Source of the DNA: Callorhinchus milii
Lineage: Eukaryota
DNA: 64,000 nucleotides
Assembly: GCF_018977255.1 (NCBI RefSeq)
Contig: NW_024704761.1
Span: 1,984,001-2,048,000 of the forward strand
Reading direction: 5' to 3'
Shown one piece after another: positions 1 through 64,000 of this stretch; positions within the stretch are counted from its first letter, which is position 1, and every line of letters begins with the position of its first letter. The notes beneath the pieces are model-generated. The model saw only the letters and a list, made by a program, of their open reading frames with translations, did not search any database and was not told the DNA's origin. The position numbers were made by a program, and so were the translations under genes.

Positions 1-310
1 GATTCCACTGTACTCCAAGACACGTCTGATGACAAACCAGTCACTAAGGGCAGCGATTTCTTCCCACTCGGCTCCTGTTAAGCCTGCAAGCCAAAGCCCT
101 AACGACTACCGAGCTGGACAAGCGGTGGGATGCTTGTAGACATTCCTCTCAATAGCAAACTGTGCTGTTTTAGCTGGTTAAATTCAAGCAATTACCCCAA
201 CACATACTCTGGGGTCCTCCAGCTTTCAATCCTGCAAACTTGCAGCACGTTAATTTGAGTTTACTTTCTTTGGCCTCCAACACCTTACAGAGTAAACGAG
301 TGTGCCTTAC

Positions 311-3300
311 CTATATTGTAGTCACAGTAGCGGATGTTGGGAGAGATCTCGTCCACACGCTGGCGGTACAGCACAGCCTGCTCATCTGTGAAGGCACTGG
401 CTAGCTTCTCGTAGATTGTCCTGTTGAAGTTTAAAAGTTCTACTTTAAAAGTTCAAAGTTACCCTTATCATACAGCATTCACGGAGGACCAACATGTACA
501 CTTCCTTTTTACACCTAACAGTTTTGTTTCCAAGCTTAAACACATCGCAGGAAGTCTGCATTGTAAAGAAGCAAATCACTTACTTGCATGTGTGCAAAGC
601 TTCCATTGCGCGTTTCCATTCCTGCAGCTCAAAATTCAGCATACCTGTAAGATAGGCAGTGTAGGCCTGAAAGGAACAGGAAACAGTTGTCAGCACAACA
701 ACCACAACAACAAAACAACATGAATTTATGTAGCGCCCCTCACGCATCCAATTGAAAAAAGAAAGTACAGAGGGACTGAAACACTTCACATTGTTTTTTT
801 CTCGTTAGAACTAATTTAATAAACACAAGTTTAGTTCTCAGAGTAAAAGTTAAATTGCTAAGATGTAGATGTTGCTCTCTTTGCATCGTGCTCACAGTCC
901 AATTACAGGCCAGTATAAGCATAAGCAAATAAGTAGCCACCCTCACTACCCCACACAATCCTTCTCCGAATACTTTACCTGAGCTTCTAGTTTGGTTTTT
1001 GCATCGACACGGTTGCTCTCACACAGGCGTTCGAGCTCCTCGCCATGTTTGACGGCTTTCTTCAGCCGAGAGAACAAGTGGAAACGCTTGCGAGGCTCGG
1101 TGTTGGCTTCCTGTTTCAGCTGCATGGCGTAGCTCCATGCGCGCTCTGCATTGATCAGAACCAGCAGCAGGTACCTAATGCCACAAGTTCAGGATTAGAC
1201 ACGAACAAGGCAATGGAACCCAGGACTTCAATCACCTCACCATGTCTGAAATGCCACGGCTACACAGGTAAATACTTGGGAGATGGTTGAAATGACGTGG
1301 AGCAGCCATTTTCATTTTGCATCGTTTTGTAGCGCTGATTTGTTTAAATCTTGATGGGATGTGCACCCCATTCACTCCAAGAGAGAGCGCACGCACACAC
1401 ACACAGCTAGAAACTCACACGTCAATGTCAGCTCACTAGGCAGCCGCCAACATCAAGTCCTGCATGTTGTGGGTGACCTGATAACCGGATCTGTGGCTTT
1501 TGTTTTTAATATAAACACAGGGACCCGAGCAGATTGCTGAACATACCAGCAAAAACAACAGCTTTTACAGCCTCATTATAAAGCAGGCTGGGATTTTATG
1601 AACCTTATGCTGACGCTCAACATATTTATCTGCACTTTGAATCACCCTTTCTTCCCAGGGAAAGATGCCAATAAGATCACAGAGGTACTGAGCTCTGCAC
1701 TGCAAAATGTTAAACTCTCTTGTATTGCATAAAGTGACCTTCCAGCAGCTGATTTTTCTCCTACCTGTTGTCTGAGAGAAGCTCTGCCGTCACTTTCTTG
1801 CCCGTGAACTTGTGTCTGTTCCCCATTTTGAAGCCCAAAGTCTTCCTGAGACGCCGGAGTCTGCGCGAACAGTAACCCCTGCAACCAATCAGAAAACAAC
1901 CAGTGAAATCAACAGCTGGAACTCTCCTCCACCCCAATCAGACGAAGCTCCAGAAACACCACCAAACAGCCATCATAGCCTTGAGATGGAGATGTACCAC
2001 AGGATGAAATCTCTTCTTCTGAAAGAGCAGACTCGGGCTGGGGTGCATTCCATGAGGGCCAGTCACCTCCATTATCTCACCAAGTCACCATTCCAATGTG
2101 CAAGTCCAGTCAGTGAGTGTTAGCACGCTATACTAGCAACGAACAGTATTCCAACTCCGTTAACCACTGAACTGTTCAGTACTGTGCTAAAACCAAAGCT
2201 GACTGACTGGATGTTTGTAATGCCTCGGTGTCTGAATGCTGAGCTTGTGTGCTGAGAGCAACTTAAATGGGCAGAGGACACATATCCAGCATATCACCAC
2301 TGACCTGTATCTCTGGTAGTCTTGATGCCGTAAGCCATGCTGCTGCTGAGAGTCCTTGATTATCTGAAGGACTGGATTTTACACATTGAGGAAAACAGGA
2401 CTCAAACCTCAACAACATTATAAAAGCACACCCAGCAACTGTTAATCATTCATCCATATGGTGTTAGCCAAGGCATAAGCTGTTAAATTACCCACACCAG
2501 AAGTCACTCCAAACATGGAGCAAGACCTGGTGCACTACAGAAGGGCAGACAGCAAAAAGATTCTATTTTGATATTTATTCAATTTATGTTAAAATAAACC
2601 TGTAAGTGAAATGCACATTCCCGTGACTGAAGTTGGATCTGTCTGCCTAGTGCTGTTACACCACATTTAGTGTCCCAAGCAGTTTTGTGCTATTAAATTC
2701 ATGTTAAAGACAAGCCATAAACTAATAGTTACTGTATAATCAGAGAGGGGACTAACACTCCCAGAGGCTGGATGCAACAGTCATTTGAAAACAAGCAGTA
2801 TCAAATTAAATAAAATTTTGCAAATTAGAAGTATAGATAGATACCCAGTACTTATATTAAAAAAAAGTAATTCCCATCACTGAAAACCTGAAGCAGCTGG
2901 ACAACTCGCTCGCCATTCAGGTAAAATACCACAGCAAAATATTACTACCGAAAAAGTGGGCAGAATTTAGAGCGAGCAGGAAACCAGTTAGAAGAGTGAA
3001 GAGTCTCCAAACCGAGCTGAGAATTCCATACATCCCACCAGCACATGGAAATCCCAGTAATAGATTGTTGGAATCGGAGTTCGCTCTCACTCTCTCTCCC
3101 TGCTGGGACACATCCTGCTTACCCAATTCCGGAGAGTATTAGTCTCTTGGGAGTGTGCGTTGGTGGGGTAACTGCTGGAGTTTAACCAGGACGTGGGGTG
3201 TGAACCCAGACCTTTCTGAGCCAGAGACTGAGCCAGAGACCCGACACGTATGGGAAGGAGGGAGGGGAGAGTGCATCGGCGCTACTCAACAGTCAGCTCG

Positions 3301-4038
3301 TAATAATAATAATAATAATAATCCTCGCATTTGATACAGCGCTTTTCACGGCTTCTCGACGTCTCAAAAAGCGCTTCGCAGAATAAGACTGCGAAGCGAA
3401 TCGGCCGTACCATTTGCGGGCGAGAGGCGGCGGCGGAGTCCCCCGCAAACAGCCGTGGGTGGGAAAACGACCCCATTTATTTTTGGGGGGGGGGGGGGTT
3501 TGTCGTTTTTTTTGGGGGGGGGAGGAGACGACGATCGGGCGGAGTAAGGAAACTTGCCCAGGGCTCGGGCTCGGGCTCGGGCTGACCCCCCACCACCCCC
3601 ACCTCGGCCTGGAATTGAACCCCAGGTGTCTCGCTCGCAGGGCGAGTGCTGCAACACTGCACTCCTATTCACAATCAGCGATTAACGCCGACTGTGTGAC
3701 TTGCGGCCGCTGCCGTTGACGTGGGGCAATCAATCCCTCTCCCCATTCCCCCCCCCTCCCCTCCCCTCCCCCGGCTGCCCTCAGGCCCGGGCCCGGGCCG
3801 CCCTCACACTGACACGTAAGCTCTCAGGGCCGAGTTCACCCGCTGACCACTCGTTCCCGCCGTCTGAGAGAGAGAGAGAGGAGAACGCGCCCGGAACCGG
3901 CCCGGGAAGCCCTCCCTTATTCTCCCGCCCCCGCCCTCGCCGCAGGATACTCTCCAGGGACAGCGAGGCCCCGAGCCCCGCCGCTCGGTTCTCTTTATCC
4001 TCCAGCGCATCCGCCACGCTCTCCCGCGGCGCCGCCAT
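311..4038 (-). CDS. SRP68: Signal recognition particle subunit SRP68, 5' part (6 coding exons; continues beyond the window start)
   Basis: Exons in transcript order: 3951-4038, 2305-2371, 1765-1878, 979-1174, 584-666, 311-420. All are GT-AG and the frame is continuous. Translation MAAPRESVADALEDKENRAAGLGASLSLE/ILQIIKDSQQQHGLRHQDYQRYR/GYCSRRLRRLRKTLGFKMGNRHKFTGKKVT.../YLLLVLINAERAWSYAMQLKQEANTEPRKRFHL.../AYTAYLTGML.../TIYEKLASAFT...ISPNIRYCDYNI matches SRP68 as I recall it. Confidence 0.97.
3301..3672 (-). mobile_element. Diverged tRNA-derived SINE copy in SRP68 intron 1
   Basis: (TAA)n tail at 3301-3320, 'gcatttgatacagcgcttttcacg' tail motif and 'ggagtaaggaaacttgccca...ctggaattgaacccagg' head, all as in the intact copies. 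Confidence 0.8.
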
Positions 4039-4270
4039 CAGCCTGGGACCGCGCGCGGCTCGCCGGGATACTGGAGGACCGGCCGGTGCATGCCGGGATA
4101 CTGGAGGAACCGCTGATGTGGGGGGGTGTGGGCGGATTAAAAGGCCACGCCCCCCTCGGCGCCTGTCTGTCAGCGCACTCGCCTCTGGAGTCGCGAGGTT
4201 GTGGGTTCGAGTCCCCGCGTCGCGACTCGAAAGCGGTAGTCGTCTTAAGCTGACGTTTCGGTGCAGTGCT
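3700..4270. promoter_or_regulatory. CpG island around SRP68 exon 1 (divergent SRP68/GALR2 region)
   Basis: High GC and CpG density spanning the SRP68 ATG at 4038. Confidence 0.7.
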
Positions 4271-4273
4271 GAA

Positions 4274-4396
4274 GGGGCTGTGGGGTGTGGGGGGGCTGTG
4301 GGGTGTGGGGGGGCTGTGGGGTGTGGGGGGCTGTGGGCTGGCTGTGGGGTGTGGGGGGGCTGTGGGGTGTGGGGGGGCTGTGGGGTGTGGGGGGTT
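4274..4396 (+). repeat. G-rich minisatellite (GGGGCTGTGGGGTGTGGG)n
   Basis: About 6 tandem ~18-bp units are visible. Confidence 0.9.
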
Positions 4397-5269
4397 GTTG
4401 CACTGTCCAGAGGTGCCATCCCTTTGGGATGAGGTGTTAAAATTGAGGCTCCATCTCATCCGCTTGTTCAGGACAGACTTTAAAAGATCCTCAAAAAAGA
4501 GAAGGGGTGGGGTGGGGGGTACCTCTCTCTCTCACAGTGTCTTGGCCGATACGCCCCACGCCCCCGCGTTAAAAATTGGCTCCCTCCCTTCCCTCCCCTC
4601 CCCCTGACCATTTTCCCCCCCAATGCTCTGGGTCCTGACGCAACTGCACAGCGCCTTGGGACGTCCTCCCGACGTGAAAGGTGCTCTATAAATGGAATCT
4701 TGTTGTTGTTGTTGTTGTTGGATGTTTTTCTGTGAAATTGGCTGCTACGTTCACCTCCAAAATACGGAGTGGCGGCACTGTGCAGCACGGTGAGAAGTCC
4801 TCCCGACGTGAAAGTCGCGAGTACGTCAAATGCCAAGGCTTATTATTATTTATTATAAGGAATATAACTCAGTTCATTTCAGTCAGCAGAGGGCAATGTG
4901 TTGATTTCCGGAGACAGCAGCGGTGCTGAAAGCTAATAATAAATAATATTTAATACAGCGCCTTTCACATTCGGAGGACTAAAGTGTAGTGACTGTGTAT
5001 TTGGAGGCGAACGCGGTAGCCCAATTCACACAGCAGTGTCCCACAAATAGCCATTGAAACAAAGGGCCAATTTTATTTGCGGGATTGCTGGCCATGACAC
5101 TGGGAAAAACTTCCTTCTCTTTTTAAATAGTGCCGTGGGATTTTTAACGTTCACTCGAACAGGCAAACAATGCTGTGTGAATATAAACAATATATTTAAC
5201 TTATGCCAGCAAATGCCTAGTTACTGAAAAGAAAATTGGATGCAAAGGATATCTATCCATCAGAATATC

Positions 5270-5570
5270 TCAGCCTGGCTCAGTCAGAAGGTTGTATGTT
5301 TAAGTCCCACGTTGGGACCTGGAACTCATACAGTATTGGCTGACGCTCCAGTGCAGCGTCAGGGGAGCGCTGTATTTGCAGAGGTGCCGTCTTTCAGATA
5401 AGAAATTAAATCGAGGTCCTGTCTGCCGGTCAGGTGGATGTTAAGGATCCCATGGCACTATTTGAAAAAAGAAATGTGTCTCCCGGTGACCAACTCTTCC
5501 CCCAAATAAAATTCACTTTGCGGCTGTCCTTGAGACATTGCTTTGTGCAAATCGGTTGCTGCATTCATCC
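5270..5570 (+). mobile_element. Deu-domain SINE (SacSINE1/AmnSINE1-like), old copy
   Basis: 'gaggtgccgtctttcagataagaaattaaatcgaggtcctgtctgccggtcaggtggatgttaaggatcccatggcactatttg' resembles the Deu core. Related copies lie near 4410, 9740, 13020, 36860, 46300 (minus) and 60100. Confidence 0.7.
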
Positions 5571-6199
5571 GCCTCTTTACCTTATTAATAATCCTGGCAC
5601 TTGAAACAGTATCTGTAACATCAAACCTTCTCACGGCGCTTCACAGGGCATTACAAACGTAGTGACTGTGTATTTGTACACTACCGCCACCACCCACAAA
5701 ATATACAGTCAATTCACTATATTCTGTGAAGCGCTTTGAGACGACTCAAAGACGTGATAAGGTGCTGTATCAAATGCAAGGATTATTATTATTCCACGAT
5801 TCAATGCGATTCCAACACTTGTGATTCCAAGACACATTGAATCGTGAGAAACACCACATGTGCACTTACCGGCTGCAATGAACTCCAAGTGCGCGGTGTA
5901 GATTATTGATTAAACCCAGTTTTATATGATTCGTAGTTTGCCTTCAACTCATTCTTACGCGCACACCCTCTTACACTCATATACTCACATCCACCTTGCA
6001 CCTCACGCACCGTGTAATCCCAGAGGGAGGGAGACAGCATTAGCCTATAGCTCAAGATCTAAGCGCTGGGAAGGAGAGATGAGATATTGCTGGTATGACT
6101 GACTCCAGGGGGGGAGGGTTTGTTCCTCACCCTCAACATTGAAGCCAATGCAAGACTCCCTGGTAACCAGCCAACCTACTTTATAGCCCCTGTCTTTGG

Positions 6200-7325
6200 G
6201 CAGAGAGACACAGAGCAGATCCAACCCCAACTCCGGGAGACAGAGATTCCGAGAAAGAAAGATTCAGCGACACACAGAGAAAGATTCAGAGAGGGAAAGA
6301 CAGATGGTTTCAGTGAGGGAGAGAGGGGAAGATTTAGACAGAGAGAGATTCGGAGAGAAAGGTTTAGAGACAGAAAGAGAAAGAGTCAAAGAGGGAGGGA
6401 GAGCTGGAGATTCAGAGAGATATTAAGGAGGGAAAGAGACAGAGAGGAGAGATGAAGATTTAGAGAGAGATTGGGGAGGGAGAGAGACAGAGGGAGGGAG
6501 AGGAGAGATGAAGATTTAGAGAGNNNNNNNNNNNNNNNNNNNNNNNNNNNNNNNNNNNNNNNNNNNNNNNNNNNNNNNNNNNNNNNNNNNNNNNNNNNNN
6601 NNNNNNNNNNNNNNNNNNNNNNNNNNNNNNNNNNNNNNNNNNNNNNNNNNNNNNNNNNNNNNACAGAGAGGAGGGGGACAAAGACAGTGAGGAGGGGGAC
6701 AGAGAGGAGAGAGACAGAGAGGAGGGGGACAGAGACAGTGAGGAGAGTGACAGAGAGGAGGGAGACAGAGAGGAGGGGGACAGAGACAGTGAGGAGAGAG
6801 ACAGAGAGGAGGGAGACAGAGACAGTGAGGAGGGGGACAGAGAGGAGAGAGACAGAGAGGAGGGGGACAGAGACAGTGAGGAGGGGGACAGAGACAGAGA
6901 GGAGAGTATAGACAGAGAGGAGGGGGACAGAGACAGTGAGGAGAGAGACAGAGAGGAGAGAGACAGAGAGGAGGGAGAGAGACAGTGAGGAGGGGGACAG
7001 AGACAGAGAGGAGGGAGACAGAGAGGAGAGAGACAGAGAGGAGGGGGACAGAGACAGAGAGGAGGGGGACAGAGACAGAGAGGAGAGAGACAGAGAGGAG
7101 GGGGACAGAGACAGTGAGGAGGGGGACAGAGACAGAGAGGAGAGAGACAGAGAGGAGAGGGACAGAGAGGAGAGAGACAGAGAGGAGAGGGACAGAGAGG
7201 AGAGAGACAGAGAGGAGGGAGAGAGACAGTGAGGAGGGGGACAGAGACAGAGAGGAGGGAGACAGAGAGGAGAGAGACAGAGAGGAGGGGGACAGAGACA
7301 GAGACAGAGAGGAGGGGAGGAGAGG
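6200..7325 (+). repeat. Polypurine (GAGAGAC/GAGGAGGGGGACA)n low-complexity array containing an assembly gap
   Basis: Near-pure purine tandem repeats; Ns at 6524-6662. Confidence 0.95.
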
Positions 7326-7329
7326 GGTG

Positions 7330-7697
7330 ATGGAGGGCAATGGGAGCTGGAGTCAGCCTGAGGTGTGGGGGCTGAGGGCAGAGACGGTGGTGGTACCGGC
7401 GCTGTTCAGTCTGATCCTGGCCCTGGGGACCGCGGGCAATGTGCTGGTGGTGGCGGCGTTGCTCAGACAGAGACACAGACACAGACACAGACACAGCCCG
7501 AGCACCACAGAGCTGTTCATCCTGAACCTGGCCCTGGCCGACCTGGGCTTCCTGCTGTGCTGTGTGCCATTCCAGGCCACGATCTACACCCTCCGCACTT
7601 GGCTGTTCGGATCCTTCCTGTGCAAAGCCGTACATTTCATCATCTTCCTCAGTATGTACAGCAGTGTCTACACACTCACCGCCGTGTCTGTGGACAG
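7330..7697 (+). CDS. GALR2: Galanin receptor type 2-like, coding exon 1 only (TM1-TM3). Exon 2 is not found in the window, so it may be truncated or a pseudogene.
   Basis: ATG at 7330. Translation [45 protein letters not shown]...[66 protein letters not shown] ends at a phase-2 donor AG|GTCAGT inside the DRY motif, the GALR2/3 gene structure. It is divergent from SRP68, as in human. Confidence 0.85.
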
Positions 7698-8243
7698 GTC
7701 AGTGCCCTCACACACTCACACTCACACACACACTACACACTCACCGCCGTGTCTGTGNNNNNNNNNNNNNNNNNNNNNNNNNNNNNNNNNNNNNNNNNNN
7801 NNNNNNNNNNNNNNNNNNNNNNNNNNNNNNNNNNNNNNNNNNNNNNNNNNNNNNNNNNNNNNNNNNNNNNNNNNNNNNNNNNNNNNNNNNNNNNNNNNNN
7901 NNNNNNNNNNNNNNNNNNNNNNNNNNNNNNNNNNNNNNNNNNNNNNNNNNNNNNNNNNNNNNNNNNNNNNNNTACACACTCACCGCCGTGTCTGTGGACA
8001 GGTCAGTGCCCACTCACACTCACACACACACTCACACACTGCACACACACACACACACTCACACACACACACACTACACACTCACCGCCGTGTCTGTGGA
8101 CAGGTCAGTGCCCGCACACACTCACACCACACTACACACACACACTCACACACTGCACACACACACACACTCACACACTGCACACACACACACACTACAC
8201 CCTCACCGCCGTGTCTGTGGACAGGTCAGTGCCCGCACACACT

Positions 8244-8274
<31 letters not shown>

Positions 8275-8425
8275 ACACACACACTGCACACACACACTAC
8301 ACACACACACATTCACACACACACACACTGCACACATACACACTACACCCTCACCGCCGTGTCTGTGGACAGGTCAGTGTCTGCACACACACACACACAC
8401 AGCACTGACACTACACACACACACA
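7669..8425 (+). repeat. Tandem amplification of the GALR2 exon-1 3' end plus splice donor, interleaved with (CA)n
   Basis: Unit TACAC(A/C)CTCACCGCCGTGTCTGTGGACAGGTCAGTG has its donor GT at 7698, 8002, 8104, 8225 and 8373. A further copy is cut by the gap at 7734-7757. Confidence 0.93.
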
Positions 8426-8479
8426 GCACTGACTGACACCGAGACACCGGCAGACAGGGAGACTGCGTGTGTGGTGTGT

Positions 8480-8650
8480 GTGAGAGAGACACTGAGACAG
8501 ACAGACAGACAGACAGACACTGAGAGACAGAGGAAGAGACTGAGAGACAGACAGAGGGAGAGACAGACAGAGGGAGAGACAGACAGAGGGAGAGACAGAC
8601 AGAGGGAGAGACAGACAGAGACACAGACAGACAGAGACACAGACAGACTG
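8480..8650 (+). repeat. (GACA/GAGA)n microsatellite
   Basis: Directly visible. Confidence 0.9.
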
Positions 8651-8808
8651 GGAGATGGGCTACAGAATGGGCGGAGTGGCGGTGGTGAGGACGCGCTGTG
8701 ATGTACAAACTGCTCCAAAGGGAAACTCGGTTGGAGCGGCGCTCCCGTTTGACCCCCGAAACGAGATACTGTGGGGTTTGTGATGGGGTTAACCTGCAGT
8801 GTGGGGCT

Positions 8809-9145
8809 CGGGGGGGGGGGGGGGGGGCAGGGGAGAGGGCAGGGCAGGGGGGCAGGGCAGGGGAGAGGGCAGGGGGCAGGGCAGGGGGCAGGGGGAGAGG
8901 GCAGGGCAGGGGGAGGGGGCAGGGGGAGAGGGCAGGGGGGCAGGGCAGGGGCAGGGGGGCAGGGCAGGACACAGGGCAGGCCAGGGGGCAGGGCAGGGCA
9001 GGGCAGGGGACAGGGCAGGACAGGGCAGGGGACAGGGCAGGACAGGGCAGGGCAGGGCAGGGCAGGCCAGGGGACAGGGCAGGGCAGGACAGGGGGCAGG
9101 GCACAGGGCAGGGCAGGGGGCAGGACACAGGGCAGGGCAGGACAG
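8809..9145 (+). repeat. (GGGCA)n G-rich pentamer array
   Basis: Directly visible; G-quadruplex-prone. Confidence 0.92.
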
Positions 9146-9377
9146 GTGGGGGTGTGAAGGGGGAACTCAACTACTGCTGTAAACCGACTTTACGATCTGT
9201 CTAATGAAAAGGCTGTAAACGGCGCTGATGGCGCACAGGTTCCCGATTAACAGTAATGGTCCACCATCTGTGACCCACTTCAGACTGTGAAGGCAGACAG
9301 TGGGTGGTGTGAGTCTCCAGCCTGCGGTGAGCCACCCTAAGACTCCGTGCAGCCATTAGCAAGATAACGAGACGTTC

Positions 9378-9688
9378 TGCAGCGTAATGGTTAGCGCGCT
9401 CGCCTCGCAAGCGAGAGGACCCGGGTTTCATTCCCGGACGGTGCAAAACCTTAGGCAAGTTTCCTTACTCCACACAGAGCCTAATAATAATCCCTCCAAA
9501 ACCAAAAACAATAATAAATTGGTCATTTTCAATCCACGACAGTTTATGGGACATTGCTGTGCGCAATTGGCTGCCGCGTTCGCCCACAAATATACAGTCA
9601 ATTCACTTTACAGTGTGATCTGTGAAGCGCTTCACCTCCCGACGTGAAAAGCGCTATATCAAATGCAAGGATTATTATTATTATTATT
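9378..9688 (+). mobile_element. tRNA-derived SINE, near full length
   Basis: Diverged tRNA-like head, 'ggcaagtttccttactccacacagagcc' body and '...aaagcgctatatcaaatgcaagg(att)n' tail. Confidence 0.88.
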
Positions 9689-10229
9689 GAACTCGTATCA
9701 TCTTTGAGCTCATTGCCTTGGCTTTAGTGCAGTGCTGGAAGTGGAGGTGCTGACCTTCAGATAAAACATTAAACCAAGATGTTCGCTCCTGTTCGGATGG
9801 AGGTTAAAGATCACATGGCCTATTCAACATGAGAAGAGAGTTTCTCCCTGGGTCCTGCCGAACAATTATCCAGTCAAAATTAATTATTCACTGATGGTTG
9901 TTTGTGGGACATTGCTGTGTGCAAATTGGCTGCCGGGTTTGCTACAAATACATACGTTTTGATGATGTAATGAGGTACTATATCAAATGCCAGGATTCTA
10001 ACAAAGTACTATGTGTAAAATACTCACTGTCCTGGAGGCGTGTTGAGACCTGTGCAGTTCGGCTACCTGGTGAGACGTTTGAGACAGAGTGGTACTGTTT
10101 GGAACTGTGGAAAGTTTGACAACAAAACAAAGTGCTAGTTGGGCTTTCTAGAGGTGTTTGGTTTTCTCGTAACTTCACTCAATTTGTCTTGTGATATTGA
10201 CTTTAATTATGAGGAAATGTATAGGCACA

Positions 10230-10542
10230 TTGTCTATAAGTCCCTTCACTCCCAGGGCCGCTGTCTCCGCTTGGCTGACTCCAGCCTCCTGCTTGTCCCT
10301 CGTCCCCTCCATTCCACCGTTCCACCATCTGCTGCTGTGCTTTCAGCCACTATGCCCCAAAGCTTTGGAACTCTCTCCCCGAATCCCTCTTTCCCGTCTT
10401 TTAGATCACGACTGAAGACCTTCCTCTTTGACCGTGCTTACGGTCACCTCTTCCTCCCTCTTGCTCGGCATCAGGCTCCGCCACTGTTAAGCGCTCCGAG
10501 AAGCTTTCCTGTGTGAAACTATATAAATGTAAGTTGTTGTTG
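10230..10542 (+). mobile_element. L2-type LINE 3' fragment
   Basis: Degenerate RT C-terminus (…[15 protein letters not shown]) followed by a 'ctataaatgtaagttgttgtt' tail. Confidence 0.7.
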
Positions 10543-13500
10543 CAGATTAAAGCTTCCAAAGGTTGAATGTTTATCCAAACACGGGAGATGTGTGGTTGGT
10601 ATCAGAGTTGAAAGTGCTGCAACTAAAGAGACTTGCTCCAAGGTAGACAGGCTAATCTTCCTGTAGCGAGTCCTATAGAGTAGTAGTTAGCTTGCTCGCC
10701 TCAAAATATATTCTATAATAATAATAATCCTTGCATTTGATATAGCGCCTTAGCACGTCTTTGAGGCACTTACTATTATTACTACTTATTATTCTGTGAG
10801 GCACTTTGAGATGTCTCAACAATGTGATAGGCACTATGTCAAATGCAACTATTAGTATTATTATCTGTTCTAAATATGCTGTGGGGTGTGTAAAATCCAT
10901 GGTCTTCTCTCGTTATTATTTGCAATAATTGCGAACTTTTTGTGAGTATTATAAGGGCGGAAGATTAACCAATTATTAGTGAGCTGGTTGAGTTTCCACG
11001 AAGACTGACCCATTGTTCAGTATTATGATTCATTGTTTCCCTAATAAATGCTCAGAAGGTTTGTTCACCTGCACAGGTCCAACATCAGTTATATGATACT
11101 TTAGCAGCATTTACCATTAAAGGGACAGAAACCTACCTGAGAGGTTCAGAGACCACAGTTTTTGCCAGCGAGTATTTTGGTGACCAGCAGACCCTTGCTT
11201 CCTGACCGTATCTGTGCGCGTCAGCCCTGGCTTGGCACGTATCACCTCTTTGTTGAAACTGGGACCATCACGAAACAGTCACTGAATCGTTATCCTAGAC
11301 TTTGGAGTGGCTTTGTCTTTGCAGTCGGTGTAAATGAGGCAAGTGTACCGGAACCTGCCAGACAGGCTATTACAGAACCACTTCTGTTTGTGTAACCTAG
11401 ATGTGGCATTAGATTTGAATGCTGACTCTTGTTTTAAAATTTGAGGTTTTGTCACTGAAAGCTGCTGTTAATACCGTAGGATTTCCCCTTCTGAAATACC
11501 TGTCAGTAAGGAGTAAGTTGTGCACTTTATTGGCCATATATCGATTGATTACCTAGGATGCCAGTAGCTAACCCAGTTAGTGAGACGTTTGCAACTGTAT
11601 TTACTTTATTTACTTTGTTATCTTTGTGACTTTCACAACTGGTTCTGATGAAGGGTCACGGAACGGAAACGTTGACCTGTCTGCTTGGTGTTGGTTTAGG
11701 TGTAGTGTAGACCAGATTAGCTGCGCTGATTTGCCTCACTGTAAGCTGATTAACGGTTAGCTTTGACTGAGTGATTGTTCATGATTGGATTTCTCTTAAT
11801 AGAATTACATCATTGTCTAACACCTGAACATTGCGGTGTATTCTCTACTCGGCGGATTGCAATTCTGTACAAGCTCTTTCATGCCATGTCTCTTTTCTAC
11901 CCCCCACCTTACCCCACTGTTTCAGTGCACACTGCAATTTACCACTTATCCCTTCCAGTGTATTGCTTACCCTTTGGAAGAATAGCCATTGTTTTACAAC
12001 AAGGTCTGCGGCAGGAATTGCCATTGCCTTTATGCAGGCATTTATTTCTTTGCAGAACAGGGGCTGAGGTCTGCTCGTGACTGTGGCTGTTGGATTCTTG
12101 TTAAGGGTTACATTTTACCATCTGTTTGCTTTCCCTGAAGAATTGTTAATATGTAAATAAACTTCTACAGAAAAATGCCTTGAGCACAACGATGGATACC
12201 TGGGTGTGAGTTAAGCACTGTTGCAATTAACGGTTTTGAGTGTTTTGTGCAATGAATGACGGACGGATAAATGGGAATGACAGAGCTGACACATTTCTGA
12301 TCCCTTCATTACTACCTAGTAATTTTCCACATTAAAAAATCTGGAGCCTTTTTATGTTGGGCCATTTTTTGGCTGACTGCTGATGTGATAACCTGAGGAA
12401 AAGAGGGATCACAATACAAATCGAGCAGTGACTCAGAAATGTCACCTCTTTGTGTCTGTTGGATTGGAAATGAGCACCACACAAAGACTTGGCTCCTATG
12501 TTTTTAACCCGTCCTCTGACAAGTCGATCTCTCTATCGCAGTGTAGTGGTACTCAAATTAAACTTATAATAGTGAAGCTTGCACCGATGTGGCCATGGTG
12601 TTTGTGGTTTAGTTCTCCTGGAGTCTTTGTTTTGTATACTTGAGTCCGTTGCCTGTAGATGGGTACACCATGATGGGTAATCATGGTGTCAAACAACTGT
12701 TCCTGTTTATTCGTTGGTGTGTAATATGTCCTCCTCGTCATCTAATATCCTCATTACACTGCTATCGGTGTAATGTACACTTTAATTGCGGTGTATCAAA
12801 ATGATACTCGTTATCTCACGCCATCAACCTGGCTGAGCTGGTAGCGCTCTTGCCGCTCAGTCAGAAGGTTGTGGGTTTAAGTTGAGACTTGGTCCGTGGT
12901 AGTGTGTGTTTAGTTTTTTTTTCTTGATCGGTTTATGACATCAGTGAAGAAAATTTATCTGTTGGCCAACGATAATGGTTGGTCACCAATGGTCTAGGCT
13001 GACACACCAATGTTGGTGGAGTTGCTATCTTTAGGATGAGATTTTAAACCGGGTTCTAGTCTGCCTGTTCAGCTGGAAGTTAACGATCCCACAGTACTAT
13101 TCGAATAGAGAAGGGAGTTTCTCTGTTATCCTGGCTAGTAATTCCCCATGCAACATTGGTCATTCACTTAACGGCTGTATGCAAATTGGCTGTGGCACTT
13201 GCCTGCAAATACACAGTCCCTACACTTCAGTAAAATCCTGTGCCGTATAAAGACTGCAGGTTATTCGCTCTATCTAAATAACCCCTTTTTGAATCTGCCA
13301 CAAGATTCCTTCAGTATATCTATTGCTAAGTCGTATAACCCTCCAATCTATTTTGCTGACAAGAACTTGTCTAGTTTCATTTTCAAACGTTGTGGTTTCT
13401 TGCGTTGGTATAGTTTGTTGGAATGCCTATCACCCTTTTTTAATTAAAATAGTTTTGGTTTTGTTCACATACTAACATTCTTATACCAGGGGTCACCGGG

Positions 13501-16500
13501 TGATCTTATAACCCATCCCGCAGAGCTCCTTGTATGTCCCTTAGCTCACCCTTTCCCACAGAGCCCATGTTGTAACTGTAGGCAGCATAATAATTAGCAG
13601 TTGAAATTTCTACATTTGCTAATGATTATAGCATCTGCTATACCCCCTTGCTGTTGACATCTTTCCTAAAGCTACAGATTCTGGCTTTGGATCAAAATAG
13701 CATTTTCTCTCGCGGATTCTGATAATTACAATCTGACACTGGGTTCTTGCTCCCAGTCTTGAAGCCGAGAGCGGCAATTTGTTGATGGAGGAAATCTGTG
13801 GTTAAGATCGGGTATATCTGATCTGCCGGCTCGTAGGAGATGAAAGCAGCTTTTCAAATCTTGCAAACGGCCGCTCTTGATGTGACAGAGAATCGGTCCT
13901 CCTGCTTTTGTGTAGTTATTCTGGAAAGATATAAGAAAGTGTAAGAAAAGGTATCGTCCTGGTTCAGTTGGTAACAACAACAACTTGGATTTATATAGCG
14001 CCCTCCGCACCATACGGCGTCTCAGGTAGCACTCATGTCCTGCCGACATGCAAGCATAATGATTTTTTTTTAAAGTAGCCGTTTCAAGAATGCAGTTTCT
14101 GCCAGTGACTCATGTCCCTCAAAGTAATGTTAGTTTACCTCCATCTCACAGGCTTGTAAAGACAATCCCTACCTCCCCGAGTTACAGAAGTGCAGTGGCA
14201 AAAATTGGAATGATTTGAATGATCCATAGCTTGTTGGGTTAGCAGGAATGAAACGACCCTTCTAGATTACGGCAAAATGTAGTGGGCTTAATACTTCCAC
14301 ATTATGTCCACTTGAATTGCAGATGGAGAAAAACAGAAATACAATTATTGGTATTTGCTCTTTCAAACTCATTGTGTCTGGAATGAGTATTTTTAGCCCT
14401 GTAATTTTTGGGTGCCTTTTTTTTGGAACTAACGCTACGATTAAGTGCTGCCAATTGCATGTCCAGACCCAGTCGTGTGGGAGCAATTTGAGGTGATGAA
14501 TTTCACAAGATGTGTATTTTCATGTGCCCAGTGCTCACGTTGGCTTGTTACAGTATTGTCTCAATGCTTTCCGTCGGACAAAACACAAATACAAACGGTA
14601 TTGATTGCGATCTGTGGGTAAATTTAACGTGCTGACGTGCCAGTCTTGGAGCTCTGCGGATATATATCTGGTGCGTGCACTGTGCTGAATGATAATGAGG
14701 TTATTTGAAGGATTTGTGATTTAAGCAAACAAATGGTAGAAAAGCACGCGAACGATTGTGGTTGTACTGTATCACTCTCTGAGTTATGCCCCAAGCTGCG
14801 TTCTCATTGAGAAGAGAGTAAGTTATTGTTTCTGTGGTGTCAGAAGAGCCAGTAACCTGGGAAGCCGTGCTGTTGTGATGCTGCTATTTGATGGTGCTTG
14901 TCGAGGCTGTTCTGTAAAGGGAGCTCTACATTTGCTGTAAACTCACCAATAACTTCAGTTGGGAGAGCGTCGGTTTCTCAATGCATAATGACGATCTTTA
15001 GGAGCACACAGTGTTTCTTGTTGGACCTGATTTTTAGATTGCAGTTCAGACCTAGGTCAACCTGGACTGTTAAACCCAAGCGTAAACCTTTTATCCGACC
15101 ATTGAGATCCGGTTTAAACAGAGTGCTGATATCATTGCAGTCACAAAGCAAATGCTGAAACGCACTTTCTGGCCTTTAGATACCAACTCGGAAAAGTGAC
15201 ACACGCACAGCCTGAGAAATGTTCATCTGAATCAACTGGGTCTGCCCTGGGTATGATTGTGTGCTCATTGTGTTGTGCAGGGACCCATTGATGTCCTGCC
15301 AACTGAGCCCCAGTTTTGACTGTATATTCTCTTGCTGAACATGGTATTTGATTTACACAGATTCATTAGCAGTTGTGGTGCCCATAATCAGTATAACATT
15401 CTGCATCATACGTATTTGAGCCAGCCAGTGGTTCATGTTTTCCTTAAATTGCCCTTTTACAGCTCAAAAGAAATGTTAAATAATAATAATGGCATGGATG
15501 CACTGTGGTTGGTATAGAACATCGTGAAGAAATTGAGCCAGCAGAAGGATTAACTGCTTATAATTTCTATTCAATGCTCTATTAGTTCACTTGTCCTAAT
15601 GACAGTTCAGTTGTAACTATTGTGAACTTCACTCTTCCCTCTCCTGCACCTTATCTTTGTCTAGAAGAGATGATTAACCATGGAATTTGCTGGTCGGGCA
15701 GTGCCCTATGTTTCTCAGTTCCACAACTTGGGTTGCAAAAAAAAATGTCTGTACGTTTTACAACTAATAGCTGGTACTGTGGTTCCACCCTCCTCCAGAT
15801 GATTATCACTGTCTTGAGGTTCATATGATTTACTGTAAAGCGTTGTGACTGTATTTTGTAGATGAATGCAGCTGTGGATTTGAGCACAGCAATGTCCCAC
15901 AAAGAGCGATGAAGTAAATGACCAATTTTATCAGAAGGATTGATTGTTTTGGCCTATACAGGTAATAGAGATCAGAGAATTTACTCCTTTTCACCCACCA
16001 GCCAGGTAACGTGGTTGCCGAGAGAGGACATTTTCAAAATCGCCTGTGGTACCCCAAAACTTTCCAACACGGTATATCTGGGTTTGCACACAGCGGTGAA
16101 TGACTAGAGGGCTGCTGGTGCCTGAGTAACACAGCACGAGTCCCTGTCCCTTGACTGTTCTTTTTCTCCGGCAGTCATCAAATTGAGTAAGTGGTCTATT
16201 GGCAGAGCAACAGGTCCTGCTCCTGGCGTCCAAAAAGTGTCTGGAAACGACTTTCTGTACTTGTAGAACTGATCAGAAAGAATTGTTGACAATATATGGT
16301 TTCAAATGTGTTGGGACAGGATAACCATTCCAAGCTGGTTGTCCTGCCAAAGTCCTGAAGTTTATTGGTTGAGTTGGAGCCTGAATGGAATTCCCCAGTG
16401 GTGTTCTGCTGTTTTGTTTAAAAAAAAACTTTGGTACGAAAAGAACTGTTGTTCATCAGGCCCATTTAATTGTGTCTGATGCTGTCCCCAACAGTCCTCT

Positions 16501-19500
16501 CTTGTGAGGAATTAGTATTTCCTATCCTTGTTTTTCACACTGCTGTCACAGCAGAGAGTGTCACAAGCTCGGAAATTGTCCCTCGTCACCTGCGGTACTA
16601 TTTTTTTCTCTCTCCACGATATATTCTTAGATGTTACACATTGCTTTAGTATTTGCATTTTTTGCAGGAATGTGTGTCCAGATTTTTTGATCTGCCTGAT
16701 ATCCAGCAGCTTGGATAGAGCGAATGGCTCAATTGCAAATAGGAGTTTGTAACTGTGATAGCTCAGTGATTTGACAGATCTCCCAGCGGATTAATTGCAT
16801 CAAACTAATCCATCTTTGGTCTTTGGACTAGTCTTAATATTAAATTCTTCTTTAAATTCTTAAATGTTATGCATTGTGAAGAAGTGGATAAAGCAAAATA
16901 TTTGCATTAATAAATTGCTTTCTTCGTTGAATGACCTGATCGATGGAAAAATAACTCCTTCGAGCTTTCTGCCATGCTACCTTTCGGTTCCCCTATGAAT
17001 ATGTAGCTTGTCATTTTAGCATTTCACGCGCTTCACTGTAAGTAGCAGCATTGTTGGCTGAAGCTTTAGTATTATGATTCCACCACCTAGTTGCCAATTA
17101 CGTATCTTGCACAAAGTAGGTTCAAGTGAAGCAGCACTTCAGCTGTCAATTTATATATGTGCCATGTATTCTGGACAGCATACATTACTTACAAATTGCA
17201 GTGGCGTTGCTGAGTGGAGAGTTTGGGTGAGAATAATTCACTGATGAATAATTTTAAACTTTTTAAAAAAAAAATTTGCTAACAAATGACATTTGTATAG
17301 AGCCTTTCACTTTGGGAGGATGTGCCAAGGATGTAGGGAGGAGCAAGGCCGTGGAACTTATCCTCTGGAGTATGGGGAGCCAGTGGAGCAGGGCAAGGAT
17401 GGGGTCAATCCAAACCTGCTGCTGTGACATCCAACCCTGCCACTTTGACCTCAAAACAAGCTGCTTATATCACTTTAAGTCAGTTTTTGCCCACAAAATA
17501 TACAGACAATTCACTTTACCGTATATTCTGTGAACCGCTTTGAGACGATTCAAAGACGTGATCAGGTGTTACTGTCAAATACAAGGATTACTGATATTAT
17601 TATAAAGTGGTATCTTCAACTGAATTGTTTGCGGAAGGTATGTGCCTGTTTCAGTTGGTCGCCCTTTCACCTCTGAGTCAGCAGGTTGTGGGTTTGTCGG
17701 CACTTTGAACCCAATCTCGGTTGACAGACCAGGGCCGGGCCGGGGAAGTAACAGGGGTGTCGCCCTTTGGATGGAATCTGCCTGTTCAGGTGATCGATGC
17801 AGATCTTGTGGCACTGACGTGAGAGGCACTATATTCAAATGCAAAGATTATTATTTTACATACAATGTGTGGAATGACTTTGAGGCAGCAGTTAGAAGCC
17901 TGTTGAAGATTGCATGTGGTATTTATCTTTCCTGGCTGTTCGTGCTACTCATTCCTTTTCAGTTTAAGAAGGTGCATAAGTTTAATCCTTGACAAACAGT
18001 GGAATTTAAATGGGGATTGTGGGAAAATGGCTGATGGCTACTATTCCACTCTGACTTATTCTGTGTGCTCTAGATGGTTAAGATTGAGGCCTTGCTAATT
18101 AATGAGACTGTACAGTGCTTTGGGAGCCACAGCTTGCAACGTTAGAGCAACAGGAAGCACTTAAACTCCCACCATTTTCCTCCTGGTTGAGGACCCTGGT
18201 ATGCACGTTGGGGAGGTAAGGAATTACAAGTCTATTTTTAGACCTTGAAATCTCGCATTCTAATCGTGTCTTCGATCTGGTTATGAAGATATATCCTTTT
18301 TGGGGAGTTTACATGGATTGAGGTTATTTTTGTAACTTGCAGTGGTGAAGATGAGATGTAAGTGCTGCAGTGTAAGAGCTTTGTTTCTTCTGTGGCACCA
18401 AACAGCAATAACTTGCATTTATATAGCACCCCTCACCAGGGTAGCGTCCCAGAGCGCTTAACACCCAGTGAGTGCTCCCAAACTAGCGTACAACACGCGT
18501 TAAATATTGCATTGCAATTCTTGCTGACGGGTCATTGCTTGGTGTAAAGCAGCCACACAGCTCAGACACTGGAATATGGGCTCACTCAATATGGGTGGGA
18601 CCAGCTTCTGCATTGAACTTCAGACACACGGGAGTTCCGGGTTGGAGAGAACCGGTGTGACTTTTGCCGCACGGCTTTGAAAGTGTTCGGTAACCATATG
18701 CAGTAACCCCCTCACGAAAAAGGCTGGGGTTCGTTTCACTTCGTAGAAACCGGCCATTTGGGATTGAACAGTATGCAGTCGCTTTAAACCGAAGCCTCCC
18801 CTTATTGAGGAAATTGTGCAGTTTGATAGTTTACTTAAGCCGTGCACGTGCCTGGGGCGGCCTGTTAACTATCGGGACTTTGCACTGTGCTTTGGGGAGG
18901 GACGTGGCGCTGCAGGTGGGATGACCTCATTGCTGGCTTGTTTTGTTCTTCAGCTGTGCTGCATGTAATTCCAGTTATTCCTGAGTCAACCGGAAAGCTC
19001 TCTCTCTCTCCCCCCCTGCGCTCCCCCCCCCCCCCCCCCACCCACCCACCCAAATAAATAGCTTTCTAGTTTTCGATGTAACATTGTTTAGGTAAATAAT
19101 TAAATCCTTGGATTCTACTGCTGTTCTTACTATCCTTCTCTGGCAGCTGCCCTCTTCCAAGTGCTTTGCTTTCACACTGGATCTTTGCATTTCTATCAAA
19201 GCCAGAATTCTAGGTTAATGGTGACCATTCGAGACTGCAGCAGCTATGTGAAGTCTTTTGCTGTGAGCTGTTCAGACCCTCCCACGTGAACCATTTATGT
19301 ACCTCTGGGCAGTTCACTCCATTTTTCTTATTTTGAAATGTGTTGAAGTGGTTCCTTAGGTTTAAACCTTCTCGGTGCCAATCTGGAAATTGTCTCCAGG
19401 GCAATTCTGCAAACCACGCTAGCAACCAAGGACTGTATATCCAAAATGAAAGCTAGCTACGAAGCGGTCAGAATACTGTGCCTCAGTAACTGCTGAGCTG

Positions 19501-19831
19501 GTTAACTTCACAGTGGAATCTTGTGTCTGCGGAGCATCTCTGTAAATGCTGAGCTGCTTAATTGTCAAGTCCTTCAGCCAGCACGCCAGCCAGCTGTGCG
19601 TGACATCACCTCTCCGCATCTCTGTAACGAGTACCATTACAAAGAGCATGTTGTGCTGCAGGGGGAGGTTTTTCTGCCGGAGTGGAGCATGTGCAGCTGC
19701 GAGTACCTGTCACCAGGCGAAATGGTACAGACCGCTCTGACTTTGCAAACTACCAATCAATAACTCTTTCCTGCAGGAACTGATCGATCGGTGCTTCTGC
19801 AGAAGCTGCCTCCCCGCACTGCACGGGAATA

Positions 19832-22800
19832 ATGAAAAGATTCAGACGACACGGGCACGAGGCGAACAGAGAGAAGATCAAGCAGGATCTGTTCCAGTTT
19901 AACAAGGTCGGTTGGTCTGTCTAGCTATATATGGCAGCGTAAATTCTCGTTACTGATCCACTGTACAGCTGTGTGTGTGTGTATACACAATGACTGCTAG
20001 TATAATTTCCAGCAAGGATTGTAGTTCCACCCGGGAAGTAGACTGTCGTACCATAGACGTTAGTCATGACCTGCACCATGAAGTCCCCTTCCTCTTGTTA
20101 ACCACAAGCTTGAATTTTCCATGTACTTTCCGTGCACGGAGTAGTTGTGCCAGAACTGAGGTCATTGAACATTTAGGTAATTACGTTAAAAGCCTTTAGT
20201 TTTAATCTCTGATTGTGAAGTCTAATCGCTTGCATCGTCCCAGAGCGCTTGATAGTGATGGAGCACGACACCAAGTCGGGGGGAGGTGATCGTTGGCACG
20301 CTGGAAGAGGAAGGTCTTCAGGCACAATCTGAAGATGAGTAAGGAAGGGGTAAAGCGGAGGGATAGAGTAAGAATGTTCCAGAGTTTCGGGGCGTAGAGG
20401 CTGAAAGCACAGCCACCGATGGTGGAACAGAGGGACGTGTAGGAGACCAGAGCCGGTAGAAAGAGCCTCATGAAACCAAGCTAGCTGTTGATTATTCACA
20501 TTTTCTTAGCATTGCAAAGAGAGAAGTTCTTGCTCCAATTCCCAAAGATGAGTCATGTCTCTGTGTGACATTCAGCTTTGGTAAGGGTGTATATTTATTT
20601 TAAACTGAATATCTATCTACGTGGATTAAAGTGCCTTCTTTCATGTGACTTTGCTGTTGTACTTGGGATGTTTGTCACAAGTTAAATCTTATAACACGCA
20701 GTGTAGGCTTTTACCAACTTACTAAATCTACAACTTTTTGTGTTTCTCTCTGATAGACTGTAGAACATGGGTTTCCGCACCAGCCTAGTGCTCTGGCTTA
20801 CAGTCCAACTCTCCACCTCATGGCCATCGGAAGCCGATCTGGGGCCTTCAAACTGTATCTTTTCTTATAAATCAAGAAATATTCAATCAAGAAACATTTT
20901 TTTGGTCAACTAAAGAGGTTGGCCAGCACTAATGTAGCACCTTTCACATCGGCAGGATGTCCCAAGGTGCTGAAAAGCATAGCTTGGACCTTGTTACATG
21001 TTTTCTCCTGAATTTTTATTTTTATGCAACATATTCAAAACTGCTACCTGCACCAAACTCCACGCACATCACCCCAGTTCCTCGTATCTCCCAGGCGATG
21101 GATTTCCTGGTACTTGCCTTCAGCAACAAATCCATCCCCTCCCTGGCACCGCCTTATCTCTCCGATCTACTCCTCCACTCAGCTAACTTGGGCTTGATAA
21201 GCAGCCAATAGTGGCCAAGTCTTGAATTCCTATACCCCTCACCTCTGGAGTTGCCTCCTTCTACCGCTCCATCTCGTCCCCTCTCTTTGTGTCTTTTAAG
21301 ATCCAACTGATGACCACCTGATCGAGAAGAGACAGATCTTTACATGTTTGTGAAGGTGAAGACAATAGAGCAGTTTGTGAGAGGGGTGTTAGCAGGGGTG
21401 GAGGCTTGTGTTGAGTATAAACACTGACTGACTAGGGCCAAATCGCCTATTCCTGTTCGCTAACTACCTGTATATTTTTATTCACCTCTAGAGGCTATTC
21501 ATCCTCTTTAAGTAAAACATTTTTTGTGTGCTTACATGACTAACTTTTATAGCTGTTTTCATGTAAAGGAACACAGTTGATCGTCTCTAAAAGCTATGTA
21601 GCTATCTACACTGAGTAGGGAGATAACAATTTACAATTGTTGACCAAGACGTGGGTGAATATTTTTCGAAGACGTTAAGGCAAAGGAGAGGTAGTTTTGC
21701 AAGAGAGTTTGGGAGGAGAGGGGCGTGCTGCCTGTCCGGCTGTGTAAGCATTGAATACTTTTTGCGGGGTTTATTGAACATTATATAGTTGCACCTGAGA
21801 GTAGTTGAGTATGCCACACCAGGTGTGGTTGAATGGGCAAACCCCGCAGGGCTGCAAATACCTATAAATTTCCACGTGGAAATGATGCTCATCCTTACAT
21901 TTGGTATGCAGTGCCTTTCAACAACAACTTGCATTTGCACGTCGGCAGTACATCTCAAAGTGCCTCACAGGATATACTGTATAGTGCAGTGACTGTTTTA
22001 TTGTAGGTGAAACGCAGCAGATAATTTGCACACAACAGTGTGCCACAAACAGCCATGAAATGAAAATAACAGATGTGTTTTCTGATCTGTGAATCCTAAT
22101 GTTTAAAGAGAACATGCTTTGGTTTTTGCTTCCAATTTTTTTTTATCTGTTTACACAGCATGGGTTTTTATATACAGCTGGTTGCAGCAGCCTAGAGCAG
22201 TTGCCTGCCTGTTGTACTAAGACACATTTGCACAGCGCTCTCTCTCTCTTTCCCCATATTGAAATCTAGAAACCTAGCTTGTCACATACTGTGGGTGTAT
22301 CCTTGGGGGCCACCAGTGGTAAAGAATGCTGGAAGATGGTTCAAAGTACTGACCAAGGTGGATTAGACAAAGATAATTTAAAAGCATTGGGGGATTTTTT
22401 TTGCTAAAGCCTTTGAGATACCAAAGGATTACTAAAATGTACAGTAGCAGAAGTGGCCCTACGCACGGCTGACTTTCAGGTCTGATTGATCGAGGAGCCT
22501 CGGCGCATGATAAGCTCGTTTTCCATGCTTGAATCAGCAGGAAAAAAATAGCCGGGCTTTAATACCACTTATTATTCTGGCCAGTGTTGCTGTAGATCAC
22601 CTCAGTGAGCATCGTATAGTTAGGGACTTTCTTTTAAAAAAAATTGTTTCTCCATCCAACTGAGATAAGAAATCAAAATAAACTTCCACCTTGTACCCCT
22701 CCAAACTATCCCAGTAGTCAGCTTGGTGTGTTGTCCACATCCAGAGTACTGTTGGAAACATTGGACTTCTTTATGTTGCAAACCTTCAAAGAATATATAT

Positions 22801-25800
22801 TTTTTAAAAACTCGATTTCTAGATCCTACCGTTCGTTGTGTGATGTAATTCATCACCACAGCTGAGTAGCCAAGACAGCGCTGAGTGCCTGAATGCTGTG
22901 AAAGTGTCCAAATTTGGCTTTCTGCCGCCTTTTTCAAAGGCTTTTAAAAAATCTTGTAAAGGTGTTAATTTTCCTGCGCTTCTGATGGACTGTTAAAAGC
23001 AGTCCATTAATCACAGTGATAGCTGGTAACTGACACTATTTTATAATCAAAGCATTTTAGCTGCTGCACTGTAACTGAGGAAATCGATCTGAGAAATTGT
23101 AATGTCCTTTTAGACGTTTGTAAAGTTAGGGAATCTATTTAGATATCGCCAATATTGAACATTCTTAGCTTGGGGCAACTTTTTTTTATTCTTTAGCAAT
23201 ATAGTAGCGTGTTTACTCAGTGTACGCGCTGAGCTAATGGAAAACTCGCTGGAGCAGTGTTCAAGCTGTGGAAGTTGGTTAAAGCGTATGTTACACTGAG
23301 CAATGCCAAGGCAGCAGGGAACAGATCATAGGTGCAGGCTTGTGTGATACACAGTTTTAGCGTGGACACCAATCTGATTAGCAGATGGACTGGGTTACTG
23401 GGAAGACTGCTTGAGATCAGGAGATTGGATTCATTTTAAGAAACCGCCCCGATACTATAATGGGAAGGTGATGGTGGTCTGTATTCTGTGGAGATGAGGA
23501 TATAAATTATATTTGTGCTTAATGTTTTGCCCCTTAACATCTGACTTTTCAAAAAAAAAAGTTATGGGGCGCCAGAAGTGGAGATCATGGGATTACATGA
23601 AGAGAATGCAGCGGTTACCCAGATACACTTTCTGCCAGAACAGGTAATTTTTATTTTCTTCCCTTTGTATGTGTTATGCAGGTATGTAAATGAAAACAGG
23701 CCCCACCTCGGTGTGTCATTTATAGCCATTCGTATTGAGACATGATTTCCCCTTGTGACCCACAAGCTTGGTCTCACTGAGGACTAGTCGGAAGCAGATG
23801 ATCTCCTCCACAGTCACTTGGATGTGATGTAACAAGTAATGTAATGTGTCTCTGCCACAGGGTCACCTGGTGACACTCTTAGATGACAACAGTCTGCATT
23901 TATGGACTCTGAAGAAAACCCAAGATGGATTGACTGTGCTGAAGGAGGAGTCGCGCTTTCTCCTACGAGGGCAGCCAGGGTAAGCCATTGGTTGAGTTTA
24001 ACCAAGTCTTGATTCACTTTAGATTGGCCAATTTAACTAAAGTGATAGGTGTCCCCAGTAGATCTTCCCTCCCCCCACCCCCCACCCCAATCCCCATTCG
24101 ACATGTTACTCATTCTTCTAGTTAAGGTTACTTTGCCCTTGTTTGGATTACTTCTATTTTGTAAGGAGTATGAATTGTGTGTTTCAGCTGACTTCAGTTT
24201 CTGTTGGGGGATTCAGATCTTCTGTTGATGTGAGGGGGAGGGTTTATGTCAGCACAATGAGTCCTTGATTGAATCGCTGACCCATTATTCATAGTACTAA
24301 AGGATATCTTTGGAACCCAGTGGGGTTAAGTAGGTGAACATAGAATGCTTTGAGCAGAAGCGTTACTGTAATTGGGGGAGGAGAGAGGAGCTGATAGTTT
24401 AAAGAAAAAAAACATCACTGCTGGGTTTCATTCCCCATTGAAACATTTCCATTAGTGGGGATGAACTGCATCTAAGTCAACCTGTAAATAGACCTAGTGT
24501 ATGTGGTGGGGCGTGCTATTGATATAAGCTAGGCAAACATTAAAGGATTGCTGATTATAAAATGACTTTATCTTAGTGTTTCTACATTAGAAATGTAGCC
24601 TCAATCATTCAAAACTGCAATACAGTATTTAAAACATCATTTCTGCTTATTGTTTCTAATGGATCTGGAGTTCTGAGGTACAGCACAAGCTGAGCTAAGG
24701 TGCAGTGTTTAATCATACAAACCTGATGTAATTTCACCTGCTGACATCTGGGACTTTTGTACAACATGGGAAGGTGTTTTCACAATGAGCCTGTCTGTAC
24801 AATGAGGAGCAGTTTCTAGATGTGTTGGATGTTGTGAATGTATTGAATTAATGGCTTAGAACTCTGAGCCTCCTGATGTCTGCACAGCAGAGACTTTGCA
24901 GTGTGCTGGCACTACACCAGTGCTTCATTTCAGAGGCCCAGAAATGTTGTTGGAAGAATTAGTTTTGTGTCAAGCTGTATGACATGACCTTTTTAATTAA
25001 GAGGCGAGCGTGACACTAGAGTATCGTTACTGTGCGCTAGTTTTGAGGTTTGAAATTATCACTATGGTGAATCAGCAGTTTGACACAGCTACATGTCTTG
25101 TCTCTGACGTCCTGTTTCCTGTTTGCAGTGCTCCACCCAGCGTCACTACAGTCACTGTTGTCCTGCCACACTCGTCGGGCGAGGTGCTATATCTGGGGAC
25201 AGAAGGCGGCTGCGTATGTGTGGTGGAGCAGCCAACTTTCAAAGAGCAGCACGAGAAAACCATCAGCCAGGAAGAAGTCTTACACAAGTAAGCTTTTATT
25301 GTATTTTATGTTACTGACGTTTATACAGATTAACATGCGATATGAATGGTAACAACTATAACATTGATGTCATTAGTGCTCCTCTGTTTATTTTTTTAAA
25401 AAGTAGCTTTAATTACTGTTGGGGTGGGCTGCCAACTAGTCTGTGAATAAAATCCCTTCTCAATTCAGTATCCTGATGATCCCTGATCAATGCGCGTTGG
25501 CTGATCTCATCTTGGGCAACAATGGCTGTGATGCTAATAAATAATAATCCTTGCATTTGATATAGTGCCTTATCAGGTCGTTGAGACGTCTCAAAGCGCT
25601 TCACAGGTGATTGTAAAGTGGAGTGACTGTGTATATTTTATAGACAAAATGTTGTTGGCCTTTGGGGCTGGGTTATGAAGGTTGGGGAGGATCCCACTCC
25701 CAATCACTGACAGGATTCCAGTTACAGTATTGCAGTAAATGAGGGAGGGAGTGAGCAGGACCTTACATTGCAATCTCTACTCAGAGTGCCTGAAGAGTAT

Positions 25801-28800
25801 AAGAATCGACGTGCATTGGGGCCTGTGGAAGTCCTGCTGGAGAACCCAAGGAACCCTGATCAGCTTCTCGTCGGATACAGCAGAGGCCTTGTCGTCCTGT
25901 GGGACTTGCAAAACAACCGAGCCACCCACCACTTCCTGGGAGATCAGGTACGCTCCCGACACATGGTCATTATAACTCTCAAGCGCTCTGGGACTCTACC
26001 CCACGTGAAGGGATCTATGTAATGTACAACAAAAAAAATCATTGTGTCCTATAAAGTGCCATTAGTGCAGTGTATCTTCCCCCCCCACCTTTGTTTCCTT
26101 TGAGTCTGGGCTTACAGTGAGTGTGTGCCTCATTCAGTTGATGTTAATCATGTGTTTGTATCCTGTTCACAGCAGCTGGATAGTGTGACCTGGCAGAGGG
26201 ATGGCCGGCAAATCGTCAGTTCTCACAGTGATGGCAGTTACTGTCAGTGGCCAGTATCAAGTAATGACAAACAGCCAGAGCCTTTGGAGAACAAAGTGCC
26301 TTATGGTGAGCATTGCCATCTCGTGATTGTAGAAATCCTGTGATAGTTATTTACAACAGACCTTTGCCATGGCAAGAACATTAAGTGTTGCACTCCATCC
26401 ACGAAGGAGTTAGCTTTCCAATTCCCATTGATTTTTTTCCCCCCAATGGTGGGGGAATTCTCTGTGATATCTACTCTGGTTGTGCTGCTTGAACTAAATG
26501 CAATCTTGTTGTTGTTGTTGGTTCATTTTGATTAAAAGCAGCACATGGTAACCTTTGGCCGCAGTCTCTGGGGTAATGCTGCTGAACTACAGGGAGAGTT
26601 ACTGGCGTGTAGAAGACAAAGTCCAGCATTGTGCAGGCCATCCACTTCAGTTCCTAAAGGTTTAGTGTAAATGTTCATCCTTTGGAGCTTTTTAAGAATG
26701 ACGAATGACCTCATCAGTCTCCCTAGTTCCAGCATCCATAAAGTCTGGCTAATCTAAACCTCCACAGCAGCACTAAAGCCCAGGCACCAATCGCCCTACT
26801 CTTCGCCATGCTCCACTGGCTCTCTGCCTTCCAGTGGATCAAGATTTCAAGGTTCTCCCTCTCATAAATCTCTTTACGCACTAATACCTCCCTATCTCTG
26901 AGATCCTCTCCTACCCCACTCCTCCGCTCGCTTGCTCCCTCTGCTCGGCTAGCTCTGGAATGCCACACTGCCTGCCGCTTCCAACCCACCATTGACTTGC
27001 CACTCCCCTAAGCTATGGTATTCCCTCTATCTCACCAACTTTCTATCTTTCTTTAAATCCTCTCTGTGAAAAAAAAGTTCCTAAGGTCATTTCTCTCTTT
27101 GTCTGACTCAATCATTGTGAAGCAATCCTGAGACCTTATCCTGTGTGAGGGGCACAATGTATGCATGCAAGTTGTTGAGGACAAGTCGTTCTAAAATACC
27201 GTCTGAAGCATTTTCATACGGCTGGCCAGTAAAACACCTGCAGTTTCTACTTGTGGGAGGGGATAAATCTGTTGGGTGCTTTCCACGAGCTGTTATTAAT
27301 GTCCAGCTGACAATCCCTGGCCTTTCCGAGTGCCTGGTTGCAGTCTATCGTACCTGGAATATTCTAGTAAAACCCTGTTTGCCATCTGCTGAAAGAGCTG
27401 GTTGTCATCTGTAGTGTGTCCCTATGTTCCTCTTCAGATACATGTAGTACAGAACACTTAATAAATGTTTTTCTTTCTCTCCTCCCTGTGTGTGCAGGTC
27501 CCTTCCCCTGCAAAGCCATTCCAAAGATTCTTTGGCTGTCCACCAAAAAAGGGTAAGTAGCTGCTGCCATGTACCGAGTTTTGTGTGTGTGCGTGTCCTC
27601 ACGAACATCTGTCTACACTCTACAACTCAAGTCCGTGTGCGCGTAAAATAAAATAAAAAATCTGGGTCTCATTTAGTACTGAATGTGAAAGAACTGCTCT
27701 GCTTGAAGGGTGCGGTACAACTGTTCCCAGTGGTTTACATAATAATAATAATAATCCTTGCATTTGATATAGCGCTTTTCACGTCGGGAGGACGTCCCAA
27801 AGCGCTTCACAGAACACACTGTAAAGTGAATTGACTGTATATTTGTGGGCGAACGCGGCAGCCAATTGCGCACAGCAATGTCCCACAAACAGTCGTAGAT
27901 TGAAAATGACCAATTTTTATTATTGTTTTTGGTTTTGAAGGGATTATTATTAGGCGTGTGGAGTAAGGAAACTTGCCCAAGATTTTGCCCTGCCTGGAAT
28001 TGAACTCGGGTCTCTCGCTTGCAAAGCGAGTGCTCTAACCACTGAGCTACAGGACTCCACAAATATACATATACATTTTGTTTCGTTTTCTCCAGGTCCC
28101 CGTTTATTATCTTCAAAGGAGGAATGCCCCGTGCCAGCTATGGTGACCGGCACAGTATTTCAGTCATACATGGCGCCAAACAGACAGCATTTGACTTCAC
28201 CTCTCGAGTGATTGATTTCTTTGTTGTTAATGAGGATGGACCTGATTCAGGTACGTAATCGCTTGTTAGTTTCTCTTAAGTTCACAATGTAATCAAAGGA
28301 TAAATTATATTTTACTAAATTGTGCATAAAGATGAAGCACACTTTGTGTCTCTTAGTTGTTCGTCAGTGTTTTTTTAAAAGCTTATAGTTGCTGGTTAGA
28401 CACACCCACAGACACACACACACACATACTCCAGCCTGGGACACATACTCTTGCCTCTTACAGTATAATATTGCACAAGGAACAATTCAACTGTGAATAC
28501 CTCTCTCCTTTTCTCTAAGCAGTTAACCTGTCGCAACAGCATTGCCATACCACAGGATGCTGTTTTGTTAAATTGGTTGCAGCCTGGGTAAACAATAGTG
28601 CTTTAACACTGAATCAGGGGCAGTATTCTGAACACCAACCCTGACACTCAGACATTAGGATGTGGCAGCTTCTACTGTTCGGTAAAGAGCCTGCAGTGTC
28701 GCACTAAACCCCTAAAATTAACACGTCTATGTTGGATGAGATAATTGCAGTTATCAGCACTTCCTCAACACAGATTGTGTTAATTACACAGTGTATTTCC

Positions 28801-31800
28801 TTTGAGTTAAATTTAATTTGTATACTTCTCACTGTGCTCCATATCTGTGTGATATACAATATGTGTGTGTGTATTTGTTTCTATGGAAACTTGCACTGCT
28901 GCAGGCCTCCTGAAATGAGCTGTATTGTTGTGGTGGGTAAAGTTTGGGCTCCACAACAGCTTGCGTGTATGTAGCGCCCTTCACGCAGGATAGGGTCCTG
29001 GAGCACTTAACAGTGGCGGAGTCTGATACCGAGCCAGGGGGAGAGGTGACCGTAAGCACGATCCAAAAGGCAGGATTTGAAAGTGGGGATGGGGCAGGGA
29101 AGAGGGAATGATGGAGTGTTCCAGAGTCCCTGACTGACCGACTGACTGCGCCTCTGTGCAGAGTGTGATGAGCCAAGCGCTCTGGCAGTTCTAGCGGAGG
29201 AAGAGCTGGTGGTCATTGATCTGAAGACTCCCTCATGGCCAGTGATTCAGCCGCCATACTTGATCCCTCTCCATTGTTCAGCCATTACCTGCTCCCATCA
29301 CGTCTCCAACATCCCCATCAAACTGTGGGAGAAAATCGTCGCTGCAGGGAGCAAGCAAAACACTCACTACTCGAACAAGGTAGGAACTCAAATCTTGTCG
29401 TCCCTTCTTTGTTCTCTGCTGTCCCTAGTGTGTTGGGGTGGGGGGGGGAAGGAGATTAGGTTGAATGATTGTCCCACTGTTGACAGTGACACTCTGAAGA
29501 TTGAGCACTTGACCAACATGCAGTCGTCACTAATGGCTGTGGAAATTGTGCTTTGAATAATTGTTGCCGTCTGAGCGAAAAAGAGGAAAGTATCAACTTA
29601 CTGTGTTCAGTGGACCTCTCCTGGTCATGTCCAAACCCTGCATCCCCATGACGCAAATATTAATTCACAGACTGATGCCTTTTAAAGGTTAGCTAAAGTG
29701 GGCTGTTCTGACCCCTTAAATGATTACAAAATATACAGTCGCTGCACTTTACAGTATATTCTTTGAGACGTCTCGAAGACGTGATACGGCGCTATAATCA
29801 AATCCGAGAATTATTGTGATTGGTTAATTGTTTTTGTCTTCACAGCCGTGGCCAATCAATGGTGGTAAAAGCATTGCCTCTGAGCCCCCTCAGAGAGACC
29901 TGCTGCTCACTGGGTAAGTGGGCCACCTTCATCACAGATCTTCCTCTTCACTTCTAAAGTTTGGCTTAATTTTCTTTAGAACTGTTCCAGTATTTATTGC
30001 AATAAATCAGAGTGTGGGGAATAAACATGTCCGCAAACTCGGGAGGCAAGGGGTGGAGAGGCACACCCAGATTTACAAAGATTGTTACCAGACCACGCTG
30101 GACACACCCAGCCGGAGATTTCCGTTTGGATTGGAATGCTGATTTTCGCTCCCTCTCGGAAGGACCCGCGCTACTTCCCTAATTCCAGAGCGCTAGGCGC
30201 AGGTTGACTAGAACCGAATGGGGTCTCCTTGGAGCTGAACTGGCTTCCAAGGTGACGTGTTTGTCGACGGAATGTCAGGATCGAGCCAGCCCTCCGAAGT
30301 GGTCTCGGCACTCTGGTTCCTGAGCCAGGCGAGTCCGCAGTATTGCTGATGACAGCACAGCCCAGCCTGGGTCATCGGCAGGACCAGTGAAGCTTTGAGA
30401 CATCCAAATGCAAGGAATATTATTTTCCAGGTTTTGCCGGATCCCACGTGTAATCATTTCTTTTCTGCTCTTCTCAGGCACGAAGACGGAACGGTGCGTT
30501 TCTGGGATGCATCGGGAGTCTGCCTGAAGCCGCTCTACAAACTGAGCACCGTGAGCGTGTTCCACACAGACGCCGATCACAACGACAACCTCAATCAGTC
30601 TGGGGAGGACGAGTGGCCCCCCTTGCGGAAGGTAAGGAGCCGGAAATAAATAACTGTTAAAAGTTTTGTCTGTTACATTGCGGGAGGCGTTAAAGGGTCC
30701 AGATGCCAGTCAGGCCAGGGACTTGGTTAGGCACCCGTTTGGTCGGACTGGTTTCACTGCAGTAGCAGTTGATGGAACAGGCCCGAATGGCAGCTAATCG
30801 TGGCTTTAATTGTTAACCCTTTGAATATTTAATCTGTTCTTCTGGACGCCATTGGAAATATCACATTTGCTGTGTGTGCATGTGCCTGTGACCTGTCGGC
30901 GGCTACAGGTCATGCTCTTGCTTTGCTCCGCTCTGCTTCACCTTCCCAGGCACAGAGCAGCGATGTCGTGAACTGTGGAAAATTCCATTCAGTGGCTACT
31001 TCCGTAACATCGCCCGACTCCGCCACTATCTCACCCCTCAGGCCGCTGAAACTTTTGTTCATGCCTTCATCACCTCCAGGCTCGACTATGCAAACGCCCT
31101 GCTTGTCGGCTTCCCAACTCCTCCCTCCACAGCTGCAGATAATCCAGAACTCTGCAGCCCGTGTCCTCTCCCGCACCAAACTCCGTGACACCATCTCCCC
31201 CACTCTCGTCCGACTCCATTGGCTCCCTATCCTTCAGAGGATCCAGTTCAAGATCCTGGTCCTCACCTACAAAGCCCTCCATGGCCTCGCCCCACCCTAC
31301 CTCTGCGACTTCCTAACCCCCTACCAACCCTCTCGCTCCCTCCGCTCAGCCGGCTCTGTGCTGGTCCACGTCCCCCAACCCCCCTGTCCCACCATTGACA
31401 GGAGAGCCTTCAGCCTCTTTGGCTCCAACCTCTGGAACTCCATCCCCCAATCACTCTGCCTCGCCCCTCCTTAGCCTCTTTCAAGTCCCACCTCAAGACA
31501 CTCCTCTTCGACCATGCCATCGGTCACCCCCCTTCCCCTCCCCTCCTTTCTCTTTTTCCCCCCCACCCCCAGCTCGGGTCTGAAATGCTGTACACTGTCC
31601 AGCGCCTTGGGACGTCCTCCCGACGTGAAAGGCGCTCTATAAATGGAATCTTGTTGTTGTTGTACACACATGTGTATTTTCCTTACCTGCTGATGCTGAT
31701 ATCTCCACAGGTCGGTTCCTTTGATCCGTACAGTGATGATCCCAGACTGGGAATCCAGAAGATTCATCTATGCAAGTACAGTGGTTACTTGACAGTGGCC

Positions 31801-34800
31801 GGGACAGCGGGGCAAGTACGTACTCCTCGCATTGCATACAGCGGCAGATACCCTGCTGGTTACACAGGCACATTGAGCGAGCACATTTCTAGGAGCTTGT
31901 GTGTGCACGTGTAGGTAATCTATATGCATGCACGCACACACACGTGCAGAGAAGACCTTCCCCTGTACAGTTAATGCAGCTGATATTTCCTAACTTGCTG
32001 AGCAAAGAGAGAACCAGCAACCTCACGTGTGATGGATAGTAAATTGGTCATTTTCAATCCACGACTGTTTGTGGGATATTGCTGTGCACAATTGGCTGCC
32101 GTGTTTCGCCCACAAATATACGGTCAATTCACTTTACAGCATATTCTGTGAAGCGCTTTGAGACGTCAAGAAGACGTGAAAAGCGCTATATCAAATGGAA
32201 GGATTATTATTATTATCCTGTAACCTTTTACTGTGTATCGCCTCCGGCAGGTTTTGGTGATGGAGCTGAACGACGAGCCAGTTGACCAGGAAGTGGCCTG
32301 TACAGTGGTGGACATCTTACAAGATCAGGACACCTTCAAGTGGAAAGGTCACGAGAGGCTGAACCCACACGATGACCCCGTTCACTTCCCCCCCGGTTTC
32401 CAGCCTTTCGTGCTGGTTCAGTGCCTACCTCCAGCCGTGGTTACCTCACTCGCTCTGCACTCCGAATGGAAACTGGTGACGTTTGGGACGAGTCATGGTT
32501 TTGGGCTCTTCGACTACCAGCAAAAGCGCACAGTCATGATCAGGTTGGTGTTGTCTGTTGTTGCAGGTGAGGAGTACAGAATCCTGGCATTTAACAGAGC
32601 GCCTTTCACATTAGGAGGATGTCTCAAAGCCCATCACAGGATATACTGTAAAATGTCGTGACTGTAATTTTTTTGTATGTTAACATTAAGGTGAACACGT
32701 AAGTGAAATATGTATCCCGTAGCACTGTATCCCTCCAATGTAACCTGTTTTATTCCCGGCTCTAGGTGTACACTGCACCCCAGTGATCAGCTGGCTCTGG
32801 AGGGACCCCTCTCCCGGGTAAAATCCATTAAGAAATCGCTGAGGCAGTCTTTCCGTCGTATCCGGGGAAGCCGAATGTCTGGGAGAAAGCGACCAGGGAT
32901 ACCTGGAAGCAATGCTGCAAAGGTACGAAAATTTACTGGGACTTGTAAAGGTTATCCAGGGACACGATTGAGATTGGTCTTTCACAAGGACCCCCAATGT
33001 GATCTGGTTCAGGACCCCCCCCCCCCCCCGATGCCTTAATCTGTCCCTAGTCTTTCAGATCTCCCTGTAGCTGAATGTACAGCACCTTGGGACGTCCTCC
33101 TGACGTGAAAGGCACTATACAAATGTAATTTGTTGTTCTACTGAGCCATGTCACCATCTGCTGGTATGTTGGCAGAAATACATTTAAGCACACGGACTCC
33201 TGCCATAGGATGAGTAACCACATTGAGGTGTTGTCACTATCAAAGGGATTGACTGGTTCACAGAATTTCTCGTATCCCGGGGTAGAAGATGACAGCTTGG
33301 CACTTTGGGGGATCGAGCTTTCCGGGTCACAAGAGGAAGAGTTGTTAATTGAAAATAGTTTGGATTTTGACACTAAAAGCAATTGCACCGTTCGGATATT
33401 TGCCACGGAAAATATTCCGGGCTGTTTCAGAGGGTGAAAGTCACGAGGAGCACAGTTTATACTGTAAAGCGATCAGGTGAGACTGGAATTTACCCTTGGC
33501 CCAAGGCTGTCTTGTGATTAACGTGAGTGTTTGTCTTTGTGGTTTAGGTGCAGGAGGCCAATGCAAGGCTGGGGCAGGAGGCACTGAATGAGATGGAGCT
33601 GGCCCCAGTGCAGCGCAGGATTGAGGCACGTTCCGCTGATGACTCCTTCACAGGATTTGTCCGGACACTTTATTTTGCTGATTCCTTTATAAGAGACGGT
33701 GAGAGAGAGGTTCTTCAACAACATTTACACTTTGAGCCTTTCATGTTGGGAGATAATCATAATAATAATCCTTGTGTTTGATATAGCGCTTTATCACAGC
33801 TTTGAGACGTCTCAAAGCGCTTCACAGAATATACTGTAAAGTAGAGCGACTGTAGATTATCTCGAAGTGCTTTAACGCAGGTTGGTAGAAGTACATTGTT
33901 GGTAGAGTAGGAGCCTCAGTTGGTGGGGGAGGAGGGAGAGGTAGCTGAAATCACAGAAAAGAGTTTGTTTCCAGCCACAAGTGAAAACAAAGAGAGAGGG
34001 AAGGGAGAGGTGAAGTGGGGGGGACTTCTTGACCGATTTCCAGCTCTTTGTGACATTTTTCTATGTGAAAAGCTGTATAAGTACACTTGGTTGGTTTTAT
34101 TCGGTAACTGTTTGGGTCCTGTGCGCTAATGTACATTCAATCTCTAACCTGAAGCTGCCATAACAGTAGTGTGTGTGTGTATTTTCTGCACAGCTTCCTC
34201 TCACTCTCACGGCCCATCATTGTGGGCTGGCACAAATGGTGGAACAATATTTGCGTATAGCATACACATTCCCCCAGTGGAGAGGAGGATGGAGGAGCCA
34301 GTAACTGCAGTCCAGGGTGAGTTTAAGTCACGTTAACTGTAACTGCAATACTTTCAATTTGCTGTTACAAAATTCAGTCTGAATGTGAACTCATTGGTAG
34401 CTCTGAGCTGTGCCCCGCATGGGAATAGAGATGCCACCCTCCCAGTGTCTGTGTGAGCAGAGGACACAAATGATGAGCTTGCGAACACATTTATTTTATT
34501 TCTGGTAGAAAATGTTCCTTAACAGCTAACATCACACCTTGTCAGTTTGAGGAGCTTAAAACCCTCGCCTCTGAAGTTCAGACGTGTTTGGCTTGCAAAC
34601 GAGCCTTTCAAATCCAACTGGGATACGAGGAAAGGGGAAAGAGTAGGGGGAGTGGGGACTGAGCGGGCAGCTCTTCCAAAGAGCTGGCATAGGCACAATG
34701 GGCCGAATGGCCTCCTTCTTTGCTGTAACATTGTATGATTCCTTTACTTGACTTCACAGCAAAGGAAATCCAGCTGATGCACAGAGCTCCTGTCATCGGC

Positions 34801-37800
34801 ATATTTATCCTGGACGGCCGAGGAGTTCCTCTCCCGGAACCTCTGGAAGCTTCACACGATCTCTCCAGGAGCCCAGACATGCACAGCAGCCACGTGCTGC
34901 TTGTTGTGTCCGAGGAGCAGTTTAAGGTAACGACCTCCCTGTTTGCCAGGTGATTTGGGTTGGAATACAAGCGGTCTGGGGCGCTGCCCTCCGTGAGGAG
35001 GAGGGCTGTATAAATGCAAGTTGTCGTCGTTGGATCTTGCTTGAACCTTTCACGATAACTGTTACCAGAAACGAAAGTAAATCAGTTGCGTATTTTCCTG
35101 TATTTGATTTTTTTTTAAAAAAATGGAATAGCGAGGAAAATATCACAATTGATTCCTTATTGAGAACAAACGGCTCAGATTATTGCCCTTTCTGTTCTAT
35201 TCCAGTAATTGTTTATTGTGGTGAAATGCTGCAGTGTGCGAGAGAGATAGAGAGAGAGATTTAAGAACTCGGTAACTTATGAGGAATTGTGGATGTGCCC
35301 AGTGCTTGGCTCTGCCTTTCACCGCTCACACCACCAGCTCACAGCGATTGACGTGTTTACAGTCACGTTCCTTTTTTCCCCTCGGTCACCTCCCTCTCCC
35401 CCTGGCTCGGGGTCAGACTCTGCCACTGTCGAGGGGCTCTGAGATGCTGCCCTGCGTGAAGGGCTCGATATAAATGCAAGTTGTTGGTGGCGGTGCTCTG
35501 CTCCGGCTGTAACTGGATTCCACTCTTGCCGACAGATATTCACGTTGCCGAAGGTCAGCACCAAACTGAAGTTGAAGCTGACGGCGGTGGAAGGTTCCCG
35601 TGTGAGGAGAGTGTCCGTGGCCAATTTCAACAGCAGCAAGACTGACGAGTACAGTGAGAACGGCCTCTTGGTTCTCACAAACCTCGGTGATGTCCAGGTG
35701 GTCTCTCTGCCCGCCCTCAAATCTCAGGTCCGCTACGAGTGTATCCGGAAAGAGGACGTCAGCGGGATTGCGTCCTGCGTGTTCACAAAGTCCGGACAAG
35801 GTGAGAGCTATGGCTCGTCGCTGTTGAAGTGAAGTTAATACTGGCAGCTTTAGTAGGGTGACGGCAGGAACCCACCCAGCTCCTTCACCGTCCAGAACTC
35901 CGCAGTCCGTGTCCTCTGCTACACCAGGCTCTGCGAGCCTATCGCCCCCACCCCCCATCCTCGCTCGGCTCCATCCAAATTGCTTCATAGCCTGGCCACA
36001 TCTTACCGCTGTCACCTCCCGCACCCAACTGTGCTGCCTGTTCCTTCTCTTCAGTGAACACTAGCCTGCTTTATTTCCCCCGCCTGATGCACCTCACCAT
36101 CGGTCTGCAAGCTTTCAACCATTCTACCCCCTCCTCGTCCTCAGTTGTTATATTGAACTCCCATTTAACACAGATCTGATATCTGCCTGTAGCTTCCTGT
36201 ACCTCTGGCCCAATGCCTCCTAATTCAGGAACATTCACTAGTCTGGCTGTACCTACCGTCACCATGACTAGAAATTTGACCCACTACAAAATGTGGTGGT
36301 TGTTTCTGTATTTTCAGGTTTTTACCTCATCTCCCCCTCTGAGTTTGAGAGGTTTTCAGTCTCTTCAAAGTGGGTGGTGGAGCCCAGGTCCATTATTGAG
36401 ACAGAGGGAACAGGGATCAGGCCTTTTCACCGGAAAAAAAGCCAGGATGGAGGCTCAACACATTCCAACTCCAGGTGAGGCTACTAAAGCACACAATCCA
36501 CTGTGTAGTATATTTCGCCTATAAAATATACAGTCGCTACACTTTACAGTATATTCTGTGAAGTGCTTTGAAACGTCTCGAAGACGTGATAAGGCGCTAT
36601 AATCAAATCCAAGGATTATTATTATTTTCAGGGACAAACAGCAGTAACAACTTGCATTTTATATAGCGCCGCTTCACTCAGGATAGTCTCTCGGAGCTTA
36701 AAACGAAAGCTTGAAAGGGGACCTTTGGGTTTATTCAGCAGATGGTTTTGCACTCTTGCCTCCGAGTCAGAGGGTTGTGAGTTCAAGGCATCGTGATTTT
36801 TGGGTCCATAGTTTTGATTGATGTTCTGTTGCAGCGCTGGGGAAAGTGCTGCATTGTCACTGAGGTGCCAACCTTCAGATGTTAAATTGGGGGCCTGTCT
36901 CCCTGTTCAGATGGATATTAAAGCTCCCACTGTTAGAAAAGGGAAAGGGGTTTCTCCTGGAGTCGTGGCCAGTCCCTCAGATAAAATTGATCATTCACTT
37001 CATAGCAGCCAATTGCGCACAGCAATGTCCCACAAACAGTCGTAGATTGAAAATGACCAATTTATTATTGTGGAGTCCTGTACCTCAGTGGTTAGAGCAC
37101 TCGCTTTGCAAGTGAGAGACCTGAGTTCAATTCCAGGCAGAGGGCCAAACCTTGGGCAAGTTTCCTTACTCCACACAGAGCCTAATAATAATCCCTCCAA
37201 AACCAAAAACAATAACAAATTGGTCATTTTCAATCTACAACGCTTTGTGGGACATTACTGTGCGCAATTGGCTGCCGCGTTCGCCCACAAATATACAGTC
37301 AATTCACTTTACAGTGTGTTCTGTGAAGCGCTTTGGGACGTCCTCCCGACGTGAAAAGCGCTATATCAAATGCAAGGATTATTATTATTATAGCTGTTTG
37401 TGGGGCGATGCTGTGCACGAAATTGGCTGCTGCAGTTCGATACACATAGTCTAAACACTTGGTACAAGCAAACAATCGTGTCTCACTCTCCATTCCTCAG
37501 GCCATTTAGTTGGATGATTGTGCCCACAGTACTGATACATTCAATGTGAATTGTGAACTCGCTTCCTGTTGATTCCTGTCTCAGTGATAAATTGGCTCAG
37601 GGCAGATCATGTTGACAACATTAATACTGATGACTGTTCATTTCCAGGGAGGCTCCACAGGCACGACAGCGCTGTGGATCCAACAGGAAAGATAGCGATG
37701 GAAGTGAGGGGGACGGTGAGTGGATCTGGCTGAGGGTATGCGTTGTGGCGGACGGGCAGAATTCCCATTGCCGGGAATGAGAACACAAATCTGAACATTT

Positions 37801-38916
37801 TGCATGTACCTGATGTCACCACATCATTCAAATCTAAATCAACATTTACCGACCGACGTACTTTGAATGGGGGTGGGAGGGGGTTCTTACGAGGGTAGAT
37901 TAATCTTTTCGGTCTCTTTTCCTTCCAGCAGGAAAGAAAGTCGGGATGATCATGGAACACGCTCTGCTCAACGACGAAAGTAAGTAACCCCGGCTCGGCT
38001 GAAACGCTAGGTTTCCATACAGCAAGGCTTCTGTCCGGCTAAAGATCCCCTTTGTGTTTGTCCAGGGATTCTACACGAGGTTCAGAGCACGCTGGAGTCG
38101 GAGTCTGCAGCACCTGACAGATTGTAGGTATCGCAGCTGGGTGGGGGAGGGTGGGAGTGGGTGGAGATGGGCATGAGAGGAGAGAGGTGGAGGGAAGGGT
38201 GGGAGGGGAACGAGGGTGGGGGAGCAGGGGAGGGAAGGGTGGGAGGGGAACGAGGGTGGGGGAGAGAGTGGAATGGCGAAGATTGTTATGCAAGAGTCTC
38301 CATTCAGAATATCTAATGGCCCAGGGCTCTGCCACTCTTGTGGTTAGCAGCTGAACATCCTGACCTACTGCCTTGTTGTTTGCAGGAGCTTCGGCTATTT
38401 GGACAGGAATTCAAAGAAAATGTCTGGAGCAGGCCAGCACCACGAACAAAGGCTGATTAATGGAGGTGGGTGTAAGGGACACGAAATGCCCTGGAAACCA
38501 TTAGCTCGCGGGTAGAGAGAGTGACTAAAATCGCTCCCCAACGAGCAGTCTCAAAGTGCTTTGCTCTTATCAGTGCCAACGCATCTCGTGGGGAGTGAGG
38601 GGAGACAGCAGCATCAGTAACATGCTCATCGGCACTGAGCTAATTCAGCTCCTTTACTCGGTTACACTACACGCGAGTGACATTAAATAACTATAGGGCC
38701 AGCGGCGTGCAATGGTGAGGGTGTTATTACCCTCAGTTGCTAATATTCTCACTTGAAGATCATTGAGTGCAGACGTGAAGATGTCAGCCGGCCTGAGGAG
38801 CGAACGATCGGACATCCCGTTGTTTATTTGCAATGTTAATTCACCCTTCGTTTAGACCGTCGCACCACTTAATCCTCACAAACGGGATCTTCGATCTTCT
38901 CTCCCGAACAGATTGA
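19832..38916 (+). CDS. LLGL2: Lethal(2) giant larvae homolog 2, about 1052 aa, 25 coding exons
   Basis: Exons: 19832-19906, 20757-20854, 23562-23643, 23861-23979, 25129-25287, 25785-25947, 26173-26305, 27498-27552, 28096-28250, 29162-29379, 29846-29913, 30478-30631, 31711-31815, 32251-32543, 32766-32922, 33548-33698, 34194-34316, 34760-34926, 35536-35800, 36318-36474, 37648-37715, 37929-37979, 38066-38123, 38386-38465, 38912-38916 (3159 nt, in frame). Starts [40 protein letters not shown]. Contains [30 protein letters not shown] and the aPKC site [19 protein letters not shown]. The last four exons are less certain. Confidence 0.96.
20230..20465 (-). mobile_element. L2-type LINE 3' fragment
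   Basis: Minus-strand translation [18 protein letters not shown]...LKTFLF is typical of the L2 ORF2 C-terminus. Confidence 0.75.
27741..28057 (-). mobile_element. tRNA-Ala-headed SINE, full length, young
   Basis: Near-identical to the copies at 37072, 49766 and 54780; A box TAGCTCAGTGG, B box GTTCAATTCC, (TTA)n tail. Confidence 0.93.
30990..31662 (+). mobile_element. L2-type LINE 3' fragment (RT C-terminus and 3' UTR)
   Basis: Translation [59 protein letters not shown]...RAFS...LWNSIP; ends 'gggacgtcctcccgacgtgaaaggcgctctataaatggaatc(ttg)n'. Confidence 0.92.
32040..32216 (+). mobile_element. 5'-truncated SINE copy
   Basis: 3' half of the SINE family with an (ATT)n tail, ending about 35 nt before the LLGL2 acceptor at 32250. 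Confidence 0.85.
37072..37391 (+). mobile_element. tRNA-Ala-headed SINE, full length
   Basis: GGAGTCCTGTACCTCAGTGGTTAGAGCACTCGCTTTGCAAGTGAGAGACCTGAGTTCAATTCC head and (ATT)n tail. It is preceded by an inverted fragment of the same family (about 37004-37069). Confidence 0.93.
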
Positions 38917-39546
38917 CGGTGACGGTTTTAGCGACGCTGACGGCAGCTCGTGTCACGCGCTCTGCCACAACACTACGAGTGGGGCTTCTGTCGGTGGGGA
39001 GGGAGCCGTGGAGAGAAGGCTCAGTGCCTGACTGACGAACGGACAGCTCGGAGAGACGCCAGCTCATTTTAGTGCCTAACTCACTATGCCCTGCTTCACC
39101 TTTCGATGGAATACTTCACTGGATCCTTTCCTCGGTTTTTCTATCTCTCTTTGCACAGTCACTAAACGTGATGGATTTTAATTCAAAATAACTGCCTGGG
39201 TGCAAATAGTTTTAAAATAGGGAAAACTTTATACTGCTGTAGAACTTTTTAAAAATGGTTTTAGACCTTTTCTTATGGGTGTTTCCAAACTTTTGAATGA
39301 AAGTGAAATGTAGAAATACTTTTTTTTTTAAAAAAATTACAGAACATTTAGTCAAATTTAATATATATGTATAATTTAGTTCCTGGTGGCTGCTGTAATT
39401 GTTTTACTGGTGAGGAAATATTTTGATACAAATGAGATGGTTTTAGTGAGTTTAAAAAGGTGCTCCTCCCGGGAGCCTATTTTTGTAGCCAATCACGTCA
39501 GTAGGAATCCTAATGAAAATCCACAACAAACACTACTCTACTGACC

Positions 39547-39552
39547 AATAAA
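39547..39552 (+). terminator. Candidate LLGL2 polyadenylation signal
   Basis: AATAAA immediately followed by ATTAAA, about 630 nt after the stop; GT-rich sequence follows. Confidence 0.65.
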
Positions 39553-39639
39553 TTAAACCATTTTCACATTGCGTGCGTGTTTGTGTGTGTGCGTGTGTGC
39601 GTGCGTGTCGTGTCACACGCAGGAAGTAACAGAAGAAGT

Positions 39640-39751
39640 AATAATAATAATCCTTGCATTTGATATAGCGCTTTTCACGTCGGGAGGACGTCCCAAAGCG
39701 CTTCACAGAACACACTGTAAAGTGAATTGACCGTATATTTGTGGGCGAACG
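39640..39751 (-). mobile_element. SINE 3' fragment
   Basis: Matches the 3' ~110 nt of the young SINE family. Confidence 0.85.
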
Positions 39752-40095
39752 CACTATAAGGATATAAGGCACTATATCCAATGCAAGTAGTATTATTATG
39801 TACCTACCGGTCTTGGGACAGCATCTGCAACCGCCTCTTCAACCACAAGGAGGCGTCACGATCCAAGCTAATGGTCCTCCCACCGGCACTCCCGAGCTCT
39901 GTGGGGCCGGGGCTCCGGGGGAAAGACGACAGGAACTCACGGGCTTCAGTGACCCACGGGCTGCAGAGCTCTGGGGGGGGACGGGCAGCGAGGGTGGCGG
40001 GTCACTGCCGGCCAACGAGCGATGAGCTCGTAACAACAGGCAACATACGGCAGAGGCCGGGAATCCCAAACAGAAACCCGAGTCGCCGGGAACAT

Positions 40096-40417
40096 TACTG
40101 GGAGCTCAGCGGTTAGAGCGCCCGCCTCACGCGCGAGAGACCCGGGTCCGCTTCCCGGCAGGTCAGGGCGAAACCTTGGGCAAGTTTCCTTACTCCGCCC
40201 GCCTGATAAGAATCCCTCAACGGGCAAACAAATATATAATAATTTGGTCACTTCGATCCACGGCTGTTCGTGGGACAGACGCTGCTGTGCGCAGTTGGCT
40301 GCCGCGTTTCGCCCACAAATGTACAGTCACTTCACTTTACAGCCTATGCTGTGAAGCGCTTTGAGACGTCGAGGAGACGTGGTAAGGCGCCGTGTCCAAC
40401 GCGAGGATTATTATTAT
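40096..40417 (+). mobile_element. GC-shifted copy of the tRNA-derived SINE inside a CpG island
   Basis: Same layout as the consensus ('accttgggcaagtttccttactcc', 'gaagcgctttgagacgtc', 'ggattattatt') but with many AT-to-GC differences. Confidence 0.85.
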
Positions 40418-41084
40418 GATAACGCTCAGCAGGTCAGGCAGCATCCATGGAGAGAGGAAAGTGGGTTAACGTTTCAGGTCGATGCCCTTTCGTTCTATGT
40501 CTCTCTCCGCAGCCCAGCAATCGCCGCGGGGCTGACACGTCACCCGCACTGACCTTCACACAGCGCCAGCGAGTCGGCCCGGGTTCGTGTGTGTGTGGGG
40601 GGTGGGGGGGGGGGAGTACAAAAAAAAACATGGCTTTGGGCGTTGGCCAAAAAAAAATGTATTTTTATCTATTTTTTTTTAAATTTTAACCGTTTCCTTT
40701 TCGGCCCCGTTTCTCGGAGAACTTTTCCTCGCAGGTCACTCCCGACTCGGGAGCCGGAACCGCCCCCCGACTACATCGCAGGTACCGCGGTCAATACTCC
40801 CTTCCCGAAAAAACAACAGTAACAACTCACCACCACCACCACCACGGTAATTAACCACAGCGGTCGGCCGGCGGCTGTGCCCCGCGACGGCCGGGCCCGC
40901 GATCGGCTGCCGCGCTCCGCCCCCGCGAAGCGCTCCCCGCGGGGGGGGTGGGGGTGGGGGGGCGCGTCCCGCGGAACGCTTCTGAGACGTCTCGGAGGGT
41001 GCGATGAGAGGCGCTGTTATCCAAGTGCCAGAATTATTATTATTATTTGTGTTGGGTTTGTCATCGTCTGGTGAAGGGTGGGGG

Positions 41085-41572
41085 GGGGTCAGGATGGGTG
41101 GGGGGGGGGGTGGGGGGGGGGGGTCAGGATGGGTGGGGGGGGGGTCAGGATGGGTGGCGGGGGGGGAGGGTCAGGATGGGTGGGGGGGAGGGTCAGGATG
41201 GGTGGGTGGGGGAGGGTCAGGATGGGTGGGTGGGGGAGGGTCAGGATGGGTGGGTGGGGGAGGGTCAGGATGGGTGGGGGGAGGGGGGTCAGGATGGGTG
41301 GGGGGAGGGTCAGGATGGGTGGGGGGAGGGTCAGGATGGGTGGGGGGAGGGTCAGGATGGGTGGGGGGAGGGTCAGGATGGGTGGGGGGGGGGTCAGGAT
41401 GGGTGGGGGGGAGGGTCAGGATGGGTGGGTGGGGGCGGGTCAGGATGGGTGGGGGGGGATGGGGGGAGGGTCAGGATGGGTGGGGGGGGGTCAGGATGGG
41501 TGGGGGGGGATGGGGGGAGGGTCAGGATGGGTGGGGGGGGGGAGGGTCAGGATGGGTGGGGGGGGGGTCAGG
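41085..41572 (+). repeat. (GGGTCAGGATGGGTGGGGG..)n array directly upstream of the avidin TATA box
   Basis: About 20 units of ~21-25 bp. Confidence 0.95.
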
Positions 41573-41616
41573 GGCGGACACACACAGACTTGGCCGCGGC
41601 TGTCAGTGCGGAGGGG

Positions 41617-41622
41617 TATAAA
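41617..41622 (+). promoter_or_regulatory. TATA box of the avidin-like gene
   Basis: GGGTATAAAG, 63 nt upstream of the ATG at 41680, which has good Kozak context (TCCATGG). Confidence 0.75.
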
Positions 41623-41679
41623 GCCCCGGAGTCTGGGCTGAGCCGCTCTGTCTGTGTGTGTGTGTCTGTGTGTGTGTCC

Positions 41680-44600
41680 ATGGCCGCCCTGTGCCGCCTG
41701 TGTGTGTGGGGGTGTGTGTGGGTGTGTGTGTGGGTGTGTGTCCTGCCCACCGCCCGGGTAAGTCAGGCTGCGCTGCGCTGTGGGGAGGGTGGGGTGTGGG
41801 GTGGGGAGGGGAGGGGGTGGGGGTGGGGTGCGGGAGTGTGGGGTGGGGGGGGGTGGGGGTGGGGAGGGGTGGGTTGTGGGGTGGGGGGGGGGGGTGTGGG
41901 ATGGGTGTGGGATGGGGAGGGGTGTGGGGAGGGTGTGGGGGAGGGGTGGGGAGGGTGGGGAGGGGGTGGGGGAGGGTGGGGAGGGTGGGGAGGGGGTGGG
42001 GGAGGGTGGGGTGGGGAGGGGTGTGCGGGGGGGGGGTCTCTCCCTCCCGGTGTAGCCGGGGTTGGGGCTCCCTCCCCCCGGGCTCGGCGCTGACCCTGTC
42101 CCCCCTGTCCCCCCCCAGGCTGAGGGCTGTAACATGACCGGTCTCTGGCGCAGTGGTCTGGGCTCCGCTGTGCACTTGGCGGAGAGGGGCGGCGGTGCGC
42201 TCCGCGGCCGCTATATGACGGCGGTGGAGGTGCAGAAGGGAGACGCCGCTCCCGAGAGCGATGTGATGGGGGTCAGGAACACGGGCAGGAACCCCACATT
42301 CAGCTTCTCGGTGGCCTGGGCGGCAGGTACTGACCACCCACCCACCCACTGACCAACCACTGACCACCGACCACCGACCACCCACTGACCACCGACCACC
42401 CACTGACCACCCACTGACCACCCACCACCCACTGACCAACCACCCACCCACTGACCACTTGACCACCCACTGACCACCCACTGACCACCCACTGACCACT
42501 GACCACCCACTGACCACCCACTGACCACCCACTGACCACTGACCACCCACTGACCACCCACCTGACCACACTACCACTGACCACCCACTGACCTGACCAC
42601 CCACTGACCACCCACTGACCACCCACTGACCACCCACTGACCACCCACTGACCACTGACCACCCACTGACCACCCACTGACCACCCACTGACCACCCACT
42701 GACCACCCACTGACCACCCACTGACCACTGACCACCCACTGACCACTGACCACCCATTGACCGACCACTGACCACTGACCACTGACTGACCACTGACCGA
42801 CCACTGACCACTGACCAGTCACTGACCACTAACTAACTACTGACTGACCACTAACCACTGACTGACCACTGACCACTCACTGACCACTGACTGACCACCC
42901 ACCCACTAACTAACCACCCACCCACCAGCTACTAACTACCCACCAACTACCAACTAATTACCCACCAACTACCTACTAAATACTAACTAATTACCCTCTG
43001 GCCAATTAACTGCCAACTCCCTACTCAGTGACTACCCCCTAACTACCGCTTAAACCTCCTCTTCACCACCTCCTTCTCCCGGTGTCACTGCAGTAACTCC
43101 CGAACCGAGGCTCACGGTGATCTGGAACTGGGGTTTGCAAAGGGTTTGACGCAGTAACTGGACTTAGGGTTTACTACAGTAACTAACTCTCACCCCCCTC
43201 ACGCTCTCACCCCCTCATACCCTCACACCCTCACACCCTCACCCCCTCACGCTCTCACCCCCTCACCCCCTCACCCCCTCACGCTCTCACGCCCTCACCC
43301 CCTCACGCCCTCACCCCCTCACGCTCTCACCCCCTCACCCCCTCACGCCCTCACGCTCTCACCCCCTCACGCTCTCGCACCCTCACCCCCTCACACCCTC
43401 ACGCTCTCACCCCCTCACGCTCTCACACCCTCACCCCCTCACACCCTCACCCTCTCACACCCTCACCCCCTCACACCCTCACACCCTCACCCCCTCACTC
43501 TCTCACACCCTCACACCCTCACGCTCTCATCCCCTCACGCTCTCACACCCTCACCCCCTCACGCTCTCATGCCCTCACCCCCTCACGCCCTCACACCCTC
43601 ACCCCCTCACACCCTCACGCTCTCACACCCTCACCTCCTCACGCTATCACCCCCTCACCTCCTCACACTCTCACACCATCACCCCCTCACGTTCCTCACC
43701 CCCTCACCCCCTCACGTTCCTCACCTCCTCACCCCCTCATGCCCTCCCATCTTAAGCTCTTTGAGACGTCTTGACAGTCTTCCAGACCTAAAGCGCTCCA
43801 CACAATGCACCGCAAGGTGAGTTGACCTTACGCGTGCGTTTGCTCGCGCGTGTCTGCGTGCACACAGGCTCCACCACCTCCTGGGTCGGGCAGTGCTTCG
43901 TGCAGGAAGACGGACAGGAGGTCCTGAAGACCATGTGGCTGCTGAGATCGTCTGCGACAAGCCCTCAAGAGAACTGGGCAGCCGTGAGGTGAGCGACATC
44001 TGCCCCGGCGCTGGCAGGGAGACACTCCCCGGGCGGGTTAACAACTCTTTTGTGAGCAAATGGAGAGAAAGTTATCAGAATGAAAGCCTTTGGCCACGAG
44101 CAGCTGCTGAAGGTCGGACCACATGTGAGGCAGAGACTCCCCACCCCTGCAGCCCCCACATACACACATTTTGGAGCCACCTCATCCCCGAGGAGACCCC
44201 AGTTCCCCCACCCCCACTCCCCAAGGGGTAGTGGAAATCCGGAACTCTGTTCCCCGAAAGATTGTGGACGCCGGATCCATTCACATTCAGTACTGAGGCG
44301 GAGAGCTATTTGTTAGCTCAGGGGATCAAGGGATATAATAATAATAATATATTATTTTATTATATGGGACAAGGGTAATTGGAGCTGAAGTACACATCAG
44401 CCTTGATCTTACTGAATGGCGGAACAGGCTCGAGGGGCTGAATGGCCTCCTCCTGCTGCTATGTGGTCACCCGGCTTCATGAGGGTGACCTTGAGAATCA
44501 GGTCAGCAATATGCTGAGTGTCCAACATCGTGCGCATGTAGCAAAGTGCGGGGAAAGAGCGGTGATTTGCGATGCCGACAACAGCAAGGCTCAGGGTGCG

Positions 44601-44775
44601 TTCTCGGTGCTCTTGTCCCCGCCTGCACCACTCTCTGTGATGGAGGGTTGTGTGGGAGCCGGTGTTTACTGTTCTCTCCCGTCTTTGTGTTTCTTTCTCC
44701 CTCAGGATCGGGGAGGACACTTTCCACCGCAGCCCTGGCAATGTGGTATCTGAGCAGCTGAGGGCGGGCGCATAA
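41680..44775 (+). CDS. Avidin-family biotin-binding protein, secreted, 158 aa, 4 exons
   Basis: Exons 41680-41757, 42119-42326, 43868-43988, 44706-44775. Translation MAALCRLCVWGCVWVCVWVCVLPTAR/AEGCNMTGLWRSGLGSAVHLAERGGGALRGRYMTAVEVQKGDAAPESDVMGVRNTGRNPTFSFSVAWAA/GSTTSWVGQCFVQEDGQEVLKTMWLLRSSATSPQENWAAVR/IGEDTFHRSPGNVVSEQLRAGA*. It carries the avidin hallmarks C-x2-TG-x-W, LGS, YxTAV, PTFxFxVxW, GQCF and EVLKTMWLLRS, with the same four-exon layout as chicken avidin. AATAAA at 44804. Confidence 0.93.
42329..42900 (+). repeat. (CTGACCACCCA/CTGACCA)n array at the start of avidin intron 2
   Basis: Begins within the donor sequence GTACTGACCACC; dozens of TGACC-containing units. Confidence 0.95.
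43188..43740 (+). repeat. (CTCACCCC/CTCACGCT/CTCACACC)n octamer array in avidin intron 2
   Basis: Directly visible 8-bp periodicity. Confidence 0.93.
44318..44465 (+). mobile_element. CR1-type LINE 3' end (shark HER1/HE1-like tail)
   Basis: 'tcagccttgatcttactgaatggcggaacaggctcgaggggctgaatggcctcctcctgctgctatgt'. Related tails near 34690 (plus) and 51070 and 56410 (minus). Confidence 0.65.
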
Positions 44776-46289
44776 CAGCAGCCGTCCAGCGAATAGTGTC
44801 ACCAATAAAGCAATGTCCACTTGATCTTCTTTAACGTGTGTCACTTGTCAGTACTTGTCGGCTGCATACACTGTGAGGCATCATCTGTAAAGCTCATCCA
44901 CATAAGGTCACAATAACCATTGCGTTCGAATACAGAGCCTCATCACGTCAGGAGGACATCTCAAAGCGCTTCGCAGGATTTATTGTGTAGTGCTTGTATT
45001 TGTGGGCAAACCCGGCAGCCAATTTGCTCACAGCAAAGTCCCGCAAACAGCCATGAAGTGAGCAACCGCTTTTATTTCAGGGGATTGTTGGCCAGGACAC
45101 CGGGAGAGAGAAACTCCATTCACTTTTCAATTAGCCCCACGGTTTAACGTCTCATTCAAAGCTCGGCACTGCACTGGAGCGTCAGCCTAGTCTGTGAACT
45201 CGCAGCAGAAGGCAGAAGTCCCGACGTGGGGCTTAGACTCGCAGCAGAGGAAAGGACAAGACATCAACGAAACAGGAACACGGTTGTAAGCGATTCAGCG
45301 GCCACTCTCATCGGTCTGAAACCAAGAGAACGCTGTCTACTGTTTGTGAATTTTGATACTGTTTCCATGGTGATGCGCTCTGCATGAGATTAAATCATAA
45401 TTATCGCATCATGCAATATCAAATGGGAGGAGGACACAGTGATTGTTACCTGAGCTAACCGAGTCGCGGTGTTGGGTTAATTGGTATTCAACCCAGGAGA
45501 ACTAGGAATTTGTCCATTTATAAAATGCCAAGAACTTTGAGCCTCTTTACACACAACGGGAACAGAACCAGGTTACGTCCTGTTGACAGGACAGGGTGGT
45601 TGTTAATGGGGGGGGGGGAGGTGGCTGCTGAATGGAGGCGGTTTCTTGAGCAGGTTTGACTGTAATGACTACTTGAGAACCATGGGAACGGACGGCATAG
45701 GAGGGGGCCATTTAGCTGACGTTCCCGTGGTCGGTGTCGGCTCCTGGTGGAAGCCTCCCAGCCTGACCCCGAGCCAGGGGAACCCGCTTGCTCTGCGTGT
45801 GTCGGCCAAATCTTACAAAATACCCCCATTGCAATGATCTGCTCTAATGTCTCTCTGTGTATCTCTCATGTTACTGGATTGATTTCCATTCTCCTCGTGA
45901 TCTCGAGCAGCTGTGACCCATAACTGACTTGCCTCTCCCCACCGCTTTCTGAATCACTCGTCCCTCTCTACAGTCTTCTGGCGTAATCTCTGGATCTGCA
46001 AACTTCTGGACAATGATTGATCCAAATTCCCCGTTTCCCGAAACTAAAGGAACTCTAAATAGGGGGCGAATGCTGTGTGATCTCCCTCGGTGTAACCGCC
46101 CTGAGCTCCCACAGACCCTGCCTCACAGCTGTCAAAAGTTATTGTATATTTTGAGTGCATAGTTCAAAGGCCCCCCAAATGTGATGTGTTTTAGGGCCAC
46201 CCCTCCCCGCACCCCTTATTCTTTAATCTGGCCTTGCAACCCCTTCCCCCCACCCCCCATCAAGTTATTGTTCACTCCCCCACCCCCAG

Positions 46290-46600
46290 TCAAGGTCCTT
46301 TAGATGAGGTGCTAAACTGAGGTCCCATCGACCTGTGTAGGTGGACATTAAGGATCCCATGGCTCTATTCAAAAAGAGAAAGGAGTTTCTCTCTCCCAGT
46401 GTTCTGGCCAACAATCCCCCAGAATAAAATTGCTCTCTTCTCTCAATGGCTGTTTGCGGGATATTGCTATGGGTAATTGTGCTGCCACACTTGCCTACAA
46501 ATACAGTCACTACACGTCACAGTAAATCCTGTGAAGCATCTTTCTGAGTTGATAAGGCGCTAGACCAAATGCAAGGATTGTTATTTTTATTATTATTATT
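46290..46600 (-). mobile_element. Deu-domain SINE segment
   Basis: Deu-like core 'gaggtcccatcgacctgtgtaggtggacattaaggatcccatggctctattc' and an L2-like tail. The core reads on the plus strand; the orientation call is uncertain. Confidence 0.45.
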
Positions 46601-46974
46601 ACTTCTCCTCCCCCGCCCCGTCTGGTTGATGTGTTGGGTCATGTCTTGCCACTGGCGGTGCCCAGCAGGGTGGCTGCTAGGAGGGGATGGGGAGAGGAAT
46701 ACTCCCTGTTTCTCCTCCGATGGCCACCGTGCCCCCTTATCTCTCCCCGGCCCAGCCTGGCCCCATCTGGCCTTTGGCTCCACCCCTCGGAAGAGGCATT
46801 AACTCTCGGACAATAGGTACCTATCACACTCTCAGTCTCGGTCAGTCTCAGACTCTGTCTCAGCCCATCTCTGTCTCACGTCTGTCTCGCTCTCAATCAG
46901 TCTCTGTCTCAGTCTATGTGTCTCAGACTCAGACTCAGTCTCAGTCAGCGACTTCCAGTCTTCGCTCTCTGCTC

Positions 46975-49900
46975 ATGATGGCAGCTGTCAGTGTGCTGAT
47001 GGAGGAGGAGAGTCTGCTGTGTGGGATCTGCCTGGAACTGTTGAAGGAAGCCGTGACCATCCCGTGCGGCCACACGTTCTGCCTCGGGTGCATTCAGAGC
47101 TGCTGGTGTGAGGCGGGCGATGGCGGAGACCGCAGGTGTCCTCACTGCCGTCAGAGCTTCGCCCCGGCCCCCCACCTCCACAAAAACCTGATCTTATGTA
47201 AGATCGTGGACGACTTCGCCTCGTCCAGAGCCCGAGTGTCCATCAGCCTAGCGGCCGACGGGGGCAAAGTCTCCTGCGATTTCTGCACCGGAACCAAGAT
47301 GGGAGCAGCCAAGTCTTGCTCGGTGTGTTTGGTCTCTTACTGCGAGCTCCACCTCAAGCCTCACCGTGAGAACGCAGCCTTCCAGCACCACAGCCTGACC
47401 GAGCCCATCGGCGATCTCAACCAGAGGAGGTGTCCGGCTCACGGCAAGCTCCTGGACTTGTTCTGCAGGACCGATCAGATCTTTATCTGCTCCTTCTGCA
47501 CCACCGAGAGACACCGCAATCACCAGACGGTAACTGTGGAGGAGGAAGTTTCCAAACAGAAGGTAAGAGATTCGTGGCAGGAGAGAACAATCTCCCGAGA
47601 CTCTGTCTATGTAGGAAATGATCTAGACTGCAGTGCCTCAGGACAGTGTAGGAACATGTGGTGTGTGAGAGAACTTGTGGTTTAAAGCCTTGCTATTATT
47701 ATTATTTATTTTTGAAGGGATTGTTACCCCCTGGATAAGCGATCCACCAATCGACTAACAACTAGGTTCCTACTTACTGCTTGGTCAACAGTGGCATGTG
47801 TGTGGAGTAAGGCAACTTGCCCGGGAATCGAACCCAGGTCCTCTTGCTTGCTCTAACCACTGAGCTACAGGATTCCACAATCCCTCCAAAAAAAAGAAAC
47901 TTGGTCAACTCAATCCACGACTTGTTTGTGGAACATTGCTGTGCGCAATTGACTGCCATGTTTCGCCCACAAAATACAGTCAATCCACATTACAGTGTAC
48001 GCTGTGAAGGACTTTGAGAGTCTCAACGATGTGATAAGGCACTATGTCAAATGGGAGTTTTATTGTTGTTATAATTTTCAGAAACAACTGGCCCACGAGG
48101 AGGTGGAGGTGGCGACACAGATACAGAGGACGTTGGCTGAGATCAGAAACCTGCAGCAAACCATCGACTCTATTACAGTGAGTACCACATTAATATCTCA
48201 GGGATACAGTATATAGTTTGAATGACAACATGTCAAACAACTGTCAGGATGAGGGAAGGGGAACTGGATGGTCTTCTTTCTCCAGCAAATTCTTATGTCC
48301 CGGTTTCTCATTCTCTCGTCAGACCGCCGCGCTCAACGTGGAGTCCGAAATTACCAACAAGTTCATGGCCATGGCGGAGGCCATTCAGGAGACGCAGAGG
48401 GAAGTGATCGGGCTGGTGGAGGGCGAGGAGCGAGCCTCGCTGAGCCAGGCCGACAGCATCAGGAACCAACTGGAGGAGAAGTGCACGCAGCTGAGAGCCC
48501 GAGAGAAGCAGCTGAAAACCCTGTCGTTGAGCAGCGATCAGCTGAGGCTGATACAGGTAACAGCAAAGCCTAGTCAGAGCCCTGGACCTTGATTACACGC
48601 TGCAGATCATATCTGATGGTTATTGTCCGTCAAACGGGGTCAGCGCGTCACCTGACCCAAGCATGGTCACAGGAGCTGCAAATAACAAGAGCAAATAGTG
48701 AGACACGGGCCAGTGATAAACAGAACCTATCCCAAATAATACAATGGGGCACCAATGGCTAACTTAATGAGATCAGGAGCAGTGATGAAATCTACAACAA
48801 AAAGTTACATTTGTATGAATTATCTGGCATGTGTCCTGATTGAATAAGCCTTTTATTCATACAAACAAAGGCTTATTTAATCAGGACAAATGCCAGATAA
48901 TTCAACAACATTGGCAGTATGATTGGGATGGATTTGGTGGTCAGCACTTGCTGAGAGGGTTTGGGTGTGTGAGGGTGTGTGTGTGGGGGTGGGGGGCAGT
49001 ATATGTGTTTGTGGGGTGTGTGTGTGTGGTGGGGGGGAGCAGTGTGTGTGTGTGGGGTGTGTATGCGAGGGGGAGAATCTGGTATTTGCAATCTGATGAT
49101 ATAACCATGGAGTGATCTTGTCTTCAGTATTTTACATCAGTGACTTCAATAAAGTCTTAATTCTTTGTGGTTTTACTCCAGAAAGTCATTGAGTTTTCTT
49201 TCGCTTGGCAAATTCTTATGTTTTTATGTTTCCACGTGTGTTCGCTTGCTGTCAGGAATCTCTGGCTGTGAATGAAGCCACTCAAAGCCTGGAATTCCCG
49301 CAGTTGCGGAGAGATATATTTGTGACGATCGCTCATGCCAGTGAGGTGGTAACTGAGCTCTCGGTGCTGGTAACGGGGTACCTGAGAGAGGCCGTCAACC
49401 ACGGACTGAAAAACAGAGGCACAAAAGGTCAGTGAATTCTATCTGTCTGTCTGTCTTGTCTGTCTGTCGAATGATTGATATGATGCTCAGAATATTTTCG
49501 CCTCGCTCAGCACTGGGTCAAAGTGTGGGGCACAAATTGGCCTCAACGCACTATAGCTTTAGTAGAGACAGTTCCTATGATTGTTTTTATCAGGATCAGG
49601 GTTGACTACAAAGTCCCGGTCAGCCAGCGCTTTCTGGCTAGAATCGCGCCACCGCAGCCAACTGCGCACAGCAGTGTCCCACAAACAGCCGTGGATTGAA
49701 TGCCACGCGATCCACCAATCGACCAACAATCAGGAAGCTGCTACGTGCGTTTCTCACAGTTTTGTGGAGTCCTGTAGCTCAGTGGTTAGAGCACTCGCTT
49801 TGCAAGTGAGAGACCTGAGTTCAATTCCAGGCAGGGCGAAACCTTGGGCAAGTTTCCTTACTCCACACAGAGCCTAATAATAATCCCTCCAAAAAACCAA

Positions 49901-50959
49901 AAACAATAATTAAATTGGTCATTTTCAATCGACGACTGTTTGTGGGACATTGCTGTGCGCAATTGGCTGCCGCGTTCGCCCACAAATATACAGTCAATTC
50001 ACTTTACAGTGTGTTCTGTGAAGCGCTTTGGGACGTCCTCCTGACGTGAAAAGCGCTATATCAAATGCAAGGATTATTATTATTATTATTATTGTTCTGA
50101 TTTCACTTTGGACAGGACGTAAAGCAGAGATTGCTCCTGGGCCGCTCAGCCTCCATGTTGCCCCATTTCATTCGGACCCGGTGACCCGGGAGGACTTTTT
50201 ACGTTGTGAGTATTGCGCTTGTCTTCATTTCACTGTGATCATCCCTTCGAAAAGAGAAAATTTGCCCACAAGATACACAGTCAATTCACTTTACAGCGTA
50301 TCCTGTGAAGCACTTTGAGACGTCTCGAAGACGTGATGAGGTGCTGTATGAAATGTAAAGATTATTATTATTATTATATTTCTTCTCCCTTTCCAGATGC
50401 CGCAAAGCTGACATTTGACCCAAACACCGCGAACAACTACTTGAGTTTATCTGCCGGGAACCGGACGGTGATGGAATGTTTCCCCGAGTCGGGAGGGTAC
50501 CTGGAGCACCCTGACCGCTTCGACACTCTGTGGCACGTACTGTGTGCCGAGAGCCTGTGCGCCGGCAAGTACTACTGGGAGGTGTGCGGGCAGGCAGGGC
50601 CGCGGGGCTTCGCCGCTAACCTGGGCATCGCTTACGGGAGGATCAACAGGAAGGGGGCCGACCTTTCCTGCTCCATCGGCGGCAACGCTGTGTCCTGGTG
50701 CCTGAGCGTCTCCCCGGACGGGGGCCGCCGGCAACGCTTCTCCGCCCGGCACAGGAACAAGTCGTTCGACATCCCGCGAGTGGCGTGCGAGCGGATCGGA
50801 CTCTACCTGGACTGGCCAGCCGGCACCTTGGCCATTTACGATGTGGTCGCGGGTGCCATGACTTTGATTCACCGGTTCCGCTCGGTGTTCACCGAGCCCC
50901 TGTTCCCCGCGTTCGGAGTTTACTCCAAGTCGTCGCTCACGATCCAGCAGCTGCCATAG
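46975..50959 (+). CDS. Tripartite motif E3 ligase (RING, two B-boxes, coiled coil, PRY/SPRY), TRIM16/25/47/finTRIM-like, about 580 aa
   Basis: Exons 46975-47562, 48082-48177 (96 nt), 48323-48556 (234 nt), 49256-49427, 50116-50205, 50397-50959. RING CGICLELLKEAVTIPCGHTFCLGC...CPHC; B-box1 CDFC...KSCSVCLVSYCELHLKPH; B-box2 CPAHGKLLDLFCRTDQIFICSFC; PRY LTFDPNTAN; SPRY YYWEV...IGLYLDWPAGTLAIY. AATAAA at 51291. Confidence 0.94.
49766..50093 (+). mobile_element. tRNA-Ala-headed SINE, full length, young
   Basis: Intact A and B boxes, TGC anticodon loop and (ATT)n tail, ending about 22 nt before the TRIM exon 5 acceptor. Confidence 0.93.
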
Positions 50960-51799
50960 TTACAGCAGCAGGAGCGGGCGTTATTACTGGTCAGGCCTCT
51001 CGTACCAAACCTGCCCGACCTCCTCGGCACAATGTCACTCTGATACGGTGAATCACGCAGAACGTTACAACACGGGAACAGGCCACTCGGCTCAACCAGC
51101 CCGTGCCGGTGTTTATACTCCACACTCGTCTCCACCCGCTCCTAATCCCCTCTCTTACTCCTCTGTCCCCCCTCTCCCGTGACCCTGTAGCGTTCTATTG
51201 CGCTGTGCTGCACCTGTGCAACTTATTACAGTATATTTTGTCGTCTTGTTTGGCGCAGCTTTATTTTAATGCAAAGTATTCGTATTTCCAAATAAATGCG
51301 AAAAGGCTGGAAATTGCACAGGACTGCCTGGACGAGCAGCGGGAGAGCTTGAATATGGCGTCTATCGTACAACTTATATTTTTTGGGGGGTGGGGTGTCA
51401 GCACGCGCTTAAGATCTCCAAACCAGCCTGAGAGTTCCACGTCTGCCACCGACACGTGGAAATCCCTGTGTCTGGCGCTTATCTCATTCTGGAGAGTATT
51501 AAGGTGCAGGTCAGTGAGAGCCGAGGCTTCGTGACCCCTGGAGCTAAACTCAATCGCTGGAGACCTTCAAGGTACAAATTGTAATTTATGTAATCGATTG
51601 AGACAGCACAAAAACTGGACAAATGCGACAGTAATAAATAATACTAATCCTTGCATCCGATGCAGCGCCTTATCACGTCTTCGATAGTCTCAAAGCGCTT
51701 CGCAGGACACACTGCAAAGTGTAGTGACTGTGTGTTTTGTGGGCGAAACGCACAGGTGTCGCACAAATTATTTTTTTATTAGAAATAGCCCCCAAAAAT

Positions 51800-52000
51800 G
51801 AGGCGTCCCGCCCCAAACCCGCCCATTCTTTCTACGCACAGGACCACGCAAAAAAAAGACAAACCCGCCCGATTGGGCGGGAAACCCGCACAACCCGCCC
51901 ACACTGCGCTGCCCGGGGGCGGGGCCTGGGCGGGGGGCGGGGCCTGGGCGGCGGGGGGCGGGGTCAGGTCTACGCGTCTCTCAAGATGGCGGCGGCGGCG
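51800..52000 (+). promoter_or_regulatory. MRPS7 TATA-less promoter: CCAAT box, tandem GC boxes and a YY1-type motif over the start codon
   Basis: GATTGG at about 51871, GGGGCGGGGCCTGGGCGG twice (about 51915-51950) and CAAGATGGCGGC at 51982-51993. Confidence 0.7.
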
Positions 52001-55000
52001 GTGACGGGTTTGTTCATCAAAAGCCGAGTCCCGGGGTGAGGGGTCAACCCGCGGATGTAGTGACTGTGTGTCTGTCTGTCACTGAGGGTGGAGTGACTGT
52101 GTGTCTGTCTGTCACTGAGGGTGTAGTGACTGTGTGTCTGTCACTGAGGGTGTAGTGACTGTGTGTCTGTCTGTCACTGAGGGTGTAGTGACTGTCTGTC
52201 TGTCACTGAGGGTGTAGTGACTGTCTGTCTGTCACTGAGGGTGTAGTGACTGTGTGTCTGTCACTGAGGGTGTAGTGACTGTGTGTCTGTCTGTCACTGA
52301 GGGTGTAGTGACTGTCTGTCTGTCACTGAGGGTGTAGTGACTGTGTGTCTGTCTGTAACTGAGGGTGTAGTGACTGTCTGTCTCGCCTTTATCACCTCAA
52401 GGCCGGACTATGGGACCTCTCTCCTCGTCGGCCTTCCCCACACCTCCCTCCACACTGCAGCTCATCCAGAACTCTGCAGCTCTGTCCCGCACCAGACACC
52501 GCGACCACATCACTCCCACCCTCGCCCTCACCCTCGCCCTCACCCTCACCCTCGCCCTCACTCCCGCCCTCACCCTCGCCCTCACTCCCGCCCTCACCCT
52601 CGCCCTCACCCTCACTCCCGCCCTCACCCTCACCCTCACCCTCACTCCCACCCTCGCCCTCACCCTCACCCTCACTTCCGCCCTCACCCTCACTCCCGCC
52701 CTCACTCTCGCCCTCACTCCCACCCTCACTCCCACCCTCATCCTCACTCCCACCCTCGCCCTCACCCTCACTCCCACCCTCACCCTCACCCTCACCCTCA
52801 CTCCCGCCCTCACCCTCACTCCCGCCCTCACCCTCGCCCTCACTCCCACCCTCACTCCCACCCTCACCCTCGCCCTCACCCTCACTCCCGCCCTCACCCT
52901 CACTCCCACCCTCACCCTCACTCCCACCCTCGCCCTCACCCTCACCCTCACTCCCGCCCTCACCCTCACTCCCGCCCTCACCCTCGCCCTCACTCCCACC
53001 CTCACTCCCACCCTCATCCTCACTCCCACCCTCGCCCTCACCCTCACTCCCACCCTCACTCCCACCCTCGCCCTCACCCTCACTCCCGCCCTCACCCTCG
53101 CCCTCACTCCCACCCTCACCCTCACTCCCACCCTCACTCCCACCCTCGCCCTCACCCTCGCCCTCACCCTCGTCCTCACTCCCACCCTCGCCCTCACCCT
53201 CACCCTCACTCCCACCCTCGCCCTCACCCTCGCCCTCACCCTCACTCCCACCCTCGCCCTCACCCTCACCTTCACTCCCACCCTCGCCCTCGCCCTCGCT
53301 CGCCTCCACTGCTTCCCATCCGGCAGAGGATCGAATTCAAGATCCTCATCCTCACCTACAAGGCCATTCGCGGCCTCACTCCCTCCTCCCTCTCTGACCT
53401 ACTATCCCCCTACCTACCCGCCCGTACCCTCCGTCCCTCTGGCTCCGGTCTGCTCCACATCCCCCGCCCCAACCGCCCTACCATCGGTGGTCGGGCCTTC
53501 AGCCTCTCAGCCCCGAGGCTCTGGAACTCCATCCCCAGTGCCTTCGCCGCTTCAACAACAACAACAACAACAAGATTCCATTTATAGAGCGCCTTTCACG
53601 TCAGGAGGACGTCCCAAGGCGCTGCACAGTTGGGTCATGACCCGAGCAGGGGGGAAATGGTCAGGGTGAGGGGAGGGAAGGGAGGGAGAGAGGAGGGGGA
53701 AATGGTCAGGGTGAGGGGAGGGAAGGGAGGGAGCGAGGAGGAGGAAGAGAGTCGAGAGGGGAGCTGAAGGCACGGTCAAAGAGAAAGGTTTTGAGACCGG
53801 CCTTGAAGGAGGAAAGGGAGGAAGCAAGGCGAAGGCACTGGGGGATGGAGTTCCAGAGCCTCGGGGCTGAGAGGCTGAAGGCCCGACCACCGATAGTAGG
53901 GCGGTTGGGGCGGGGGACGTGGAGCAGACCGGAGCCAGAGGAACGGAGGGTACGGGCAGGTAGGTAGGGGGATAGTAGGTTGGAGAGGTAGGAGGGAGCA
54001 AGGCCGTGAATGGCCTTGTAGGTGAAAGGCTTCCTCCCTTTCCTCCTTCAGGGCCGGTCTCAAGACCTTTCTCTTTGACAGTGCCTTCAGCTCCGCTCTC
54101 GACTCTCTCCCCCCTCCTCCCTCCCTCCCTCCCCTCCCCTCCCCCTGACCATCTCCCCCCTCCTCGCTCCCTCCCTCCCCTCCCCTCACCCTGACCATTC
54201 CCCCCTCCTCGCTCCCTCCCTCCCCTCCCACTGACCATTTCCCCAATGCTTGGGTCCCGACCCAACTGTCCAGCGCCTTGGGACATCCTCCCGACATGAA
54301 GGGTGCTCTATAAATGAAATCTTGTTGTTGTTGTTGAGGGTGTAGTGACTGTGTGTCTGTCTGTCACTGAGAGTGTAGTGTCTATATGTCTGTCTCTTTG
54401 TTACTGTCTACACCAGACTCCTGCATCTTGTGGAAGGACATCATGTATTTCTGGCCAGAGTTCACTCTCTTGCCCTCTGCTCCCTTCTATGTTAATTAAC
54501 TTTTACCTCAATGTCCCCCTCACAGCTGGAAAAACATATACCTTCTTTTTAAAACCCACCGTTGCCTGTGTAACCTGCAGGGTAATCCCGGTGAGATGGA
54601 GCCGTTACAGTCAGAATTACCTGGAGCCAGAGGTCAACAGGGAATACTATCGCGCTCCAGTCACAGAGCTCAGCCAAGAGGAGAAGGATATTCAGGAGCT
54701 CAAGAGGGTTCGACCGATAAAAGCTGCTCAGAACAGTATTACCAGCTCGGTCTTTTATGATCCTCTTTTAAGGTCAGTGATAATAATAATAATAATAATC
54801 CTTGCATTTGATATAGCGCTTTTCACGTCGGGAGGACGTCCCAAAGCGCTTCACGGAACACACTGTAAAGTGAATTGACTGTATATTTGTGGGCGAACGC
54901 GGCGGCCGATTGCGCACAGCAATGTCCCACAAACAGTCGGGGATTGAAAATGACCAATTTATTATTGTTTTTGGTTTTGGGGGGATTATTATTAGGCTCT

Positions 55001-57086
55001 GTGTGGAGTAAGGAAACTTGCCCGAGGTTTCGCCCTCTGCCTGGAATTGAATTCAGGTCTCTCACTTGCAAAGCGAGTGCTCTAACCACTGAGCTACAGG
55101 ACTCCACGATGGGGTTCAGATGAGTTGAATTCTTGCTCAATTGCCTGAACCTCACAAATATATATATATATATAACATATATGTGTTTTGTCTCAAATGC
55201 TACACTTTCTAAAGTCTTAGTAACTATTTAGTGTCTAAACCCAACTGCTAACTGTGACCTGGCTCTGGAGTTTATGAGCCACTGTACATGTTGGCCTGGT
55301 TGCAGATGGTGAAGGATTATTTTTTTCAATAAATTCTTTCAGCAAATTCATCAATATGATAATGACGGGAGGACAGAAAAAGTTGGCTCGATCCATTATG
55401 AATGAGGTACGGTTTGCCATTTCTGCTTCTTTTTTATAACAGGTGTCGTTTGACGTTACGCTAGTTTGAGAAAATAAACTCAGAACCATGCAGTATAGAT
55501 TTACATTTACACAGCGTCTTTCACAGCGGGAGGATGCCCCAAGGTGCTGGACAATTGGGGTTTGCACCCGAGCGAGAGAAGACCTACATCAAATGCAAAG
55601 GGTTATTATTATTATTATTAAACACAGAACAAAGAACAAATCTTGGATCTTCTTGTACTGTCTTCTACAAGCCCAGCACCTTGGGACGTCCTCAAGACGT
55701 GAAAGGCGCTATACAAATGTAATTTTGTATTCTGTTCTGTGGGACATTATCACGCTGGCAGTGACCCATCACGACAGACTGTACTATGCATCTGCTTATC
55801 AGTGTGGCCACCCACATCACACATACTTTGATATAAACAGTGCCTCTGTTCTCTTGCACAGACCTTTGAGCTTATTAAACGGAAGCAGGTTGAGCTGTAC
55901 CACAAGGCTCCAGAGGCCAATAGAGAGAACATTGAGTGTAACCCCTACAAGATCTTCCACCGGGCTTTGGAAAACTGTAAACCTGTCATTGGATTAACTA
56001 ATATTCAGCGTGGCGGCAAGACCTACCAGGTAAACCTCGCTTCTGACTGATTACACCGTCATTCCACACGCACAAGTTTCCCAATTTTGGACAATTTAAA
56101 AAAAAAATCACAAATAGTTTTTTATACTCGGTGTCTCTCCTCCCCTGCTGATCAGATTTTCTGGGGTTGTGGGTGGAGGTGAGAGAGAGATTTTCCTCTT
56201 CTCCTGCACACACTCCCCGTGGCTGAGAAGAGAAATTGACCACATTCTTTGAGGTCTTAGCACTGCTCTGCTGTCAGCCAATGGAGGTATCAGAACCATA
56301 GATTTACAGCACAGACGACGGCATCTTGACCCATCGTGTCTGTGCTCGAAGATGTGTGAGAACAGAAGGGATGATTCACTCAACATCCTCCCACATACTG
56401 ACAGACAGGAGGCCATTCAGCCCACCATGTGTCACTCCCCGTGTTTCTGAATTGCCTTTCTTTAATAACTTCCCACTTGCCAGCTTCCCCACTTGTGTTT
56501 TTTCACTCCCAGGTTCACTTTTGATCTCTTGTTCCGGCTTCAAAAGCCACCAGTGTATTCGTGACTGTAGTAATGATTTCCAAACCCTATCGACCCTCTT
56601 GAGAGAAGAAATCCCTTCTACCCTCTCCCCACCTGCTATGATTTCCACCAAAACAGGGAATGCAAACTCGCTTTAACACCCGGTGCGAGGGACAAGGTCT
56701 CTTGACAGTGTAGCTGTTCCTCCTGTCCCCTGCCCTCAGCATTGCACTGCAGTGTCAGCCTTGACTGTGAGCTAAAGTCTTGACATAGGTCTTGAACCTT
56801 CTGACCGTAAGGCAACTGAGCCAAGCTGATATCTTGATGAAATTAATTGTCGTTGATATTATAGGTTCCAACACCACTGAAGGACAACCGCCGACGTTTC
56901 CTGGCCATGAAGTGGTTGATCACACATTGCCAGGAGAGCAAGTCTCTGCAGACACACATGTCCATCCAGCTGTCACAGGAGCTGCTCGCTGCGTTCAACA
57001 ACGAGGGCAACGTCATCAAGAGGAAACACGACCTGCACAAAATGGCCGAGGCAAACCGAGCCTTTGCCCACTATCGGTGGTGGTGA
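51986..57086 (+). CDS. MRPS7: Mitochondrial ribosomal protein S7, 231 aa, 5 exons
   Basis: Exons 51986-52035, 54581-54772, 55343-55406, 55862-56029, 56865-57086. Contains [74 protein letters not shown] and [19 protein letters not shown]. Confidence 0.97.
52056..52382 (+). repeat. 28-32 bp minisatellite (GAGGGTGTAGTGACTGTGTGTCTGTCTGTCACT)n with an internal inverted repeat
   Basis: About 10 units; the array resumes at 54337-54380 after the L2 block. Confidence 0.93.
52511..53297 (+). repeat. (CCCTCA/CCCTCG/CTCCCA/CTCCCG)n hexamer array of about 790 bp
   Basis: Explains the low-complexity ORFs (TPTLAL, PHSHPR, EGEGGS). Confidence 0.95.
53553..54024 (-). mobile_element. L2-type LINE 3' fragment inserted antisense into the host L2
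   Basis: (AAC)n tail at 53553-53572 followed by the reverse complement of the same 3' UTR and RT end. Confidence 0.9.
54780..55105 (-). mobile_element. tRNA-Ala-headed SINE, full length
   Basis: Near-identical to the family; its tail starts 8 nt into MRPS7 intron 2. Confidence 0.93.
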
Positions 57087-57642
57087 GTGAGCCGGGCGGC
57101 ACCAGACACCAGACTCTTGTGAGTCTTAACCTTCAAGACACTGGATTGTCAGATTTCACTCTTATCTGGACCGAGCAGCGATTTGTCACTAACTCAACAA
57201 AGACAGTAATCAAAGTGCTGCGATGCGACAGTTAACTTAACCACAAGCTTCACTGAACCCGGCCACCCTGAGACAAGACACAAGATTGTTTCGAACCACG
57301 TCAATCCACAAACGAGAAGTGAGGTTTTAAAATAAAACTTCAGAGATTTAATGGGAAAAAGAGACGAGACTATACAGTCAAATAAAATGTTTCACTTCAA
57401 TTAAACAGGACTTTTTTTTTACAGTGATTTCATTCTGACTTCTGATCCTTTGTATTTTCTCACAGTAACAGTTTCACAGTATGTTTCGCTCATTAAATCG
57501 CCCACAAGCTGTCAACAACAACAATAACTTGCATTTAAATAGCGCCCCTCACGCAGGGTAGCGTCCCAGAGCGCCTTCCTGAGTGAAGGAACCAGTGCTC
57601 GCGTTAGTAAAGCCGGGTGGCAGCTTCCCGTCCGATGTGCTG

Positions 57643-61329
<3,687 letters not shown>

Positions 61330-62311
61330 AGCTCCCGCCCCCCCGGCCCCGCCCCCCCCCCCGCCCCCGCCGCCGCCGCGCCGCCGCCCCGCCGCCCGTG
61401 CTCGTTGGGCTACTTTTTGGGCTCGAGACTGGTGGGGGGCGGGTTGGGCTACCCGCCCCACCACCCGCGCCCGCCCCCACAGCGTTGGGCCAGAGTTTTG
61501 GGCTACGACACGCGCCGCTCTCTTTTTTTTTAGTAGCCCCCAACCATCACGACCACCACCACGACGACACACCTCATCGATCAATCACCGATCGAAAGGC
61601 TAATCTGTCACCTCTCTCTCCCCCCCACCCCCTCCTCCCCCCCCCCCTCCCCCGCAGCACGCGGGGGGGCGGGCGGGGCCGGCGCACGTCCCGCAGCCGT
61701 GAAGTCGAGCGACCAGATTGTTACGACCACGAAGCTGATGATTATTGATTATTGATCCGATTTTCAAGGGGGGGGGGGGGGTGGGGGAGTCATTTCCACC
61801 ACCCGACACCCACACCCGGACACGATCGCTCAAGCAGAGTGAGCGAGAGAGGGAGGGAGGGAGGAGGGGGAGAGAGAGAGAGAGCGTCTCCCCGTCCGGG
61901 CAGCGGGACCGACAGACAAACGTCCCTTTGTGGGGTCGGACGAAGAAGGACCAACTCGAGGTCTACTTTGCAGAACATTTTATTTTCATCACAATCATAC
62001 TTCCAACATAGCCAAATACAAACTAAATTGCAAAATACCGTCTTGCGGGGGGGGGGGAGGGGAGGGGGGGGGCGGGGGGGGAGGGGGTCACATAAGAAAC
62101 ATGAAATACTCATTTCAACTCTTTACACATCACGGGGCGTATAGAAGTCAGGCTCCCCCCAGCAGGCACACTGCACCCAGCAGGTCTGGCCTCCACAGGA
62201 TCACTCGAATGTAAAGTGCTAGTACAAAAAAGGGCTCAATTTTTTGTAGCTCACATTAAAATTAACAATTTATTCGGTTCGCAAGTCATAAGTGAAATAG
62301 ACATCAAAGGC

Positions 62312-62445
62312 TTATCCTAAAACCAGGCTGGACATGCCCCCTGGTGGGTTTTTCCTGGGCCGGGCTGCTGCAGGCTCTGCTGGGATTAGCACAGGTTCCT
62401 CCTTCAGACCCCGCGGCTTCTCTTCAGTTTCACTGGCTTTATTGC
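62312..62445 (-). CDS. JPT1: Jupiter microtubule-associated homolog 1 (HN1), last coding exon
   Basis: Acceptor TTTCAG| then ..NKASETEEKPRGLKEEPVLIPAEPAAARPRKNPPGGMSSLVLG*, matching the HN1 C-terminal motif NPPGGKSSLVLG. Minus-strand AATAAA at 62269-62274 and 61979-61984. Neighbour of NT5C as in human. Confidence 0.88.
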
Positions 62446-64000
62446 CTGAAAGCAGCACAAAGAATTCAGTTGCAGAACCCCCACCGCCAACCACACAGGG
62501 GCCAAACCCAAAGCTCAAACGACTTGCAATATAATTCAATTCACATTGGACCTAAAGCATTTCTTTCAGTCCCGCTCAGTCCTGCACACCAGGCACAGTG
62601 GTTGGTACATGAGGGTTTAACTCAGTTCAGTGAAAGAGACTGGAGATAAATAATACAATAATAACCCTGGCATTTGATACGGCGCCTTATCGCATCTTAG
62701 AGATGTCTCAAGGCGCTTCACAGGATACATTGTAAAGTGAATTTGACTGAACATTTTGTGGGCGAAACGCAGCAGCCAATTGCACACAGTACAGCCCCAA
62801 ATCTACCCTGAATTTCAGCCGAATAGGTATCTTCCAACATACCAAATTCAGGTCATATCATCAGGGCGTGGGCTTTGAAATCCGCCAAACTGAGGGAGGT
62901 GGTGGTCAACATTTCAGGTATTGTGAACGGTAGATAAGATTCTAAGAGGTTCAAGTAGCCTGTTAACACGGTGAAGCTCTGATCCTTCACACACTTTTAC
63001 AGCAGTACACTGCCAGTGGGAGACTGGATATCAATGAGCAGGTGATCTGCTTCAAGGCCAGTTCCTACAATTGTCTTCAGCCTTTTAATCCCACCAAGCA
63101 GGAAAACAGATTGCCTCAATTCAGCGGCCTGAGGTCAGAAACACGTCTGAAATAGTCAAATCAGCAAACAAACTAACCCAAACACTGAGCTGATGCTCAT
63201 CATTAAACAGCCGTTATCCCATTTCTGTGATATTAGTGATCTTTAACTGCTGAACCCAGGCTCAGTCACTGACCATTCAAACAGATTAATCCAAATATCA
63301 AATGTAAAAAGAAAAGCTTGGTTGGTTTATAACTGGATTGTACAAAGTTTCTCGCTTTGCAAGTCCAATCAAGCTCATCTCTGCGAGACGAGTGATCATG
63401 TACTGTTCTACGCTGTGTGAATAGATGGAACATCTGGCTTTGGGGAAAATCAGCACATGAACATCTCAGCAACAACATGTGTAGAACAGAGTGACCGAGA
63501 ACACACACAGCACGTCTTTCTTCCCTTTACAAACACACATTGTAACAAACAGAAGCGCTATTCAATCCCCAACTTCCACGATGAACTGATTTGTTGAGTC
63601 ATAAAGACCAGTCTCAGTAACTTGACACTTCAAAACAGCCAGCGGCAACCACATGAGGAACTAATGGGTAGAGTTGCCTTTGGGCGAGATCGGTAATGCT
63701 CGAGCTTAAAACTGCCTACAGCAGATGTGTGTTTACTGGCCCCAGTGTACCAGAAAGATCTTGTGTATCCATGGCTTTACACGTGAAACTAGTTTGTTCT
63801 AGATTTGTCCAGTCAGATTAAGAAAGTGAGGGCAATAATTTGCACCTCCAGCATCTTTCATTGTAGGGAGAATGTCTCAAAGCACTTTACAAAGATGGGA
63901 GCGACTGGTGAGGAGATGACCCAATTTCCTCAGCTACACCTTTCCTCCCTGTTGCACCTCAGTGGTCCTGTCCTCTCCCAGTGTCTCCACTTTATCTCTT

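Follow-up and report, generated by a model that had tools for sequence, protein, structure and literature searches.

GGTCA words in the minisatellites of the avidin gene of Callorhinchus milii as probable passengers of G-rich repeat growth

The avidin locus and its neighbours

The window considered here is a stretch of 64,000 nucleotides from the chimaera Callorhinchus milii, in which a GPCR gene (galanin-receptor-like) is followed by LLGL2-type, avidin, TRIM (with PRY-SPRY), S7 and NT5C-like genes. Pfam backs the first five of these families, and no Pfam family was found for the presumed NT5C exon. Under these names the gene order is like that of human 17q25, and the S7 family gene is presumably MRPS7. 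The neighbours of chimaera avidin are thus of the LLGL, TRIM and S7 types, whereas chicken avidin is located on Z, so positional orthology of the two genes is doubtful. The ribosomal-S7 gene (51987–56030) carries two long minisatellites right after its exon 1 and, further on, an inverted pair of dispersed repeats (about 53560–53830 and 54030–54335) that are 79% identical.

On the minus strand, a stretch at 39808–39970 resembles an exon in having a 54-residue open frame as well as signals for an acceptor and a donor; it lies in a CpG-rich patch (39701–41250), further donor-like sites occur near 40554 and 40830, and no Pfam match was obtained for the candidate exon. These features suggest a divergent minus-strand transcript, and the array upstream of avidin may therefore sit between two promoters.

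Identity, exons and splicing of the avidin gene

The first-pass annotation of this window had recognized an avidin gene, and this identification is borne out. Four exons with GT-AG introns (Table 1) give a single open frame of 158 residues, and exons 2 and 3 match the Avidin family PF01382 with E values of 5.5e-10 and 1.4e-11 and scores of 40.1 and 45.2 bits, above the cut-off of 24. The best single-domain matches among solved structures are zebavidin and xenavidin. Two Callorhinchus milii database entries match the exon-2 peptide at 100% identity, and the junction of exons 1 and 2 agrees with a database protein (P0004, UniRef V9LEJ9). The join of exons 2 and 3 is present in contigs from all four sequencing runs, which come from three studies, the end of exon 2 being recognized by eye, and a 717-nt joint of exons 3 and 4 appears in the contigs of one of the four runs. 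Since the contigs run from exon 3 into the end of exon 2, the gene is spliced across its array-filled intron 2.

Two cysteines (disulfide) and five tryptophans are invariant in 10 of 10 aligned sequences, and the tyrosine of the second strand region, of the biotin-pocket aromatic class, is retained in the chimaera protein; zebavidin, xenavidin and chicken avidin share the Cys, Tyr and Trp residues with it. Zebavidin also has four exons, with coding sizes of 87/211/120/42 nt against 78/208/121/70 nt in the chimaera. Eight sharks and rays, as well as gar, have relatives at 50–56% identity, and several of these species are live-bearing. No further avidin paralogue was found in the 64-kb window by tblastn.

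A 2026 catalogue of fish avidins, which adopts the RefSeq version, already includes the chimaera protein in its supplementary tables (PMC13425791). This RefSeq model, XP_042198489.1 (P0005, 206 aa), omits the signal-peptide-like exon 1 and begins instead in a frame further upstream that is joined to intron-1 sequence (39870–40030 and 42059–42118). UniRef V9LEJ9 backs 41680–41757 as exon 1, and the N-terminus of the RefSeq model is probably mis-annotated. TG microsatellites at 41640–41741 cover part of the 5' UTR and extend into coding exon 1, where the leader is rich in Cys, Val and Trp; the upstream extension of V9LEJ9 differs from the in-frame sequence of the window, a mismatch that suggests a length-variable TG repeat in the 5' UTR.

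Table 1. Features of the avidin gene and its tandem arrays (positions in the 64-kb window)
Feature	Position	Strand	Remarks
Upstream G-rich minisatellite	41075..41575	+	unit about 21 nt; 21 GGGTCA; 26 GT-box words
Last GGGTCA copy with abutting GC box (GGGGCGG at 41571)	41565..41577	+	putative seed of the array
TATA box, TATAAA	41617..41622	+	sequence motif, predicted
Coding exon 1	41680..41757	+	78 nt; hydrophobic, signal-peptide-like; part is TG microsatellite
Intron-1 G-rich array	41780..42023	+	without GGTCA; G4Hunter mean 2.82
Exon 2	42119..42326	+	208 nt; Pfam and structure matches
Intron-2 minisatellite	42329..42902	+	mixed 11-nt and 7-nt units; 50 TGACC
Degenerate tail of intron-2 array	42903..42996	+	without TGACC
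Second intron-2 minisatellite	43189..43746	+	C-rich 8/16-nt units; without GGTCA
Exon 3	43868..43988	+	121 nt; Pfam match; contig joins
Coding exon 4 to stop	44706..44775	+	70 coding nt; AATAAA at 44804

Tandem arrays in the promoter and intron 2

Upstream of the gene, the first-pass annotation had counted about 20 copies of GGGTCA ending about 45 nt before the TATA box, and the recount gives 21, all perfect and on the plus strand (41086–41570), ending 46 nt before TATAAA. This places the array near the transcription start, the position expected of a regulatory promoter VNTR. The spacers between the half-sites range from 14 to 29 nt with a mode of 15 nt (7 of 20), and their variation arises through the length of the G-runs, so that the geometry is not fixed. 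The GT boxes (GGGTGG) are interleaved among the half-sites within 501 bp, and the array is a predicted G-quadruplex former, with a G4Hunter mean of 2.35 and 16 quadruplex motifs. The 5' flanks of the half-sites are G-rich in 21 of 21 cases; monomeric receptors require A/T-rich 5' extensions of the half-site. A relationship to the 16-nt core of human hypervariable minisatellites (as given in PMC9069542) was considered and dismissed, since the upstream unit matches it at 11 of 16 positions and a score of at least 11 is found in 3771 of 5000 shuffled units.

Dozens of TGACC had also been noted at the start of intron 2, and 50 are in fact present (42331–42896), the first of them 4 nt inside the intron (42327–43867). 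These words had been read as nuclear-receptor half-sites on the minus strand, a reading that fails for nearly all of them: 47 of the 50 are TGACCA, which is TGGTCA on the minus strand, 2 are TGACCG and 1 is TGACCT, and the half-site RGGTCA is therefore found only once in 50. The description of the gene as bracketed by the two arrays holds for the promoter and exons 1 and 2, which are the parts actually flanked, and three further arrays without GGTCA lie in the gene as well. To call the two arrays unrelated was loose, in that their units have GGTCAG and TGGGT in common, on opposite strands; this likeness reaches p of about 0.02 against free shuffles and 0.18 once GGTCA is held fixed, when 17.6% of shuffles match it. 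Beyond GGTCA it is thus insignificant, and a common origin of the arrays is not demonstrated. No copy of the intron-2 array was found elsewhere in the window by blastn.

Two further readings of the intronic array were discarded. Amplification of the splice donor disagrees with its content of GT, which is the real donor plus just one other. The array with its tail (42329–42996) also forms a run of 55–59 branch-point-like CTRAC words, shifting to the ACTAAC type in the tail; these words are roughly 1 kb away from the acceptor, exon 2 is joined normally to exon 3 in transcripts, and no role as a branch-point array is apparent.

Arrangement of the receptor half-sites

Oestrogen palindromes are lacking from both arrays, as are inverted pairs, everted pairs and half-sites of the progesterone type; the palindrome with a 3-nt spacer that marks classical EREs and PREs occurs in neither. 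Between 37970 and 49520, no PRE with at most one mismatch was found. The sole ERE of the window at this threshold, an imperfect one at 44906, was set aside, about two being expected by chance per 64 kb by our estimate. Closely spaced pairs at 0–8 nt (DR0–DR8) are absent from the upstream array. The intronic array yields 29 DR5-like and 9 DR1-like pairs from its 11- and 7-nt periods, mostly with mismatched half-sites; with DR1–DR5 taken as two RGKTCA words 1–5 nt apart, the intron holds 40 pairs, of which one has a single mismatch and none consists of two perfect half-sites, which leaves no such element in the strict sense. Any period of 7–11 nt coincides with some named DR spacing.

Widely spaced direct half-sites, that is, PuGGTCA words in one direction at least 10 nt apart, are a different matter. 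All 21 upstream copies have this anatomy, as had been claimed, and only 1 of the 50 intronic words fits the consensus. In the work of Kato et al. from 1995, a 15-nt spacer reportedly gave the best activity. The title of that paper and the passage citing it in PMC3064803 present widely spaced direct half-sites as a receptor-responsive arrangement, and retinoic acid elements are reported to function with their half-sites as much as 150 nt apart (PMC3064803). Because the upstream array shares the anatomy of a known receptor-responsive arrangement, it could plausibly respond in a reporter assay; the same does not hold for the pair of arrays.

GGTCA in the other arrays of the window

All null tests were drawn from the 64-kb window. 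Its 47 merged tandem arrays occupy 6462 of 64000 bases, and the test set consisted of the 16 arrays of at least 90 bp, one of which was split to give 17; the 31 shorter arrays, one with a single GGTCA, were excluded. Two of the 5 arrays at avidin carry GGTCA, as do 3 of the other 12 (Fisher p=0.60), a weak control given that it comprises 12 arrays from one window. The first-pass annotation had itself reckoned that an equal frequency of GGTCA in other minisatellites of the genome would speak against its interpretation, and the finding that the avidin arrays are no richer goes part of the way there, in a small sample limited to the window. One of the non-avidin arrays adjoins a GPCR exon (7973–8433) and the other two lie in an intron of the ribosomal-S7 gene (53650–53746 and 54106–54229); the latter are copies of one dispersed repeat, which leaves four independent GGTCA events.

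At the level of words, at least two GGTCA hits among the five avidin arrays have p=0.014 for a single pre-chosen word, the word having been picked post hoc. A recurring 5-mer with all four bases is common to 17 of 136 array pairs, and a 5-mer with at least three bases to 65 of 136; when the five avidin units are shuffled, some four-base 5-mer is shared in 6.5% of cases and a word of at least three bases in 87%. GGTCA units are over-represented window-wide, with 5 among 17 where 1.17 would be expected (p=0.003; p=0.02 for four independent events), the unit lengths behind the expected count being our choice among the periods of the repeat finder. This excess is real, is not tied to avidin, and its cause is not fully explained. 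The commonest four-base words over the 17 long arrays are CTGAC (6), GGTCA (5) and ACTGA (5), all above background. Arrays within 300 bp of CpG-rich patches number 12 of 17, a comparison that is partly circular and was set aside. GGTCA reaches its high copy number simply because each unit contains the word once and the units are tandemly amplified.

Regulation of avidin in birds and fishes

Progesterone receptors recognize a half-site other than GGTCA. Bird avidin, whose chicken form the first-pass annotation had cited as a steroid-induced gene, is induced mainly by progesterone and also by oestrogen, and in other tissues by injury or infection (PMC13425791, PMC3811995); no progesterone-type site occurs in or near the arrays. 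Zebrafish avidin is expressed with a peak in the ovary and also in the testis and male gills (PMC3811995), and its knockout shows the gene to be dispensable, so control of the egg-white type cannot be assumed in fishes. The biology of the gene does not force a hormone reading. The literature search, which covered few subscription papers, returned nothing on the repeats of this locus or on the regulation or hormone response of chimaera avidin.

Origin and possible function of the arrays

The arrays are probably ordinary G-rich, quadruplex-prone minisatellites in which GGTCA is a passenger motif and not a selected hormone switch. Both would have grown from local seeds, the upstream array as the proximal GGGTCA/GC-box stretch was duplicated again and again, the intronic array out of the first bases of intron 2, and the likely engine would be slippage or unequal exchange in quadruplex-prone DNA with G-runs. 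Such slippage and exchange are established behaviour of minisatellites. As growth copies whatever short word the seed contained, GGTCA is likely a passenger, and with one motif per unit dozens of copies come at no cost. If the arrays influence avidin expression, they would do so incidentally, and they are presumably neutral. Besides the two arrays, with their motif counts, and the spliced gene, many similar arrays are present by neighbouring genes, and the S7 gene has an analogous layout, with an unexpanded GC-box/GGGTCA junction before the start codon and arrays directly after exon 1; this layout appears similar to that of avidin without any hormone role being invoked. Counting against passenger motifs are the 21 perfect hexamers near the TATA box with their modal spacer of 15 nt, the p=0.014 for a pre-chosen word, the 6.5% of shuffles with a shared word, the window-wide excess and the DR5/DR1-like spacing in the intron.

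In kind, the upstream array resembles the promoter-proximal VNTRs of insulin and TRIB3. The human insulin VNTR, whose G-rich 14-bp unit is repeated 363 bp upstream, forms quadruplexes and has an effect on transcription (PMC11336075); like the chimaera array it is G-rich, quadruplex-prone and placed shortly before the TATA-type promoter of a gene for a secreted protein; the 33-bp VNTR of the human TRIB3 promoter likewise amplifies a unit with a transcription-factor-like site in a promoter (PMC7425993). Copy-number variation and an effect on transcription have been demonstrated for insulin, whose unit is unrelated, and the TRIB3 site is conserved across mammals as one copy, with an activity that follows the number of copies (PMC11336075, PMC7425993), whereas the chimaera array is known from its sequence. 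By this precedent, the array might adjust basal avidin transcription hormone-free, through its GT boxes (Sp/KLF-type) or G-quadruplexes, and the 26 GGGTGG and 16 quadruplex motifs per 501 bp beside the TATA box fit such a role; equally G-rich, quadruplex-prone arrays elsewhere in the window (4274, 8810, 41780, 52510) argue against it, and we regard it as rather unlikely.

A hormone-dependent role of the upstream array alone, as an oestrogen, retinoid or orphan receptor enhancer built of half-sites and half-site/Sp1 composites with the intronic array irrelevant, is quite unlikely. It would draw on the 21 perfect half-sites at 14–29 nt with GT boxes between them and a last copy abutting the GC box, on the widely spaced retinoic acid elements (up to 150 nt, PMC3064803), on the oestrogen induction of bird avidin beside that by progesterone (PMC13425791), and on ER, which reportedly acts through half-sites close to Sp1 sites and through tandem ones (PMC2853111); the same source states, however, that isolated half-sites are not bound by ER dimers in vitro and calls the role of tandem half-sites in vivo uncertain (PMC2853111). 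The irregular spacers, the frequency of GGTCA among the arrays of the window and a literature search that gave no hormone-response data for any chimaera avidin also weigh against it. The elements of Kato et al. (1995) and the far-upstream ovalbumin enhancer are like the upstream array in having several half-sites in the same direction and no palindrome, but they were functionally tested, where the chimaera array offers a match of letters, and the ovalbumin sites are scattered (five predicted in 1.6 kb) and form no minisatellite (PMC8358702). That a half-site/GC-box element amplified by minisatellite growth makes the avidin promoter oestrogen- or retinoid-responsive, with a strength set by repeat number, seems decidedly doubtful.

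The first-pass annotation had gone further and proposed that both arrays were built or kept jointly as an egg-protein hormone module tunable through copy number, which is highly improbable. Both arrays do amplify GGTCAG, with p=0.014 for a pre-chosen word, the intronic spacing is DR5-like and DR1-like, and the title of Kato et al. (1992) gives the 5-mer TGACC as the ovalbumin motif. However, 49 of the 50 intronic words miss RGGTCA, whereas the predicted ER sites of the ovalbumin enhancer are TGACCT in five of five cases (PMC8358702, Table 1); a named DR spacing is to be expected of any 7–11 nt period, the avidin arrays are not enriched over other arrays (Fisher p=0.60), progesterone-type sites are lacking, and zebrafish avidin is found in ovary, testis and male gills and is dispensable in the knockout. 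Overall, the original observation is partly confirmed and its interpretation partly supported.

Significance

On the likeliest reading, the locus adds another motif-bearing minisatellite to a region that is already full of such repeats, and it carries the caution that any motif of five or six letters appears enriched through tandem copying. If the upstream array did prove ligand-responsive, a cartilaginous fish would provide a natural hormone enhancer that arose by repeat expansion and is tuned through its copy number.

What the first reader, a model, noticed from the sequence alone, without database searches (positions are those of the whole stretch)
41680..44809. Intact avidin-family gene with a remodelled biotin pocket, inserted in a 17q25-like block
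Seen: a complete 4-exon ORF with TATA box, signal peptide and polyA signal. By my manual alignment to chicken avidin, L14, S16, Y33, T35, W70, S75, T77, W97, L99, W110 and the C4-C83 pair are kept. The changes are N12 to S, loss of F72 with a one-residue shorter loop, F79 to W, and N118 to D; the last two are streptavidin-like. There is also a ~14 aa C-terminal tail. Known: vertebrate avidins are characterised from birds, frog and zebrafish, and are absent from the human LLGL2/MRPS7 region. Inference: this is a chondrichthyan avidin, possibly an egg or antimicrobial protein, with altered ligand affinity. The tail might occupy the pocket as in bradavidin.
Basis: partly seen in the sequence, partly recalled or inferred. 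Interest (0 to 1): 0.72.

Follow-up and report, generated by a model that had tools for sequence, protein, structure and literature searches.

The report
Elephant shark zebavidin-type avidin gene
This is an intact, spliced and already catalogued avidin gene of the elephant shark, of the same type as the zebrafish protein zebavidin; it likely makes a secreted four-subunit protein predicted to hold the vitamin biotin far more loosely than egg-white avidin, and most of its 'remodelled pocket' is ordinary for that type.

Summary
The gene is real: four exons, 158 aa, TATA box and polyA signal. Exon 1-2-3 splicing is seen in contigs of three studies. It is Callorhinchus milii avidin, already in UniProt/RefSeq and in a 2026 catalogue of 130 fish avidins. 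Three of the four 'pocket changes' (F72 loss, W79, D118) are also in zebavidin, whose structure and nanomolar Kd are published, and in 14 of 14 shark and ray relatives. N12S is absent from those 14 but occurs in at least 19 of the 130 catalogued fish avidins. The tail is shared with sharks and rays (12-18 residues) and is about 9 residues too short to follow the bradavidin path. The site is probably ancestral, not an insertion: the frog gene of this type lies on a record the size of Xenopus chromosome 10. Most likely a secreted tetrameric, moderate-affinity biotin carrier; no binding was measured. Known gene, low interest. The better lead is recurrent loss of oxyanion-hole residues in this lineage (Ser12 in fish, no Tyr33 in 29 of 29 amphibian rows).

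The parts
41075..41567 (+). G-rich minisatellite (21-24 bp unit) ending about 50 bp before the TATA box; holds 21 GGTCA pentamers
41617..41622 (+). TATA box, 63 bp before the ATG
   Evidence: function inferred
41680..41757 (+). Exon 1 coding part (26 codons): predicted signal peptide; its hydrophobic core is coded by a TG-rich microsatellite (41699-41741)
   Evidence: joined to exon 2 in contigs of X1, X5, X9 and in a testis-labelled mRNA clone listed in PMC13425791 Table S1
42119..42326 (+). Exon 2: predicted cleavage after its first residue, N-glycosylation sequon, C4, L14, S16, Y33, T35, W70, short L5,6 loop
42152..42157 (+). Codons for S12 and G13 (avidin N12, D13); each is one A-to-G transition from an Asn or Asp codon
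   Evidence: same letters in contigs of three studies
42329..42902 (+). Intron 2 tandem repeat (7-29 bp units) with 50 TGACC pentamers; a second repeat array lies at 43189-43746
43868..43988 (+). Exon 3: S75, T77, W79, C83, M96, W97, L99, W110
   Evidence: its start is the loose end behind exon 2 in three runs
44706..44775 (+). Exon 4 coding part: strand 8 with E117, D118 (44716-44718), 14-residue tail (44731-44772) and stop
44804..44809 (+). Polyadenylation signal
   Evidence: use inferred

Best explanation
The gene is spliced and encodes the elephant shark member of the zebavidin-type avidin lineage, likely secreted as a glycosylated homotetramer that is predicted to bind biotin reversibly, at nanomolar affinity or somewhat weaker, and so likely acts as a biotin carrier or buffer in gonads, yolk and secretions rather than as an irreversible trap. 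Shown: gene structure, splicing, family, lineage. Predicted: eight-stranded barrel, tetramer with W110 reaching into the neighbouring pocket. Inferred: biotin's ureido ring is held by S16, Y33, T35, D118 and a shorter S12; A44 fills the space of the missing F72 as in zebavidin; the loss of N12 speeds release further; the tail hangs outside the pocket.
For: Identical to UniProt V9LEJ9 and A0A4W3GDR5 of C. milii. Exon 1-2-3 joins in contigs of 3 of 4 runs laid, from three studies; the fourth run reads on into intron 2. Zebavidin is the best natural single-domain PDB match by sequence (E 9e-31) and the top fold match (rmsd 0.9 A over 120 columns). AlphaFold2 gives pLDDT 89.4 and eight strands. 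Tetramer score 0.89, best of 3 controls 0.02, runs agree in at least 96% of contacts, pLDDT at least 80; the mark was reached by 21 of 30 solved homo-pairs and 0 of 23 single chains (eukaryotes 17 of 29, animals 7 of 16), and the pass may be from memory of solved avidin tetramers. Short loop, W79 and D118 in 14 of 14 elasmobranch rows; W79 in 35 of 35 ray-finned and 29 of 29 amphibian rows. Tree: on the zebavidin side (91/94, not starred), outside the chicken-type group (99/97). Zebavidin Kd 2-5 nM, off-rate about 100,000 times chicken avidin's, expressed in gonads, isolated from oocytes (PMC3811995); its knockout changes neither development nor survival of S. agalactiae infection (PMC13425791). 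Streptavidin N23A dissociates about 230-fold faster (values quoted in 10.1101/176594). Calculated pI 6.1 against 10.0 for chicken avidin. An mRNA clone labelled testis exists.
Against: No binding was measured. The affinity is borrowed from zebavidin, only 43% identical, and from an Asn-to-Ala mutant of streptavidin, not Asn-to-Ser in an avidin. The carrier role is only a suggestion in print for zebavidin. Tissue of the three runs is unknown and they are not on record as RNA; ovary, oviducal gland and skin expression is untested. The protein has its own cluster of changes (N12S, D13G, two-residue loop loss, T113V) that could weaken binding more than predicted. The branch placing it with zebavidin is not starred, and the free tree does not join it to sharks and rays, although that grouping is not rejected (p-AU 0.308). 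The signal peptide was judged by hydropathy and position only.
Confidence: 0.72

Rival explanations
1. It is a defence protein that starves microbes of biotin in the egg case, gonad or mucosa, as proposed for chicken avidin.
For: This is the role proposed for chicken avidin, which is induced by progesterone and infection (PMC9363672). Zebavidin is also expressed in male gills. C. milii lays long-incubating egg cases (recalled), and only this one gene is listed for the species in Tables S1 and S2.
Against: Zebavidin knockout embryos resist S. agalactiae normally. The lineage binds about a million-fold more weakly than chicken avidin. Calculated pI is 6.1, not cationic. The gene is kept in sharks and rays recalled as live-bearing (Carcharodon, Mobula, Hypanus, Pristis, Mustelus).
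Confidence: 0.2
2. The chimaera protein has drifted or shifted ligand: N12S, D13G, the shorter L3,4 loop and T113V together leave only weak (micromolar) biotin binding, or a preference for a biotin derivative.
For: N12 anchors the ureido carbonyl with S16 and Y33 (PMC6274289) and is Asn in 118 of 118 tetrapod domains and 14 of 14 elasmobranchs. The loop is 18 residues against 20 in 14 of 14 elasmobranchs, and a glycine kept in at least 90% of 12 aligned members is replaced. A chicken paralogue prefers biotin sulfoxide (PMC1831776).
Against: All other ring-binding residues and all four tryptophans are kept. Ser12 is tolerated in at least 18 other fish avidins and needs 6 changes on a 57-row tree, so it looks like an allowed variant. 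The terminal branch is not flagged as long (0.24).
Confidence: 0.13
3. The C-terminal tail is an intrinsic ligand that plugs a biotin pocket, as in bradavidin.
For: The tail holds S-E-Q-L, close to the S-E-K-L core of the Brad-tag (PMC5398887). A hydrophobic pair in the tail is shared with several rays and sharks. Intrinsic peptide ligands are known in three bacterial avidins.
Against: Bradavidin's extension is 25 residues and its pocket-entering E131-K132-L133 begin 18 residues into it; here E-Q-L begin 8 residues into a 14-residue tail. The lysine that fills the ring space is Gln. The motif is in 0 of 14 elasmobranch tails, which vary from 12 to 18 residues. AlphaFold2 gives a low-confidence helix (pLDDT 75 then 56), like the predicted C-terminal helix of chicken BBP-B (PMC8033661).
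Confidence: 0.06
4. The gene was inserted into this block in the chimaera lineage.
For: Zebavidin is on zebrafish chromosome 10 and chicken avidin on Z; neither is recalled as the LLGL2/MRPS7 linkage group. Mammals lack avidin.
Against: The X. tropicalis gene of the same type (P0337) lies on a 52,432,566-base record; chromosome 10 is 52.4 Mb and carries homology to chicken 18 and 20, and chicken 18 is recalled as the 17q25 homologue. The four-exon layout matches zebavidin's (87/211/120/42 against 78/208/121/70), which excludes a retrocopy.
Confidence: 0.2

Closest known systems
Zebavidin (Danio rerio, PDB 4BJ8; PMC3811995)
   Same: Four exons, C4-C83, missing F72 with a short L5,6 loop, W79, D118, E38, E117, A44, long L3,4 loop, sequon beside C4; 43% identity; top fold match.
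   Different: S12 and G13 instead of N and E; L3,4 loop two residues shorter; D for A43; T77, M96 and I115 instead of S, Phe and Met; no free Cys75; tail 16 residues after the last Phe against 7; lower pI.
Clade 1 chondrichthyan avidins (PMC13425791), e.g. Carcharodon avidin 1, Heptranchias P0302
   Same: 55-62% identity over the barrel; same short loop, W79, D118; tails of 12-18 residues. The C. milii protein is itself row 27 of that paper's Table S2.
   Different: N12S, D13G, loop 18 against 20 residues, T113V, E117 for Q in most; signal peptide built on a microsatellite. None of them has binding data in the papers seen.
Chicken avidin, AVRs, xenavidin (chicken-type lineage)
   Same: Fold, four exons, tetramer residues W110 and M96, most ring contacts; xenavidin also has W79.
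   Different: Separate paralogous lineage; F72 present, N118 usual, femtomolar Kd, pI 10; chicken locus on Z.
Bradavidin (PMC5398887)
   Same: Avidin barrel with a C-terminal extension; a four-residue resemblance to the Brad-tag core.
   Different: Bacterial; 25-residue extension with a surface-packed spacer; Lys in the ring space; motif conserved in its relatives, unlike here.

Membership tests
Avidin family (PF01382) | Sequence match above the Pfam cut-off | tested here: met
   Exons 2 and 3 score 40 and 44.4 bits, cut-off 24
Avidin family (PF01382) | Eight-stranded antiparallel barrel | tested here: met
   Predicted model, pLDDT 89.4, eight strands; rmsd 0.9 A to 4BJ8
Avidin family (PF01382) | Homotetramer with W110 completing the neighbouring pocket | tested here: met
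   Prediction only: 0.89 against best control 0.02, residue 110 in the interface; may be from memory of solved tetramers
Avidin family (PF01382) | Ureido-binding set N12, S16, Y33, T35, N/D118 | tested here: inconclusive
   4 of 5 kept; N12 is Ser, as in at least 18 other catalogued fish avidins
Avidin family (PF01382) | Measured biotin binding | not testable with these tools
   Needs recombinant protein
Vertebrate avidin genes | Four exons, signal peptide in exon 1, spliced transcript, C4-C83 pair | tested here: met
   signal peptide by hydropathy and position only
Zebavidin-type (clade 1) avidins | No F72 with a five-residue W70-S75 loop, W79, D118, long L3,4 loop | tested here: met
   L3,4 stretch is 18, between the type's 20 and the chicken type's 17
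Zebavidin-type (clade 1) avidins | Groups with zebavidin, apart from chicken-type avidins | tested here: met
   91/94 support, not starred, 57 rows; 99 SH-aLRT in a quick 119-row tree
Chicken-type avidins | F72 and six-residue L5,6 loop | tested here: not met
   Loop of five; 117 of 118 tetrapod domains have six
Avidins with an intrinsic tail ligand (bradavidin type) | About 25-residue extension with a conserved E-K-L entering a pocket | tested here: not met
   14-residue tail, E-Q-L, motif in 0 of 14 relatives
Avidins with an intrinsic tail ligand (bradavidin type) | Tail seen in the pocket of the apo structure | tested here: inconclusive
   Tetramer model names no tail residue among confident contacts, which the tool says is no evidence of absence

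The most novel reading that the evidence does not exclude
Jawed vertebrates have two old avidin paralogues. The zebavidin type sat from the start in the LLGL2/MRPS7 linkage group, survives in chimaeras, sharks, ray-finned fish, frogs and salamanders, and has repeatedly detuned its oxyanion hole (Ser12 here and in catfish, knifefish, herrings, gar and bowfin; Tyr33 gone in amphibians) to become a releasable biotin carrier or to bind another ligand. The elephant shark protein would be the earliest-branching Ser12 example and a natural neutral-pI, reversible avidin.
Probability: 0.3. Interest if true: 0.42.

Novelty: already known. Interest (0 to 1): 0.2.

Why it matters
As a gene it adds little: it is annotated and catalogued, and its type has a solved, measured member. 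Two modest uses remain. The correct first exon restores a signal peptide that the RefSeq model used in the 2026 catalogue lacks. And the recurrent Ser12 variant, which that paper's results section does not mention, gives a natural series for asking whether fish avidins are traps or releasable carriers, an open point after the null knockout result. A reversible, near-neutral avidin could also be a handy affinity reagent.

Tried and rejected
A first splice attempt was one base off and gave stops; corrected. No whole genome is held for this window, so other avidin copies and micro-synteny could not be searched; cluster members could not be listed. No holder is on record as RNA; that blank is not used as evidence, and tissues are not given. 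Only exon 2 with short flanks was laid on reads, so the exon 3-4 join rests on public protein and mRNA records. The first full-length homologue search returned almost only birds and would have made all four changes look rare; the profile search corrected that. The tetramer model names no tail residue (123-136) among confident contacts: no verdict on the tail. Exon 4 alone matches no solved structure at E up to 10. The careful 119-row tree did not finish; the quick one is cited as such. Paper searches for avidin+Callorhinchus+biotin-binding and avidin+N12A+biotin gave 0 papers; avidin+Asn12+biotin gave 20, 12 listed, none on a Ser12 avidin by title or abstract start; avidin synteny and shark egg-case searches gave nothing on this gene in the 15 listed each. 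Two look-ups in the scan's earlier findings gave nothing. Sequencing error for S12 rejected. Retrocopy rejected (three introns). No full palindromic oestrogen element in the window.
Full report
1. Observation. Exons 41680-41757, 42119-42326, 43868-43988 and 44706-44775 have GT-AG ends and give 158 aa, with TATAAA at 41617 and AATAAA at 44804. Exons 2 and 3 each pass the Pfam Avidin cut-off. A search with exon 2 returned two identical Callorhinchus milii entries, V9LEJ9 and A0A4W3GDR5; the spliced window product equals residues 17-174 of V9LEJ9. Of 13 runs listed for exon 2 I laid 4. In X1, X5 and X9, from three studies, the contig leaves the genome exactly at both ends of exon 2 and continues with the end of exon 1 and the start of exon 3 (checked); X12 continues into intron 2. 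The single other letter in each spliced contig is accounted for by the exon 1 junction, so S12 is not an assembly error. Table S1 of PMC13425791 lists an mRNA clone labelled testis whose translation crosses all three junctions.

2. The residue list is right, the comparison was to the wrong paralogue. Against chicken avidin chains the kept and changed residues are as stated. But the best natural match is zebavidin, by sequence and by fold (rmsd 0.9 A). The zebavidin paper describes the missing Phe72 and one-residue shorter L5,6 loop, with Ala44 filling the space, and calls Trp78 and Asp117 substitutions common among avidins. A profile search (120 of 658 hits listed) gave named relatives. I tabulated 94 rows: 92 named rows from that list and two, leaving out unnamed rows, constructs, a second C. 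milii entry and several bird, cnidarian and partial rows. Short loop, W79 and D118 are in 14 of 14 elasmobranch rows (13 species). W79 is in 35 of 35 ray-finned and 29 of 29 amphibian rows; D118 in 32 of 35 (3 truncated) and 27 of 29; the short loop in 34 of 35 and 23 of 29. Among the 118 mostly bird domains, all have F79 and N12 and 117 have the six-residue loop. A careful tree of 57 of the 94 rows (near-duplicates dropped) puts the protein on the zebavidin side at 91/94, not starred, and the eight chicken-type rows together at 99/97. It branches below sharks and rays, but their grouping with it is not rejected (p-AU 0.308).

3. What is its own. N12S, D13G, an L3,4 stretch of 18 against 20 residues, and T113V. 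N12 anchors the ureido carbonyl with S16 and Y33. It is Asn in 14 of 14 elasmobranch rows and in 17 of 18 chondrichthyan rows of Table S2 (read by eye). But Ser12 is in 6 of 35 ray-finned rows and in at least 19 of the 130 rows of Table S2, a lower bound from six searched motifs: catfishes, Electrophorus, Prochilodus, two herrings, gar, bowfin and C. milii. One catfish row, Bagarius, has Asn. The state needs 6 changes on the 57-row tree. So it is a recurrent, tolerated variant whose effect I found measured nowhere (searches; a library without most subscription papers).

4. Tail. It is 16 residues after the last conserved Phe; sharks and rays have 12-18, four chicken-type bird rows 3-8. Bradavidin's extension is 25 residues, of which 14 pack on the surface before E131-K132-L133 enter a neighbour's pocket. 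Here a similar S-E-Q-L starts much closer to the barrel, lacks the lysine and is in none of 14 relatives. AlphaFold2 gives a weak helix. The tetramer job passed (0.89 against 0.02; caveats under Best explanation) and gives no verdict on the tail.

5. Locus. Pfam finds SRP68, a RING/B-box TRIM gene, LLGL2, ribosomal S7 and an NT5C-like exon in the window (118 selected frames). Their human position at 17q25 is recalled. 'Inserted' could not be tested directly. One chromosome-level hint speaks against it: the X. tropicalis gene of this type is on a 52,432,566-base record, chromosome 10 is 52.4 Mb and holds homology to chicken 18 and 20; chicken 18 as the 17q25 homologue is recalled. Chicken avidin is on Z, which maps to Xenopus chromosome 1. 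Against this, zebavidin is on zebrafish chromosome 10, which I recall is not the LLGL2 chromosome. The simplest reading is an old locus lost in amniotes and moved in teleosts; it is inferred.

6. How it likely works. Secretion through the exon 1 signal (hydrophobic core 2.8 on the Kyte-Doolittle scale, like relatives; predicted cut at the same place as in sharks), glycosylation at a sequon beside C4, tetramer, and biotin bound as in zebavidin. Zebavidin has Kd 2-5 nM and releases biotin about 100,000 times faster than chicken avidin; streptavidin N23A releases about 230 times faster than wild type. Ser may keep part of that bond, so I expect Kd between a few nM and about 1 uM. Zebavidin is gonad- and oocyte-enriched, its knockout is normal in development and S. 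agalactiae infection, and its authors suggest biotin supply to embryos. With a calculated pI of 6.1, a releasable carrier is more likely than an antimicrobial trap. All of this step is inference.

7. Novelty. The protein is row 27 of Table S2 in PMC13425791, whose abstract already reports avidins in cartilaginous fish. It excluded tetrapods from its searches, so the amphibian members of this lineage, none of which keeps Tyr33 (0 of 29), lie outside it. Verdict: already known; interest 0.2.

8. Papers seen. PMC13425791: abstract, introduction, part of methods, sections 18 and 22, passages, and rows of supplements 1 and 4 through term searches; figures not seen, so its alignment figure may mark Ser12. 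PMC3811995: sections 22 and 29 and passages. PMC5398887, 10.1101/176594 (rates quoted there from another paper), PMC8033661, 10.1101/2021.10.18.464293, PMC3534110, PMC9363672, PMC6274289, PMC1831776: passages only. Reproductive modes of named sharks and human or chicken map positions marked 'recalled' come from no call.

Noticed in passing
P0133, P0141, P0171, P0317-P0361 (amphibian rows): Frogs and a salamander carry a zebavidin-type avidin besides the xenavidin type; Tyr33 is replaced (Leu, Phe or Met) in 29 of 29 rows, often with Ser at 35. This is a more altered pocket than the one in this window. Gar has both Ser12 and Leu33.
   Followed up: partly
window 39871-40029 and intron 1 before 42119: RefSeq XP_042198489.1 takes its N-terminus from here, and A0A4W3GDR5 starts inside intron 1; both lack the signal peptide. 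Three spliced contigs support exon 41680-41757 instead.
   Followed up: yes
window 41699-41741: The signal peptide's hydrophobic core is coded by a TG-rich microsatellite (12-bp unit, 3.6 copies), giving five cysteines and no visible likeness to shark signal peptides. V9LEJ9 has 16 extra N-terminal residues that do not match the window's upstream frame exactly.
   Followed up: partly
window 41075-41567 and 42329-42902: Two repeat arrays flank exon 1-2 with 21 GGTCA and 50 TGACC pentamers (steroid-receptor half-site sequence, recalled), against a window mean of 3.5 per kb; no full palindrome. May be incidental to the repeat units.
   Followed up: partly
window 39807-39959 (- strand) and 40760-41000: An exon-like frame (GC3 0.78, with plausible splice ends) and a CpG-rich stretch suggest a small unidentified minus-strand gene between LLGL2 and the avidin gene; no Pfam hit and no Atlas hit.
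   Followed up: partly
window 46978-50956 (+): A RING/B-box TRIM gene with a SPRY-like last exon (by eye) lies 2 kb downstream of the avidin gene; subfamily not determined.
   Followed up: no
P0125-P0131, P0275, P0277: Two-domain avidins of 330-420 aa, some named from sea anemone and soft coral, score high against this lineage and share its long L3,4 loop, W79 and often D118, which suggests these are the ancestral animal states.
   Followed up: no
window 6524-6662 and 7758-7972: Two assembly gaps (runs of N) in repeat-rich sequence, far from the gene.
   Followed up: no
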